Assembly (NCBI RefSeq): GCF_036507355.1
Contig: NZ_AP027877.1
Length of the DNA: 64,000 bases
Origin: Escherichia coli
GTDB taxonomy: Bacteria; Pseudomonadota; Gammaproteobacteria; Enterobacterales; Enterobacteriaceae
Strand: one strand, 5' to 3'
Position 1 is the stretch's first letter. Each line of letters starts with the position of its first letter. The notes under the pieces are model-generated. The model ran no database searches and had not been told where the DNA came from. It saw only the letters and a program-made list of their open reading frames with translations. Of the stretch, positions 1-64,000 are shown piece after piece. Position numbers and translations under genes: made by a program.

Positions 1-616
<616 letters not shown>

Positions 617-626
617 GGAGCCTGAG

Positions 627-2182
<1,556 letters not shown>

Positions 2183-2189
2183 AATTTCA

Positions 2190-2216
2190 TCGGGTCCGAA
2201 TTTTCGGACCTTTTCT
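2190..2216 (+). terminator. Putative rho-independent terminator after ampC
   Basis: Hairpin GGTCCGAATTTTCGGACC followed by a T-rich tract immediately after the ampC stop. Confidence 0.5.
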
Positions 2217-2270
2217 CCGCTTTTCCTTGCTGTCATCTACACTTAGAAAAAAACCAGTAAGGAAACATTT

Positions 2271-2804
2271 ATGCGCCTGCTCCCTCTCGTTGCCGCAGCG
2301 ACAGCTGCATTTCTGGTCGTTGCCTGCAGTTCTCCTACGCCGCCGCGTGGCGTGACCGTAGTGAATAATTTCGACACCAAACGTTATCTCGGTACCTGGT
2401 ATGAGATTGCCCGTTTTGATCACCGCTTTGAACGTGGACTGGAAAAAGTCACCGCAACATACAGCCTGCGTGATGACGGCGGCCTGAATGTCATTAATAA
2501 AGGCTATAGCCCTGACAGAGGAATGTGGCAGCAGAGTGAAGGGAAAGCGTACTTTACCGGCGCACCAACTCGCGCTGCGCTGAAAGTGTCATTCTTTGGT
2601 CCTTTCTATGGCGGTTATAACGTTATTGCACTCGATCGGGAATACCACCATGCGCTGGTTTGCGGCCCGGACCGCGACTACCTGTGGATACTCTCCCGCA
2701 CGCCAACCATTTCTGACGAAGTGAAACAGGAGATGCTGGCAGTCGCGACCCGGGAAGGGTTTGATGTCAGTAAGTTTATTTGGGTACAGCAGCCCGGTAG
2801 TTAA
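2271..2804 (+). CDS. blc: Outer-membrane lipocalin Blc (177 aa)
   Basis: Track ORF 2271..2804; lipoprotein signal (LVVACSS lipobox) and lipocalin sequence recognised. Confidence 0.93.
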
Positions 2805-3118
2805 TGAGTGCTGAGTTTCAGACCAATAATCCCCAATACGATTAACGCCAGACTCGCCAGGCGCATCGGGTTAGCGGACTCACCGAGCAGCACAATGCCG
2901 GTGATGGCCGCGCCGACTGCGCCAATCCCCGTCCACACGGCATAAGCCGTTCCAACCGGTAACGATTTCATCGCCCAGGCAAGTAGCGCCATACTGACAA
3001 TCATCGCCGTCACGGTAATAACACTTGGCGTCAAACGACTAAAGCCGTGGGTATATTTCAGGCCAACGGCCCATACCACTTCCAGCAGACCAGCAATAAC
3101 TAAGATAATCCAGGACAT
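2801..3118 (-). CDS. gdx: SMR-family guanidinium exporter Gdx/SugE (105 aa)
   Basis: Within track ORF 2801..3181(-); start placed at Met 22 ([26 protein letters not shown]...) to match the known 105-aa four-helix SMR protein. Confidence 0.9.
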
Positions 3119-3298
3119 ATCAGGCTCCGGAGAATTGGGGCCGTCCCCGGTGAAAAGAGGCGTTTGCAGGTCGTCCTGCAAAGCTGATGGTTGAACGGAT
3201 ATTTTGCCAGGTGGCAGAGGAATTTCAACTATTACCTTTGTGACTATCGCAAAAAAACAAACGGCACGACACAGCTGTCGTACCGTTATTGCTTATTG

Positions 3299-3445
3299 CT
3301 ATTGCTGCGCTTTCGTTGCTGCGCCAGAAATCGCGTTACCGCCATCAGAAATGTCTTCACCAACGCCACGCGTGGTGTTGCAGGCAGTTAATACTGTTGA
3401 AAGCACCAGAACAGAAAAGATCGCTGCAATTGTCTTCTTCACCAT
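3299..3445 (-). CDS. ecnB: Entericidin B lipoprotein (48 aa)
   Basis: Reverse-complement translation gives [48 protein letters not shown]; below the track's length cutoff, located by hand. Confidence 0.9.
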
Positions 3446-3555
3446 AACGTCTTCCTTTTAGGTAATGTTATTTATGTTTGCCTATAGCAAATTAATAATA
3501 GACAACATCGCCAAAAATGATGGAAATCTGATGATTTTTCGGAAGAGAAGAAGAA

Positions 3556-3681
3556 TTAGCTGGCAGCGCGGGAGATGGAGTTGCCGAGATGTTTGATGTC
3601 TTCGCCGAAACCGCGAGCGGTGTTACAGCCCGTGAGCAGCGTGCTGGCAAGCAAAACAAGAACGATAAGGCGTTTCATCAT
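3556..3681 (-). CDS. ecnA: Entericidin A lipoprotein (41 aa)
   Basis: Reverse-complement translation gives [41 protein letters not shown]; lipobox LLTGC; located by hand. Confidence 0.88.
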
Positions 3682-3732
3682 CTCTGACCTGAATAAGTGA
3701 TGGTGCAGCCTGCAGGCCGCACCACAACCGCA

Positions 3733-4299
3733 TTACTTCACGCGAGAGACGTATTCACCAGAGCGGGTATCCACTTTGATGACTTCGCCGATTTGTACGA
3801 ACAGCGGAACTTTAACCACAGCGCCAGTAGACAGGGTAGCCGGTTTGCCGCCAGTACCTGCGGTATCACCTTTCAGGCCCGGATCGGTATCAACGATTTC
3901 CAGTTCAACGAAGTTCGGCGGAGTAACGGAGATCGGCTGACCATTCCACAGAGTTACGATACACTCTGCCTGATCCAGCAGCCATTTAGCGTTGTCGCCA
4001 ATTGCTTTTGCGTCAGCAGACAGCTGCTCGAAAGTTTCGTTGTTCATGAAGTGCCAGAACTCACCGTCGTTGTACAGGTAAGTCAGGTTCATATCGACAA
4101 CATCAGCGCCTTCAGCGGAATCAGTAGATTTGAAGGTTTTTTCTACGCGAGTACCGGTCAGCAGACGACGCAGTTTAACGCGAGCAAATGCCTGGCCTTT
4201 ACCCGGTTTTACGAATTCACTCGCTTCAACCGCGTAAGGTTCGCCGTCTAACATGATTTTAAGACCAGCACGAAAATCGTTGCTATAGTACGTTGCCAT
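3733..4299 (-). CDS. efp: Elongation factor P (188 aa)
   Basis: Track ORF 3733..4299(-); [46 protein letters not shown]... with the modified Lys34 context KPGKGQA. Confidence 0.97.
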
Positions 4300-4340
4300 A
4301 AGGCCCTCTGAAATTTGTTAATTGGTAGCTAAGCCACAAA

Positions 4341-5369
4341 ATGGCGCATATTGTAACCCTAAATACCCCATCCAGAGAAGATTGGTTAACGCAACTTGCC
4401 GATGTTGTGACCGATCCTGATGAACTTCTGCGTCTTTTGAATATAGACGCGGACGAAAAACTGTTGGCCGGACGCAGCGCCAAAAAGCTGTTTGCCCTGC
4501 GTGTGCCCCGCTCATTTATCGATCGCATGGAGAAAGGCAATCCGGACGATCCTCTTTTGCGTCAGGTACTTACCTCGCAAGATGAGTTTGTCGTCGCACC
4601 CGGATTCTCCACCGACCCACTGGAAGAACAGCACAGCGTAGTGCCTGGTTTGTTGCATAAATACCACAACCGGGCGCTTTTGCTGGTCAAAGGCGGCTGC
4701 GCGGTAAATTGCCGCTATTGCTTCCGTCGTCACTTCCCTTATGCCGAAAATCAGGGCAACAAGCGTAACTGGCAAACTGCACTTGAGTATGTTGCTGCGC
4801 ATCCGGAACTGGACGAGATGATTTTCTCCGGCGGCGATCCGCTGATGGCGAAAGATCACGAGCTGGACTGGTTGCTCACACAACTGGAAGCCATCCCGCA
4901 TATCAAACGTCTGCGGATTCACAGTCGTCTGCCGATTGTGATCCCGGCACGCATCACAGATGCGCTGGTTGAACGCTTTTCACATTCTACGCTGCAAATC
5001 TTGCTGGTGAATCACATCAACCATGCCAATGAGATAGATGAAACATTCCGTCAGGCGATGGCTAAGTTGCGCCGGGTAGGCGTTACTTTGCTGAACCAGA
5101 GCGTTCTGTTACGTGGTGTGAACGATAACGCACAAACGCTGGCAAACCTGAGTAATGCGTTGTTCGATGCCGGCGTAATGCCGTATTACCTGCATGTGCT
5201 CGATAAAGTACAGGGCGCGGCGCATTTTATGGTGAGTGATGACGAAGCACGGCAGATTATGCGTGAGTTGCTGACACTGGTATCGGGATATCTGGTGCCG
5301 AAACTGGCGCGAGAAATTGGCGGCGAACCCAGCAAAACGCCGCTGGATCTCCAGCTACGCCAGCAGTAA
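4341..5369 (+). CDS. epmB: EF-P beta-lysylation enzyme EpmB (lysine 2,3-aminomutase family, 342 aa)
   Basis: Track ORF 4341..5369; radical-SAM CxxxCxxC motif (CAVNCRYC); divergent from efp as in E. coli. Confidence 0.95.
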   Translation: MAHIVTLNTPSREDWLTQLADVVTDPDELLRLLNIDADEKLLAGRSAKKLFALRVPRSFIDRMEKGNPDDPLLRQVLTSQDEFVVAPGFSTDPLEEQHSVVPGLLHKYHNRALLLVKGGCAVNCRYCFRRHFPYAENQGNKRNWQTALEYVAAHPELDEMIFSGGDPLMAKDHELDWLLTQLEAIPHIKRLRIHSRLPIVIPARITDALVERFSHSTLQILLVNHINHANEIDETFRQAMAKLRRVGVTLLNQSVLLRGVNDNAQTLANLSNALFDAGVMPYYLHVLDKVQGAAHFMVSDDEARQIMRELLTLVSGYLVPKLAREIGGEPSKTPLDLQLRQQ

Positions 5370-5400
5370 CTGATTAAACAGGGAAGTCAAACATTAAAAT

Positions 5401-5502
<102 letters not shown>

Positions 5503-5617
5503 GAGCAACAAACGCAAGTACAGCAACCTGTCATTAAACTGGGAAATTTAATCTTTGCCCGTTGCATAACCTTTAATTATTCATATGCATTGCTGTTGTT
5601 ACTCTTTATATAACTAA

Positions 5618-5626
5618 CACCAATAA
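5618..5626. repeat. Left copy of IS1 target-site duplication (CACCAATAA)
   Basis: 9-bp sequence immediately left of the IS1 end, identical to 6395-6403. Confidence 0.9.
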
Positions 5627-5681
5627 GGTGATGCTGCCAACTTACTGATTTAGTGTATGATGGTGTTTTTGAGGTGCTCCA

Positions 5682-5957
5682 GTGGCTTCTGTTTCTATCA
5701 GCTGTCCCTCCTGTTCAGCTACTGACGGGGTGGTGCGTAACGGCAAAAGCACCGCCGGACATCAGCGCTATCTCTGCTCTCACTGCCGTAAAACATGGCA
5801 ACTGCAGTTCACTTACACCGCTTCTCAACCCGGTACGCACCAGAAAATCATTGATATGGCCATGAATGGCGTTGGATGCCGGGCAACAGCCCGCATTATG
5901 GGCATTGGCCTCAACACGATTTTACGTCACTTAAAAAACTCAGGCCGCAGTCGGTAA
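5682..5957 (+). CDS. insA: IS1 InsA (91 aa; GTG start)
   Basis: Track ORF 5682..5957; [40 protein letters not shown]... zinc-finger InsA. Confidence 0.9.
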
Positions 5958-6379
5958 CCTCGCGCATACAGCCGGGCAGTGACGTCATCGTCTGCGCGGA
6001 AATGGACGAACAGTGGGGCTATGTCGGGGCTAAATCGCGCCAGCGCTGGCTGTTTTACGCGTATGACAGGCTCCGGAAGACGGTTGTTGCGCACGTATTC
6101 GGTGAACGCACGATGGCGACGCTGGGGCGTCTTATGAGCCTGCTGTCACCCTTTGACGTGGTGATATGGATGACGGATGGCTGGCCGCTGTATGAATCCC
6201 GCCTGAAGGGAAAGCTGCACGTAATCAGCAAGCGATATACGCAGCGAATTGAGCGGCATAACCTGAATCTGAGGCAGCACCTGGCACGGCTGGGACGGAA
6301 GTCGCTGTCGTTCTCAAAATCGGTGGAGCTGCATGACAAAGTCATCGGGCATTATCTGAACATAAAACACTATCAATAA
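5876..6379 (+). CDS. insB: IS1 InsB reading frame (transposase made as InsAB' by -1 frameshift at the A6C motif near 5934-5940)
   Basis: Track ORF 5876..6379 in the -1 frame relative to insA; AAAAAAC slippery run in the overlap; C-terminal sequence typical of IS1 InsB. Confidence 0.85.
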
Positions 6380-6394
6380 GTTGGAGTCATTACC

Positions 6395-6403
6395 CACCAA
6401 TAA
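6395..6403. repeat. Right copy of IS1 target-site duplication (CACCAATAA)
   Basis: Identical 9-mer directly abutting the right IS1 end. Confidence 0.9.
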
Positions 6404-6540
6404 TTAACCTTTCTTTTCTGTTTATATAGAGTGAGTACGGCTATTTATGTTATTTTAACAACTATTACTACCAAGCCCATTTATCTGGCTTATAAATTAA
6501 AATTAATTATTTAATTGAGAAATGGTTAGGGAGAACCTAC

Positions 6541-7410
6541 ATGGCCATAAGCATCAAGGGTGTTAATACCGGTGTTATTCGCAAGAGTAATAATTTCATT
6601 GCACTGGCGCTGAAAATTAAAGAACCTCGCAATAAAGAATCGTTGTTCTTTATGTCTGTCATGGAACTGCGCGACCTGCTGATTGCGCTGGAAAGTCGTC
6701 TGCATCAAAAGCATAAACTGGATGCTGCTGCACGCCTTCAGTATGAGCAAGCTCGCGATAAAGTCATTAAGAAAATGGCAGAAAACATCCCAGAAATTCT
6801 GGTTGATGAGCTTAAAAATGCCGATATTAATCGTCGGGTTAACACGCTGGAACTTACCGATAATCAAGGCGAAAATCTTACCTTCGTATTAACGCTACAT
6901 GACGGTAGCAAATGTGAGTTAGTCGTCAATGAATTGCAGATTGAAATGCTGGCGCGAGCAATCATTCATGCAATTAATAATGCAGAAATGCGCGAACTGG
7001 CATTACGTATTACCTCACTGTTAGATTTCCTGCCGTTATACGACGTTGACTGCCAGGAAAATGGCAATCTGGAATATGACACCTATTCCCAACCGGAATG
7101 GAAACATAACTTGTTCGACCATTATCTGGCGGTGCTTTACCGCTTTAAAGATGAAAGTGGCAAAGAACAATTTAGCGGCGCAGTGGTGAAAACGCGTGAA
7201 GCAACGCCGGGTAAAGAAATAGAGGCGATCACTCGCCGAATGCTTGATTTCAGCCCACGACTGAAAAAACTCGTGGGTGTGCCATGTCAGGTCTATGTTC
7301 GCACCGTAGCGGCGAATAACGCCCAACCGCTAACCCAGGATCAATGCTTACGCGCGCTGCATCACTTACGTGTTCAATCCACCAGCAAAACTGCACCACA
7401 GGCGAAATAA
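6541..7410 (+). CDS. yjeJ: Uncharacterised protein YjeJ (289 aa)
   Basis: Track ORF 6541..7410; sequence recognised as E. coli YjeJ; visibly AT-rich relative to its neighbours. Confidence 0.85.
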   Translation: MAISIKGVNTGVIRKSNNFIALALKIKEPRNKESLFFMSVMELRDLLIALESRLHQKHKLDAAARLQYEQARDKVIKKMAENIPEILVDELKNADINRRVNTLELTDNQGENLTFVLTLHDGSKCELVVNELQIEMLARAIIHAINNAEMRELALRITSLLDFLPLYDVDCQENGNLEYDTYSQPEWKHNLFDHYLAVLYRFKDESGKEQFSGAVVKTREATPGKEIEAITRRMLDFSPRLKKLVGVPCQVYVRTVAANNAQPLTQDQCLRALHHLRVQSTSKTAPQAK

Positions 7411-7478
7411 TCTCATCTTTGCTAATGCGAGGCTGGAGCCATCCAGCCTGAAATGACTGATAACGTGATCGTTGGTCA

Positions 7479-7580
<102 letters not shown>

Positions 7581-7602
7581 TTATACGTTTGTCACCATCA
7601 CA

Positions 7603-7956
7603 TCAGTTCGGGCACTTATAAACCTGACCGATAATCTGGCTATCCGTCGGGACAAAACTGGACAACATTCCCTGCGACGGGCTGCTGATGCCATAAATCA
7701 CGTTACCGCCCATTGCAGCCGCCTGGTTGCGCAGATCGTTTGCTGCGCCGCGCATAGAACCGCCTTCTTCTCCGTGTTGCCCGGAAAGCCAGTTGCTTTG
7801 CTTACCTGTCGCAGTACCAATCAGCTGGCACTCTGCGCCTGGCTGCTCGTCCACAATGCGTACACTCTGACCGGCAGCACTCAATTCGTTGCTGGAGCTA
7901 CAACCCGCCATCAGTAGCGCGGCACCGACAATCCCTGCTAAGTATTTTACGTGCAT
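7603..7956 (-). CDS. yjeI: Putative lipoprotein YjeI (117 aa)
   Basis: Within track ORF 7603..7989(-); start placed at MHVKYLAGIVGAALLMAGCSS (lipobox LMAGC). Confidence 0.85.
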   Translation of the reverse strand: MHVKYLAGIVGAALLMAGCSSSNELSAAGQSVRIVDEQPGAECQLIGTATGKQSNWLSGQHGEEGGSMRGAANDLRNQAAAMGGNVIYGISSPSQGMLSSFVPTDSQIIGQVYKCPN

Positions 7957-8093
7957 GTTATTCCCCATAATCAATGAGCTGGACGCCACTCGCGTCGTCC
8001 GTGTCTGAATCTTATACTAGAAAGATGACCAAAAGAAAAACCCCCAGACATTTCTGCCCGGGGGTTTGTTTATTTCTGCGAGGTGCAGGGCAA

Positions 8094-9761
<1,668 letters not shown>

Positions 9762-9792
9762 TTAAATTCGTATGTTCAGTGTCGTGCGAGGA

Positions 9793-10137
<345 letters not shown>

Positions 10138-10159
10138 TTACGTGGTTTCCCGGCTGGTG

Positions 10160-10200
10160 ACCAGAGAAATGGGGATGAGGCTTCGCCCCTTCAAGGGGGA
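10160..10200 (-). promoter_or_regulatory. groESL heat-shock (sigma-32) promoter
   Basis: On the minus strand upstream of groES: CCCCCTTGAAGGGG (-35-like CTTGAA) and CCCCATTTCT (-10-like CCCCATnT), matching the sigma-32 consensus. Confidence 0.6.
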
Positions 10201-10361
10201 AAAAGAAAAAAAATTCTGATCAGCACAAAATCGGGTGAAAACCCTGATTCACCTCACATTTCATCGCAATTTCTTCATCGCCGTCATAAGCGAATCTGAT
10301 TGTGCTACCATCGAAAATCTACGCAGTTGCCCAAAATTTGGGCGTAATCGGACATCAACCC

Positions 10362-11618
10362 ATGAGTGGACTCAAACAAGAACTGGGGCTGGCCCAGGGC
10401 ATTGGCCTGCTATCGACGTCATTATTAGGCACTGGCGTGTTTGCCGTTCCTGCGTTAGCTGCACTGGTAGCGGGCAATAACAGCCTGTGGGCGTGGCCCG
10501 TTTTGATTATCTTAGTGTTCCCGATTGCGATTGTGTTTGCGATTCTGGGTCGCCACTATCCCAGCGCAGGCGGCGTCGCGCACTTCGTCGGTATGGCGTT
10601 TGGTTCGCGGCTTGAGCGAGTCACCGGCTGGCTGTTTTTATCGGTCATTCCCGTGGGTTTGCCTGCCGCGCTACAAATTGCTGCCGGATTCGGCCAGGCA
10701 ATGTTTGGCTGGCATAGCTGGCAACTGTTGTTGGCAGAACTCGGTACGCTGGCGTTGGTGTGGTATATCGGTACTCGCGGTGCCAGTTCCAGTGCAAATC
10801 TACAAACCGTTATTGCCGGACTTATCGTCGCACTGATTGTCGCTATCTGGTGGGCGGGCGATATCAAACCTGCGAGTATCCCCTTCCCCGCGCCAGGAAA
10901 TATCGAACTTACCGGGTTATTTGCTGCGTTATCAGTGATGTTCTGGTGTTTTGTCGGTCTTGAAGCATTTGCCCATCTTGCCTCGGAATTTAAAAATCCA
11001 GAACGTGATTTTCCTCGTGCTTTGATGATTGGTCTGCTGCTGGCAGGATTAGTCTACTGGGGCTGTACGGTAGTCGTCTTACACTTCGACGCCTATGGTG
11101 AACAAATGGCCGCGGCAGCATCGCTTCCAAAAATTGTAGTGCAACTGTTCGGTGTAGGAGCGTTATGGATTGCCTGCGTAATTGGCTATCTGGCCTGCTT
11201 TGCCAGTCTCAACATTTATATACAGAGCTTCGCCCGCCTGGTCTGGTCGCAGGCGCAACATAATCCTGACCACTACCTGGCACGCCTCTCTTCTCGCCAT
11301 ATCCCGAATAATGCCCTCAATGCGGTGCTCGGCTGCTGCGTGGTGAGCACGTTGGTGATTCATGCTTTAGAGATCAATCTGGACGCTCTTATTATTTATG
11401 CCAATGGCATCTTTATTATGATTTATCTGTTATGCATGCTGGCAGGCTGTAAATTATTGCAAGGTCGTTATCGACTACTGGCGGTGGTTGGCGGGCTGTT
11501 ATGCGTTCTGTTACTGACAATGGTCGGCTGGAAAAGTCTCTATGCGCTGATTATGCTGGCGGGGTTATGGCTGTTTCTGCCAAAACGAAAAACGCCGGAA
11601 AATGGCATAACCACATAA
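10362..11618 (+). CDS. yjeH: Amino-acid exporter YjeH (APC family, 418 aa)
   Basis: Within track ORF 10302..11618; start ATG 10362 (MSGLKQELGLAQGIGLLSTSLLGTGVFAVPALAAL...); polytopic membrane protein. Confidence 0.9.
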   Translation: MSGLKQELGLAQGIGLLSTSLLGTGVFAVPALAALVAGNNSLWAWPVLIILVFPIAIVFAILGRHYPSAGGVAHFVGMAFGSRLERVTGWLFLSVIPVGLPAALQIAAGFGQAMFGWHSWQLLLAELGTLALVWYIGTRGASSSANLQTVIAGLIVALIVAIWWAGDIKPASIPFPAPGNIELTGLFAALSVMFWCFVGLEAFAHLASEFKNPERDFPRALMIGLLLAGLVYWGCTVVVLHFDAYGEQMAAAASLPKIVVQLFGVGALWIACVIGYLACFASLNIYIQSFARLVWSQAQHNPDHYLARLSSRHIPNNALNAVLGCCVVSTLVIHALEINLDALIIYANGIFIMIYLLCMLAGCKLLQGRYRLLAVVGGLLCVLLLTMVGWKSLYALIMLAGLWLFLPKRKTPENGITT

Positions 11619-11633
11619 TCCGGCGTTTCGACA

Positions 11634-12110
11634 TTAATCCTGGCGATCGTCTTTATGATCAAGGCGGTCGCGGTCATCATCCTTTCGCTGGTACTCACCA
11701 TCAAAAGTATTACCGCCACCGGTCCCGGCGCTAAAACCGCCGCCTGGCATGCGAGAAAAGCGCAAATGTGGCATCAACTTCACTGTCAGATGCTTTTGCA
11801 CCGGCGGCAATAAAAGCAGAAGACCGAGGAAGTCGGTGAAAAAGCCCGGTAATAAAAGCAGCAAACCGGCAATGATCAGCGAAACACTTTTAATCATCTC
11901 CGCCGCAGGGTTTTCACCCGCCGCCATTTTTTGCTGCATCAGCACGAAATTCTTAAAGCCCTGGTTACGTACCAGTGACATACCGATAACTGACGTGAAT
12001 ATAACCAGCACGAGGGTCAGCAATACCCCCAATACATGGGCAACCTGAATAAAGATTGAAATCTCAATATAGACATAAAGGAAAATGGCAATAAAAGGTA
12101 ACCAGCGCAA
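11634..12110 (-). CDS. fxsA: FxsA inner-membrane protein (158 aa)
   Basis: Track ORF 11634..12110(-); MRWLPFIAIFLYVYIEISIFIQVAHVLGVLLTLVLVIF... with acidic C-terminal tail. Confidence 0.9.
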   Translation of the reverse strand: MRWLPFIAIFLYVYIEISIFIQVAHVLGVLLTLVLVIFTSVIGMSLVRNQGFKNFVLMQQKMAAGENPAAEMIKSVSLIIAGLLLLLPGFFTDFLGLLLLLPPVQKHLTVKLMPHLRFSRMPGGGFSAGTGGGNTFDGEYQRKDDDRDRLDHKDDRQD

Positions 12111-12446
12111 AGGTTTCTCCTGTAATAGCAGCCGGTAAAACCCGGCTACCTGAATGGGTTGCGAATCGCGTTCAGCTTATATTGTGGTCATTAGCAAAAT
12201 TTCAAGATGTTTGCGCAACTATTTTTGGTAGTAATCCCAAAGCGGTGATCTATTTCACAAATTAATAATTAAGGGGTAAAAACCGACACTTAAAGTGATC
12301 CAGATTACGGTAGAAATCCTCAAGCAGCATATGATCTCGGGTATTCGGTCGATGCAGGGGATAATCGTCGGTCGAAAAACATTCGAAACCACATATATTC
12401 TGTGTGCTTAAAGCAAATCATTGGCAGCTTGAAAAAGAAGGTTCAC

Positions 12447-13883
12447 ATGTCAAACAACATTCGTATCGAAGAAGATCTGTTGGGTACCAGGGAAGTTCCA
12501 GCTGATGCCTACTATGGTGTTCACACTCTGAGAGCGATTGAAAACTTCTATATCAGCAACAACAAAATCAGTGATATTCCTGAATTTGTTCGCGGTATGG
12601 TAATGGTTAAAAAAGCCGCAGCTATGGCAAACAAAGAGCTGCAAACCATTCCTAAAAGTGTAGCGAATGCCATCATTGCCGCATGTGATGAAGTCCTGAA
12701 CAACGGAAAATGCATGGATCAGTTCCCGGTAGACGTCTACCAGGGCGGCGCAGGTACTTCCGTAAACATGAACACCAACGAAGTGCTGGCCAATATCGGT
12801 CTGGAACTGATGGGTCACCAGAAAGGTGAATATCAGTACCTGAACCCGAACGACCATGTTAACAAATGTCAGTCCACTAACGACGCCTACCCGACCGGTT
12901 TCCGTATCGCAGTTTACTCTTCCCTGATTAAGCTGGTAGATGCGATTAACCAACTGCGTGAAGGCTTTGAACGTAAAGCTGTCGAATTCCAGGACATCCT
13001 GAAAATGGGTCGTACCCAGCTGCAGGACGCAGTACCGATGACCCTCGGTCAGGAATTCCGCGCTTTCAGCATCCTGCTGAAAGAAGAAGTGAAAAACATC
13101 CAACGTACCGCTGAACTGCTGCTGGAAGTTAACCTTGGCGCAACAGCAATCGGTACTGGTCTGAACACGCCGAAAGAGTACTCTCCGCTGGCAGTGAAAA
13201 AACTGGCTGAAGTCACTGGCTTCCCATGCGTACCGGCTGAAGACCTGATCGAAGCGACCTCAGACTGCGGCGCTTATGTTATGGTTCACGGTGCGCTGAA
13301 ACGCCTGGCTGTGAAGATGTCCAAAATCTGTAACGACCTGCGCTTGCTCTCTTCTGGTCCACGTGCCGGCCTGAACGAGATCAACCTGCCGGAACTGCAG
13401 GCGGGCTCTTCCATCATGCCAGCTAAAGTAAACCCGGTTGTTCCGGAAGTGGTTAACCAGGTATGCTTCAAAGTCATCGGTAACGACACCACTGTTACCA
13501 TGGCAGCAGAAGCAGGTCAGCTGCAGTTGAACGTTATGGAGCCGGTCATTGGCCAGGCCATGTTCGAATCCGTTCACATTCTGACCAACGCTTGCTACAA
13601 CCTGCTGGAAAAATGCATTAACGGCATCACTGCTAACAAAGAAGTGTGCGAAGGTTACGTTTACAACTCTATCGGTATCGTTACTTACCTGAACCCGTTC
13701 ATCGGTCACCACAACGGTGACATCGTGGGTAAAATCTGTGCCGAAACCGGTAAGAGTGTACGTGAAGTCGTTCTGGAACGCGGTCTGTTGACTGAAGCGG
13801 AACTTGACGATATTTTCTCCGTACAGAATCTGATGCACCCGGCTTACAAAGCAAAACGCTATACTGATGAAAGCGAACAGTAA
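12447..13883 (+). CDS. aspA: Aspartate ammonia-lyase AspA (478 aa)
   Basis: Within track ORF 12402..13883; start ATG 12447 ([34 protein letters not shown]...); fumarase/aspartase signature [10 protein letters not shown]. Confidence 0.97.
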
Positions 13884-13903
13884 TCGTACAGGGTAGTACA
13901 AAT

Positions 13904-13936
13904 AAAAAAGGCACGTCAGATGACGTGCCTTTTTTC
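13904..13936 (+). terminator. Rho-independent terminator after aspA
   Basis: AAAAAAGGCACGTCAGATGACGTGCCTTTTTTC: perfect hairpin flanked by A and T runs. Confidence 0.75.
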
Positions 13937-14000
13937 TTGTGAGCAGTAACTTAAAAATAACAATCTAATATCAACTTGTTAAAAAACAAGGAAGGCTAAT

Positions 14001-15302
14001 ATGCTAGTTGTAGAACTCATCATAGTTTTGCTGGCGATCTTCTTGGGCGCCAGATTGGGGGGAATAGGTATTGGTTTTGCAGGCGGATTGGGGGTGCTGG
14101 TTCTTGCCGCTATTGGCGTTAAACCCGGTAACATCCCGTTCGATGTCATTTCCATTATCATGGCGGTTATCGCCGCTATTTCTGCCATGCAGGTTGCTGG
14201 CGGTCTGGACTATCTGGTTCATCAGACAGAAAAGCTGCTGCGCCGTAACCCGAAATACATCACGATCCTCGCACCGATCGTGACCTATTTCCTGACAATC
14301 TTTGCTGGTACTGGCAACATCTCTCTGGCGACACTGCCAGTTATCGCTGAAGTTGCGAAGGAACAAGGCGTTAAACCTTGCCGTCCGCTGTCTACTGCAG
14401 TGGTATCCGCGCAGATTGCGATCACCGCATCGCCAATCTCAGCGGCAGTGGTTTACATGTCTTCCGTGATGGAAGGTCATGGCATCAGCTACCTCCATCT
14501 GCTCTCCGTGGTCATCCCGTCCACCCTGCTGGCGGTTCTGGTGATGTCCTTCCTGGTCACTATGCTGTTCAACTCCAAACTCTCTGACGATCCGATTTAT
14601 CGCAAGCGTCTGGAAGAGGGCCTGGTTGAACTGCGCGGTGAAAAGCAGATTGAAATCAAATCCGGTGCAAAAACGTCCGTCTGGCTGTTCCTGCTGGGCG
14701 TAGTTGGCGTGGTTATCTATGCAATCATCAACAGCCCAAGCATGGGTCTGGTTGAAAAACCGCTGATGAACACCACCAACGCAATCCTGATCATCATGCT
14801 CAGCGTTGCAACTCTGACCACCGTTATCTGTAAAGTCGATACCGACAACATCCTCAACTCCAGCACCTTCAAAGCAGGTATGAGCGCCTGTATTTGTATC
14901 CTGGGTGTTGCGTGGCTGGGCGATACTTTCGTTTCCAACAACATCGACTGGATCAAAGATACCGCTGGTGAAGTGATTCAGGGTCATCCGTGGCTGCTGG
15001 CCGTCATCTTCTTCTTTGCTTCTGCTCTGCTGTACTCTCAGGCTGCAACCGCAAAAGCACTGATGCCGATGGCTCTGGCACTGAACGTTTCTCCGCTGAC
15101 CGCTGTTGCTTCTTTCGCTGCGGTGTCTGGTCTGTTCATTCTGCCGACCTACCCGACGCTGGTTGCTGCGGTACAGATGGATGACACGGGTACTACCCGT
15201 ATCGGTAAATTCGTCTTCAACCATCCGTTCTTCATCCCGGGTACTCTGGGTGTTGCCCTGGCCGTTTGCTTCGGCTTCGTGCTGGGTAGCTTCATGCTGT
15301 AA
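14001..15302 (+). CDS. dcuA: Anaerobic C4-dicarboxylate transporter DcuA (433 aa)
   Basis: Track ORF 14001..15302; MLVVELIIVLLAIFLGARLGGIGIGFAGGLGVLVLAAIGV...; paralogous to dcuB (32031..33371) in this window. Confidence 0.95.
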   Translation: MLVVELIIVLLAIFLGARLGGIGIGFAGGLGVLVLAAIGVKPGNIPFDVISIIMAVIAAISAMQVAGGLDYLVHQTEKLLRRNPKYITILAPIVTYFLTIFAGTGNISLATLPVIAEVAKEQGVKPCRPLSTAVVSAQIAITASPISAAVVYMSSVMEGHGISYLHLLSVVIPSTLLAVLVMSFLVTMLFNSKLSDDPIYRKRLEEGLVELRGEKQIEIKSGAKTSVWLFLLGVVGVVIYAIINSPSMGLVEKPLMNTTNAILIIMLSVATLTTVICKVDTDNILNSSTFKAGMSACICILGVAWLGDTFVSNNIDWIKDTAGEVIQGHPWLLAVIFFFASALLYSQAATAKALMPMALALNVSPLTAVASFAAVSGLFILPTYPTLVAAVQMDDTGTTRIGKFVFNHPFFIPGTLGVALAVCFGFVLGSFML

Positions 15303-15417
15303 TGACCAATCGCGGGGCGTTCACGCCCCGCTTTCTTTCCCGCCGACTAACATCCTTCCCCCGTCCGTTGTATAGTGACCTCTCTCTTGCGGTTCCATCT
15401 GTTCTTGCGAGGTGTTT

Positions 15418-15756
15418 ATGCTTGATGAAAAAAGTTCGAATACCGCGTCTGTCGTGGTGCTATGTACCGCACCGGATGAAGCGACAGCCCAGGATTTAGC
15501 CGCCAAAGTGCTGGCGGAAAAACTGGCGGCCTGCGCGACCTTGATCCCCGGCGCTACCTCTCTCTATTACTGGGAAGGTAAGCTGGAGCAAGAATACGAA
15601 GTGCAGATGATTTTAAAAACTACCGTATCTCACCAGCAGGCACTGCTGGAATGCCTGAAGTCTCATCATCCATATCAAACCCCGGAACTTCTGGTTTTAC
15701 CTGTTACACACGGAGACACAGATTACCTCTCATGGCTCAACGCATCTTTACGCTGA
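15418..15756 (+). CDS. cutA: Divalent-cation tolerance protein CutA (112 aa)
   Basis: Within track ORF 15412..15756; start ATG 15418 ([57 protein letters not shown]...). Confidence 0.9.
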
Positions 15757-17429
15757 TCCTGCTACTTTGCAGCACTTCCGTTTTTGCCGGATTATTCGAC
15801 GCGCCGGGACGTTCACAATTTGTCCCCGCGGATCAAGCCTTTACTTTTGATTTTCAGCAAAACCAACATGACCTTAATCTGACCTGGCAGATCAAAGACG
15901 GTTACTACCTCTACCGTAAACAGATCCGCATTACGCCGGAACACGCGAAAATTGCCGACGTGCAGCTTCCGCAAGGCGTCTGGCATGAAGATGAGTTTTA
16001 CGGCAAAAGCGAGATTTACCGCGATCGGCTGACGCTTCCCGTAACCATCAACCAGGCGAGTGCGGGAGCGACGTTAACTGTCACCTACCAGGGCTGTGCT
16101 GATGCCGGTTTCTGTTATCCGCCAGAAACCAAAACCGTTCCGTTAAGCGAAGTGGTCGCCAACAACGCAGCGTCACAGCCTGTGTCTGTTTCGCAGCAAG
16201 AGCAGCACACCGCGCAATTGCCCTTTTCCGCGCTCTGGGCGTTGTTGATCGGTATTGGTATCGCCTTTACGCCATGCGTGCTGCCAATGTACCCACTGAT
16301 TTCTGGCATCGTGCTGGGTGGTAAACAGCGGCTCTCCACTGCCAGAGCATTGTTGCTGACCTTTATTTATGTGCAGGGGATGGCACTGACTTACACGGCG
16401 CTGGGTCTGGTAGTTGCCGCCGCAGGGTTACAGTTCCAGGCGGCGCTACAGCACCCATACGTGCTCATTGGCCTCGCCATCGTCTTTACCTTGCTGGCGA
16501 TGTCAATGTTTGGCTTGTTTACTCTACAACTCCCCTCCTCGCTGCAAACGCGCCTCACGCTGATGAGCAATCGCCAACAGGGCGGCTCACCCGGCGGAGT
16601 GTTTATTATGGGGGCGATTGCCGGACTGATCTGTTCACCATGCACCACCGCACCGCTTAGCGCGATTCTGCTGTATATCGCCCAAAGCGGGAACATGTGG
16701 CTGGGCGGCGGCACGCTTTATCTCTATGCGTTGGGCATGGGCCTGCCGCTGATGCTAATTACCGTCTTTGGTAACCGCTTGCTGCCGAAAAGCGGCCCGT
16801 GGATGGAACAAGTCAAAACCGCGTTTGGTTTTGTGATCCTCGCACTGCCGGTCTTCCTGCTGGAGCGAGTGATTGGTGATATATGGGGATTACGCTTGTG
16901 GTCGGCGCTGGGTGTCGCATTCTTTGGCTGGGCCTTTATCACCAGCCTACAGACCAAACGCGGCTGGATGCGCGTGGTGCAAATAATCCTGCTGGCAGCG
17001 GCATTGGTTAGCGTGCGCCCACTTCAGGATTGGGCATTTGGTGCGACGCATACCGCGCAAACTCAGACGCATCTCAACTTTACACAAATCAAAACGGTAG
17101 ATGAGTTAAATCAGGCGCTCGTTGAAGCCAAAGGCAAACCGGTGATATTAGATCTTTATGCCGACTGGTGCGTCGCCTGTAAAGAGTTTGAGAAATACAC
17201 CTTCAGCGACCCGCAGGTGCAAAAAGCGTTAGCAGACACGGTCTTACTTCAGGCCAACGTCACGGCCAACGACGCACAAGATGTGGCGCTGTTAAAGCAT
17301 CTTAATGTCCTTGGCCTACCGACAATTCTCTTTTTTGACGGACAAGGCCAGGAGCATCCACAAGCACGCGTCACGGGCTTTATGGATGCTGAAACCTTCA
17401 GCGCACATTTGCGCGATCGCCAACCGTGA
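15732..17429 (+). CDS. dsbD: Thiol:disulfide interchange protein DsbD (565 aa)
   Basis: Within track ORF 15651..17429; start ATG 15732 ([20 protein letters not shown]...); C-terminal thioredoxin-like CVAC motif; overlaps the 3' end of cutA. Confidence 0.95.
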
Positions 17430-17465
17430 ACGACACTTGCAGTGGGAAAGACGGAGGAAAATAGC

Positions 17466-18041
17466 GTGCAACGTGAAGATGTACTGGGAGAAGCCCTGAA
17501 ATTATTAGAATTACAAGGGATTGCCAACACCACGCTGGAGATGGTTGCTGAACGTGTGGATTATCCACTGGACGAGCTGCGCCGCTTCTGGCCAGACAAA
17601 GAGGCAATACTCTACGATGCGCTGCGTTATCTTAGCCAACAGATAGATGTCTGGCGTCGTCAGCTGATGCTGGACGAAACGCAAACCGCCGAACAAAAGC
17701 TGCTGGCACGTTATCAGGCGTTATCGGAGTGCGTTAAAAACAACCGCTATCCGGGCTGTCTATTTATCGCTGCCTGTACGTTTTATCCCGATCCTGGCCA
17801 CCCTATTCATCAACTGGCCGATCAGCAAAAAAGCGCGGCCTACGATTTCACCCACGAACTGTTAACCACGCTGGAAGTTGACGATCCAGCGATGGTAGCA
17901 AAGCAGATGGAACTGGTGCTGGAAGGCTGTTTAAGCCGAATGCTGGTGAATCGTAGCCAGGCGGATGTCGACACCGCACATCGGCTGGCGGAAGATATCC
18001 TGCGCTTCGCCCGCTGCCGCCAGGGTGGTGCACTGACCTGA
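17466..18041 (+). CDS. yjdC: TetR-family putative regulator YjdC (about 191 aa; start uncertain, possibly GTG 17466 or the upstream in-frame start at 17442)
   Basis: Track ORF 17442..18041; N-terminal region resembles a TetR-type HTH domain; start choice is an inference. Confidence 0.8.
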
Positions 18042-18108
18042 CAGAAACACAGAAAAGAAGCGATTTGCCGCAATCTTAAGCAGTTGAATCGCTTTTACTG
18101 AAATTAGG

Positions 18109-18137
18109 TTGACGAGATGTGCAGATTACGGTTTAAT
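18109..18137 (+). promoter_or_regulatory. pheU tRNA promoter (-35 TTGACG, 17-bp spacer, -10 TTTAAT, GC-rich discriminator)
   Basis: TTGACG at 18109-18114 and TTTAAT at 18132-18137 followed by GCGCCCCG just before the tRNA 5' end. Confidence 0.55.
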
Positions 18138-18147
18138 GCGCCCCGTT

Positions 18148-18223
18148 GCCCGGATAGCTCAGTCGGTAGAGCAGGGGATTGAAAATCCCCGTGTCCTTGG
18201 TTCGATTCCGAGTCCGGGCACCA
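18148..18223 (+). tRNA. pheU: tRNA-Phe (anticodon GAA), 76 nt with encoded CCA
   Basis: GCCCGGATAGCTCAGTCGGTAGAGCAGGGGATTGAAAATCCCCGTGTCCTTGGTTCGATTCCGAGTCCGGGCACCA; acceptor stem GCCCGGA/TCCGGGC, anticodon loop ATTGAAAAT, T-loop GGTTCGATTCC. Confidence 0.97.
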
Positions 18224-18230
18224 AATTCAT

Positions 18231-18262
18231 ATAAACGGACCTCCACGGAGGTCCGTTTTTCG
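18231..18262 (+). terminator. Rho-independent terminator after pheU
   Basis: AAACGGACCTCCACGGAGGTCCGTTTTTCG hairpin plus T-run directly downstream of the tRNA. Confidence 0.75.
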
Positions 18263-18839
18263 TTTCTGGACGCCACAATTTAAGTGTTCTGCCTTCAAAT
18301 CAATTCTACCGAACTCAACCCGATTCTCCCCACATCACCAGCAATTTGCGGGCATATCCCAATTCGGGAAAATTTGTTTCTGAGCTATAGCACTGACTGA
18401 CGTGAAATGTCGTGCGGCCCCGTGATGCTGTTGAACGTCAAATGACGTCATCAGGAGCGTAACGCATCCATAAAGCACAACATCAGTCTGAACGCCGACT
18501 GATGAGATTTTCTGAATGAGAACAAAGAGAAATGTATCGGTCCACTTGCTCATGCAAAGACTAACAATCCATTAAAATAGTAAGCGCTCTGGACAATTTT
18601 CCATGGATTATTTTCTGAACATTTTTCTTTGGCAAAGATGATGAATTTTGATGATAAGGAATATTACTTCTGGTTCTCAGTAAAATCCTTTCGTAATACC
18701 ATGTAATCAAGAAGTTTATGGCTGGTAAAAATAACGTCTTGCATTCACCAATAATATGTAAATAAACCCATCTATAGATGGTAAAAATAGGTTGTGGCAA
18801 TTATCATTGCATCATTCCCTTTTCGAATGAGTTTCTATT

Positions 18840-20378
18840 ATGCAACAACCTGTAGTTCGCGTTGGCGAATGGCTTGTTACTCCGTCCATAAACCAAATTA
18901 GCCGCAATGGGCGTCAACTTACCCTTGAGCCGAGATTAATCGATCTTCTGGTTTTCTTTGCTCAACACAGTGGCGAAGTACTTAGCAGGGATGAACTTAT
19001 CGATAATGTCTGGAAGAGAAGTATTGTCACCAATCACGTTGTGACGCAGAGTATCTCAGAACTACGTAAGTCATTAAAAGATAATGATGAAGATAGTCCT
19101 GTCTATATCGCTACTGTACCAAAGCGCGGCTATAAATTAATGGTGCCGGTTATCTGGCACAGCGAAGAAGAGGGAGAGGAAATAATGCTATCTTCGCCTC
19201 CCCCTATACCAGAGGCGGTTCCTGCCACAGATTCTCCCTCCCACAGTCTTAACATTCAAAACACCGCAACGCCACCTGAACAATCCCCAGTTAAAAGCAA
19301 ACGATTCACTACCTTTTGGGTATGGTTTTTTTTCCTGTTGTCCTTAGGTATCTGTGTAGCACTGGTAGCGTTTTCAAGTCTTGATACACGTCTTCCGATG
19401 AGCAAATCGCGTATTTTGCTCAATCCACGCGATATTGACATTAATATGGTAAATAAAAGTTGTAACAGCTGGAGTTCCCCGTATCAGCTCTCTTACGCGA
19501 TAGGCGTGGGTGATTTGGTGGCGACATCACTTAACACCTTCTCCACCTTTATGGTGCATGACAAAATCAACTACAACATTGATGAACCGAGCAGTTCCGG
19601 TAAAACATTATCTATTGCGTTTGTTAATCAGCGCCAATACCGTGCTCAACAATGCTTTATGTCGATAAAATTGGTAGACAATGCAGATGGTTCAACCATG
19701 CTGGATAAACGTTATGTCATCACTAACGGTAATCAGCTGGCGATTCAAAATGATTTACTGGAGAGTTTATCAAAAGCGTTAAACCAACCGTGGCCACAAC
19801 GAATGCAGGAGACGCTCCAGCAAATTTTGCCTCATCGTGGTGCGTTATTAACTAATTTTTATCAGGCACATGATTATTTACTGCATGGCGATGATAAATC
19901 ATTGAACCGTGCCAGTGAATTATTAGGTGAGATTGTTCAATCATCTCCAGAATTTACCTACGCGAGAGCAGAAAAAGCATTAGTTGATATCGTGCGCCAT
20001 TCTCAACATCCTTTAGATGAAAAACAATTAGCAGCACTGAACACAGAAATAGATAACATTGTTACACTACCGGAATTGAATAACTTGTCCATTATATATC
20101 AAATAAAAGCGGTCAGTGCTCTGGTAAAAGGTAAAACAGATGAGTCTTACCAGGCGATAAATACTGGCATTGATCTTGAAATGTCCTGGCTAAATTATGT
20201 ATTGCTTGGCAAGGTTTATGAAATGAAGGGGATGAACCGGGAAGCGGCTGATGCATATCTCACCGCCTTTAATTTACGCCCAGGGGCAAACACCCTTTAC
20301 TGGATTGAAAATGGTATATTCCAGACTTCTGTTCCTTATGTTGTACCTTATCTCGACAAATTTCTCGCTTCAGAATAA
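18840..20378 (+). CDS. cadC: ToxR-like membrane-integrated transcriptional activator CadC (512 aa)
   Basis: Track ORF 18840..20378; N-terminal winged-helix DNA-binding domain, single TM segment (FWVWFFFLLSLGICVALVAF), periplasmic sensor domain. Confidence 0.97.
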   Translation: MQQPVVRVGEWLVTPSINQISRNGRQLTLEPRLIDLLVFFAQHSGEVLSRDELIDNVWKRSIVTNHVVTQSISELRKSLKDNDEDSPVYIATVPKRGYKLMVPVIWHSEEEGEEIMLSSPPPIPEAVPATDSPSHSLNIQNTATPPEQSPVKSKRFTTFWVWFFFLLSLGICVALVAFSSLDTRLPMSKSRILLNPRDIDINMVNKSCNSWSSPYQLSYAIGVGDLVATSLNTFSTFMVHDKINYNIDEPSSSGKTLSIAFVNQRQYRAQQCFMSIKLVDNADGSTMLDKRYVITNGNQLAIQNDLLESLSKALNQPWPQRMQETLQQILPHRGALLTNFYQAHDYLLHGDDKSLNRASELLGEIVQSSPEFTYARAEKALVDIVRHSQHPLDEKQLAALNTEIDNIVTLPELNNLSIIYQIKAVSALVKGKTDESYQAINTGIDLEMSWLNYVLLGKVYEMKGMNREAADAYLTAFNLRPGANTLYWIENGIFQTSVPYVVPYLDKFLASE

Positions 20379-20743
20379 GTAACCCCCGGGTTGATTCATG
20401 CTCGGGAATATTTGTTGTTGAGTTTTTGTATGTTCCTGTTGGTGTAATATGTTGCGGCAATTTATTTGCCGCATAATTTTTATTACATAAATTTAACCAG
20501 AAGACGTCACGCAATCTATTGTAAACATTGAATGTTTATCTTTTCATGATATCAACTTGCGATCCTGATGTGTTAATAAAAAACCTCAAGTTCTCACTTA
20601 CAGAAACTTTTGTGTTATTTCACCTAATCTTTAGGATTAATCCTTTTTTCGTGAGTAATCTTATCGCCAGTTTGGTCTGGTCAGGAAATAGTTATACATC
20701 ATGACCCGGACTCCAAATTCAAAAATGAAATTAGGAGAAGAGC
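20379..20743 (+). promoter_or_regulatory. cadBA promoter region (Pcad) with expected CadC-binding sites
   Basis: AT-rich 365-bp intergenic region between cadC and cadB; individual operator boundaries not resolved by eye. Confidence 0.45.
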
Positions 20744-22078
20744 ATGAGTTCTGCCAAGAAGATCGGGCTATTTGCCTGTACCGGTGTTGTTGCCGGTAAT
20801 ATGATGGGGAGCGGTATTGCATTATTACCTGCGAACCTAGCAAGTATCGGTGGTATTGCTATCTGGGGTTGGATTATCTCTATTATTGGTGCAATGTCGC
20901 TGGCGTATGTATATGCCCGACTGGCAACAAAAAACCCGCAACAAGGTGGCCCAATTGCTTATGCCGGAGAAATTTCTCCTGCATTTGGTTTTCAGACAGG
21001 TGTTCTTTATTACCATGCTAACTGGATTGGTAACCTGGCGATTGGTATTACCGCTGTATCTTATCTTTCCACCTTCTTCCCAGTATTAAATGATCCTGTT
21101 CCGGCGGGTATCGCCTGTATTGCTATCGTCTGGGTATTTACCTTTGTAAATATGCTCGGCGGTACCTGGGTAAGCCGTTTAACCACTATTGGTCTGGTGC
21201 TGGTTCTTATTCCTGTGGTGATGACTGCTATTGTTGGCTGGCATTGGTTTGATGCGGCAACTTATGCAGCTAACTGGAATACTGCGGATACCACTGATGG
21301 TCATGCGATCATTAAAAGTATTCTGCTCTGCCTGTGGGCCTTCGTGGGTGTTGAATCCGCAGCTGTAAGTACTGGTATGGTTAAAAACCCGAAACGTACC
21401 GTTCCGCTGGCAACCATGCTGGGTACTGGTTTAGCAGGTATTGTTTACATCGCTGCGACTCAGGTGCTTTCCGGTATGTATCCGTCTTCTGTAATGGCGG
21501 CCTCCGGTGCTCCGTTTGCAATCAGTGCTTCAACTATCCTCGGTAACTGGGCTGCGCCGCTGGTTTCTGCATTCACCGCCTTTGCGTGCCTGACTTCTCT
21601 GGGCTCCTGGATGATGTTGGTAGGCCAGGCAGGTGTACGTGCCGCTAACGACGGTAACTTCCCGAAAGTTTATGGTGAAGTCGACAGCAACGGTATTCCG
21701 AAAAAAGGTCTGCTGCTGGCTGCAGTGAAAATGACTGCCCTGATGATCCTCATCACTCTGATGAACTCTGCCGGTGGTAAAGCATCTGACCTGTTCGGTG
21801 AACTGACCGGTATCGCAGTACTGCTGACTATGCTGCCGTACTTCTACTCTTGCGTTGACCTGATTCGTTTTGAAGGCGTTAACATCCGCAACTTTGTCAG
21901 CCTGATCTGCTCTGTACTGGGTTGCGTGTTCTGCTTCATCGCGCTGATGGGCGCAAGCTCCTTCGAGCTGGCAGGTACCTTCATCGTCAGCCTGATTATC
22001 CTGATGTTCTACGCTCGCAAAATGCACGAGCGCCAGAGCCACTCAATGGATAACCACACCGCGTCTAACGCACATTAA
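20744..22078 (+). CDS. cadB: Lysine:cadaverine antiporter CadB (444 aa)
   Basis: Track ORF 20744..22078; APC-family transporter, paralogous to adiC (43744..45081). Confidence 0.97.
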   Translation: MSSAKKIGLFACTGVVAGNMMGSGIALLPANLASIGGIAIWGWIISIIGAMSLAYVYARLATKNPQQGGPIAYAGEISPAFGFQTGVLYYHANWIGNLAIGITAVSYLSTFFPVLNDPVPAGIACIAIVWVFTFVNMLGGTWVSRLTTIGLVLVLIPVVMTAIVGWHWFDAATYAANWNTADTTDGHAIIKSILLCLWAFVGVESAAVSTGMVKNPKRTVPLATMLGTGLAGIVYIAATQVLSGMYPSSVMAASGAPFAISASTILGNWAAPLVSAFTAFACLTSLGSWMMLVGQAGVRAANDGNFPKVYGEVDSNGIPKKGLLLAAVKMTALMILITLMNSAGGKASDLFGELTGIAVLLTMLPYFYSCVDLIRFEGVNIRNFVSLICSVLGCVFCFIALMGASSFELAGTFIVSLIILMFYARKMHERQSHSMDNHTASNAH

Positions 22079-22157
22079 TTAAAAGTATTTTCCGAGGCTC
22101 CTCCTTTCATTTTGTCCCATGTGTTGGGAGGGGCCTTTTTTACCTGGAGATATGACT

Positions 22158-24305
22158 ATGAACGTTATTGCAATATTGAATCACATGGGGGTTTATTTTA
22201 AAGAAGAACCCATCCGTGAACTTCATCGCGCGCTTGAACGTCTGAACTTCCAGATTGTTTACCCGAACGACCGTGACGACTTATTAAAACTGATCGAAAA
22301 CAATGCGCGTCTGTGCGGCGTTATTTTTGACTGGGATAAATATAATCTCGAGCTGTGCGAAGAAATTAGCAAAATGAACGAGAACCTGCCGTTGTACGCG
22401 TTCGCTAATACGTATTCCACTCTCGATGTAAGCCTGAATGACCTGCGTTTACAGATTAGCTTCTTTGAATATGCGCTGGGTGCTGCTGAAGATATTGCTA
22501 ACAAGATCAAGCAGACCACTGACGAATATATCAACACTATTCTGCCTCCGCTGACTAAAGCACTGTTTAAATATGTTCGTGAAGGTAAATATACTTTCTG
22601 TACTCCTGGTCACATGGGCGGTACTGCATTCCAGAAAAGCCCGGTAGGTAGCCTGTTCTATGATTTCTTTGGTCCGAATACCATGAAATCTGATATTTCC
22701 ATTTCAGTATCTGAACTGGGTTCTCTGCTGGATCACAGTGGTCCACACAAAGAAGCAGAACAGTATATCGCTCGCGTCTTTAACGCAGACCGCAGCTACA
22801 TGGTGACCAACGGTACTTCCACTGCGAACAAAATTGTTGGTATGTACTCTGCTCCGGCAGGCAGCACCATTCTGATTGACCGTAACTGCCACAAATCGCT
22901 GACCCACCTGATGATGATGAGCGATGTTACGCCAATCTATTTCCGCCCGACCCGTAACGCTTACGGTATTCTTGGTGGTATTCCACAGAGTGAATTCCAG
23001 CACGCTACCATTGCTAAGCGCGTGAAAGAAACACCAAACGCAACCTGGCCGGTACATGCTGTAATTACTAACTCTACCTATGATGGTCTGCTGTACAACA
23101 CCGACTTCATCAAGAAAACACTGGATGTGAAATCCATCCACTTTGACTCCGCGTGGGTGCCTTACACCAACTTCTCACCGATTTACGAAGGTAAATGCGG
23201 TATGAGCGGTGGCCGTGTAGAAGGGAAAGTGATTTACGAAACCCAGTCCACTCACAAACTGCTGGCGGCGTTCTCTCAGGCTTCCATGATCCACGTTAAA
23301 GGTGACGTAAACGAAGAAACCTTTAACGAAGCCTACATGATGCACACCACCACTTCTCCGCACTACGGTATCGTGGCGTCCACTGAAACCGCTGCAGCGA
23401 TGATGAAAGGTAATGCTGGTAAGCGTCTGATCAACGGTTCCATTGAACGTGCGATCAAATTCCGTAAAGAGATCAAACGTTTGAGAACGGAATCTGATGG
23501 CTGGTTCTTTGATGTATGGCAGCCGGATCATATCGATACGACTGAATGCTGGCCGCTGCGTTCTGACAGCACCTGGCACGGCTTCAAAAACATCGATAAC
23601 GAGCACATGTATCTTGACCCGATCAAAGTCACCCTGCTGACTCCGGGGATGGAAAAAGACGGCACCATGAGCGACTTTGGTATTCCGGCCAGCATCGTGG
23701 CGAAATACCTCGACGAACATGGCATCGTTGTTGAGAAAACCGGTCCGTATAACCTGCTGTTCCTGTTCAGCATCGGTATCGATAAGACCAAAGCACTGAG
23801 CCTGCTGCGTGCTCTGACTGACTTCAAACGTGCGTTCGACCTGAACCTGCGTGTGAAAAACATGCTGCCGTCTCTGTATCGTGAAGATCCTGAATTCTAT
23901 GAAAACATGCGTATTCAGGAACTGGCTCAGAATATCCACAAACTGATTGTTCACCACAATCTGCCGGATCTGATGTATCGCGCATTTGAAGTGCTGCCGA
24001 CGATGGTAATGACTCCGTATGCTGCGTTCCAGAAAGAGCTGCACGGTATGACCGAAGAAGTTTACCTCGACGAAATGGTAGGTCGTATTAACGCCAATAT
24101 GATCCTTCCATATCCGCCGGGAGTTCCTCTGGTAATGCCGGGTGAAATGATCACCGAAGAAAGCCGTCCGGTTCTGGAGTTCCTGCAGATGCTGTGTGAA
24201 ATCGGCGCTCACTATCCGGGCTTTGAAACCGATATTCACGGTGCATACCGTCAGGCTGATGGCCGCTATACCGTTAAGGTATTGAAAGAAGAAAGCAAAA
24301 AATAA
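22158..24305 (+). CDS. cadA: Inducible lysine decarboxylase CadA (715 aa)
   Basis: Within track ORF 22119..24305; start ATG 22158 (MNVIAILNHMGVYFKEEPIRELHRALERLNFQIVYPNDRDDLLKLIENN...); PLP-fold decarboxylase. Confidence 0.97.
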   Translation: MNVIAILNHMGVYFKEEPIRELHRALERLNFQIVYPNDRDDLLKLIENNARLCGVIFDWDKYNLELCEEISKMNENLPLYAFANTYSTLDVSLNDLRLQISFFEYALGAAEDIANKIKQTTDEYINTILPPLTKALFKYVREGKYTFCTPGHMGGTAFQKSPVGSLFYDFFGPNTMKSDISISVSELGSLLDHSGPHKEAEQYIARVFNADRSYMVTNGTSTANKIVGMYSAPAGSTILIDRNCHKSLTHLMMMSDVTPIYFRPTRNAYGILGGIPQSEFQHATIAKRVKETPNATWPVHAVITNSTYDGLLYNTDFIKKTLDVKSIHFDSAWVPYTNFSPIYEGKCGMSGGRVEGKVIYETQSTHKLLAAFSQASMIHVKGDVNEETFNEAYMMHTTTSPHYGIVASTETAAAMMKGNAGKRLINGSIERAIKFRKEIKRLRTESDGWFFDVWQPDHIDTTECWPLRSDSTWHGFKNIDNEHMYLDPIKVTLLTPGMEKDGTMSDFGIPASIVAKYLDEHGIVVEKTGPYNLLFLFSIGIDKTKALSLLRALTDFKRAFDLNLRVKNMLPSLYREDPEFYENMRIQELAQNIHKLIVHHNLPDLMYRAFEVLPTMVMTPYAAFQKELHGMTEEVYLDEMVGRINANMILPYPPGVPLVMPGEMITEESRPVLEFLQMLCEIGAHYPGFETDIHGAYRQADGRYTVKVLKEESKK

Positions 24306-24316
24306 TTAGCTCGTAC

Positions 24317-24347
24317 AAGGGAAGTGGCTTGCCACTTCCCTTTTTTG
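24317..24347 (+). terminator. Rho-independent terminator after cadA
   Basis: GGGAAGTGGCTTGCCACTTCCC hairpin followed by TTTTTTG. Confidence 0.7.
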
Positions 24348-24363
24348 CTCATAAGGAGAACAC

Positions 24364-25821
24364 ATGAAAACACCCTCACAGCCGCGCGCGATATACTATA
24401 TCGTGGCGATCCAAATCTGGGAGTACTTCAGTTTTTACGGCATGCGTGCCTTACTCATTCTCTATCTCACCCATCAGCTTGGTTTTGATGATAACCATGC
24501 CATCAGCCTGTTCAGCGCATATGCTTCTCTGGTTTACGTTACCCCTATTCTCGGCGGCTGGCTTGCCGACCGCCTGCTCGGCAACCGCACTGCAGTGATT
24601 GCCGGCGCGCTGTTAATGACCCTTGGCCATGTGGTGCTGGGCATTGATACAAATTCAACCTTTAGCCTGTATCTGGCGCTGGCAATCATTATTTGTGGCT
24701 ACGGTTTATTCAAATCAAACATCAGCTGTTTGCTTGGCGAGCTCTACGACGAGAACGATCATCGACGTGATGGCGGTTTTTCGCTGCTGTATGCTGCGGG
24801 CAATATCGGTTCTATCGCCGCCCCAATCGCCTGCGGCCTGGCTGCTCAGTGGTATGGATGGCATGTTGGCTTTGCCCTTGCGGGTGGCGGCATGTTTATC
24901 GGTTTGTTGATTTTCTTAAGCGGTCATCGTCATTTCCAGTCCACGCGTAGTATGGATAAAAAAGCGCTCACTAGCGTGAAATTTGCCTTACCAGTATGGA
25001 GCTGGTTAGTGGTGATGCTCTGTTTAGCCCCAGTATTTTTTACTCTGCTGCTGGAGAACGACTGGTCCGGATATTTGCTGGCGATCGTTTGCCTCATTGC
25101 CGCACAAATCATTGCCCGCATGATGATCAAATTCCCCGAACACCGCCGTGCTCTTTGGCAAATTGTATTGTTGATGTTTGTCGGGACGTTGTTCTGGGTA
25201 CTGGCACAACAGGGCGGCAGTACCATCAGCTTGTTTATCGATCGCTTTGTGAATCGTCAGGCATTCAATATTGAAGTACCTACTGCACTATTCCAGTCGG
25301 TGAATGCAATTGCGGTGATGCTCGCTGGGGTTGTTCTGGCCTGGCTGGCGTCGCCAGAAAGCCGCGGCAACTCAACATTGCGCGTCTGGCTGAAGTTTGC
25401 CTTTGGCTTACTGCTGATGGCTTGTGGCTTTATGTTGCTGGCATTTGATGCCCGACATGCAGCGGCTGACGGTCAAGCGTCAATGGGCGTGATGATATCC
25501 GGGTTGGCGCTAATGGGCTTTGCCGAACTCTTTATTGACCCGGTGGCGATTGCGCAAATCACGCGTCTGAAAATGTCTGGCGTATTAACCGGGATTTATA
25601 TGCTGGCAACAGGCGCGGTCGCCAACTGGCTGGCAGGCGTAGTGGCACAGCAGACGACAGAGTCGCAAATTAGCGGTATGGCAATTGCAGCTTACCAGCG
25701 ATTCTTTTCTCAGATGGGAGAGTGGACGTTGGCTTGTGTCGCGATCATCGTGGTATTGGCCTTTGCTGCCCGTTTTCTGTTTAGCACGCCGACGAATATG
25801 ATACAGGAGAGCAACGATTAA
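24364..25821 (+). CDS. dtpC: Dipeptide/tripeptide permease DtpC (YjdL, 485 aa)
   Basis: Track ORF 24364..25821; POT/PTR2-family signature with many TM segments. Confidence 0.95.
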
Positions 25822-26057
25822 CTGTCGTAAAAACAATTATTTATGAATAAATTAACTTTCAGTTTATAACACTAGCAAATCGATATTAATAAGTCATTTA
25901 AACCATTTTGATGGTTATTTATTAGTGATATCAACTTGAGGTAAGCGTTAGTTTCGATAAGATAAACTGAGTTACTAATAGTCGAGGCAGATAATACAGT
26001 GTACCGATCTGTCTCTTTATCTACGCTAAATTGAAAGCTGGATTTAGAGGAACCAAA

Positions 26058-27575
26058 ATGTCTGAACAAGAAACACGGGGAGCCAATGAGGCTATTGATT
26101 TTAACGATGAACTGAGAAATCGCCGCGAAAAACTGGCGGCACTACGTCAGCAAGGTGTGGCGTTTCCCAATGATTTTCGCCGCGACCATACCTCTGACCA
26201 GTTGCACGAAGAGTTTGATGCGAAGGATAACCAGGAACTGGAATCCTTAAACATTGAAGTCTCGGTTGCTGGCCGAATGATGACCCGTCGTATCATGGGG
26301 AAAGCCTCCTTTGTAACGTTGCAGGATGTCGGTGGCCGTATTCAACTGTACGTCGCACGAGATAGCCTGCCAGAAGGTGTTTATAACGATCAGTTTAAAA
26401 AATGGGATCTGGGTGACATTATCGGTGCCCGCGGTACGCTGTTTAAGACGCAAACGGGTGAGCTTTCCATTCACTGTACTGAGCTGCGTCTGCTGACTAA
26501 AGCACTACGTCCTTTACCAGATAAATTCCATGGTCTGCAGGATCAGGAAGTTCGTTATCGTCAACGTTATCTGGACCTCATCGCTAACGATAAATCCCGT
26601 CAAACGTTTGTTGTCCGTTCAAAAATTCTGGCCGCTATCCGTCAGTTCATGGTCGCGCGCGGCTTTATGGAAGTAGAAACCCCGATGATGCAGGTAATTC
26701 CAGGTGGGGCATCTGCTCGCCCGTTTATTACCCATCATAATGCTCTGGATTTAGATATGTATCTGCGTATCGCGCCGGAGCTGTATCTGAAACGTCTGGT
26801 TGTAGGCGGTTTTGAACGGGTATTCGAAATCAACCGTAACTTCCGTAATGAAGGTATTTCTGTTCGCCATAATCCTGAGTTCACAATGATGGAACTCTAC
26901 ATGGCGTATGCGGATTACCACGATTTGATTGAACTGACAGAGTCACTGTTCCGCACCCTGGCACAAGAGGTTCTGGGTACCACTAAAGTCACTTATGGCG
27001 AGCATGTGTTTGATTTCGGCAAACCGTTTGAAAAACTCACCATGCGCGAAGCAATCAAAAAATATCGTCCAGAAACCGATATGGCCGACCTGGATAATTT
27101 TGATGCTGCTAAAGCATTAGCTGAATCTATCGGTATTACGGTAGAGAAAAGCTGGGGGCTGGGACGTATTGTCACGGAGATCTTTGATGAAGTGGCAGAA
27201 GCACATCTGATTCAGCCAACCTTTATTACGGAATATCCGGCAGAAGTGTCACCGCTGGCACGCCGTAATGATGTTAACCCGGAAATCACCGACCGTTTTG
27301 AATTCTTCATCGGTGGTCGTGAAATCGGTAATGGTTTTAGCGAATTAAACGACGCAGAAGATCAGGCTGAACGTTTCCAGGAACAGGTTAATGCTAAAGC
27401 TGCAGGTGACGACGAAGCCATGTTCTATGACGAAGATTACGTGACTGCGCTGGAATATGGTCTGCCGCCAACCGCTGGTCTGGGTATTGGTATCGACCGA
27501 ATGATTATGCTGTTCACAAACAGTCATACTATTCGCGACGTTATTCTCTTCCCGGCGATGCGCCCACAGAAATAA
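26058..27575 (+). CDS. lysU: Lysyl-tRNA synthetase, heat-inducible isoform LysU (505 aa)
   Basis: Within track ORF 26031..27575; start ATG 26058 ([33 protein letters not shown]...); class II aaRS motifs; placement next to the cad operon distinguishes it from lysS. Confidence 0.95.
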
Positions 27576-27693
27576 ATTTCACTTTAATGAACGAAGCAGT
27601 CAGGCGACTGCTTCGTTCGTCGTTCCGCAAATCCAGTTTTGAGGAGAGACGCTTCGTTTCACGATAACCAGCGGGTCCACTCAACTACAGCTC

Positions 27694-27867
27694 CTAAAAG
27701 AGAGAAAAAAGTAATGCCACAGGCAGACTCATTGGCCAGGTTATTCCGACCAGGAATGCACTAAGTAAACGAATATGTGTTTTCTCATGTGAGATAAACC
27801 AGATAATGACAAAGGATATGTTCACACCAATCACATAAAAAATTAATATTTTAGAGAATAGTGCCAT
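27694..27867 (-). CDS. ghoT: Type V toxin GhoT, small membrane-lytic peptide (57 aa)
   Basis: Reverse-complement translation: MALFSKILIFYVIGVNISFVIIWFISHEKTHIRLLSAFLVGITWPMSLPVALLFSLF*; located by hand (below track cutoff); 27 bp downstream of ghoS on the same strand. Confidence 0.9.
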   Translation of the reverse strand: MALFSKILIFYVIGVNISFVIIWFISHEKTHIRLLSAFLVGITWPMSLPVALLFSLF

Positions 27868-27894
27868 TTTTTATGTTCTTCTTATCCTTCCTGG

Positions 27895-28191
27895 CTACTT
27901 GTAAAACTGACGGAAATAGTCATCAACTGTCATAATGTTGAGGTCAAAGTCAATATCCGGTAAGTCTAAGCATTTAAGCCTGATTAAATCTTCGATTTCA
28001 CTTGCGGCTAACGATGTCGTTATTGCGAAGGAGTTTTCATTCAATTGTCGTGGTATCCCATATTCATCAGCCACGATAGAGGAGAAATTCATATCATACA
28101 TCAATGATCTTAACCTTAAGAACACTGAGGAATAAGATGATGGATAATCAAAAGAAACAACATAAGTATTGAACTTGTTTTTACCTTCCAT
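27895..28191 (-). CDS. ghoS: Type V antitoxin GhoS, sequence-specific endoribonuclease (98 aa)
   Basis: Track ORF 27895..28191(-); MEGKNKFNTYVVSFDYPSSYSSVFLRLRSLMYDMNFSSIVADEYGIPRQLNENSFAITTSLAASEIEDLIRLKCLDLPDIDFDLNIMTVDDYFRQFYK. Confidence 0.9.
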   Translation of the reverse strand: MEGKNKFNTYVVSFDYPSSYSSVFLRLRSLMYDMNFSSIVADEYGIPRQLNENSFAITTSLAASEIEDLIRLKCLDLPDIDFDLNIMTVDDYFRQFYK

Positions 28192-28417
28192 AATATGACT
28201 CCTATCAATATTGAACGCTCTGGGGACGCAAAACTTATTAACCCCGATTGATGATTCTCATATAGGAGATATTCTTTTTTTTGCTCAGTAAAGGGGATGA
28301 CTTGGGACAAAAAAACGCGCTCTCTGCCCATTCTTTGTGCATCCCCCTACCCTTCAGATGCTCTCCTGCATCACACCGTGGAGAGCATGAAAAATATCGT
28401 GAATCTGTACTCTCCCA

Positions 28418-28690
28418 TCAACTGCGAATATCATCATACTCCCGCGTTTTATCAAATTCGTGTTTCGCAAATGGACATAATGGGATAATTTTTCGTTTTT
28501 CCCGACGCATTTTTTCCACGACTTTCGCAACCAGCTGTTTACCAATCCCTTGCCCTTTCAGGCTTTCATCGACATCGGTATGTTCGATAATCGCTAAATT
28601 CTCTCCGGTCGGCACAAAGACAATTTCAGCGATTTGCTTGCCCTGTTCATCATTAATGTAAAATTTATTGTAGCCTTCGCGTATTTCCAT
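28418..28690 (-). CDS. yjdJ: GNAT-family N-acetyltransferase YjdJ (90 aa)
   Basis: Track ORF 28418..28690(-); compact GNAT motif (QGIGKQLV). Confidence 0.85.
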
Positions 28691-28701
28691 TTTACCCTCG
28701 C

Positions 28702-28932
28702 TTATTTATGACGGTATTTCAGCGCGCCGCTCGGGCACGTATCAATCACTTTAACCACAGTGGTAACGTCGACTTCATCCGGCATGATCCACGGCTTTCG
28801 TTTGAGATTAAATAACTTGCCGTTGCCACGTACGCAATTGCCAGAATGCTGACATATCGCAGTATTGAAATAGACATCGATCTTTTCGCCGGTATAACAG
28901 CGATAACCCCCGTCCAGTAGCGCCTGATCCAT
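28702..28932 (-). CDS. yjdI: Uncharacterised Cys-rich protein YjdI (76 aa)
   Basis: Track ORF 28702..28932(-); recognised as YjdI; conserved cysteines suggest a metal-binding fold. Confidence 0.85.
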
Positions 28933-29112
28933 GACCTTCCCTCTCTCATCAGTATGATTATCGCTATAAGCATAGCCCTGGAATCCTCATACAGCACTGG
29001 CAGTTTCCGTTGCCAGAGTCTCTTCCCCTATATAGCCAATCATTCTTACTCCCTTTGAATTACCCGCCTCATCAGAGATAATGCTTAAGAAATTTGTCAC
29101 ACAAGGAAGCTG

Positions 29113-30744
29113 ATGAGACATTCATTGCCCTACCGCATGTTACGCAAACGTCCGATGAAATTGAGTACCACAGTGATCTTAATGGTCAGCGCGGTACTGT
29201 TCTCGGTGCTATTGGTGGTGCATCTGATTTACTTCTCGCAAATCAGTGATATGACGCGAGACGGGCTAGCCAACAAGGCACTGGCAGTGGCGCGTACTCT
29301 CGCCGACTCGCCGGAAATCCGTCAGGGCTTGCAGAAAAAACCGCAGGAGAGTGGAATCCAGGCCATCGCGGAAGCCGTGCGCAAACGCAACGATCTGCTG
29401 TTTATTGTCGTTACCGATATGCAAAGTCTTCGCTATTCGCATCCTGAAGCCCAGCGTATTGGTCAGCCATTTAAAGGTGATGACATCCTTAAGGCGCTGA
29501 ATGGCGAAGAAAATGTCGCTATCAATCGCGGTTTTCTGGCGCAGGCTTTACGCGTATTTACCCCCATCTACGATGAAAATCATAAACAAATTGGCGTGGT
29601 GGCGATCGGCCTTGAGTTAAGCCGCGTGACCCAACAGATCAATGACAGTCGCTGGAGCATTATCTGGTCAGTATTATTTGGCATGCTGGTCGGACTGATT
29701 GGCACCTGCATTCTGGTTAAAGTACTGAAAAAAATCCTTTTCGGCCTGGAACCCTACGAAATCTCCACGCTGTTTGAGCAACGCCAGGCCATGTTGCAGT
29801 CTATCAAAGAAGGCGTCGTTGCCGTGGACGATCGCGGCGAGGTCACGCTGATCAACGATGCCGCACAAGAATTGCTGAATTACCGTAAGTCGCAGGACGA
29901 TGAGAAACTGTCGACGCTAAGCCACTCGTGGTCACAGGTGGTAGATGTCTCGGAAGTGTTACGCGACGGTACCCCGCGCCGCGACGAAGAGATTACGATT
30001 AAAGATCGGCTATTACTGATCAACACCGTTCCGGTGCGCAGTAATGGCGTTATCATCGGTGCCATTTCAACCTTCAGGGACAAAACTGAAGTACGTAAAC
30101 TGATGCAGCGACTCGACGGTCTGGTCAACTATGCTGATGCACTTCGTGAACGATCCCACGAATTTATGAATAAATTGCATGTGATTCTCGGATTATTGCA
30201 TCTGAAGAGTTATAAGCAGTTGGAAGATTACATTCTCAAAACAGCCAATAACTATCAGGAAGAGATTGGCTCTCTGCTGGGTAAGATCAAATCTCCGGTT
30301 ATCGCTGGTTTTTTAATCAGCAAGATTAACCGCGCGACCGATTTAGGCCATACGCTGATTTTAAACAGTGAAAGCCAGCTGCCAGACAGCGGCAGTGAGG
30401 ACCAGGTCGCGACGCTGATTACCACATTGGGAAATCTGATAGAAAACGCGCTGGAAGCATTAGGGCCGGAACCCGGAGGCGAAATTAGCGTAACATTGCA
30501 CTACCGTCACGGCTGGCTGCACTGTGAAGTTAATGATGATGGACCGGGGATCGCACCCGATAAAATCGATCACATTTTTGACAAAGGTGTCTCGACAAAA
30601 GGAAGCGAGCGAGGCGTCGGTTTAGCACTTGTCAAACAACAGGTAGAAAATCTCGGCGGCAGCATCGCCGTGGAATCGGAACCCGGGATTTTCACACAAT
30701 TTTTTGTCCAGATACCCTGGGACGGGGAGAGGTCGAACAGATGA
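29113..30744 (+). CDS. dcuS: C4-dicarboxylate sensor histidine kinase DcuS (543 aa)
   Basis: Track ORF 29113..30744; periplasmic PAS sensor between two TM segments, cytoplasmic PAS and kinase domain. Confidence 0.95.
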   Translation: MRHSLPYRMLRKRPMKLSTTVILMVSAVLFSVLLVVHLIYFSQISDMTRDGLANKALAVARTLADSPEIRQGLQKKPQESGIQAIAEAVRKRNDLLFIVVTDMQSLRYSHPEAQRIGQPFKGDDILKALNGEENVAINRGFLAQALRVFTPIYDENHKQIGVVAIGLELSRVTQQINDSRWSIIWSVLFGMLVGLIGTCILVKVLKKILFGLEPYEISTLFEQRQAMLQSIKEGVVAVDDRGEVTLINDAAQELLNYRKSQDDEKLSTLSHSWSQVVDVSEVLRDGTPRRDEEITIKDRLLLINTVPVRSNGVIIGAISTFRDKTEVRKLMQRLDGLVNYADALRERSHEFMNKLHVILGLLHLKSYKQLEDYILKTANNYQEEIGSLLGKIKSPVIAGFLISKINRATDLGHTLILNSESQLPDSGSEDQVATLITTLGNLIENALEALGPEPGGEISVTLHYRHGWLHCEVNDDGPGIAPDKIDHIFDKGVSTKGSERGVGLALVKQQVENLGGSIAVESEPGIFTQFFVQIPWDGERSNR

Positions 30745-31460
30745 TCAATGTATTAATTATCGATGACGACGCAATGGTCGCGGAGCTGAATCGCCGATAC
30801 GTGGCACAAATCCCGGGCTTTCAATGCTGTGGAACGGCCTCGACGCTGGAGAAAGCCAAAGAGATTATCTTCAATAGCGATACGCCTATCGACCTGATAT
30901 TGCTCGATATCTATATGCAAAAAGAGAACGGGCTCGATTTACTGCCTGTCCTGCATAACGCGCGTTGCAAAAGTGATGTGATTGTCATCTCCTCCGCAGC
31001 CGATGCGGCAACCATTAAAGATTCGCTGCATTACGGTGTCGTGGATTACCTGATCAAACCCTTCCAGGCTTCCCGCTTTGAAGAGGCGCTCACCGGCTGG
31101 CGGCAAAAGAAAATGGCGCTGGAAAAACATCAGTATTATGACCAGGCCGAGCTTGATCAGCTAATCCACGGCAGCAGCTCCAACGAGCAGGATCCTCGTC
31201 GCTTGCCAAAAGGCTTAACGCCGCAGACGTTACGCACACTGTGCCAGTGGATTGACGCGCATCAGGACTATGAGTTTTCAACCGACGAGCTAGCCAACGA
31301 GGTTAACATTTCGCGTGTTTCCTGCCGTAAATACCTCATCTGGCTGGTCAACTGCCACATCTTGTTCACCAGTATCCATTATGGCGTCACGGGGCGTCCG
31401 GTTTACCGTTACCGTATTCAGGCAGAACACTACTCACTGCTGAAACAATATTGCCAATAA
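30741..31460 (+). CDS. dcuR: Response regulator DcuR (239 aa)
   Basis: Track ORF 30741..31460; receiver domain (IDDD...D) plus HTH; 4-bp overlap with dcuS. Confidence 0.95.
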   Translation: MINVLIIDDDAMVAELNRRYVAQIPGFQCCGTASTLEKAKEIIFNSDTPIDLILLDIYMQKENGLDLLPVLHNARCKSDVIVISSAADAATIKDSLHYGVVDYLIKPFQASRFEEALTGWRQKKMALEKHQYYDQAELDQLIHGSSSNEQDPRRLPKGLTPQTLRTLCQWIDAHQDYEFSTDELANEVNISRVSCRKYLIWLVNCHILFTSIHYGVTGRPVYRYRIQAEHYSLLKQYCQ

Positions 31461-32030
31461 CGGATCGCTGGTTATCTGTAAGTAATAATTATTACCGTAA
31501 TGCAAAATACCCCTGGCACAAGTTACATCGTTAATCAGTAAAACTTGTGCCAGATCAAATATAATTATCCCTCCATCATCGTTAAAAATTAATATCTCTT
31601 CAGATGAACGGTGTTTTTAATTTCAAAACGCTAACAAAAGTTAATTAACTATTATGTCACCCGCATTATGTGTATTTTTACCCACAAATGGGTAAATCAG
31701 ATTAATCTATAAACCTAATGATATCTGCCCTGAGAACAAAAAACAGACCGATAAATATCAATAAGATAACAGCAAACAAAACATTAACATCTGCGCAGTA
31801 CAAACTTTAAACCCATCGCCAGAGAGTTTTTCTCTCTGAAAAAGCCGCTTATCACAGTGCATAAATTTGCCGCTGCTTTAATCAGCCAATATTCACTGTG
31901 AGGTATTTGCTAAAGCCGGTAACGACCAAACGGATATTTAGTCAGGCTCTGAAAACAGTTCATACAAAACAGAACGTGACTGTGATCTATTCAGCAAAAA
32001 TTTAAATAGGATTATCGCGAGGGTTCACAC
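31461..32030 (+). promoter_or_regulatory. dcuB upstream regulatory region (long AT-rich leader/promoter, expected DcuR/FNR/CRP control)
   Basis: 570-bp AT-rich non-coding gap with no ORF of significance; individual sites not resolved. Confidence 0.4.
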
Positions 32031-33371
32031 ATGTTATTTACTATCCAACTTATCATAATACTGATATGTCTGTTTTATGGTGCCAGAAAGGGTGGTATCG
32101 CGCTGGGTTTATTAGGCGGTATCGGTCTGGTCATTCTGGTCTTCGTCTTCCACCTTCAGCCAGGTAAACCACCAGTTGATGTCATGCTGGTTATCATTGC
32201 GGTGGTGGCGGCATCGGCGACCTTGCAAGCTTCGGGCGGTCTTGATGTCATGCTGCAAATTGCCGAGAAGCTGCTGCGCCGCAACCCGAAATATGTCTCA
32301 ATTGTCGCGCCGTTTGTGACCTGTACGCTGACCATTCTTTGCGGTACGGGTCATGTGGTTTACACCATTCTGCCGATCATCTACGACGTCGCCATTAAGA
32401 ACAACATCCGTCCGGAACGTCCGATGGCGGCAAGTTCTATCGGTGCACAGATGGGGATTATCGCCAGTCCGGTGTCGGTTGCGGTCGTGTCTCTGGTTGC
32501 AATGCTGGGTAATGTCACCTTTGATGGTCGCCATCTTGAGTTCCTCGACCTGCTGGCAATCACCATTCCATCGACGTTAATCGGTATCCTGGCGATCGGT
32601 ATCTTCAGCTGGTTCCGCGGTAAAGATCTGGATAAAGACGAAGAGTTCCAGAAATTCATCTCCGTACCGGAAAACCGTGAGTATGTTTACGGTGATACCG
32701 CGACGCTGCTCGATAAAAAACTGCCGAAAAGCAACTGGCTGGCAATGTGGATTTTCCTCGGGGCAATCGCTGTAGTCGCCCTTCTTGGTGCTGATTCGGA
32801 CCTGCGTCCATCCTTCGGCGGCAAACCGCTGTCGATGGTACTGGTTATTCAGATGTTTATGCTGCTGACCGGGGCGCTGATTATTATCCTGACCAAAACC
32901 AATCCCGCGTCTATCTCAAAAAACGAAGTCTTCCGTTCCGGTATGATCGCCATCGTGGCGGTGTACGGTATCGCATGGATGGCAGAAACCATGTTCGGTG
33001 CGCATATGTCTGAAATTCAGGGCGTACTGGGTGAAATGGTGAAAGAGTATCCGTGGGCCTATGCCATTGTTCTGCTGCTGGTTTCCAAGTTTGTAAACTC
33101 TCAGGCTGCGGCGCTGGCGGCGATTGTTCCGGTCGCGCTGGCGATCGGCGTTGATCCGGCATACATCGTGGCTTCAGCACCGGCTTGCTACGGTTATTAC
33201 ATCCTGCCGACTTATCCGAGCGATCTGGCAGCGATTCAGTTTGACCGTTCCGGCACCACCCACATCGGTCGCTTCGTCATCAACCACAGCTTTATTCTGC
33301 CGGGGTTGATTGGTGTGAGCGTATCGTGCGTCTTCGGCTGGATCTTCGCCGCGATGTACGGGTTCTTATAA
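32031..33371 (+). CDS. dcuB: Anaerobic C4-dicarboxylate (fumarate/succinate) antiporter DcuB (446 aa)
   Basis: Track ORF 32031..33371; clear paralogue of dcuA in this window (shared motifs [14 protein letters not shown]). Confidence 0.95.
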
Positions 33372-33448
33372 ATGCACTTTGCGTGCCGCCCGTAACTACG
33401 CGGCACGCCATTTTCGAATAACAAATACAGAGTTACAGGCTGGAAGCT

Positions 33449-35095
33449 ATGTCAAACAAACCCTTTATCTACCAGGCACCTTTCCCGATGGGGAAAGACA
33501 ATACCGAATACTATCTACTCACTTCCGATTACGTTAGCGTTGCCGACTTCGACGGCGAAACCATCCTGAAAGTGGAACCAGAAGCCCTGACCCTGCTGGC
33601 GCAGCAAGCCTTTCACGACGCTTCTTTTATGCTCCGTCCGGCACACCAGAAACAGGTTGCGGCTATTCTTCACGATCCAGAAGCCAGCGAAAACGACAAG
33701 TACGTGGCGCTGCAATTCTTAAGAAACTCCGAAATCGCCGCCAAAGGCGTGCTGCCGACCTGCCAGGATACCGGCACCGCGATCATCGTCGGTAAAAAAG
33801 GCCAGCGCGTGTGGACCGGTGGCGGTGATGAAGAAGCGCTGTCGAAAGGCGTCTATAACACCTATATCGAGGATAACCTGCGCTACTCGCAAAACGCGGC
33901 GCTGGACATGTACAAAGAGGTCAACACCGGCACTAACCTGCCTGCACAAATCGACCTGTACGCGGTAGATGGCGATGAGTACAAATTCCTTTGCGTTGCG
34001 AAAGGCGGCGGCTCTGCCAACAAAACCTATCTCTACCAGGAAACCAAAGCCCTGCTGACTCCCGGCAAACTGAAAAACTTCCTCGTCGAGAAAATGCGTA
34101 CCCTCGGTACTGCAGCCTGCCCGCCGTACCATATCGCGTTTGTGATTGGCGGTACGTCTGCGGAAACCAACCTGAAAACCGTTAAGTTAGCAAGCGCTCA
34201 CTATTACGATGAACTGCCGACGGAAGGGAACGAACATGGTCAGGCGTTCCGCGATGTCCAGCTGGAACAGGAACTGCTGGAAGAGGCCCAGAAACTCGGT
34301 CTTGGCGCGCAGTTTGGCGGTAAATACTTCGCGCACGACATTCGCGTTATCCGTCTGCCACGTCACGGCGCATCCTGCCCGGTAGGCATGGGCGTCTCCT
34401 GCTCCGCTGACCGTAACATTAAAGCGAAAATCAACCGCGAAGGTATCTGGATCGAAAAACTGGAACACAATCCAGGCCAGTACATTCCACAAGAACTGCG
34501 CCAGGCCGGTGAAGGCGAAGCGGTGAAGGTCGACCTTAACCGCCCGATGAAAGAGATCCTCGCCCAGCTTTCGCAATATCCGGTTTCCACTCGTTTGTCG
34601 CTCACCGGCACCATTATTGTGGGTCGAGATATTGCACACGCCAAGCTGAAAGAGCTGATTGACGCCGGTAAAGAACTTCCGCAGTACATCAAAGATCACC
34701 CGATCTACTACGCGGGTCCGGCGAAAACGCCTGCCGGTTATCCATCAGGTTCACTTGGCCCAACCACCGCAGGTCGTATGGACTCCTATGTGGATCTGCT
34801 GCAATCCCACGGCGGCAGCATGATCATGCTAGCGAAAGGTAACCGCAGTCAGCAGGTTACCGACGCGTGTCATAAACACGGCGGCTTCTACCTCGGTAGT
34901 ATCGGCGGTCCGGCGGCGGTACTGGCGCAGCAGAGCATCAAGCATCTGGAATGCGTCGCTTATCCGGAGCTGGGTATGGAAGCTATCTGGAAAATCGAAG
35001 TAGAAGATTTCCCGGCGTTTATCCTGGTCGATGACAAAGGTAACGACTTCTTCCAGCAAATCGTCAACAAACAGTGCGCGAACTGCACTAAGTAA
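33449..35095 (+). CDS. fumB: Class I (Fe-S) fumarate hydratase FumB (548 aa)
   Basis: Track ORF 33449..35095; class I fumarase sequence; location downstream of dcuB identifies it as the anaerobic isozyme. Confidence 0.95.
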
Positions 35096-35102
35096 CCTCT
35101 TC

Positions 35103-35156
35103 GGCCCAGCGCCTGGCAGCATGCTGCCAGGTGATCCCCCTGGGCCACCTCTTTTG
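35103..35156 (+). terminator. Compound hairpin terminator after fumB
   Basis: Outer stem GGCCCAG...CTGGGCC enclosing inner hairpin CCTGGCAGC-ATG-CTGCCAGG, followed by CTTTTG. Confidence 0.5.
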
Positions 35157-35217
35157 CGATTGTAATTTCACGCTTGCTGGTGAATAGTCAGTATTTTCCC
35201 TGACTTGCGAACTCACC

Positions 35218-35847
35218 ATGACCCGCACACTCAAGCCGTTAATTCTTAACACTGGCGCACTGGCGCTAACGTTAATCCTCATTTATACCGGCATTTCGGC
35301 CCATGACAAACTCACCTGGCTGATGGAAGTGACACCGGTGATTATTGTCATGCCGCTACTCCTTGCCACCGCGAAACGTTATCCGTTAACGCCGCTGCTC
35401 TATACGCTCATTTTCTTTCACGCCATCATCCTGATGGTCGGCGGGCAATACACCTACGCGAAAGTCCCCGTTGGTTTTGAGGTGCAGGAATGGCTGGGGT
35501 TGAGCCGTAATCCGTATGACAAGCTGGGGCATTTTTTCCAGGGGCTGGTGCCTGCACTGGTGGCACGTGAGATCCTTGTGCGCGGGATGTACGTTCGCGG
35601 ACGTAAAATGGTGGCGTTTCTGGTCTGTTGCGTGGCGCTGGCGATAAGCGCGATGTATGAATTAATCGTGTGGTGGGCGGCGCTGGCAATGGGCCAGGGA
35701 GCGGATGATTTTCTCGGCACCCAGGGCGACCAGTGGGACACGCAATCCGATATGTTCTGCGCGCTGCTTGGCGCATTAACGACGGTGATATTCCTCGCTC
35801 GCTTTCATTGCCGCCAGCTACGGCGCTTTGGCTTGATAACCGGATAA
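35218..35847 (+). CDS. yjdF: Inner-membrane protein YjdF (209 aa)
   Basis: Track ORF 35218..35847; multi-TM hydrophobic protein recognised as YjdF. Confidence 0.85.
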   Translation: MTRTLKPLILNTGALALTLILIYTGISAHDKLTWLMEVTPVIIVMPLLLATAKRYPLTPLLYTLIFFHAIILMVGGQYTYAKVPVGFEVQEWLGLSRNPYDKLGHFFQGLVPALVAREILVRGMYVRGRKMVAFLVCCVALAISAMYELIVWWAALAMGQGADDFLGTQGDQWDTQSDMFCALLGALTTVIFLARFHCRQLRRFGLITG

Positions 35848-35862
35848 CAACGTGCACTTTGT

Positions 35863-35965
35863 TGATGCCGGATGCGGCGTGAATTCCTTATCCGGTCTAC
35901 AAAATTTGCAAATCCAAAGCATTACATTAAGACGTGGCCTGATAAACATATCGCATCAGGCCATT
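35863..35965. repeat. REP/BIME element
   Basis: GATGCCGGATGCGGCGTGAATTCCTTATCCGGTCTAC ... GGCCTGATAAACATATCGCATCAGGCC; boundaries approximate. Confidence 0.65.
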
Positions 35966-35985
35966 TTCGTTAGCTATTGTCCACG

Positions 35986-37407
35986 TCAGGCTTTCACATC
36001 ACTCACTGCACCGACCGGAATATCAGCATGAACAGGCTCGGGCGGTACTTTGCGATATTTATCCAGCAGATGAATCTGAATCCTGCGCAGCGTGTCGCCA
36101 TTGAGGCGATAGAAACGGAAGTAGAGAATCAGCGTTACCATGAAAAACAGAGTCGGTAGAGCAATCATAATAAACTGCATACCTAATAGGGCTTGCGTAG
36201 ACTGTTCAACATTCGGTACATAGCCAATCATCCCTAAAACAACCGCAATGAAAAAAGCCGCAAAGGCTGAACCGCCCTTCACCACCATAGTCTGCACGGA
36301 GTAAGCGATGCTTTCACAGCGTACGTGCAGTTTATATTCACCGTAATCAACGGTATCTGCCACCATGATGACCTGTAATACCCAGAAAAGCGCCGTTCCC
36401 ACATTCAGCAAAATACCCGCAATCACAATGAGGACGACGTTGTGATAGCTCATTAATGCCATTAACAGGAGAACACCACAGCTTAACACCGGAAGAATAG
36501 ATGCTCCGGCCCATAAAATGCGTCGGGATAATGATTTAACTAAGCGTGGGAAGAATACTAACGTCACCAGGTTAGCAGCTCCCGCATACGACAGATAATA
36601 GGGGAACAAATCCGCATCACCGATAACATATGAGAAATAATAGATAGCAAAGCCGGTAATAATATTGCTGGCTACATTATAAGCAAGAGCCATACCCAAG
36701 AGGCATGAAAGCTGATCGTTTTTATAAATAAGCGCAACGATGGCTTTAAGTGTCAGATGGCTTCCTTCAGCAGACGGTTGATTGTCTGACGAAAAGACTT
36801 CATGCACATTGCGCAGAGTGATGATGGTTGAAACAATAAAAAAGGCGATCAGTACCAGTGTGAACATCTGAAAGCCAAATCCCCGATCGCCACCGCCGAC
36901 ATAATTAACAAATGGTAGCGTCACACCTGCCGTAACAAAGCCCGCCAGACTGGCAAAAAAACGCGGATAAGGAACCAGTTGTTCACGCTCACGTTTATCG
37001 AGCGTGATGGTTGGAACCAGCGACCAGAAGGGAATATCCATAATGGTGTAAGTCATGCCCCAGAGGATGTAGGTCACGCAAACAAAGACAATCTGAGTAG
37101 TACCTTCAAACAGATGCGCACTAAAGAGGAGAAATAAGATTACAGAGTTTGCCAACGTACCGATCAGGATCCAGGGTTTGAACTTACCCCATCGCGATCG
37201 CGTAGCATTTACAATCCATCCCATAATCGGATCGTTAATAGCATCCCAGATCCTCGCCACCAGAAACAAAGTACCGACCAAACCCACAGACAGCCCGACG
37301 ACATCGGTGTAGTAATACATGAGGTACATATACACAATGCCGATCGCAAAATCCTTCCCGAACGCTCCAAATCCATAACTGAGTTTTGTAGTCATTGAAA
37401 TGCTCAT
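35986..37407 (-). CDS. melB: Melibiose:cation symporter MelB (473 aa)
   Basis: Within track ORF 35986..37431(-); start placed at [40 protein letters not shown]... Confidence 0.93.
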
Positions 37408-37509
37408 AGGGTATCGGGTCGCTGTTACCAACGCCCGCCTTCTGTTATTGGTATCGTCAGAGGTGTGCGCCGGAATAAATCCCCCGGCGCAGTAGCGTTT
37501 AGTCGCGTT

Positions 37510-38865
37510 TTAACGGTGCAACCAGCCTGGCAGCCAGTCGCCGTGGGCGGAAATCAAGTCGTCAACAAGAGCATATATTTCGTCAATACCCAGCACGGCG
37601 GCAGTATGCGGGTCCATCATCGCGGCGTGGTAAACACGGTCGCGATTTTCCGTAAGAATAGCTTCGGTCAGCAGCGTCTGTACGTTGATGTTGGTTTGCA
37701 TCAGGGCGGCCAGATGCGAAGGTAGCGTACCGACTTTGGTCGGCTGAATGCCATTAGCATCAACCAGACAGGCCACTTCCACGCAACATCCTTGTGGCAG
37801 GTTATCAATCAAACCATCGTTACGGACGTTGCCGTAAATCACACTCGGCTCGCCAGTCCAGATAGCGTTCATGATTGTGCTGGCATATTCCCGTGACGGT
37901 TTAATATCAATCCGGGAGGCGTTCTTATACTCCTCCAGCTCTTTATGCCAGTTCGCCAGCTGCTCGACGCAGCGTTTCGGGTACTCATCCAGCGGTACTT
38001 TATAACGCTCAATCAAATCATCACGACCTGGCTTAATAAACCACGGTGTGTACTCAGCAAAATGTTCTGACGATTCCGTGACGAAATAGCCCAGCTTTTT
38101 GAACATTTCATAGCGCACAATATTCTGGCAGCGAGTATTGCCGTGAATATTCGGCTTCGGTGCCTGCCCTGCGTCATAAGCCGTCAGCAGTTCCGGGTAG
38201 AGATTCACGTAACTGCCGTCGGCGGTTTTGCGCTCCAGCTCCAGGTAAAACGCCATATGGTTGATACCTGCGCAACGGTAACGCAGCGTAGCCGGGTCGA
38301 TATTGAGGTCACGCGCCAGCTCTTCCGCCGTTCCCTGCACCGAATGGCACAGCCCGACCTGTTTGATATGCGGATAGCGGGCATACATCGCCCAGGTATT
38401 CATCGCCATTGGGTTAACATAGTTGAGCATGGTGGCATCGGGGCAGACTTCCGTCATGTCCTCGCAAATTTGCCACAGATGCGGAATGGTACGTAGCGCG
38501 CGCATAATACCGCCCGGCCCCAACGTATCGGCAATGGTTTGTTCCAGACCATGCCGCTTACAGACCTCGAAATCAGTCACCGTGCAAGGTTCATAACCGC
38601 CAATCTGAAATGCCACCACGACAAAATCGGCATCCTCTAAGGCTTCTTTCTGTTGGGTGTGGCAGGTGATTTTGCCGCTGGCCCCTGCTGAATCCATCAG
38701 CTTACGCACCACAATATGCGACTCTTCCAGGCGGGTGGGATCAATGTCCATCAGGGCAATATGCGCCGTTTTCAGCGCCTCGCGATGGAACACATCACCA
38801 AGAATATTTTTAACGAAAATCGTCGAACCAGCGCCGATAAATGTAATTTTAGGTGCAGACATCAT
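37510..38865 (-). CDS. melA: Alpha-galactosidase MelA (NAD/Mn-dependent GH4, 451 aa)
   Basis: Track ORF 37510..38865(-); N-terminal Rossmann GxGS motif (KITFIGAGSTIF). Confidence 0.97.
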   Translation of the reverse strand: MMSAPKITFIGAGSTIFVKNILGDVFHREALKTAHIALMDIDPTRLEESHIVVRKLMDSAGASGKITCHTQQKEALEDADFVVVAFQIGGYEPCTVTDFEVCKRHGLEQTIADTLGPGGIMRALRTIPHLWQICEDMTEVCPDATMLNYVNPMAMNTWAMYARYPHIKQVGLCHSVQGTAEELARDLNIDPATLRYRCAGINHMAFYLELERKTADGSYVNLYPELLTAYDAGQAPKPNIHGNTRCQNIVRYEMFKKLGYFVTESSEHFAEYTPWFIKPGRDDLIERYKVPLDEYPKRCVEQLANWHKELEEYKNASRIDIKPSREYASTIMNAIWTGEPSVIYGNVRNDGLIDNLPQGCCVEVACLVDANGIQPTKVGTLPSHLAALMQTNINVQTLLTEAILTENRDRVYHAAMMDPHTAAVLGIDEIYALVDDLISAHGDWLPGWLHR

Positions 38866-39147
38866 GCAGATCTCCTGGCTTGCTTGAATAACTTCATCAT
38901 GGCAGGCGAATCTGCAGAAAACCTCCGGCTTCCAGGTTGAGCATTCCCATAAACTCAGATCCTGCGTGAAGCAGCAGTAAATCTGAGTTTATGGGAATAA
39001 ATTACCTGAAAAGCAGAGTTTTCGGCCTCATGATGCTCGGACAGTCCCCTCGCCTCTCTGGGAAGAGGGTGAAAACCGTGCTCCCACTCGCAGTCATCCT
39101 CCCTCACTCCTGCCATAATTCTGATATTCCAGGAAAGAGAGCCATCC
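38866..39147. promoter_or_regulatory. melR / melAB divergent promoter region (expected MelR and CRP sites)
   Basis: 282-bp intergenic region between divergently transcribed melA and melR; individual sites not resolved. Confidence 0.5.
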
Positions 39148-40056
39148 ATGAATACAGATACGTTTATGTGCAGCAGCGACGAAAAACAGACCCGCAGCCC
39201 GCTGTCGCTGTATTCGGAATACCAGCGGATGGAAATTGAGTTTCGCGCACCGCATATCATGCCCACCAGCCACTGGCATGGTCAGGTCGAAGTGAATGTG
39301 CCTTTCGATGGCGATGTGGAATACCTGATCAATAATGAAAAAGTGAATATCAATCAGGGTCATATCACGCTGTTCTGGGCCTGTACACCGCACCAACTAA
39401 CAGATACCGGAACCTGTCAGAGCATGGCGATTTTTAATCTGCCGATGCATCTGTTTCTCTCCTGGCCGCTGGATAAAGACCTGATTAACCACGTCACTCA
39501 CGGCATGGTGATCAAATCACTGGCTACACAGCAACTTAGCCCGTTTGAAGTGCGCCGCTGGCAGCAGGAATTGAACAGTCCGAATGAGCAAATTCGCCAG
39601 CTCGCCATTGATGAAATTGGCCTGATGCTCAAGCGATTTAGCCTCTCTGGCTGGGAACCGATTCTGGTCAATAAAACCTCGCGCACACACAAAAACAGCG
39701 TCTCGCGCCATGCGCAATTTTATGTTAGCCAGATGCTGGGCTTTATTGCCGAAAACTATGACCAGGCGCTGACCATCAACGATGTGGCTGAGCACGTCAA
39801 ACTTAACGCCAACTATGCAATGGGGATATTCCAACGGGTCATGCAATTGACGATGAAACAGTACATTACCGCGATGCGCATCAACCACGTTCGCGCGTTA
39901 CTGAGCGATACCGATAAAAGTATTCTCGATATTGCCCTGACGGCAGGCTTTCGTTCAAGTAGTCGTTTTTACAGCACGTTCGGCAAATATGTCGGCATGT
40001 CGCCGCAACAATACCGCAAACTTAGCCAACAGCGCCGCCAGACGTTTCCCGGCTAA
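39148..40056 (+). CDS. melR: AraC-family melibiose operon activator MelR (302 aa)
   Basis: Track ORF 39148..40056; C-terminal AraC-type double HTH. Confidence 0.95.
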   Translation: MNTDTFMCSSDEKQTRSPLSLYSEYQRMEIEFRAPHIMPTSHWHGQVEVNVPFDGDVEYLINNEKVNINQGHITLFWACTPHQLTDTGTCQSMAIFNLPMHLFLSWPLDKDLINHVTHGMVIKSLATQQLSPFEVRRWQQELNSPNEQIRQLAIDEIGLMLKRFSLSGWEPILVNKTSRTHKNSVSRHAQFYVSQMLGFIAENYDQALTINDVAEHVKLNANYAMGIFQRVMQLTMKQYITAMRINHVRALLSDTDKSILDIALTAGFRSSSRFYSTFGKYVGMSPQQYRKLSQQRRQTFPG

Positions 40057-40254
40057 AGACGATATCAGTATCAGCCAAAAAAATAGTTTAGCCGTCGATA
40101 ATAAGCAGTGAAAATAATTTAAAATAATCACATAACATATTGTTTATAAAAACAAATATTTCAAAAATGTTTGTTTTTCACGCGCTTTACAGCCCGAAAA
40201 GGCCGGAAGATACTTGCCCGCAACGAAGATTCCTTCATAACCGGGTAAGCAATG

Positions 40255-42522
40255 ATGAAAGTATTAATTGTTGAAAGCGAGTTTCTCCATCAAGACACCT
40301 GGGTCGGTAACGCCGTTGAGCGTCTGGCAGATGCTTTAAGCCAGCAAAATGTTACCGTGATTAAATCCACCTCCTTTGATGATGGTTTTGCCATTCTCTC
40401 TTCAAACGAAGCCATTGACTGCCTGATGTTCAGCTATCAAATGGAACATCCGGACGAACATCAAAACGTCAGACAATTGATCGGTAAGCTTCATGAGCGC
40501 CAACAAAACGTGCCGGTCTTCCTGTTGGGCGATCGGGAAAAAGCCCTCGCCGCAATGGATCGCGACCTGCTGGAGCTTGTCGATGAATTCGCCTGGATTC
40601 TGGAAGATACCGCCGACTTTATCGCCGGACGCGCCGTTGCCGCGATGACCCGCTACCGCCAGCAGCTGTTGCCGCCACTGTTCAGCGCGCTGATGAAATA
40701 TAGCGACATCCATGAATATTCCTGGGCAGCGCCAGGCCACCAGGGCGGCGTTGGTTTTACCAAAACACCCGCCGGACGTTTCTACCATGACTACTATGGT
40801 GAAAATCTGTTCCGCACCGATATGGGCATCGAACGAACTTCCCTCGGTTCTTTGCTTGACCATACTGGCGCATTTGGCGAAAGCGAAAAATATGCCGCAC
40901 GCGTATTTGGTGCCGATCGCTCCTGGTCGGTAGTCGTCGGTACTTCCGGCTCTAACCGCACCATCATGCAGGCTTGCATGACCGATAACGATGTCGTGGT
41001 CGTTGACCGTAACTGCCATAAATCCATCGAACAAGGCTTGATGCTGACAGGCGCGAAACCAGTCTACATGGTGCCAAGCCGCAACCGCTACGGCATTATC
41101 GGGCCAATCTATCCGCAGGAAATGCAACCTGAAACCTTGCAGAAGAAAATCAGTGAAAGCCCGCTGACTAAAGACAAAGCCGGGCAAAAACCGTCTTACT
41201 GCGTGGTGACCAACTGCACCTATGACGGCGTGTGTTATAACGCTAAAGAAGCGCAGGATCTGCTGGAAAAAACCTCCGATCGTCTGCACTTTGACGAAGC
41301 CTGGTACGGCTATGCACGTTTCAACCCGATCTATGCCGATCACTATGCCATGCGCGGCGAACCTGGCGATCACAACGGTCCTACCGTTTTCGCCACCCAC
41401 TCCACCCACAAACTACTGAATGCGCTGTCACAGGCCTCTTATATTCATGTACGTGAAGGTCGTGGGGCGATTAACTTCTCCCGCTTCAACCAGGCCTACA
41501 TGATGCATGCCACCACCTCCCCGCTGTATGCCATCTGCGCATCCAACGACGTGGCGGTGTCGATGATGGACGGCAACAGTGGCCTGTCACTGACGCAGGA
41601 AGTGATCGACGAAGCGGTTGATTTCCGTCAGGCGATGGCGCGGCTGTATAAAGAGTTCACCGCTGACGGTAGCTGGTTCTTCAAACCGTGGAACAAAGAA
41701 GTCGTCACCGACCCACAAACCGGCAAAACCTATGACTTTGCTGACGCGCCAACCAAACTGTTGACCACCGTTCAGGACTGCTGGGTAATGCATCCGGGCG
41801 AAAGCTGGCACGGCTTCAAAGATATTCCGGATAACTGGAGTATGCACGACCCGATTAAAGTCAGCATCCTTGCTCCGGGAATGGGTGAAGATGGTGAACT
41901 GGAAGAAACCGGTGTTCCGGCGGCGCTGGTCACTGCCTGGCTTGGTCGCCACGGCATTGTGCCTACCCGCACCACTGACTTCCAAATTATGTTCCTGTTC
42001 TCTATGGGCGTAACCCGTGGGAAATGGGGGACTCTGGTTAACACCCTTTGCTCCTTCAAACGCCACTATGACGCCAACACACCGCTGGCGCAGGTGATGC
42101 CGGAACTTGTTGAACAATATCCTGACACTTATGCGAACATGGGGATTCACGATCTGGGTGACACCATGTTTGCCTGGCTGAAAGAAAACAACCCTGGCGC
42201 ACGGTTGAACGAAGCCTATTCCGGCCTGCCGGTGGCGGAAATCACCCCGCGTGAAGCGTACAACGCGATTGTCGACAACAATGTCGAACTGGTATCCATT
42301 GAAAATCTGCCAGGACGTATCGCGGCAAACTCAGTTATCCCGTATCCGCCAGGAATCCCGATGCTGCTGTCTGGTGAAAACTTCGGCGATAAAAACAGTC
42401 CGCAAGTAAGTTATTTACGCTCGCTGCAATCCTGGGACCATCATTTCCCTGGATTTGAACACGAAACTGAAGGGACTGAAATTATTGACGGTATTTACCA
42501 CGTTATGTGTGTGAAAGCGTAA
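40255..42522 (+). CDS. adiA: Biodegradative (acid-inducible) arginine decarboxylase AdiA (755 aa)
   Basis: Within track ORF 40252..42522; start at second Met (MKVLIVESEFLHQDTWVGNAVERL...); clear paralogue of CadA in this window. Confidence 0.97.
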   Translation: MKVLIVESEFLHQDTWVGNAVERLADALSQQNVTVIKSTSFDDGFAILSSNEAIDCLMFSYQMEHPDEHQNVRQLIGKLHERQQNVPVFLLGDREKALAAMDRDLLELVDEFAWILEDTADFIAGRAVAAMTRYRQQLLPPLFSALMKYSDIHEYSWAAPGHQGGVGFTKTPAGRFYHDYYGENLFRTDMGIERTSLGSLLDHTGAFGESEKYAARVFGADRSWSVVVGTSGSNRTIMQACMTDNDVVVVDRNCHKSIEQGLMLTGAKPVYMVPSRNRYGIIGPIYPQEMQPETLQKKISESPLTKDKAGQKPSYCVVTNCTYDGVCYNAKEAQDLLEKTSDRLHFDEAWYGYARFNPIYADHYAMRGEPGDHNGPTVFATHSTHKLLNALSQASYIHVREGRGAINFSRFNQAYMMHATTSPLYAICASNDVAVSMMDGNSGLSLTQEVIDEAVDFRQAMARLYKEFTADGSWFFKPWNKEVVTDPQTGKTYDFADAPTKLLTTVQDCWVMHPGESWHGFKDIPDNWSMHDPIKVSILAPGMGEDGELEETGVPAALVTAWLGRHGIVPTRTTDFQIMFLFSMGVTRGKWGTLVNTLCSFKRHYDANTPLAQVMPELVEQYPDTYANMGIHDLGDTMFAWLKENNPGARLNEAYSGLPVAEITPREAYNAIVDNNVELVSIENLPGRIAANSVIPYPPGIPMLLSGENFGDKNSPQVSYLRSLQSWDHHFPGFEHETEGTEIIDGIYHVMCVKA

Positions 42523-42845
42523 CCACTATTCCGCTGAAGGCGTAATTGTTTAAATAACATTACGCCGCCTGGCCTTAGGCCTTTTGAGTATGGCAACGTT
42601 TTCATAAAAATTGCTGCAAACAAAAATGTCATACTTTTTGCGCGGCCCCACCCCGCGCTTTTTTTGCCTGTTATTTATCCTGTAAAAAAATATGTACACG
42701 AGAAATTACTATAAAAATTTGTAATATTAGTAAAACTCGTTATTTTTATGCATGTTTATATTCATCATACAATTATATAACCATTTCCCGGTATCGCTTT
42801 GCTTTAGCGAGAACTGGTCTTTTATTCGCACTCAGGAGTACATGT

Positions 42846-43607
42846 ATGAGGATTTGCAGCGACCAACCTTGTATTGTTTTATTGACTGAAAAAGATGTCT
42901 GGATAAGGGTGAATGGGAAAGAACCTATTAGCCTTAAAGCTAACCATATGGCGTTATTAAATTGTGAAAATAATATTATCGACGTCTCCTCTCTTAACAA
43001 CACTTTGGTTGCTCATATTAGTCACGACATCATCAAAGATTACCTCCGGTTTCTGAATAAAGATCTCTCGCAAATACCAGTATGGCAACGTAGCGCTACG
43101 CCCATCCTCACCCTGCCATGCCTGACGCCAGACGTCTTTCGCGTTGCCGCGCAACACAGCATGATGCCCGCAGAAACTGAGTCAGAAAAGGAGCGAACAC
43201 GCGCATTATTATTCACGGTGCTATCCCGTTTTCTCGACAGTAAAAAATTCCTTTCATTAATGATGTATATGTTACGTAATTGTGTAAGTGACAGCGTTTA
43301 TCAAATTATTGAAAGCGATATTCACAAAGACTGGAATCTTAGTATGGTAGCCAGTTGTTTATGTCTTAGCCCAAGTCTGTTAAAGAAAAAGCTGAAAAGC
43401 GAAAACACCAGTTATAGCCAAATAATCACCACCTGCCGCATGCGTTATGCCGTAAATGAATTAATGATGGACGGTAAAAATATCTCCCAGGTATCACAGT
43501 CCTGCGGCTACAACAGTACGTCGTACTTTATTTCTGTCTTTAAAGACTTCTACGGTATGACGCCGCTGCATTATGTTAGTCAGCACAGAGAACGCACTGT
43601 CGCCTGA
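42846..43607 (+). CDS. adiY: AraC-family regulator AdiY (253 aa)
   Basis: Track ORF 42846..43607; C-terminal AraC HTH; located between adiA and adiC. Confidence 0.93.
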   Translation: MRICSDQPCIVLLTEKDVWIRVNGKEPISLKANHMALLNCENNIIDVSSLNNTLVAHISHDIIKDYLRFLNKDLSQIPVWQRSATPILTLPCLTPDVFRVAAQHSMMPAETESEKERTRALLFTVLSRFLDSKKFLSLMMYMLRNCVSDSVYQIIESDIHKDWNLSMVASCLCLSPSLLKKKLKSENTSYSQIITTCRMRYAVNELMMDGKNISQVSQSCGYNSTSYFISVFKDFYGMTPLHYVSQHRERTVA

Positions 43608-43743
43608 TTTTTAACCTTAACGAAGAGCTATATTAATAACGGCATCAGCGATAACCCGGTCGATAATAATTCAACTATCGAATGCAGGCGTATGATATGA
43701 CGTAATTTATTGTCACGAAGCTCGCCTTCGCAGGAGTTTAATT

Positions 43744-45081
43744 ATGTCTTCGGATGCTGATGCTCACAAAGTGGGCTTAATCCCCGTCACCCTGATGGTG
43801 TCGGGGAATATTATGGGGTCAGGTGTTTTTCTGTTACCTGCAAACCTGGCCTCCACCGGCGGGATTGCCATTTATGGATGGTTGGTGACGATTATCGGTG
43901 CGCTGGGGCTCTCGATGGTATACGCCAAAATGTCGTTCCTCGACCCAAGTCCTGGTGGTTCTTACGCTTACGCCCGCCGCTGCTTTGGCCCGTTTCTCGG
44001 TTATCAAACCAACGTCCTCTACTGGCTGGCCTGCTGGATCGGCAATATCGCCATGGTGGTCATTGGCGTAGGATATTTAAGTTACTTCTTCCCGATTCTG
44101 AAAGATCCATTGGTATTAACCATCACCTGCGTCGTGGTGCTGTGGATCTTCGTCCTGCTGAACATTGTCGGTCCGAAAATGATCACCCGTGTGCAGGCCG
44201 TTGCCACCGTGCTGGCGCTGATCCCCATCGTCGGGATTGCCGTATTTGGCTGGTTCTGGTTTCGTGGTGAAACCTATATGGCGGCATGGAACGTCAGCGG
44301 CCTGGGCACCTTCGGTGCAATTCAAAGTACCCTTAACGTTACGCTGTGGTCGTTCATCGGTGTGGAAAGTGCCTCCGTTGCCGCAGGTGTGGTGAAAAAC
44401 CCGAAACGCAACGTCCCTATAGCCACCATTGGTGGGGTATTGATTGCCGCCGTTTGCTATGTGCTCTCCACCACCGCGATTATGGGGATGATCCCTAATG
44501 CCGCACTGCGCGTTTCTGCCTCGCCATTCGGTGATGCCGCACGGATGGCGTTGGGTGACACCGCCGGGGCCATCGTTTCCTTCTGCGCAGCTGCGGGTTG
44601 CTTAGGTTCACTGGGCGGCTGGACATTGCTGGCGGGTCAAACGGCGAAAGCGGCTGCCGATGACGGACTGTTCCCACCGATTTTTGCCCGTGTAAATAAA
44701 GCGGGTACGCCAGTGGCGGGGCTGATTATCGTCGGTATTTTGATGACCATCTTCCAGCTCAGCAGCATTTCACCAAACGCGACCAAAGAATTCGGTCTGG
44801 TGTCTTCCGTCTCGGTCATCTTTACACTGGTGCCATATCTTTACACCTGTGCGGCGTTACTGCTGCTCGGACACGGTCACTTTGGTAAAGCACGCCCGGC
44901 ATATCTGGCAGTTACTACCATTGCCTTCCTCTACTGCATCTGGGCCGTGGTGGGGTCCGGGGCGAAAGAGGTTATGTGGTCATTTGTCACCCTGATGGTC
45001 ATCACCGCCATGTATGCGCTGAATTACAACCGGCTGCATAAAAACCCGTATCCCTTAGATGCACCAATAAGCAAAGATTAA
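43744..45081 (+). CDS. adiC: Arginine:agmatine antiporter AdiC (445 aa)
   Basis: Track ORF 43744..45081; APC-family; paralogue of CadB. Confidence 0.95.
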
Positions 45082-45184
45082 TTCCCCTTAATCCAGCAAA
45101 GATAAAAGCCAACCTTAAGAACTTAAGGTTGGCTTAATTTTGCTTTGCGAGCATATGCGCACTTTGTTCGATGGAAACACCGTG

Positions 45185-46828
45185 ATGTTGAAGCGCCTAC
45201 TAAAAAGACCCTCTTTGAATTTACTCGCCTGGCTATTGTTGGCCGCTTTTTATATCTCTATCTGCCTGAATATTGCCTTTTTTAAACAGGTGTTGCAGGC
45301 GCTGCCGCTGGACTCGCTGCATAACGTACTGGTTTTCTTGTCGATGCCGGTCGTCGCCTTCAGCGTGATTAATATTGTCCTGACACTAAGCTCTTTCTTA
45401 TGGCTTAATCGACCGCTGGCCTGCCTGTTTATTCTGGTTGGCGCGGCTGCACAATATTTCATAATGACTTACGGCATCGTCATCGACCGCTCGATGATTG
45501 CCAATATTATTGATACCACTCCGGCAGAAAGTTATGCGCTGATGACACCGCAAATGTTATTAACGCTGGGATTCAGCGGCGTGCTTGCTGCGCTGATTGC
45601 CTGCTGGATAAAAATCAAACCTGCCACCTCGCGTCTGCGCAGTGTTCTTTTCCGTGGAGCCAATATTCTGGTTTCTGTACTGCTGATTTTGCTGGTCGCC
45701 GCACTATTTTATAAAGACTACGCCTCGTTGTTCCGCAACAACAAAGAGCTGGTGAAGTCCTTAAGCCCCTCTAACAGCATTGTTGCCAGCTGGTCATGGT
45801 ACTCCCATCAGCGACTGGCAAATCTGCCGCTGGTGCGAATTGGTGAAGACGCGCACCGCAACCCGTTAATGCAGAACGAAAAACGTAAAAATTTGACCAT
45901 CCTGATTGTCGGCGAAACCTCGCGGGCGGAGAACTTCTCCCTCAACGGCTACCCGCGTGAAACTAACCCGCGGCTGGCGAAAGATAACGTGGTCTATTTC
46001 CCTAATACCGCATCTTGCGGCACGGCAACGGCAGTTTCAGTACCGTGCATGTTCTCGGATATGCCGCGAGAACACTACAAAGAAGAGCTGGCACAGCACC
46101 AGGAAGGCGTGCTGGATATCATTCAGCGAGCGGGCATCAACGTGCTGTGGAATGACAACGATGGTGGCTGTAAAGGTGCCTGCGACCGCGTGCCTCACCA
46201 GAACGTCACCGCGCTGAATCTGCCTGGTCAGTGCATCAACGGCGAATGCTATGACGAAGTGCTGTTCCACGGGCTGGAAGAGTACATCAATAACCTGCAG
46301 GGTGATGGCGTGATTGTCTTACACACCATCGGCAGCCACGGTCCGACCTATTACAACCGCTATCCGCCGCAGTTCAGGAAATTTACCCCAACCTGCGACA
46401 CCAATGAGATCCAGACCTGTACCAAAGAGCAACTGGTGAACACTTACGACAACACGCTGGTCTACGTCGACTATATTGTTGATAAAGCGATTAATCTGCT
46501 GAAAGAACATCAGGATAAATTTACCACCAGCCTGGTTTATCTTTCTGACCACGGTGAATCGTTAGGCGAAAATGGCATCTATCTGCACGGTCTGCCTTAT
46601 GCCATCGCCCCGGATAGCCAAAAACAGGTGCCAATGCTGCTGTGGCTGTCGGAGAATTATCAAAAACGGTATCAGGTTGACCAGAACTGCCTGCAAAAAC
46701 AGGCGCAAACACAACACTATTCACAAGACAATTTATTCTCCACGCTATTGGGATTAACTGGCGTTGAGACGAAGTATTACCAGGCTGCGGATGATATTCT
46801 GCAAACTTGCAGGAGAGTGAGTGAATGA
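45185..46828 (+). CDS. eptA: Lipid A phosphoethanolamine transferase EptA/PmrC (547 aa)
   Basis: Within track ORF 45140..46828; start placed at [29 protein letters not shown]...; N-terminal TM domain plus sulfatase-like periplasmic domain. Confidence 0.93.
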
Positions 46829-47493
46829 AAATTCTGATTGTTGAAGACGATACGCTGTTATTGCAGGGACTGATTCTGGCGGCGCAAACCGAAGGCTACG
46901 CGTGCGATGGCGTGACAACCGCGCGGATGGCGGAACAAAGCCTTGAGGCAGGTCATTACAGCCTGGTGGTACTGGATTTAGGGTTACCCGACGAAGATGG
47001 ACTGCATTTTCTCGCCCGTATCCGGCAGAAAAAATATACCCTGCCGGTACTGATCCTCACCGCTCGCGATACGCTGACCGACAAAATCGCCGGGCTGGAT
47101 GTCGGTGCCGATGACTATCTGGTGAAGCCTTTTGCGCTGGAAGAGTTACACGCCCGTATCCGCGCCCTGCTACGACGCCATAATAATCAGGGCGAAAGTG
47201 AGCTGATTGTTGGCAATCTGACGCTGAACATGGGTCGCCGTCAGGTATGGATGGGCGGTGAAGAGTTGATTCTGACGCCCAAAGAATATGCTCTGCTGTC
47301 ACGGTTAATGCTCAAAGCAGGCAGTCCGGTGCATCGGGAAATTCTCTACAACGACATCTATAACTGGGACAATGAACCCTCGACCAACACCCTGGAAGTG
47401 CATATCCACAATCTGCGCGACAAAGTGGGCAAAGCCCGTATCCGCACCGTGCGCGGCTTTGGCTATATGCTGGTCGCAAATGAGGAAAACTAA
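46825..47493 (+). CDS. basR: Response regulator BasR/PmrA (222 aa)
   Basis: Track ORF 46825..47493; [16 protein letters not shown]... OmpR-family; 4-bp overlap with eptA. Confidence 0.95.
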
Positions 47494-47502
47494 TTGAATC
47501 TG

Positions 47503-48594
47503 ATGCGTTTTCTGCGCCGACCAATATCGCTGCGCCAACGGCTGATATTGACCATCGGGGCCATTTTGTTGGTGTTTGAGCTGATCAGCGTCTTCTGGCT
47601 ATGGCATGAAAGTACCGAGCAGATTCAGCTGTTTGAGCAGGCGCTACGCGACAATCGCAACAACGATCGCCACATCATGCGTGAGATCCGCGAGGCGGTC
47701 GCCAGCCTGATTGTCCCCGGCGTCTTTATGGTCAGCCTGACGCTATTTATCTGCTATCAGGCGGTACGCCGCATCACCCGCCCGCTGGCGGAGCTGCAAA
47801 AAGAGCTGGAAGCGCGCACCGCCGACAACTTAACGCCCATTGCCATTCACAGCGCCACCCTCGAAATCGAAGCGGTGGTTTCGGCGTTGAACGATCTGGT
47901 CAGTCGCCTGACCAGCACGCTGGATAACGAAAGGTTATTTACCGCTGACGTCGCGCACGAACTGCGAACGCCACTGGCGGGGGTGCGTTTGCATCTGGAA
48001 CTGCTGGCGAAAACGCATCACATTGATGTAGCACCGTTAGTGGCACGGCTTGATCAGATGATGGAGAGCGTCTCCCAGCTGCTGCAACTGGCGCGTGCCG
48101 GACAGTCATTTTCTTCCGGTAATTATCAACATGTAAAACTGCTGGAAGATGTCATTCTCCCCTCGTATGACGAACTCAGTACCATGCTCGACCAGCGCCA
48201 GCAAACCCTGCTATTGCCAGAGAGCGCCGCCGACATCACCGTTCAGGGTGATGCAACCCTGCTGCGGATGTTATTGCGAAATCTGGTAGAAAATGCCCAT
48301 CGTTACAGCCCGCAAGGCAGCAACATTATGATTAAGCTGCAAGAAGATGGCGGAGCGGTCATGGCCGTTGAAGATGAAGGACCGGGTATTGATGAGAGTA
48401 AATGCGGGGAGTTGAGTAAAGCGTTTGTACGAATGGACAGCCGTTATGGCGGGATTGGTCTGGGGTTAAGTATTGTCAGCCGCATTACACAGTTGCATCA
48501 CGGGCAGTTTTTCCTGCAAAACCGGCAAGAGACTTCTGGCACGCGCGCCTGGATACGGCTGAAGAAAGATCAGTACGTGGCAAACCAGATATAA
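47503..48594 (+). CDS. basS: Sensor histidine kinase BasS/PmrB (363 aa)
   Basis: Within track ORF 47494..48594 (track starts at TTG); ATG 47503 gives MRFLRRPISLRQRLILTIGAILLVFELISVFWLWHES...; H-box HELRTPL. Confidence 0.92.
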   Translation: MRFLRRPISLRQRLILTIGAILLVFELISVFWLWHESTEQIQLFEQALRDNRNNDRHIMREIREAVASLIVPGVFMVSLTLFICYQAVRRITRPLAELQKELEARTADNLTPIAIHSATLEIEAVVSALNDLVSRLTSTLDNERLFTADVAHELRTPLAGVRLHLELLAKTHHIDVAPLVARLDQMMESVSQLLQLARAGQSFSSGNYQHVKLLEDVILPSYDELSTMLDQRQQTLLLPESAADITVQGDATLLRMLLRNLVENAHRYSPQGSNIMIKLQEDGGAVMAVEDEGPGIDESKCGELSKAFVRMDSRYGGIGLGLSIVSRITQLHHGQFFLQNRQETSGTRAWIRLKKDQYVANQI

Positions 48595-48659
48595 AGAAAG
48601 CTGCTGACCACCAGCACGCTGAACACGGTAGTTAAACTTTCATAAACACGGTTTTTCAT
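48570..48659 (-). CDS. pmrR: Small membrane protein PmrR (29 aa)
   Basis: Reverse-complement translation MKNRVYESLTTVFSVLVVSSFLYIWFATY*; GGAG RBS upstream; 3' end overlaps the last 25 nt of basS on the opposite strand. Confidence 0.8.
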   Translation of the reverse strand: MKNRVYESLTTVFSVLVVSSFLYIWFATY

Positions 48660-48773
48660 TGCACTCTCCTCCGTTAACCTGGAGGAGAGTATGCGCGTCA
48701 GAGATTAAGTGAACCTTAAGAGTTCAATTGTTGGTCTGATAAGACAGCGTCACATCAGGCCATCCGTTTCAGC

Positions 48774-50276
48774 TTATTCATCAATTCGCGGATGTTGCTG
48801 CACCAGGCGGGTACGTTTCGCCTGCAAATCGGCAATCTCGTGGTCAATATCATCGATTTTCTGCTCGATATTATCGTAATGCTCGACGAGAATTTCCTTC
48901 GCTTCCTGTATATCTGACGCCGCCGGTGTTGCACCTTTCAACGGACGATTTGCCGTCTCTTTCATGGTTACGCCGGTGATTAAACCAACCACCGCCACTA
49001 CCATCAGGTAATAGGCTGGCATCATCAGATTCTGCGAGCTTTCGACCAGCCAGGCCGCCAGTGTTGGCGTCAGACCGGCAACCAGCACCGAAATATTAAA
49101 TGCCGCCGCCAGCGCGCTGTAACGGATATGCGTCGGGAACATCGCTGGCAAGGTAGAAGCCATAACGCCCGTAAAGCAGTTAAGGATCACCGCCAGCATC
49201 AGTAACCCGGCAAAAATCAGGCCGATGACGTTACTGTTAATCAGAATAAACGCCGGGATCGCCAACACAAACAGGGCAACACTACCAAGTAGCACAAACG
49301 GACGACGGCCAAAACGGTCACTCAGCAAGCCCATCACCGGCTGGACAAACAGCATACCGATCATAATGGCGATAATAATCAGCACCCCGTGGTCTTCGGA
49401 GTAATGCAGGTTATGCGACAAATAACTCGGCATATAGGTCAGCAACATGTAGTAAGTCACGTTGGTGGCAATTACCAGACCAATACATGTCAACAGGCTG
49501 CGCCAGTATTTAGTGGCAATCTCTTTAAACGAGACTTTCGGGCCATCCTGCAAACCTTCGCGGTCGCCCTGTTCCAGTTTTTCAACATGCTGCTGGAACG
49601 CCGGAGTTTCTTCCAGCGCATGGCGCAGGTAAAGCCCGATAATCCCTAACGGCAGAGCAATAAAGAACGGAATACGCCAGCCCCAGTCGAGGAAGTTCGC
49701 TTCGCCGACAATGGTCGAAATTAACACCACCACGCCCGCACCCAGCACAAACCCGGCAATAGAACCGAAGTCCAGCCAGCTGCCCATAAAGCCACGTTTA
49801 CGGTCAGGGGAGTATTCCGCAACAAATATCGACGCCCCGGTATATTCACCGCCGACCGAGAAACCTTGTGCCATCTTACAGATCAACAGCAGAATCGGTG
49901 CCCAAATACCAATCGTGTCGTAGGACGGTATTAAGCCAATACAGAACGTACTGATCGACATAATCACAATAGTGATAGCGAGGATCTTCTGGCGACCATA
50001 TTTATCGCCCAACATACCAAAGAAGAGCCCGCCAAGCGGTCGAATCAGAAAGGGAACGGAGAACGTGGCAAGTGCAGCAACCATCTGCACGCTGGGGTCA
50101 GCCCCCGGGAAAAAAACTTTACCTAATGCGTAAGCAACAAAACCATAAACACCAAAATCGAACCATTCCATTGCATTACCCAGTGATGCTGCGGTAATGG
50201 CTTTACGCAGTTTACCGTCATCAATAATGGTGACATCACGAAGGGTAATCGGTTTTACTTTTTTCCTTTTCAGCAT
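48774..50276 (-). CDS. proP: Proline/glycine betaine:H+ symporter ProP (500 aa)
   Basis: Within track ORF 48774..50309(-); start placed at MLKRKKVKPITLRDVTIIDDGKLRKAITAASLGNAMEWFDFGVYGF...; C-terminal coiled-coil extension. Confidence 0.95.
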   Translation of the reverse strand: MLKRKKVKPITLRDVTIIDDGKLRKAITAASLGNAMEWFDFGVYGFVAYALGKVFFPGADPSVQMVAALATFSVPFLIRPLGGLFFGMLGDKYGRQKILAITIVIMSISTFCIGLIPSYDTIGIWAPILLLICKMAQGFSVGGEYTGASIFVAEYSPDRKRGFMGSWLDFGSIAGFVLGAGVVVLISTIVGEANFLDWGWRIPFFIALPLGIIGLYLRHALEETPAFQQHVEKLEQGDREGLQDGPKVSFKEIATKYWRSLLTCIGLVIATNVTYYMLLTYMPSYLSHNLHYSEDHGVLIIIAIMIGMLFVQPVMGLLSDRFGRRPFVLLGSVALFVLAIPAFILINSNVIGLIFAGLLMLAVILNCFTGVMASTLPAMFPTHIRYSALAAAFNISVLVAGLTPTLAAWLVESSQNLMMPAYYLMVVAVVGLITGVTMKETANRPLKGATPAASDIQEAKEILVEHYDNIEQKIDDIDHEIADLQAKRTRLVQQHPRIDE

Positions 50277-50539
50277 AGCTTTCCTCGCAGAGTTGGCCCA
50301 TTTCCGCAAACGCCAGAAAAATCAGCGCGACGGCCGCAAAAGGGGAGCGGGAATTGCAGGATGCAATCTCTGTAACAAGCGTAGCGGGTTTGCTTACACC
50401 CTCCGGTTAAGGAATGTACAATCAAACCAGTTGACGCCTGAATTGGGCAGTTAATGACCTTTTTACCCTACCAGCGTTTAAATTTGTGATCAACTTCACA
50501 CATGAATTTCGTTTAGGACTCATTGATGTAACTGATTAT

Positions 50540-51418
50540 TTACACTAAATTTACAGAGAAGATTTCCTCGAGCATTGCCCCCGCCAGACGCTGCGCTGAA
50601 CAGAGTCGTGGCATCCCCAGCGCGACAGTTTGCCAGCGTTGGGTCACTGACCAGCAAACGGGTTGTTTATCTGCCGTGGTCCACTTTCCCAGCCAACTTA
50701 AAAAATCAGCATGATCCCCGCCCGTCGGAACGGTCGAAGAGGCAAACCACTGATGGTAATAGTGACGCGTGGTCGGGGCCGCATTGATACTCTCTGCCAG
50801 ATGTTGTGTCGCTTTCACGCGCAAATCACCCAGCAACAACGCCACCGCTTGCGGGCTTCCCAGACGGCAGGCATCGCCAAATGCCCCCCAACGCAACTCT
50901 TCGAGAACGATAAAACAGCGCCCAGGCAACGACCAGGCGTTATACGCCCCAGCACGCCAGCGGGTAAAAATTTGCTCGCTCTGTTCACCTGCCTGCACCA
51001 GTAGGCCCCGTTGCGTTAACGCCTTTTCCTTCCAGCGACAACGGGCTGAAAACCACTCATACAAGGCGGCAATTTGCTGGGGGAGCTCCGGGAAAGCAGA
51101 GTGCTGGCGGTGATCCATTTTTTGCAGCAGCGCCAGATGTTGCGCGATCTGCGTCAGTGCCAGATGACCGGGATCCAGCATCGACGCCAGTTTTTCCACC
51201 AATGTCAAACGCAGGCTAAGCGGCGCATTTAACATTCCGCCGTTCGCCCATGTCTGAAGCTGCACGCGCGCAAGAAGTTCCTGCATCAGTCGTTCACGAA
51301 ACTGCTGCTGATGGGCTTGTGGAAGGCGGGCATCATCGCCCTGCGCCAGATCCACTAAAAAGCGCGGATGAACCGACTCCAGCACGCGACCGGGGCCGTC
51401 CAGTAACGTCTTGGTCAA
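50540..51418 (-). CDS. yjcZ: Uncharacterised protein YjcZ (292 aa)
   Basis: Track ORF 50540..51418(-); recognised as YjcZ; 4-bp overlap with upstream crfC. Confidence 0.85.
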   Translation of the reverse strand: MTKTLLDGPGRVLESVHPRFLVDLAQGDDARLPQAHQQQFRERLMQELLARVQLQTWANGGMLNAPLSLRLTLVEKLASMLDPGHLALTQIAQHLALLQKMDHRQHSAFPELPQQIAALYEWFSARCRWKEKALTQRGLLVQAGEQSEQIFTRWRAGAYNAWSLPGRCFIVLEELRWGAFGDACRLGSPQAVALLLGDLRVKATQHLAESINAAPTTRHYYHQWFASSTVPTGGDHADFLSWLGKWTTADKQPVCWSVTQRWQTVALGMPRLCSAQRLAGAMLEEIFSVNLV

Positions 51419-53643
51419 TATCGTTCTGCCGTGAAAAGTGTTTGAATATCATCGCGTAACAGCTGGGCGTCGGTGTAAATCCAGCCGTGAGTCATCACAG
51501 TCTGCTGCAATTGCTGCTGCATCAGCCTGACCACCGATTCATTTTGTTGACGCAGAGCCAGACTTTCGCGTAAACGCGTCTGTAATTCCGTCAAACATGA
51601 AGCGAACTCAGCGAAAAAAGTATTCATGCCTGCCGTAACAGATTCATCGACCTGCTCTGCCAGAACTTTAGCCATTTGTTGGCAATAGAGATCGACTTCT
51701 GCGCTTAATGCTCGTTGCAACACACTGTAATCAACCGTTTCTGTCGGGGATTTCTCATTTCCCCGTCCCCAGTCGGGCTGATTCAACCAGCGCGAAAAAG
51801 TCTCACGCACAACGCCTAAACGCGTGCTCTGCTCGTCCGTTGCTTCCTGGCGCGAAATGACTTCACTGAACAGCTGGCGAGTGTTGAAGTGGGGAACTGC
51901 GCCGTGAAAAACAGGAAAATGAAACCCAGGACGAAACCCTGACTCGCTCAATTCCATTTTGATTTGTTGCTCAATGGGGCGAATAACATCGGTTAACACC
52001 CGGCAAAGGGTGGATTCCAGCTCGGCAAAACGCAGCGTAAAGTCGCGACTGATGGTGTTCTGCGCCGTCTGTAACAGTGTCTCACAGCGGGTACGAATCT
52101 CGCTTAACGGCTCCGAATCATCCTGAAACAACGCGGCTAACTGCGCATTCAGCGCATCTTGCTGTTGACGCAGAAAGAGGTTGGCGGAGGTCAGGGCCAG
52201 CTCGATTTCATGTTTAATCTCGCCGCTCACCTGCGCCTGATTGAGTTGCAATAGCTGCAAACTTTCTTCGACCTGATGGATATTTTGCCGCAATTGTTCA
52301 CAAGCGACGTTTAACCCGTGCGCACGAAAATCCAGGTATTCCCGCGCCTGCTGCGCGTAATTCAACAGTTTATGCGCGGCAGATCGCAGAGCATACAACG
52401 AGGCGTTAGCATAAGCGGCATGAAGCAACGCCTGAATTGGCTGGGCGAACAGCGAATCTTCCCACAACTGATCGGCAGCATGACGAATATGTTCGAGGTC
52501 CGCCAGATCGGCATGACGCCAGCGCCTGCCGAGCGCGGCATGGGCAAAATCTTCCACCCAGCGTTGTTGCTCTGGCGCTGGTAACTTACCGTTGTTGGCT
52601 AACTCATGGCGCGCCCGATTCGCCAGGTAGCCCCACATCGACGACACCGGAAATATCTGCTGTGGCGTAATACAGCCTTTCATCAGCGTTCCGGAAATCA
52701 GTGCCCGCACCTGGTCGGCGTCGTCACTGTTACGATCCTGTTGATCGAACTTATTGACCAGCACATACAGCGGCACCGATTGCCCCACCGCCAAAATCGC
52801 CTCACGGACCTCTTCATCGGAGATCGATTTCAGTTGCGTATAATCCAGCACCGCCAGTACCGCCGAGGCGCGTGCCAGCTGCTGGTTAAGCATTTTTTGC
52901 AGATGCGGTTGCCCGGCTTCATTTGGCCCGGGGGTATCCAGTAACGTCAACTGACCGGGATAACTCTCCAGCCCCGCCAGATGGACAAACTCCACTTCAA
53001 TCACGGGAATATGCTCAATGGCGGCGTAAGCAGAAAAAGGAAAATCGACGTCCAGCGCCTTCGCCAGTCGCACCAAATCATTCAAACTTTTCAGACAATG
53101 AAAAATAGGCTGGGCACCCAGATAATATTTTTCGAAAGCGACGCCATTTTCGATCCGCTGCATAAGCGCACGCATATCTTTATCTATTTCCAGCACATCG
53201 GTCAGATGCTTAATATCGCAATCACGCAGGCGCTGTTGTAATTTTTGAATTAAACAATCGATTGGCGCGACATGTGAAAAATGCAGTACCGGTTCCTTTT
53301 GCCCGGGCGTATGGCGAATAAGCGTCGGCAGGGCAGTCATTGGGCGATTGCGATTAGGCAGAACCTCCGTACCAACAATGGCATTAATGGTGGTTGATTT
53401 CCCTGCTTTCATAGTACCGACAATCGCCAGCACCATTTCCAGTTGGGAAATTTTACGCAACTCATTATTCAGCATCGCGTGACGCTCGGCGATATTAGGC
53501 TGACTCCAGGGTAAAGCCAGTTGTGGCGCATCGTCTCCGGGTACAGAGAGAGGCATTTTTTCCAGTAACTGCAACTGTTGGCGAGAAAGCTGTAACAGGC
53601 GTTCAGCCTCCTGACTTAACTCATACAGGGTCTGTGTGTACAT
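51415..53643 (-). CDS. crfC: Dynamin-like GTPase CrfC/YjdA (742 aa)
   Basis: Track ORF 51415..53643(-); N-terminal GTPase P-loop GTMKAGKST and long coiled-coil regions. Confidence 0.9.
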   Translation of the reverse strand: MYTQTLYELSQEAERLLQLSRQQLQLLEKMPLSVPGDDAPQLALPWSQPNIAERHAMLNNELRKISQLEMVLAIVGTMKAGKSTTINAIVGTEVLPNRNRPMTALPTLIRHTPGQKEPVLHFSHVAPIDCLIQKLQQRLRDCDIKHLTDVLEIDKDMRALMQRIENGVAFEKYYLGAQPIFHCLKSLNDLVRLAKALDVDFPFSAYAAIEHIPVIEVEFVHLAGLESYPGQLTLLDTPGPNEAGQPHLQKMLNQQLARASAVLAVLDYTQLKSISDEEVREAILAVGQSVPLYVLVNKFDQQDRNSDDADQVRALISGTLMKGCITPQQIFPVSSMWGYLANRARHELANNGKLPAPEQQRWVEDFAHAALGRRWRHADLADLEHIRHAADQLWEDSLFAQPIQALLHAAYANASLYALRSAAHKLLNYAQQAREYLDFRAHGLNVACEQLRQNIHQVEESLQLLQLNQAQVSGEIKHEIELALTSANLFLRQQQDALNAQLAALFQDDSEPLSEIRTRCETLLQTAQNTISRDFTLRFAELESTLCRVLTDVIRPIEQQIKMELSESGFRPGFHFPVFHGAVPHFNTRQLFSEVISRQEATDEQSTRLGVVRETFSRWLNQPDWGRGNEKSPTETVDYSVLQRALSAEVDLYCQQMAKVLAEQVDESVTAGMNTFFAEFASCLTELQTRLRESLALRQQNESVVRLMQQQLQQTVMTHGWIYTDAQLLRDDIQTLFTAERY

Positions 53644-54044
53644 AGAAAATTCTTCCTTAAAGCAAATTTTATTACTTTTATTTAGCCAGATTGTTTTTGA
53701 GTTCTGTTTTCGGCTTTTATAATTACTGCAAGAAATAATTTTATATTTAGAGTGTTGTTTTTTATTAGAATAAATAACATCTTCCGATACGTTTAAAACG
53801 TCAGAAAGATAAAAATATCATGTGAATTAAAAAAAGAACAAGTAGAGCATTAACCTTATCTTAAATAATAAATGGAGGCAAAAAGATTATTTTCTTTTTG
53901 CGTTTCCTTTCAAATGAAAACGATCGTCGTCTAAAATCAGCAGTACCCCCGACAAACTCAGGGATTTTGTGTATAATTGCGGCCTTTTTCGGCAATCTGC
54001 CGTTTTTTGGCGCTTTTGCCCTGCTGACTTTTGAGGAAATCCAC

Positions 54045-54380
54045 ATGTCATTACCACACTGCCCAAAATGCAACTCCGAATACACCTACGAAGATAACGG
54101 CATGTACATCTGCCCGGAATGTGCCTACGAATGGAACGACGCAGAACCTGCACAGGAAAGCGATGAGCTGATCGTTAAAGATGCTAACGGCAATCTGCTG
54201 GCTGACGGCGACAGCGTTACCATCATTAAAGATCTGAAGGTGAAAGGTAGCTCTTCGATGCTGAAAATTGGCACCAAAGTGAAAAACATCCGCCTGGTTG
54301 AAGGCGACCATAACATCGATTGCAAAATCGACGGTTTTGGTCCGATGAAACTGAAATCTGAGTTTGTGAAAAAGAACTGA
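54045..54380 (+). CDS. phnA: Zinc-ribbon protein PhnA/YjdM (111 aa)
   Basis: Within track ORF 53898..54380; start ATG 54045 ([30 protein letters not shown]...) with two CxxC pairs. Confidence 0.9.
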
Positions 54381-54392
54381 TTGTATTGTGAT

Positions 54393-54545
<153 letters not shown>

Positions 54546-54607
54546 CCCCTCACCTGTACAAATTTCGAACTACACTTAACAGGCTTCTCTTCACTGAGGT
54601 CACCATC

Positions 54608-55051
54608 ATGCCGTTAAGTCCCTACATCTCTTTTGCCGGTAACTGTGCCGACGCGATTGCTTATTATCAACGCACATTGGGCGCGGAACTGCTCTATAAA
54701 ATCAGCTTCGGCGAAATGCCAAAATCAGCGCAGGACAGCGCCGAGAACTGCCCTTCCGGAATGCAATTTCCCGATACTGCCATCGCTCATGCCAACGTGC
54801 GTATTGCCGGAAGCGACATCATGATGAGCGATGCTATACCGTCAGGAAAAGCCAGCTACTCCGGTTTTACGCTGGTGCTCGATTCGCAACAGGTCGAAGA
54901 AGGAAAACGCTGGTTTGATAACCTTGCAGCTAACGGAAAAATCGAAATGGCCTGGCAGGAAACTTTCTGGGCGCATGGCTTCGGCAAAGTCACCGATAAA
55001 TTTGGCGTACCGTGGATGATTAATGTTGTCAAACAACAACCAACGCAATAA
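54608..55051 (+). CDS. phnB: Glyoxalase/bleomycin-resistance-fold protein PhnB/YjdN (147 aa)
   Basis: Within track ORF 54440..55051 (upstream part is REP read-through); start ATG 54608 (MPLSPYISFAGNCADAIAYYQRTLGAELLYK...). Confidence 0.9.
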   Translation: MPLSPYISFAGNCADAIAYYQRTLGAELLYKISFGEMPKSAQDSAENCPSGMQFPDTAIAHANVRIAGSDIMMSDAIPSGKASYSGFTLVLDSQQVEEGKRWFDNLAANGKIEMAWQETFWAHGFGKVTDKFGVPWMINVVKQQPTQ

Positions 55052-55106
55052 TCCGCCGGGAGGCCCGCCCTCCCGCACTGTCATCGAATTCCCGTTAACT
55101 CTTCAT

Positions 55107-55142
55107 CTGTTAGTCACTTTTAATTAACCAAATCGTCACAAT
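55107..55142 (+). promoter_or_regulatory. Putative Pho box (PhoB-binding site) of the phnC promoter
   Basis: CTGTTAGTCACTTTTAATTAACCAAATCGTCACAAT about 40-75 bp upstream of phnC, with CTGT/TCAC repeats resembling Pho-box half-sites. Confidence 0.5.
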
Positions 55143-55183
55143 AATCCGCCACGATGGAGCCACTTTTTTAGGGAGGCTCCAGC

Positions 55184-55972
55184 ATGCAAACGATTATCCG
55201 TGTCGAGAAGCTCGCCAAAACCTTCAATCAGCATCAGGCGCTGCATGCGGTTGATCTGAACATTCATCACGGTGAAATGGTGGCTCTGCTTGGGCCGTCG
55301 GGTTCCGGCAAATCCACCCTTTTACGTCACTTAAGCGGCCTGATTGTCGGCGATAAAAAACCAGAATGCCGCGTCGAACTGCTGGGCCGTACCGTCCAGC
55401 AAAATGGCCGTCTGGCCCGCGATATCCGCAAAAGCCGCGCCCATACCGGCTACATCTTCCAACAATTCAACCTGGTGAATCGCCTGAGCGTACTGGAGAA
55501 CGTGCTGATTGGCGCGCTCGGCAGCACGCCGTTCTGGCGCACCTGTTTTAGCTACTTCACCCGCGAGCAGAAACAGCGCGCGTTACAGGCGCTGACCCGC
55601 GTTGGCATGGTGCATTTTGCCCATCAACGCGTTTCCACCCTCTCCGGCGGCCAGCAGCAGCGTGTGGCGATTGCCCGCGCGCTGATGCAGCAGGCGAAAG
55701 TGATTCTCGCAGACGAACCGATCGCCTCGCTGGACCCGGAATCGGCGCGCATCGTGATGGACACCCTGCGCGACATCAACCAGAACGACGGCATCACCGT
55801 GGTCGTCACGCTGCATCAGGTGGATTACGCCCTGCGCTACTGCGAGCGCATCGTCGCCCTGCGTCAGGGGCACGTCTTCTACGACGGCAGCAGCCAACAG
55901 TTTGATAACGAACGTTTTGACCATCTCTACCGCAGCATTAACCGCGTCGAAGAGAACGCGAAAGCTGCCTGA
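55184..55972 (+). CDS. phnC: Phosphonate ABC transporter ATP-binding protein PhnC (262 aa)
   Basis: Track ORF 55184..55972; Walker [10 protein letters not shown], signature LSGGQQQR. Confidence 0.95.
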
Positions 55973-55996
55973 CATCCCCATCATTGAGGAAAACGA

Positions 55997-57013
55997 ATGA
56001 ACGCTAAGATAATTGCCTCGCTGGCCTTCACCAGCATGTTCAGCCTCAGCACCCTGTTTAGCCCGGCGCACGCCGAGGAGCAGGAAAAGGCGCTGAATTT
56101 CGGCATTATTTCAACGGAATCACAGCAAAACCTGAAACCGCAATGGACGCCGTTTTTACAGGATATGGAGAAGAAGCTGGGCGTGAAGGTCAACGCCTTC
56201 TTTGCCCCGGACTACGCGGGCATTATCCAGGGAATGCGTTTCAACAAAGTGGATATCGCCTGGTACGGCAACCTGTCGGCGATGGAAGCAGTGGATCGCG
56301 CCAACGGTCAGGTCTTCGCTCAGACCGTCGCGGCGGATGGATCGCCGGGTTACTGGAGCGTGTTAATCGTCAACAAAGACAGCCCGATCAACAACCTGAG
56401 CGATCTGCTGGCGAAGCGGAAAGATCTCACCTTCGGCAATGGCGATCCTAACTCCACCTCTGGCTTCCTCGTCCCCGGCTACTACGTCTTCGCCAAAAAC
56501 AATATCTCCGCCAGCGACTTCAAGCGCACCGTCAACGCCGGGTATGAAACCAACGCGCTGGCCGTCGCCAACAAGCAGGTGGATGTGGCGACCAACAACA
56601 CCGAAAACCTCGACAAGCTGAAAACCTCCGCACCGGACAAGCTCAAAGAACTGAAAGTGATCTGGAAGTCGCCGCTGATCCCAGGCGATCCGATCGTCTG
56701 GCGCAAGAATCTTTCCGAAACCACCAAAGACAAGATCTACGACTTCTTTATGAACTACGGCAAAACGCCGGAAGAAAAAGCGGTGCTGGAACGCCTGGGC
56801 TGGGCGCCGTTCCGCGCTTCCAGCGACCTGCAACTGGTGTCGATTCGCCAGCTCGCGCTGTTTAAAGAGATGCAGGGCGTGAAAAGCAATAAAGGACTGA
56901 ATGAGCAGGACAAGCTGGCAAAAACCACCGAGATTCAGGCGCAGCTGGATGACCTGGACCGCCTGAACAACGCGCTAAGCGCGATGAGTTCGGTGAGTAA
57001 AGCGGTGCAGTAA
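55997..57013 (+). CDS. phnD: Phosphonate ABC transporter periplasmic binding protein PhnD (338 aa)
   Basis: Track ORF 55997..57013; signal peptide then binding-protein fold. Confidence 0.95.
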   Translation: MNAKIIASLAFTSMFSLSTLFSPAHAEEQEKALNFGIISTESQQNLKPQWTPFLQDMEKKLGVKVNAFFAPDYAGIIQGMRFNKVDIAWYGNLSAMEAVDRANGQVFAQTVAADGSPGYWSVLIVNKDSPINNLSDLLAKRKDLTFGNGDPNSTSGFLVPGYYVFAKNNISASDFKRTVNAGYETNALAVANKQVDVATNNTENLDKLKTSAPDKLKELKVIWKSPLIPGDPIVWRKNLSETTKDKIYDFFMNYGKTPEEKAVLERLGWAPFRASSDLQLVSIRQLALFKEMQGVKSNKGLNEQDKLAKTTEIQAQLDDLDRLNNALSAMSSVSKAVQ

Positions 57014-57015
57014 AT

Positions 57016-57105
57016 CGTAGGTCGGATAAGACGCCCCGGCGTCGCATCCGACAATGTGCAGGCGTTGATGCCGGATGCGGTGCAAGCACCTTATCCGGCC
57101 TACAG
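57016..57105. repeat. REP/BIME element
   Basis: GTAGGTCGGATAAGACGCCCCGGCGTCGCATCCGACA ... GATGCCGGATGCGGTGCAAGCACCTTATCCGGCCTAC; boundaries approximate. Confidence 0.65.
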
Positions 57106-57118
57106 ACCGGAGCCAAAC

Positions 57119-57898
57119 ATGCAAACCATCACCATCGCCCCACCCAAGCGCAGCTGGTTCTCGCTTCTGAGCTGGGCCGTTGTTCTCGCCGTGTTGGTCG
57201 TCTCGTGGCAGGGCGCGGAAATGGCCCCGCTCACGCTGATTAAAGACGGCGGCAACATGGCGACTTTCGCCGCCGACTTCTTCCCGCCTGATTTCAGCCA
57301 GTGGCAGGATTACCTCACCGAAATGGCCGTCACGCTGCAAATCGCCGTCTGGGGCACCGCGCTGGCGGTGGTTCTCTCCATCCCCTTCGGCCTGATGAGC
57401 GCCGAAAACCTGGTGCCGTGGTGGGTTTACCAGCCCGTTCGCCGCCTGATGGACGCCTGCCGCGCCATTAACGAAATGGTCTTCGCCATGCTGTTCGTGG
57501 TCGCCGTCGGCCTCGGCCCGTTCGCTGGCGTGTTGGCGCTGTTTATCCACACCACCGGCGTGCTCTCCAAACTGCTTTCCGAAGCGGTGGAAGCGATTGA
57601 ACCCGGCCCGGTGGAAGGCATTCGCGCGACCGGCGCTAACAAGCTCGAAGAGATCCTCTACGGCGTGCTGCCGCAGGTGATGCCGCTGCTGATCTCCTAC
57701 TCCCTCTATCGCTTCGAATCCAACGTCCGCTCGGCGACCGTCGTCGGCATGGTCGGCGCGGGCGGGATCGGCGTCACGCTGTGGGAAGCGATTCGCGGTT
57801 TCCAGTTCCAGCAAACCTGCGCCCTGATGGTGCTCATCATCGTCACGGTCAGCCTGCTGGATTTCCTCTCTCAACGGTTGCGTAAGCACTTTATCTGA
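57119..57898 (+). CDS. phnE: Phosphonate ABC transporter permease PhnE, uninterrupted (259 aa)
   Basis: Within track ORF 57056..57898 (upstream part is REP read-through); start ATG 57119 ([28 protein letters not shown]...); continuous single frame. Confidence 0.9.
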
Positions 57899-57918
57899 TT
57901 AGCGAGGCATTGATAGCT

Positions 57919-58644
57919 ATGCACTTGTCTACACATCCGACCAGCTACCCAACACGCTATCAGGAGATAGCCGCAAAACTTGAGCAGGAGCTTCGTCAAC
58001 ACTACCGCTGCGGCGACTATCTTCCCGCCGAGCAGCAGCTGGCGGCGCGCTTTGAGGTAAACCGCCACACCCTGCGCCGCGCCATCGACCAACTGGTGGA
58101 AAAAGGCTGGGTACAGCGCCGTCAGGGCGTCGGCGTGCTGGTGCTGATGCGCCCGTTCGATTACCCGCTCAACGCCCAGGCGCGTTTTAGCCAGAATCTG
58201 CTGGATCAGGGCAGCCATCCCACCAGCGAAAAACTGCTGTCGGTGCTGCGCCCGGCGTCTGGTCACGTCGCTGACGCGCTGGGGATAACCGAGGGGGAGA
58301 ACGTCATCCACCTGCGCACCCTGCGCCGGGTCAACGGCGTCGCGCTCTGTTTAATCGACCACTACTTTGCGGACCTCACCCTCTGGCCGACGCTGCAACG
58401 CTTCGACAGCGGTTCGCTGCACGATTTTCTGCGCGAGCAAACGGGAATTGCGCTGCGCCGCAGCCAGACGCGGATCAGCGCCCGCCGCGCCCAAGCCAAA
58501 GAGTGCCAGCGCCTTGAAATCCCGAATATGTCGCCGCTGCTGTGCGTGCGCACCCTTAACCACCGTGACGGTGAAAGCAGCCCGGCGGAGTATTCCGTCA
58601 GCCTGACGCGCGCCGACATGATTGAATTCACTATGGAGCACTGA
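57919..58644 (+). CDS. phnF: GntR-family repressor PhnF (241 aa)
   Basis: Within track ORF 57910..58644; start placed at MHLSTHPTSYPTRYQEIAAKL...; N-terminal GntR HTH, UTRA-like C-domain. Confidence 0.93.
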   Translation: MHLSTHPTSYPTRYQEIAAKLEQELRQHYRCGDYLPAEQQLAARFEVNRHTLRRAIDQLVEKGWVQRRQGVGVLVLMRPFDYPLNAQARFSQNLLDQGSHPTSEKLLSVLRPASGHVADALGITEGENVIHLRTLRRVNGVALCLIDHYFADLTLWPTLQRFDSGSLHDFLREQTGIALRRSQTRISARRAQAKECQRLEIPNMSPLLCVRTLNHRDGESSPAEYSVSLTRADMIEFTMEH

Positions 58645-59097
58645 ATGCACGCAGATACCGCGACCCGCCAGCACTGGATGTCCGTGCTGGCGCACAGCCA
58701 ACCGACTGAGCTGGCAGCCCGCCTGAACGCGCTGAACATCACCGCCGACTATGAAGTGATCCGCACCGCCGAAACTGGTCTGGTGCAGATTCAGGCGCGG
58801 ATGGGCGGCACCGGCGAACGCTTTTTTGCCGGCGACGCCACGCTCACCCGCGCCGCCGTACGCCTGACTGACGGCACGCTCGGCTACAGCTGGGTGCTGG
58901 GGCGCGACAAACAGCACGCCGAACGCTGCGCGCTGATTGACGCGCTGATGCAGCAATCTCGCCACTTTCAAAACTTATCAGAAACTCTTATTGCCCCGCT
59001 GGACGCTGACCGTATGGCACGCATTGCCGCACGCCAGGCCGAAGTGAACGCCAGCCGGGTCGACTTCTTTACGATGGTTCGCGGAGACAACGCATGA
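58645..59097 (+). CDS. phnG: C-P lyase core complex subunit PhnG (150 aa)
   Basis: Track ORF 58645..59097; recognised PhnG sequence. Confidence 0.95.
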
Positions 59098-59678
59098 CCC
59101 TGGAAACCGCTTTTATGCTTCCCGTGCAGGATGCCCAGCACAGTTTTCGTCGCCTGTTAAAGGCCATGAGCGAGCCGGGCGTGATTGTCGCCCTGCATCA
59201 GCTCAAACGCGGCTGGCAGCCGCTGAATATCGCCACCACCAGCGTGCTGCTGACGCTGGCTGATAACGACACGCCGGTGTGGCTTGCCGCGCCATTAAGT
59301 AACGATATCGTCAGCCAGAGCCTGCGTTTTCATACCAACGCGCCGCTGGTCAATCAACCGGAACAGGCGACCTTCGCGGTGACGGATGAGACGATTTCCA
59401 GCGAACAGCTCAACGCCCTTTCCACCGGCACCGCCGTTGCGCCAGAAGCGGGCGCGACGCTGATTTTACAGGTCGCCAGCCTGAGCGGCGGGCGCATGTT
59501 GCGCCTCACCGGTGCGGGTATTGCCGAAGAACGAATGATCGCTCCGCAGCTGCCGGAGTGCATTTTGCACGAACTCACCGAGCGCCCGCACCCGTTCCCG
59601 CTCGGCATCGACCTGATCCTGACCTGCGGCGAGCGCCTGCTGGCTGTTCCGCGAACCACTCATGTGGAGGTGTGCTGA
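59094..59678 (+). CDS. phnH: C-P lyase core complex subunit PhnH (194 aa)
   Basis: Track ORF 59094..59678; 4-bp overlap with phnG. Confidence 0.95.
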
Positions 59679-60742
59679 TGTACGTTGCCGTGAAAGGGGG
59701 CGAGAAGGCGATCGACGCCGCCCACGCCCTGCAAGAGAGCCGACGCCGGGGCGATACCGATTTGCCCGAACTGAGCGTCGCCCAGATTGAACAGCAGCTT
59801 AACCTCGCGGTAGATCGCGTGATGACCGAAGGCGGCATTGCCGACCGCGAACTGGCGGCGCTGGCGCTGAAACAGGCCAGCGGCGATAACGTCGAAGCGA
59901 TTTTTCTGCTGCGCGCCTACCGCACCACGCTGGCGAAGCTGGCGGTGAGCGAACCGCTCGACACCACCGGGATGCGTCTCGAACGGCGTATCTCCGCTGT
60001 TTATAAAGATATTCCCGGCGGCCAACTGCTTGGCCCAACCTACGACTACACCCATCGCCTGCTCGATTTCACCCTGCTGGCAAACGGCGAAGCGCCAACG
60101 CTGACCACCGCCGACAGCGAACAACAGCCGTCGCCGCACGTTTTCAGCCTGCTTGCGCGTCAGGGGCTGGCGAAGTTTGAAGAGGATAGCGGCGCACAGC
60201 CGGATGACATCACCCGCACGCCGCCGGTTTACCCCTGCTCACGTTCTTCCCGTTTGCAGCAGTTGATGCGCGGCGACGAAGGCTATTTGCTGGCGCTGGC
60301 CTACTCCACCCAACGCGGTTACGGGCGCAATCACCCGTTCGCGGGTGAAATCCGCAGTGGTTACATCGACGTGTCGATTGTGCCGGAAGAGCTGGGATTT
60401 GCGGTAAACGTCGGCGAACTGCTGATGACCGAGTGTGAAATGGTCAACGGTTTTATCGATCCGCCGGATGAACCACCGCATTTTACACGCGGCTACGGGC
60501 TGGTGTTCGGCATGAGCGAGCGCAAAGCGATGGCAATGGCGCTAGTCGATCGTGCGTTGCAGGCCCCGGAGTACGGCGAGCACGCGACAGGCCCGGCGCA
60601 GGATGAAGAGTTCGTGCTGGCGCATGCCGACAACGTCGAAGCCGCAGGCTTTGTCTCGCACCTCAAACTCCCGCACTACGTCGATTTCCAGGCCGAACTG
60701 GAGCTACTCAAACGTCTGCAACAGGAGCAGAACCATGGCTAA
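59678..60742 (+). CDS. phnI: C-P lyase core complex subunit PhnI (354 aa)
   Basis: Within track ORF 59558..60742; start ATG 59678 ([32 protein letters not shown]...); 1-bp overlap with the phnH stop. Confidence 0.95.
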   Translation: MYVAVKGGEKAIDAAHALQESRRRGDTDLPELSVAQIEQQLNLAVDRVMTEGGIADRELAALALKQASGDNVEAIFLLRAYRTTLAKLAVSEPLDTTGMRLERRISAVYKDIPGGQLLGPTYDYTHRLLDFTLLANGEAPTLTTADSEQQPSPHVFSLLARQGLAKFEEDSGAQPDDITRTPPVYPCSRSSRLQQLMRGDEGYLLALAYSTQRGYGRNHPFAGEIRSGYIDVSIVPEELGFAVNVGELLMTECEMVNGFIDPPDEPPHFTRGYGLVFGMSERKAMAMALVDRALQAPEYGEHATGPAQDEEFVLAHADNVEAAGFVSHLKLPHYVDFQAELELLKRLQQEQNHG

Positions 60743-61580
60743 TCTGAGCGGCTACAACTTTGCCTACCTCGACGAGCAGACCAAACGCATGATCCGCCGC
60801 GCCATCTTAAAAGCGGTGGCGATCCCCGGTTATCAGGTGCCGTTTGGCGGGCGCGAGATGCCGATGCCGTACGGCTGGGGAACCGGCGGCATACAGCTTA
60901 CCGCCAGCGTGATTGGCGAAAGCGACGTACTGAAGGTGATTGACCAGGGAGCGGATGACACCACCAACGCCGTGTCGATTCGCAACTTCTTCAAGCGCGT
61001 GACCGGGGTAAACACCACGGAACGTACGGACGATGCGACGGTTATCCAGACGCGTCACCGCATCCCCGAAACGCCGCTGACCGAAGATCAGATCATTATT
61101 TTCCAGGTGCCGATCCCCGAACCGCTGCGCTTTATCGAGCCGCGCGAAACGGAAACCCGCACCATGCACGCGCTGGAGGAGTACGGCGTGATGCAGGTGA
61201 AACTGTATGAAGATATCGCCCGCTTCGGTCATATCGCCACCACCTACGCCTATCCGGTGAAGGTGAACGGGCGCTACGTGATGGACCCGTCGCCGATCCC
61301 GAAATTCGATAACCCGAAAATGGACATGATGCCTGCCCTGCAGCTGTTCGGCGCGGGGCGCGAAAAGCGCATCTATGCGGTGCCACCGTTTACCCGCGTT
61401 GAAAGTCTCGATTTCGAGGATCACCCGTTCACCGTTCAGCAGTGGGATGAGCCATGCGCCATCTGCGGATCGACCCACAGCTATCTCGATGAAGTGGTGC
61501 TGGATGACGCCGGAAACCGCATGTTTGTCTGCTCCGATACCGATTATTGCCGCCAACAGAGCGAGGCAAAAAGCCAATGA
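60735..61580 (+). CDS. phnJ: Alpha-D-ribose 1-methylphosphonate 5-phosphate C-P lyase PhnJ (281 aa)
   Basis: Within track ORF 60552..61580; start ATG 60735 (MANLSGYNFAYLDEQTKRMIRRAILKAVAIPGYQVPFGGREMPMPYGWGTGG...); C-terminal Cys cluster CAICGS...CSDTDYC for the 4Fe-4S site. Confidence 0.95.
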   Translation: MANLSGYNFAYLDEQTKRMIRRAILKAVAIPGYQVPFGGREMPMPYGWGTGGIQLTASVIGESDVLKVIDQGADDTTNAVSIRNFFKRVTGVNTTERTDDATVIQTRHRIPETPLTEDQIIIFQVPIPEPLRFIEPRETETRTMHALEEYGVMQVKLYEDIARFGHIATTYAYPVKVNGRYVMDPSPIPKFDNPKMDMMPALQLFGAGREKRIYAVPPFTRVESLDFEDHPFTVQQWDEPCAICGSTHSYLDEVVLDDAGNRMFVCSDTDYCRQQSEAKSQ

Positions 61581-62335
61581 ATCAACCGTTACTTTCGGTC
61601 AATAACCTGACCCACCTTTACGCGCCGGGCAAAGGCTTTAGCGATGTCTCTTTTGATTTATGGCCGGGGGAAGTGCTGGGCATTGTCGGGGAGTCCGGCT
61701 CCGGGAAGACCACGCTGCTGAAATCAATCTCCGCGCGCCTGACGCCGCAGCAGGGGGAAATTCACTACGAGAACCGTTCGCTGTATGCAATGAGCGAGGC
61801 CGACCGCCGTCGCCTGCTGCGCACCGAATGGGGCGTGGTGCATCAGCATCCGCTCGACGGCCTGCGCCGCCAGGTCTCAGCAGGCGGCAACATCGGCGAG
61901 CGGCTGATGGCGACCGGGGCGCGTCATTACGGCGATATTCGCGCCACCGCGCAGAAGTGGCTGGAAGAGGTGGAAATTCCCGCCAACCGGATCGACGACC
62001 TGCCGACCACCTTTTCCGGCGGCATGCAGCAACGTTTGCAGATTGCCCGCAACCTGGTGACGCATCCGAAGCTGGTATTTATGGACGAGCCAACCGGCGG
62101 GCTGGATGTGTCGGTGCAGGCCCGCCTGCTCGACCTGCTGCGCGGCCTGGTGGTGGAGCTGAACCTGGCGGTGGTTATTGTCACCCATGATTTAGGCGTC
62201 GCCCGCCTGCTGGCGGACCGTTTGCTGGTGATGAAGCAGGGGCAAGTGGTGGAGAGTGGGTTAACCGACCGCGTGCTCGACGACCCGCATCATCCGTATA
62301 CACAGCTGCTGGTGTCATCGGTTTTGCAGAATTGA
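61577..62335 (+). CDS. phnK: C-P lyase-associated ATP-binding protein PhnK (252 aa)
   Basis: Within track ORF 61547..62335; start ATG 61577 ([15 protein letters not shown]...); Walker [10 protein letters not shown]. Confidence 0.95.
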
Positions 62336-62338
62336 GCC

Positions 62339-62425
62339 GGTGCCGGATGCGGCGTAAACGCCTTATCCTGCCTACAAATGCGCTCCCCGTAGGTCGGATA
62401 AGACGCGTCAGCGTCGCATCCGACA
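62339..62425. repeat. REP/BIME element
   Basis: GCCGGATGCGGCGTAAACGCCTTATCCTGCCTAC ... GTAGGTCGGATAAGACGCGTCAGCGTCGCATCCGACA; boundaries approximate. Confidence 0.65.
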
Positions 62426-62445
62426 CCCGAACCACGAGGCGAAAA

Positions 62446-63126
62446 ATGATTAACGTACAAAACGTCAGTAAAACCTTCATCCTGCACCAGCAAAACGGCG
62501 TGCGCCTGCCCGTCCTCAACCGCGCCTCGCTCACCGTCAACGCGGGCGAATGCGTGGTGCTCCACGGCCATTCCGGCAGCGGAAAATCAACCCTGCTACG
62601 CTCGCTGTACGCCAACTATCTGCCCGACGAAGGGCAAATCCAGATCAAACACGGTGACGAATGGGTCGATCTGGTCACCGCGCCAGCGCGCAAAGTGGTG
62701 GAGATCCGCAAAACCACCGTTGGCTGGGTGAGCCAGTTTCTGCGCGTCATCCCGCGCATTTCGGCGCTGGAAGTGGTGATGCAGCCGCTACTCGATACCG
62801 GCGTACCACGTGAAGCCTGCGCCGCTAAAGCCGCGCGTCTTCTCACCCGCCTGAACGTGCCGGAACGCCTGTGGCACCTGGCTCCATCGACCTTCTCCGG
62901 CGGCGAACAGCAGCGCGTCAACATCGCCCGCGGCTTTATCGTCGACTACCCCATTCTGCTGCTCGACGAACCTACCGCCTCGCTGGACGCCAAAAACAGC
63001 GCCGCGGTGGTGGAACTGATTCACGAAGCCAAAGCCCGTGGCGCAGCCATTGTCGGCATCTTCCATGACGAAGCCGTACGTAATGACGTTGCCGACCGCC
63101 TGCACCCAATGGGAGCCTCTTCATGA
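62446..63126 (+). CDS. phnL: C-P lyase-associated ATP-binding protein PhnL (226 aa)
   Basis: Within track ORF 62332..63126 (upstream part is REP read-through); start ATG 62446 ([25 protein letters not shown]...); Walker [10 protein letters not shown]. Confidence 0.95.
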
Positions 63127-64000
63127 TTATCAATAACGTCAAATTGGTGCTGGAAAACGAAGTGGTACACGGTTCACTGGAGGTGCAGGACGGCGAAATC
63201 CGCGCCTTTGCCGAAAGCCAGAGCCGCCTGCCGGAGGCGATGGACGGCGAAGGCGGCTGGCTGCTGCCGGGGCTGATTGAGCTGCATACCGATAATCTGG
63301 ATAAATTCTTCACCCCGCGCCCGAAAGTTGACTGGCCTGCCCACTCGGCGATGAGCAGCCACGACGCGCTGATGGTGGCGAGCGGCATCACCACCGTACT
63401 GGATGCCGTGGCAATTGGCGACGTGCGCGACGGCGGCGATCGGCTGGAGAATCTTGAGAAGATGATCAACGCCATCGAAGAGACGCAGAAACGCGGCGTC
63501 AACCGCGCCGAGCACCGTCTACACCTGCGCTGCGAACTGCCGCATCACACCACGCTGCCGCTGTTTGAAAAACTGGTGCAGCGCGAGCCGGTGACGCTGG
63601 TGTCGCTGATGGACCACTCGCCGGGCCAGCGCCAGTTCGCCAATCGCGAGAAGTATCGCGAATATTATCAGGGTAAATACTCGCTCACTGATGCGCAGAT
63701 GCAGCAGTACGAAGAAGAGCAACTGGCGCTCGCCGCACGCTGGTCGCAGCCGAATCGCGAATCCATCGCCGCCCTGTGCCGCGCGCGACACATTGCGCTT
63801 GCCAGCCACGATGACGCCACCCACGCCCACGTTGCCGAATCCCACCAGCTTGGCAGCGTGATCGCCGAATTTCCCACCACGTTCGAAGCGGCAGAAGCCT
63901 CGCGCAAGCATGGCATGAACGTGTTGATGGGCGCGCCGAATATCGTGCGCGGCGGTTCGCACTCCGGCAACGTGGCGGCCAGTGAACTGGCACAGCTTGG
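63123..64000 (+). CDS. phnM: Ribosyl-triphosphate diphosphohydrolase PhnM, N-terminal part (continues beyond window end)
   Basis: ATG 63123 overlaps the phnL stop (ATGA); [63 protein letters not shown]... amidohydrolase-family N-terminus; no stop before 64000. Confidence 0.93.

Follow-up and report, generated by a model that had tools for sequence, protein, structure and literature searches.

It is very probable that the stop/start overlaps in the analyzed window, i.e., the whole 64,000-nt stretch of the Escherichia coli chromosome extending from frdB to phnM, are nothing unusual and belong to the three types of operon junction most frequent in prokaryotes, NTGA (-4), TGATG (-1) and NTGNNTAA (-8), that the start codons forming them are right, and that the strength of each site sets the amounts of protein. 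Translational coupling is possible at spacings from -4 to 0, but a fixed stoichiometry does not follow from such spacings.

The gene map was carried over from two annotated E. coli genomes, and the letters of the junctions were then read directly. In the transferred map, coding sequences are intact throughout the window, and phnG, H, I, J, K, L and M have the order and encode the known proteins of the E. coli-type C-P lyase operon; phnM is truncated by the window end. The phnE gene, which is frameshifted in K-12, is uninterrupted here. A long antisense ORF opposite phnJ (60810-61577, minus strand) has no family match and was regarded as a by-product of the coding sequence. Direct reading confirmed the stop/start overlap motifs (NTGA, TGATG, NTGNNTRR) at all nine junctions (Table 1). 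The gene identities proposed in the initial annotation were right, according to the transferred map and to PDB and NCBIfam matches, and the overlaps that it listed (phnG/phnH, phnH/phnI, phnJ/phnK, phnL/phnM, dcuS/dcuR, eptA/basR, crfC/yjcZ and cutA/dsbD) are all exact. Its list was incomplete, in that the 8-nt overlap of phnI and phnJ and the abutting pairs phnF/phnG and basR/pmrB were omitted, and the span assigned to it, 59094-63126, covers phnH to phnL only, the remaining junctions being elsewhere in the window. We agree that the junctions are expected biology, i.e., normal, well-known bacterial operon packing.

Table 1. Genes, junctions and spacer, in order of their positions in the window (SD, Shine-Dalgarno sequence; SD energies are duplex energies).
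Feature	Position	Strand	Description
cutA/dsbD overlap	15732..15756	+	25 nt
dcuS/dcuR junction	30741..30744	+	ATGA, -4; dcuR SD -8.7 kcal/mol
eptA/basR junction	46825..46828	+	ATGA, -4
basR/pmrB abutment	47491-47496	+	TAATTG, 0 nt
crfC/yjcZ (now rdcB) junction	51415..51418	-	TTGA, -4; TTG start, weak SD
phnF/phnG abutment	58642-58647	+	TGAATG, 0 nt between phnF stop and phnG start
phnG	58645..59097	+	150 aa; NCBIfam TIGR03293 equivalog
phnG/phnH junction	59094..59097	+	ATGA, -4; GGAG SD 8 nt upstream, -6.6 kcal/mol
phnH	59094..59678	+	194 aa; PDB 7Z15_B and 4XB6_B, residues 1-194; TIGR03292
phnH/phnI junction	59676..59680	+	TGATG, -1; common base 59678
phnI	59678..60742	+	354 aa; PDB 7Z15_C match, residues 1-354
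phnI/phnJ junction	60735..60742	+	ATGGCTAA, -8; AGGAG SD
phnJ	60735..61580	+	281 aa; PDB 4XB6_D match, residues 1-281
phnJ/phnK junction	61577..61580	+	ATGA, -4
phnK	61577..62335	+	252 aa; PDB 7Z15_I, residues 1-252; TIGR02323
phnK-phnL spacer	62336..62445	+	110 nt; inverted REP pair (BIME), long hairpin 1 nt past phnK stop
phnL	62446..63126	+	226 aa; PDB 7Z15_K, residues 1-226; TIGR02324
phnL/phnM junction	63123..63126	+	ATGA, -4; NF011981 profile 1-292 on PhnM residues 1-292

Neighboring co-directional genes lie within +/-30 nt of each other in 17 pairs, 6 of which have a spacing of exactly -4 (P ~2e-7 under uniform spacing). This excess is the genome-wide norm and no peculiarity of the window; NTGA (-4), -1 and -8 are the top three enriched spacings across all prokaryotes (PMC12548453), and the ~12 of ~49 co-directional pairs in the window that are spaced by -8 to +10 agree with the E. 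coli genome-wide count of 820 such pairs (PMC10666635). In E. coli reporter studies, -4, -1, -8 and 0 fall within the most efficient coupling range, and a spacing of -25 gave no coupling in systematic constructs (PMC12548453). Eight junctions and the two abutting pairs are spaced within the coupling range of about -4 to +3 nt; cutA/dsbD (-25) and phnK/phnL (+110) lie outside it.

The phn junctions were compared among 11 annotated loci from bacteria and one archaeon, with spacings that depend on predicted, annotated starts (the Citrobacter phnJ start was corrected manually). Taken together, the G/H, H/I, I/J and J/K junctions overlap in 39 of 44 cases and lie within +4 nt in 43 of 44, compared to 4 of 10 for K/L (Fisher p = 5e-5, for loci that are not phylogenetically independent). 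The phnJ/phnK overlap is present in all 11 loci, and the I/J spacing differs by locus (-8, -11, -4, -1, -17). The K/L spacing is -4 in Variovorax and Haloarcula and drifts to values between +9 and +110, and phnL overlaps the following gene, which can be phnM, phnN, an acetyltransferase gene or an MFS transporter gene, in 9 of 10 loci. On this comparison, tightly packed phnG-H-I-J-K genes are an ancient arrangement that has been conserved.

The annotated start codons are placed correctly, as judged from evidence independent of the overlaps. It should be noted that support of the starts by the overlaps themselves, as proposed in the initial annotation, is a circular argument, and that the starts nevertheless prove correct by N-termini, PDB chains, profiles and SD sequences. 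The phn N-termini are conserved in an alignment of 11 loci that come from one archaeon and from bacteria of several phyla. PhnH, I, J, K and L are identical from residue 1 to the chains of solved E. coli C-P lyase structures (4XB6, 7Z15-7Z19), the complexes having been expressed from plasmids with the native polycistronic phnGHIJK or phnGHIJKLMNOP DNA (PMC9947105). NCBIfam profiles, which are equivalogs for PhnG, H, K, L and M, start 0-6 residues from the chosen N-termini, and position 1 of TIGR02324 falls on residue 1 of PhnL. Each phn start tops the scoring of its in-frame candidates, with SD duplexes of -5.6 to -13.1 kcal/mol compared to a background median of -2.5 kcal/mol; the GGAGG of phnI (-13.1 kcal/mol) is the strongest SD of the window. 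PhnI contains the conserved motif M(G)YVAVKGGE from residue 2, so that any usable phnI start would have to overlap phnH, and the annotated phnJ start is the only one that retains the conserved YNFAYLDE. Outside phn, the dcuR start at ATGA is the sole in-frame start keeping the receiver-domain N-terminus MINVLIIDDD, residues 1-11 of RdcB are conserved between genera (overall identity 55-62%), and the dsbD ATG begins a signal-peptide-like N-terminus (MAQRIFTL...), the one other in-frame candidate being located 81 nt upstream with a weaker SD. When all in-frame alternative starts of 12 downstream genes were listed, none was better supported than the annotated start.

The claim that the junctions imply translational coupling stands in part: the spacings suit coupling, which they permit and do not imply, and the -25 spacing of cutA/dsbD is that of uncoupled constructs. 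Judging from the spacings, actual coupling is probable at these junctions. Since each downstream phn cistron has its own SD inside the 3' end of the preceding gene, ordinary 30S initiation at each downstream SD would be the most likely route; according to the literature, E. coli prefers de novo initiation to re-initiation. A ribosome ending the upstream gene would help by melting the local structure and by keeping a ribosome nearby, and termination-reinitiation may contribute in part. Expression would be coordinated along phnF-K and along phnL-P, and protein amounts would be governed by the strength of each site and not by the overlap. The energy predicted for opening the start region showed no significant difference between tight pairs and the remaining starts (median 9.8 versus 9.3 kcal/mol, p = 0.29) and resembled that of random coding sequence only at phnH (16.4), phnK (15.1) and phnI (13.6); thus, occlusion of ribosome-binding sites has no general signature here, and these energies are not usable as evidence for an RNA-unfolding model. 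The literature searched contained no direct statements on phn translational coupling.

Fixed stoichiometry, which the initial annotation took to be implied as well, does not follow from the overlaps. Whatever gene comes next is overlapped by phnL, and eptA and basR encode an enzyme and a regulator. Sensor kinases are reportedly far less abundant than their regulators. EnvZ is present at ~50 dimers per cell, and sensor/regulator pairs are transient partners that are far from equimolar (PMC6023141); furthermore, among the E. coli pairs with close spacing, 69.6% do not encode a complex (PMC10666635). Stable equimolar partners are PhnG, H, I and J and, in some states, K and L (PMC9947105), and not the products of eptA/basR, phnF/phnG and phnL/phnM. 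The proposed match with the PhnGHIJ complex is sound insofar as this is a defined hetero-octamer, Phn(GHIJ)2 (PMC9947105), and the conserved tight packing of G-H-I-J-K fits co-expression of this core and possibly co-translational assembly; however, PhnL, which is likewise equimolar in Phn(GHIJKL)2 (PMC9947105), is encoded by a gene that starts 110 nt away from phnK in E. coli.

Strict termination-reinitiation, as implied by the initial annotation, in which the same ribosome restarts at the overlap and a fixed, near 1:1 output determines the subunit ratios of PhnGHIJ and those within the sensor/regulator pairs, appears improbable. Such a mechanism would require no scanning at the -4 and -1 overlaps, it agrees with the equimolar Phn(GHIJ)2 core, and reinitiation was found to be steeply distance-dependent in three native E. 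coli pairs (PMC10666635). Furthermore, at a single junction here, that of rdcB, reinitiation seems to be required, as this gene starts with TTG and has next to no SD (-2.8 kcal/mol). Against it, every downstream phn cistron has its own SD, genes of non-partners overlap too (phnL with its various neighbors, eptA with basR), the equimolar partner PhnL is encoded beyond a 110-nt gap, regulators far outnumber sensor kinases, and the -25 constructs were uncoupled.

We consider another possibility very unlikely, namely that genome compaction and the easy origin of NTGA produced the overlaps as a neutral by-product with no role in coordinating expression. Three of the four bases of NTGA are already given by the start codon, and the abundance of -4 probably reflects its ease of evolving (PMC12548453); the exact geometry drifts at I/J, and overlaps are present whether or not the proteins are partners. 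Nevertheless, tightness is kept at all but one of the core junctions in bacteria and the archaeon, whereas K/L drifts, and in E. coli close spacing shows a 4.5-fold enrichment for heteromeric-complex subunits (PMC10666635). The possibility that one or more starts are mis-set and an alternative is used, so that some overlaps are annotation artefacts, is scarcely credible. Mechanical ORFs reach upstream of phnI, phnJ, phnK and phnL, the phnL frame is open up to a TTG (62332) that would form an additional TTGA overlap with the phnK stop, phnH contains an in-frame ATG at +21, and the rdcB GTG at +33 has a better SD. However, the upstream extensions occur in no homologue: extension of PhnL from TTG 62332 is translated REP, the in-frame ATG at 62347 is within REP sequence as well, and the profile begins at residue 1. 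The downstream alternatives would cost conserved residues (YNFAYLDE of PhnJ; L5, L6, G8, P9 and R11 of RdcB, which the GTG would remove), and the phnH ATG is missing in Citrobacter, where residue 8 is N and not M. The chosen residues are those at which the PDB chains and the NCBIfam profiles begin.

The run of phn overlaps is interrupted by the phnK-phnL spacer, the inverted arms of which are located at 62339-62361 / 62405-62427 and at 62359-62375 / 62389-62405. Its RNA fold has an energy of -55.6 kcal/mol (z = -5.7 compared to shuffles). The spacer is non-coding and consists of an inverted pair of imperfect palindromes (GCCGGATG...CATCCGGC type, ~35 nt each), as is characteristic of REP/BIME elements; the gathering score of Rfam naRNA4 was reached by the related spacers 57020-57100 and 54398-54474 and not by the phnK-phnL spacer. 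REP-like DNA is present at the phnK/phnL junction of Citrobacter, too. REP/BIME elements occur between cistrons of operons, e.g., malE-malF, and a REP near a stop codon reportedly reduces upstream translation. It is conceivable, although doubtful, that the phnK hairpin is a functional divider and not passive filler, separating the overlapping-cistron blocks phnF-K and phnL-P. In this case, the BIME would uncouple phnL from phnK, shield the upstream mRNA against 3' decay, and hinder termination, reducing PhnK output, which could account for the isolation of complexes with one PhnK per Phn(GHIJ)2. The REP-like DNA of Citrobacter and the loose K/L spacing in most taxa are compatible with a divider.

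These results are of little importance beyond annotation quality, although the gene starts in the window are confirmed to be sound. An overlap is a sign of co-expression and, probably, of coupling between two genes; neither the ratio of their proteins nor a partnership can be read from it. The tight G-H-I-J-K packing versus the loose K/L spacing is a small, usable hint for the expression of C-P lyase from native operon DNA.

The overlap junctions described here are already known. They have the same NTGA / TGATG / NTGNNTGA spacings (-4, -1, -8, 0) as spatially coupled ORFs (Brown & Wade 2025, PMC12548453; Huber et al. 2019, 2023), with which they share an SD inside the upstream coding sequence, the operon setting and several pairs encoding complex subunits, and from which they do not differ. 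Compared to the E. coli phnCDEFGHIJKLMNOP operon, which encodes the complexes Phn(GHIJ)2, Phn(GHIJ)2K and Phn(GHIJKL)2 (PMC9947105), the genes have the same order, and their proteins agree in length and N-terminus; at the DNA level, identity to other E. coli is 92-99.8%. The present operon is an allele at the level of the strain, and its divergence is mosaic along its length. As in intercistronic REP/BIME systems, the phnK-phnL and phnD-phnE spacers are alike in being inverted REP pairs, the phnK hairpin beginning 1 nt after the stop codon. The ompR-envZ operon is, in the account of Liljestrom et al. 1988 given in PMC12548453, a classic -4 coupled two-component operon. Spacings in dcuS/dcuR and eptA/basR/pmrB are likewise -4 or 0 between signalling genes; unlike in ompR-envZ, the kinase gene comes first in dcuSR, and the gene ahead of the regulator in eptA-basRS encodes an enzyme.

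We read all same-strand junctions of the window directly from the sequence, using a gene map onto which the annotation of two reference E. coli genomes had been carried over (frdB to phnM, about 60 genes, all intact, with only frdB and phnM cut by the window ends). Every overlap claimed in the initial annotation, i.e., those at phnG/phnH, phnH/phnI, phnJ/phnK, phnL/phnM, dcuS/dcuR, eptA/basR, crfC/yjcZ and cutA/dsbD, was borne out. It did not mention the phnI/phnJ overlap, the zero spacers at phnF/phnG and basR/pmrB, or the 110-nt gap between phnK and phnL. Among the 17 co-directional pairs of the window spaced within +/-30 nt, 6 are spaced at exactly -4 (P about 2e-7 under uniform spacing); thus, the junction pattern is non-random. 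About 12 of 49 pairs in the window are closely spaced, a usual proportion in E. coli (PMC10666635). The overlap of the IS1 frames insA and insB' is of another kind (programmed frameshift) and was not among the claimed junctions.

Junctions, spacers and other features of the window (negative spacing, overlap in nt)
Feature	Position	Strand	Spacing	Remark
phnG/phnH	59094-59097		-4	ATGA
phnH/phnI	59676-59680		-1	TGATG
phnI/phnJ	60735-60742		-8	ATGGCTAA
phnJ/phnK	61577-61580		-4	ATGA
phnL/phnM	63123-63126		-4	ATGA
dcuS/dcuR	30741-30744		-4	ATGA
eptA/basR	46825-46828		-4	ATGA
crfC/yjcZ (now rdcB)	51415-51418	minus	-4	TTGA
cutA/dsbD	15732-15756		-25	
phnK-phnL spacer	62336-62445			REP pair (BIME), inverted units
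phnD-phnE spacer	57020-57100	minus		REP-type; Rfam naRNA4 above gathering score
yjdM-yjdN spacer	54398-54474	plus		REP-type; Rfam naRNA4 above gathering score
blc/sugE, convergent	2801-2804			common TTAA contains both stop codons
Guanidine-II (mini-ykkC) riboswitch	3136-3182	minus		5' of sugE
IS1	5627-6394			768 bp, 23-bp inverted ends; between epmB and yjeJ
insA/insB' overlap	5876-5957			82 nt; A6C slippery site at 5933
groL 3' end	8094-8120	minus		groL 9 nt longer than in reference genome
tRNA gene	18148-18220	plus		tRNA-Phe per reference annotation; in 798-nt yjdC-cadC gap
pmrR/pmrB, convergent	48570-48594			small gene pmrR antisense to final 25 nt of pmrB
STnc630 (Rfam)	48563-48728	minus		match covers pmrR
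Open frame antisense to phnJ	60810-61577	minus		256 codons

The overlaps had also been taken as support for the chosen start codons. This argument is circular, and the starts were therefore tested without the overlaps. For each downstream gene, in-frame ATG, GTG and TTG candidates, from the previous stop to 60 nt forward, were scored by pairing with the 16S 3' end. The annotated phn starts form duplexes of -5.6 to -13.1 kcal/mol, compared to a background median of -2.5, and each is the best or only sensible candidate. The E. coli PhnG-L N-termini line up with homologues from ten further phn operons, taken from plasmid records (Citrobacter, Sinorhizobium, Variovorax, Paracoccus, Thiothrix, Marinobacter, a Proteus plasmid, Mesobacillus, Thermus and the archaeon Haloarcula). 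PhnI opens with M(G)YVAVKGGE in every aligned locus, so that any usable phnI start overlaps phnH; YNFAYLDE is kept in PhnJ only from the ATG at 60735, and in all species aligned PhnL opens with strand one of its ATPase fold. From residue 1 through the end, PhnH, I, J, K and L agree with their chains in the C-P lyase structures 4XB6 and 7Z15-7Z19, and these complexes were produced from plasmids with native polycistronic DNA (PMC9947105). NCBIfam equivalog profiles of PhnG, H, K, L and M start 0-6 residues from the chosen N-termini. The weakest-supported start is the TTG of rdcB, with a Shine-Dalgarno duplex of only -2.8 kcal/mol; it is upheld by residues L5, L6, G8, P9 and R11, (nearly) invariant across genera at an overall identity of 55-62%, which rule out a GTG 33 nt downstream. 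At the level of sequence, the chosen start codons are confirmed on these independent grounds. The frame opposite phnJ, for which no family was found in NCBIfam, is probably a by-product of coding-strand composition.

Junction spacings in the E. coli operon and the ten further operons were taken from annotated coordinates, with one start corrected. The annotated Citrobacter freundii phnJ start (plasmid NZ_CP151862.1; 4492-4549 in the numbering of the locus compared) lies 46 nt past the phnI stop and loses the N-terminus YNFAYLDEQTK, whereas a GTG at 4492, with AGGAGG upstream, restores the conserved motif and overlaps phnI by 11 nt; the public record is probably wrong here. At phnG/H, H/I, I/J and J/K, 39 of 44 junctions overlap and 43 lie within +4 nt, compared to just 4 of 10 within +4 nt at phnK/L (Fisher p = 5e-5). 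The core genes thus have a tight packing that is ancient and has been retained, while its exact geometry drifts. In 9 of 10 loci, the stop codon of phnL overlaps the start of the following gene, be it phnM, phnN, an acetyltransferase gene or one for an MFS transporter.

In the window, the phnL frame has no stop within the 110-nt gap and extends upstream as far as a TTG, which together with the phnK stop reads TTGA. A longer PhnL from this TTG was rejected, the gap being a pair of inverted REP units, which folds into a hairpin of -55.6 kcal/mol (z = -5.7 compared to shuffles), its onset one base past the phnK stop. REP-like DNA is also found at the Citrobacter phnK/L junction, whereas Variovorax and Haloarcula have a plain -4 overlap; in E. 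coli, a repeat element thus breaks the overlap chain. Directly 3' of phnK, the BIME may tune PhnK output or mRNA stability. The family matched by the other two spacers, naRNA4, is a REP-derived nucleoid-associated RNA (Rfam), and the yjdM-yjdN gap exceeds that of the reference genome by about 70 nt.

Of 5,426 complete E. coli genomes, 5,382 match the stretch 59094-63126, which is phnH-phnL of the operon for phosphonate C-P lyase, with identities of up to 97.6%. The remainder of the window matches E. coli at 98-99%. Relative to the best-matching genome, identity along phn (55184-63126) is a mosaic (phnC 92.5%, phnG 95.8%, phnI 99.8%, phnJ/K/L about 96.6-97.1%), which suggests recombination among phn alleles; genes beyond the operon are mostly about 99% identical. 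The phnE gene (57119-57898) is an unbroken frame of 259 codons, unlike that of laboratory K-12, frameshifted through an 8-bp duplication, and this strain should therefore have a functional phosphonate transporter, as predicted from the frame. Elsewhere, the epmB-yjeJ arrangement with IS1 is matched in one piece by just 18 of the 5,426 genomes, and the GroL C-terminal GGM repeat has one additional Gly-Gly-Met unit compared to the reference genome.

The initial annotation further held that such junctions imply translational coupling and fixed stoichiometry, and described the C-P lyase core as a defined multi-subunit complex. The latter holds, Phn(GHIJ)2 being a defined hetero-octamer (PMC9947105). 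The spacings also fall in the range at which E. coli genes are coupled most efficiently (PMC12548453), and complex subunits are 4.5-fold enriched for close spacing (PMC10666635). Fixed stoichiometry, however, is overstated, because 69.6% of the E. coli pairs with close spacing do not code for a complex (PMC10666635), tight junctions here join non-partners (eptA/basR, phnF/G, phnL/M), and phnL is the one cistron not overlapped by the gene before it, although PhnL is equimolar in Phn(GHIJKL)2. Sensor kinases, moreover, are much rarer than their regulators. The regulator OmpR is present in thousands per cell. Its kinase EnvZ numbers about 50 dimers per cell (PMC6023141). Systematic constructs showed no coupling at -25, the cutA/dsbD spacing (PMC12548453), and recycling factor depletion left neighbouring-gene ratios unchanged, overlapping pairs included (PMC7538156), which favours de novo initiation. 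The energy to open positions -18 to +12, computed as a proxy for start-site occlusion, did not differ significantly between tight pairs and the remaining starts (9.8 versus 9.3 kcal/mol, p = 0.29); only the phnH, phnK and phnI start regions look as structured as random coding sequence. The interpretation as a whole is thus partly supported. The overlaps themselves are textbook operon architecture, already known, in an E. coli operon that has been studied in depth; -4, -1 and -8 are the three spacings enriched across all prokaryotes (PMC12548453), and the overlap pattern here is this universal one.
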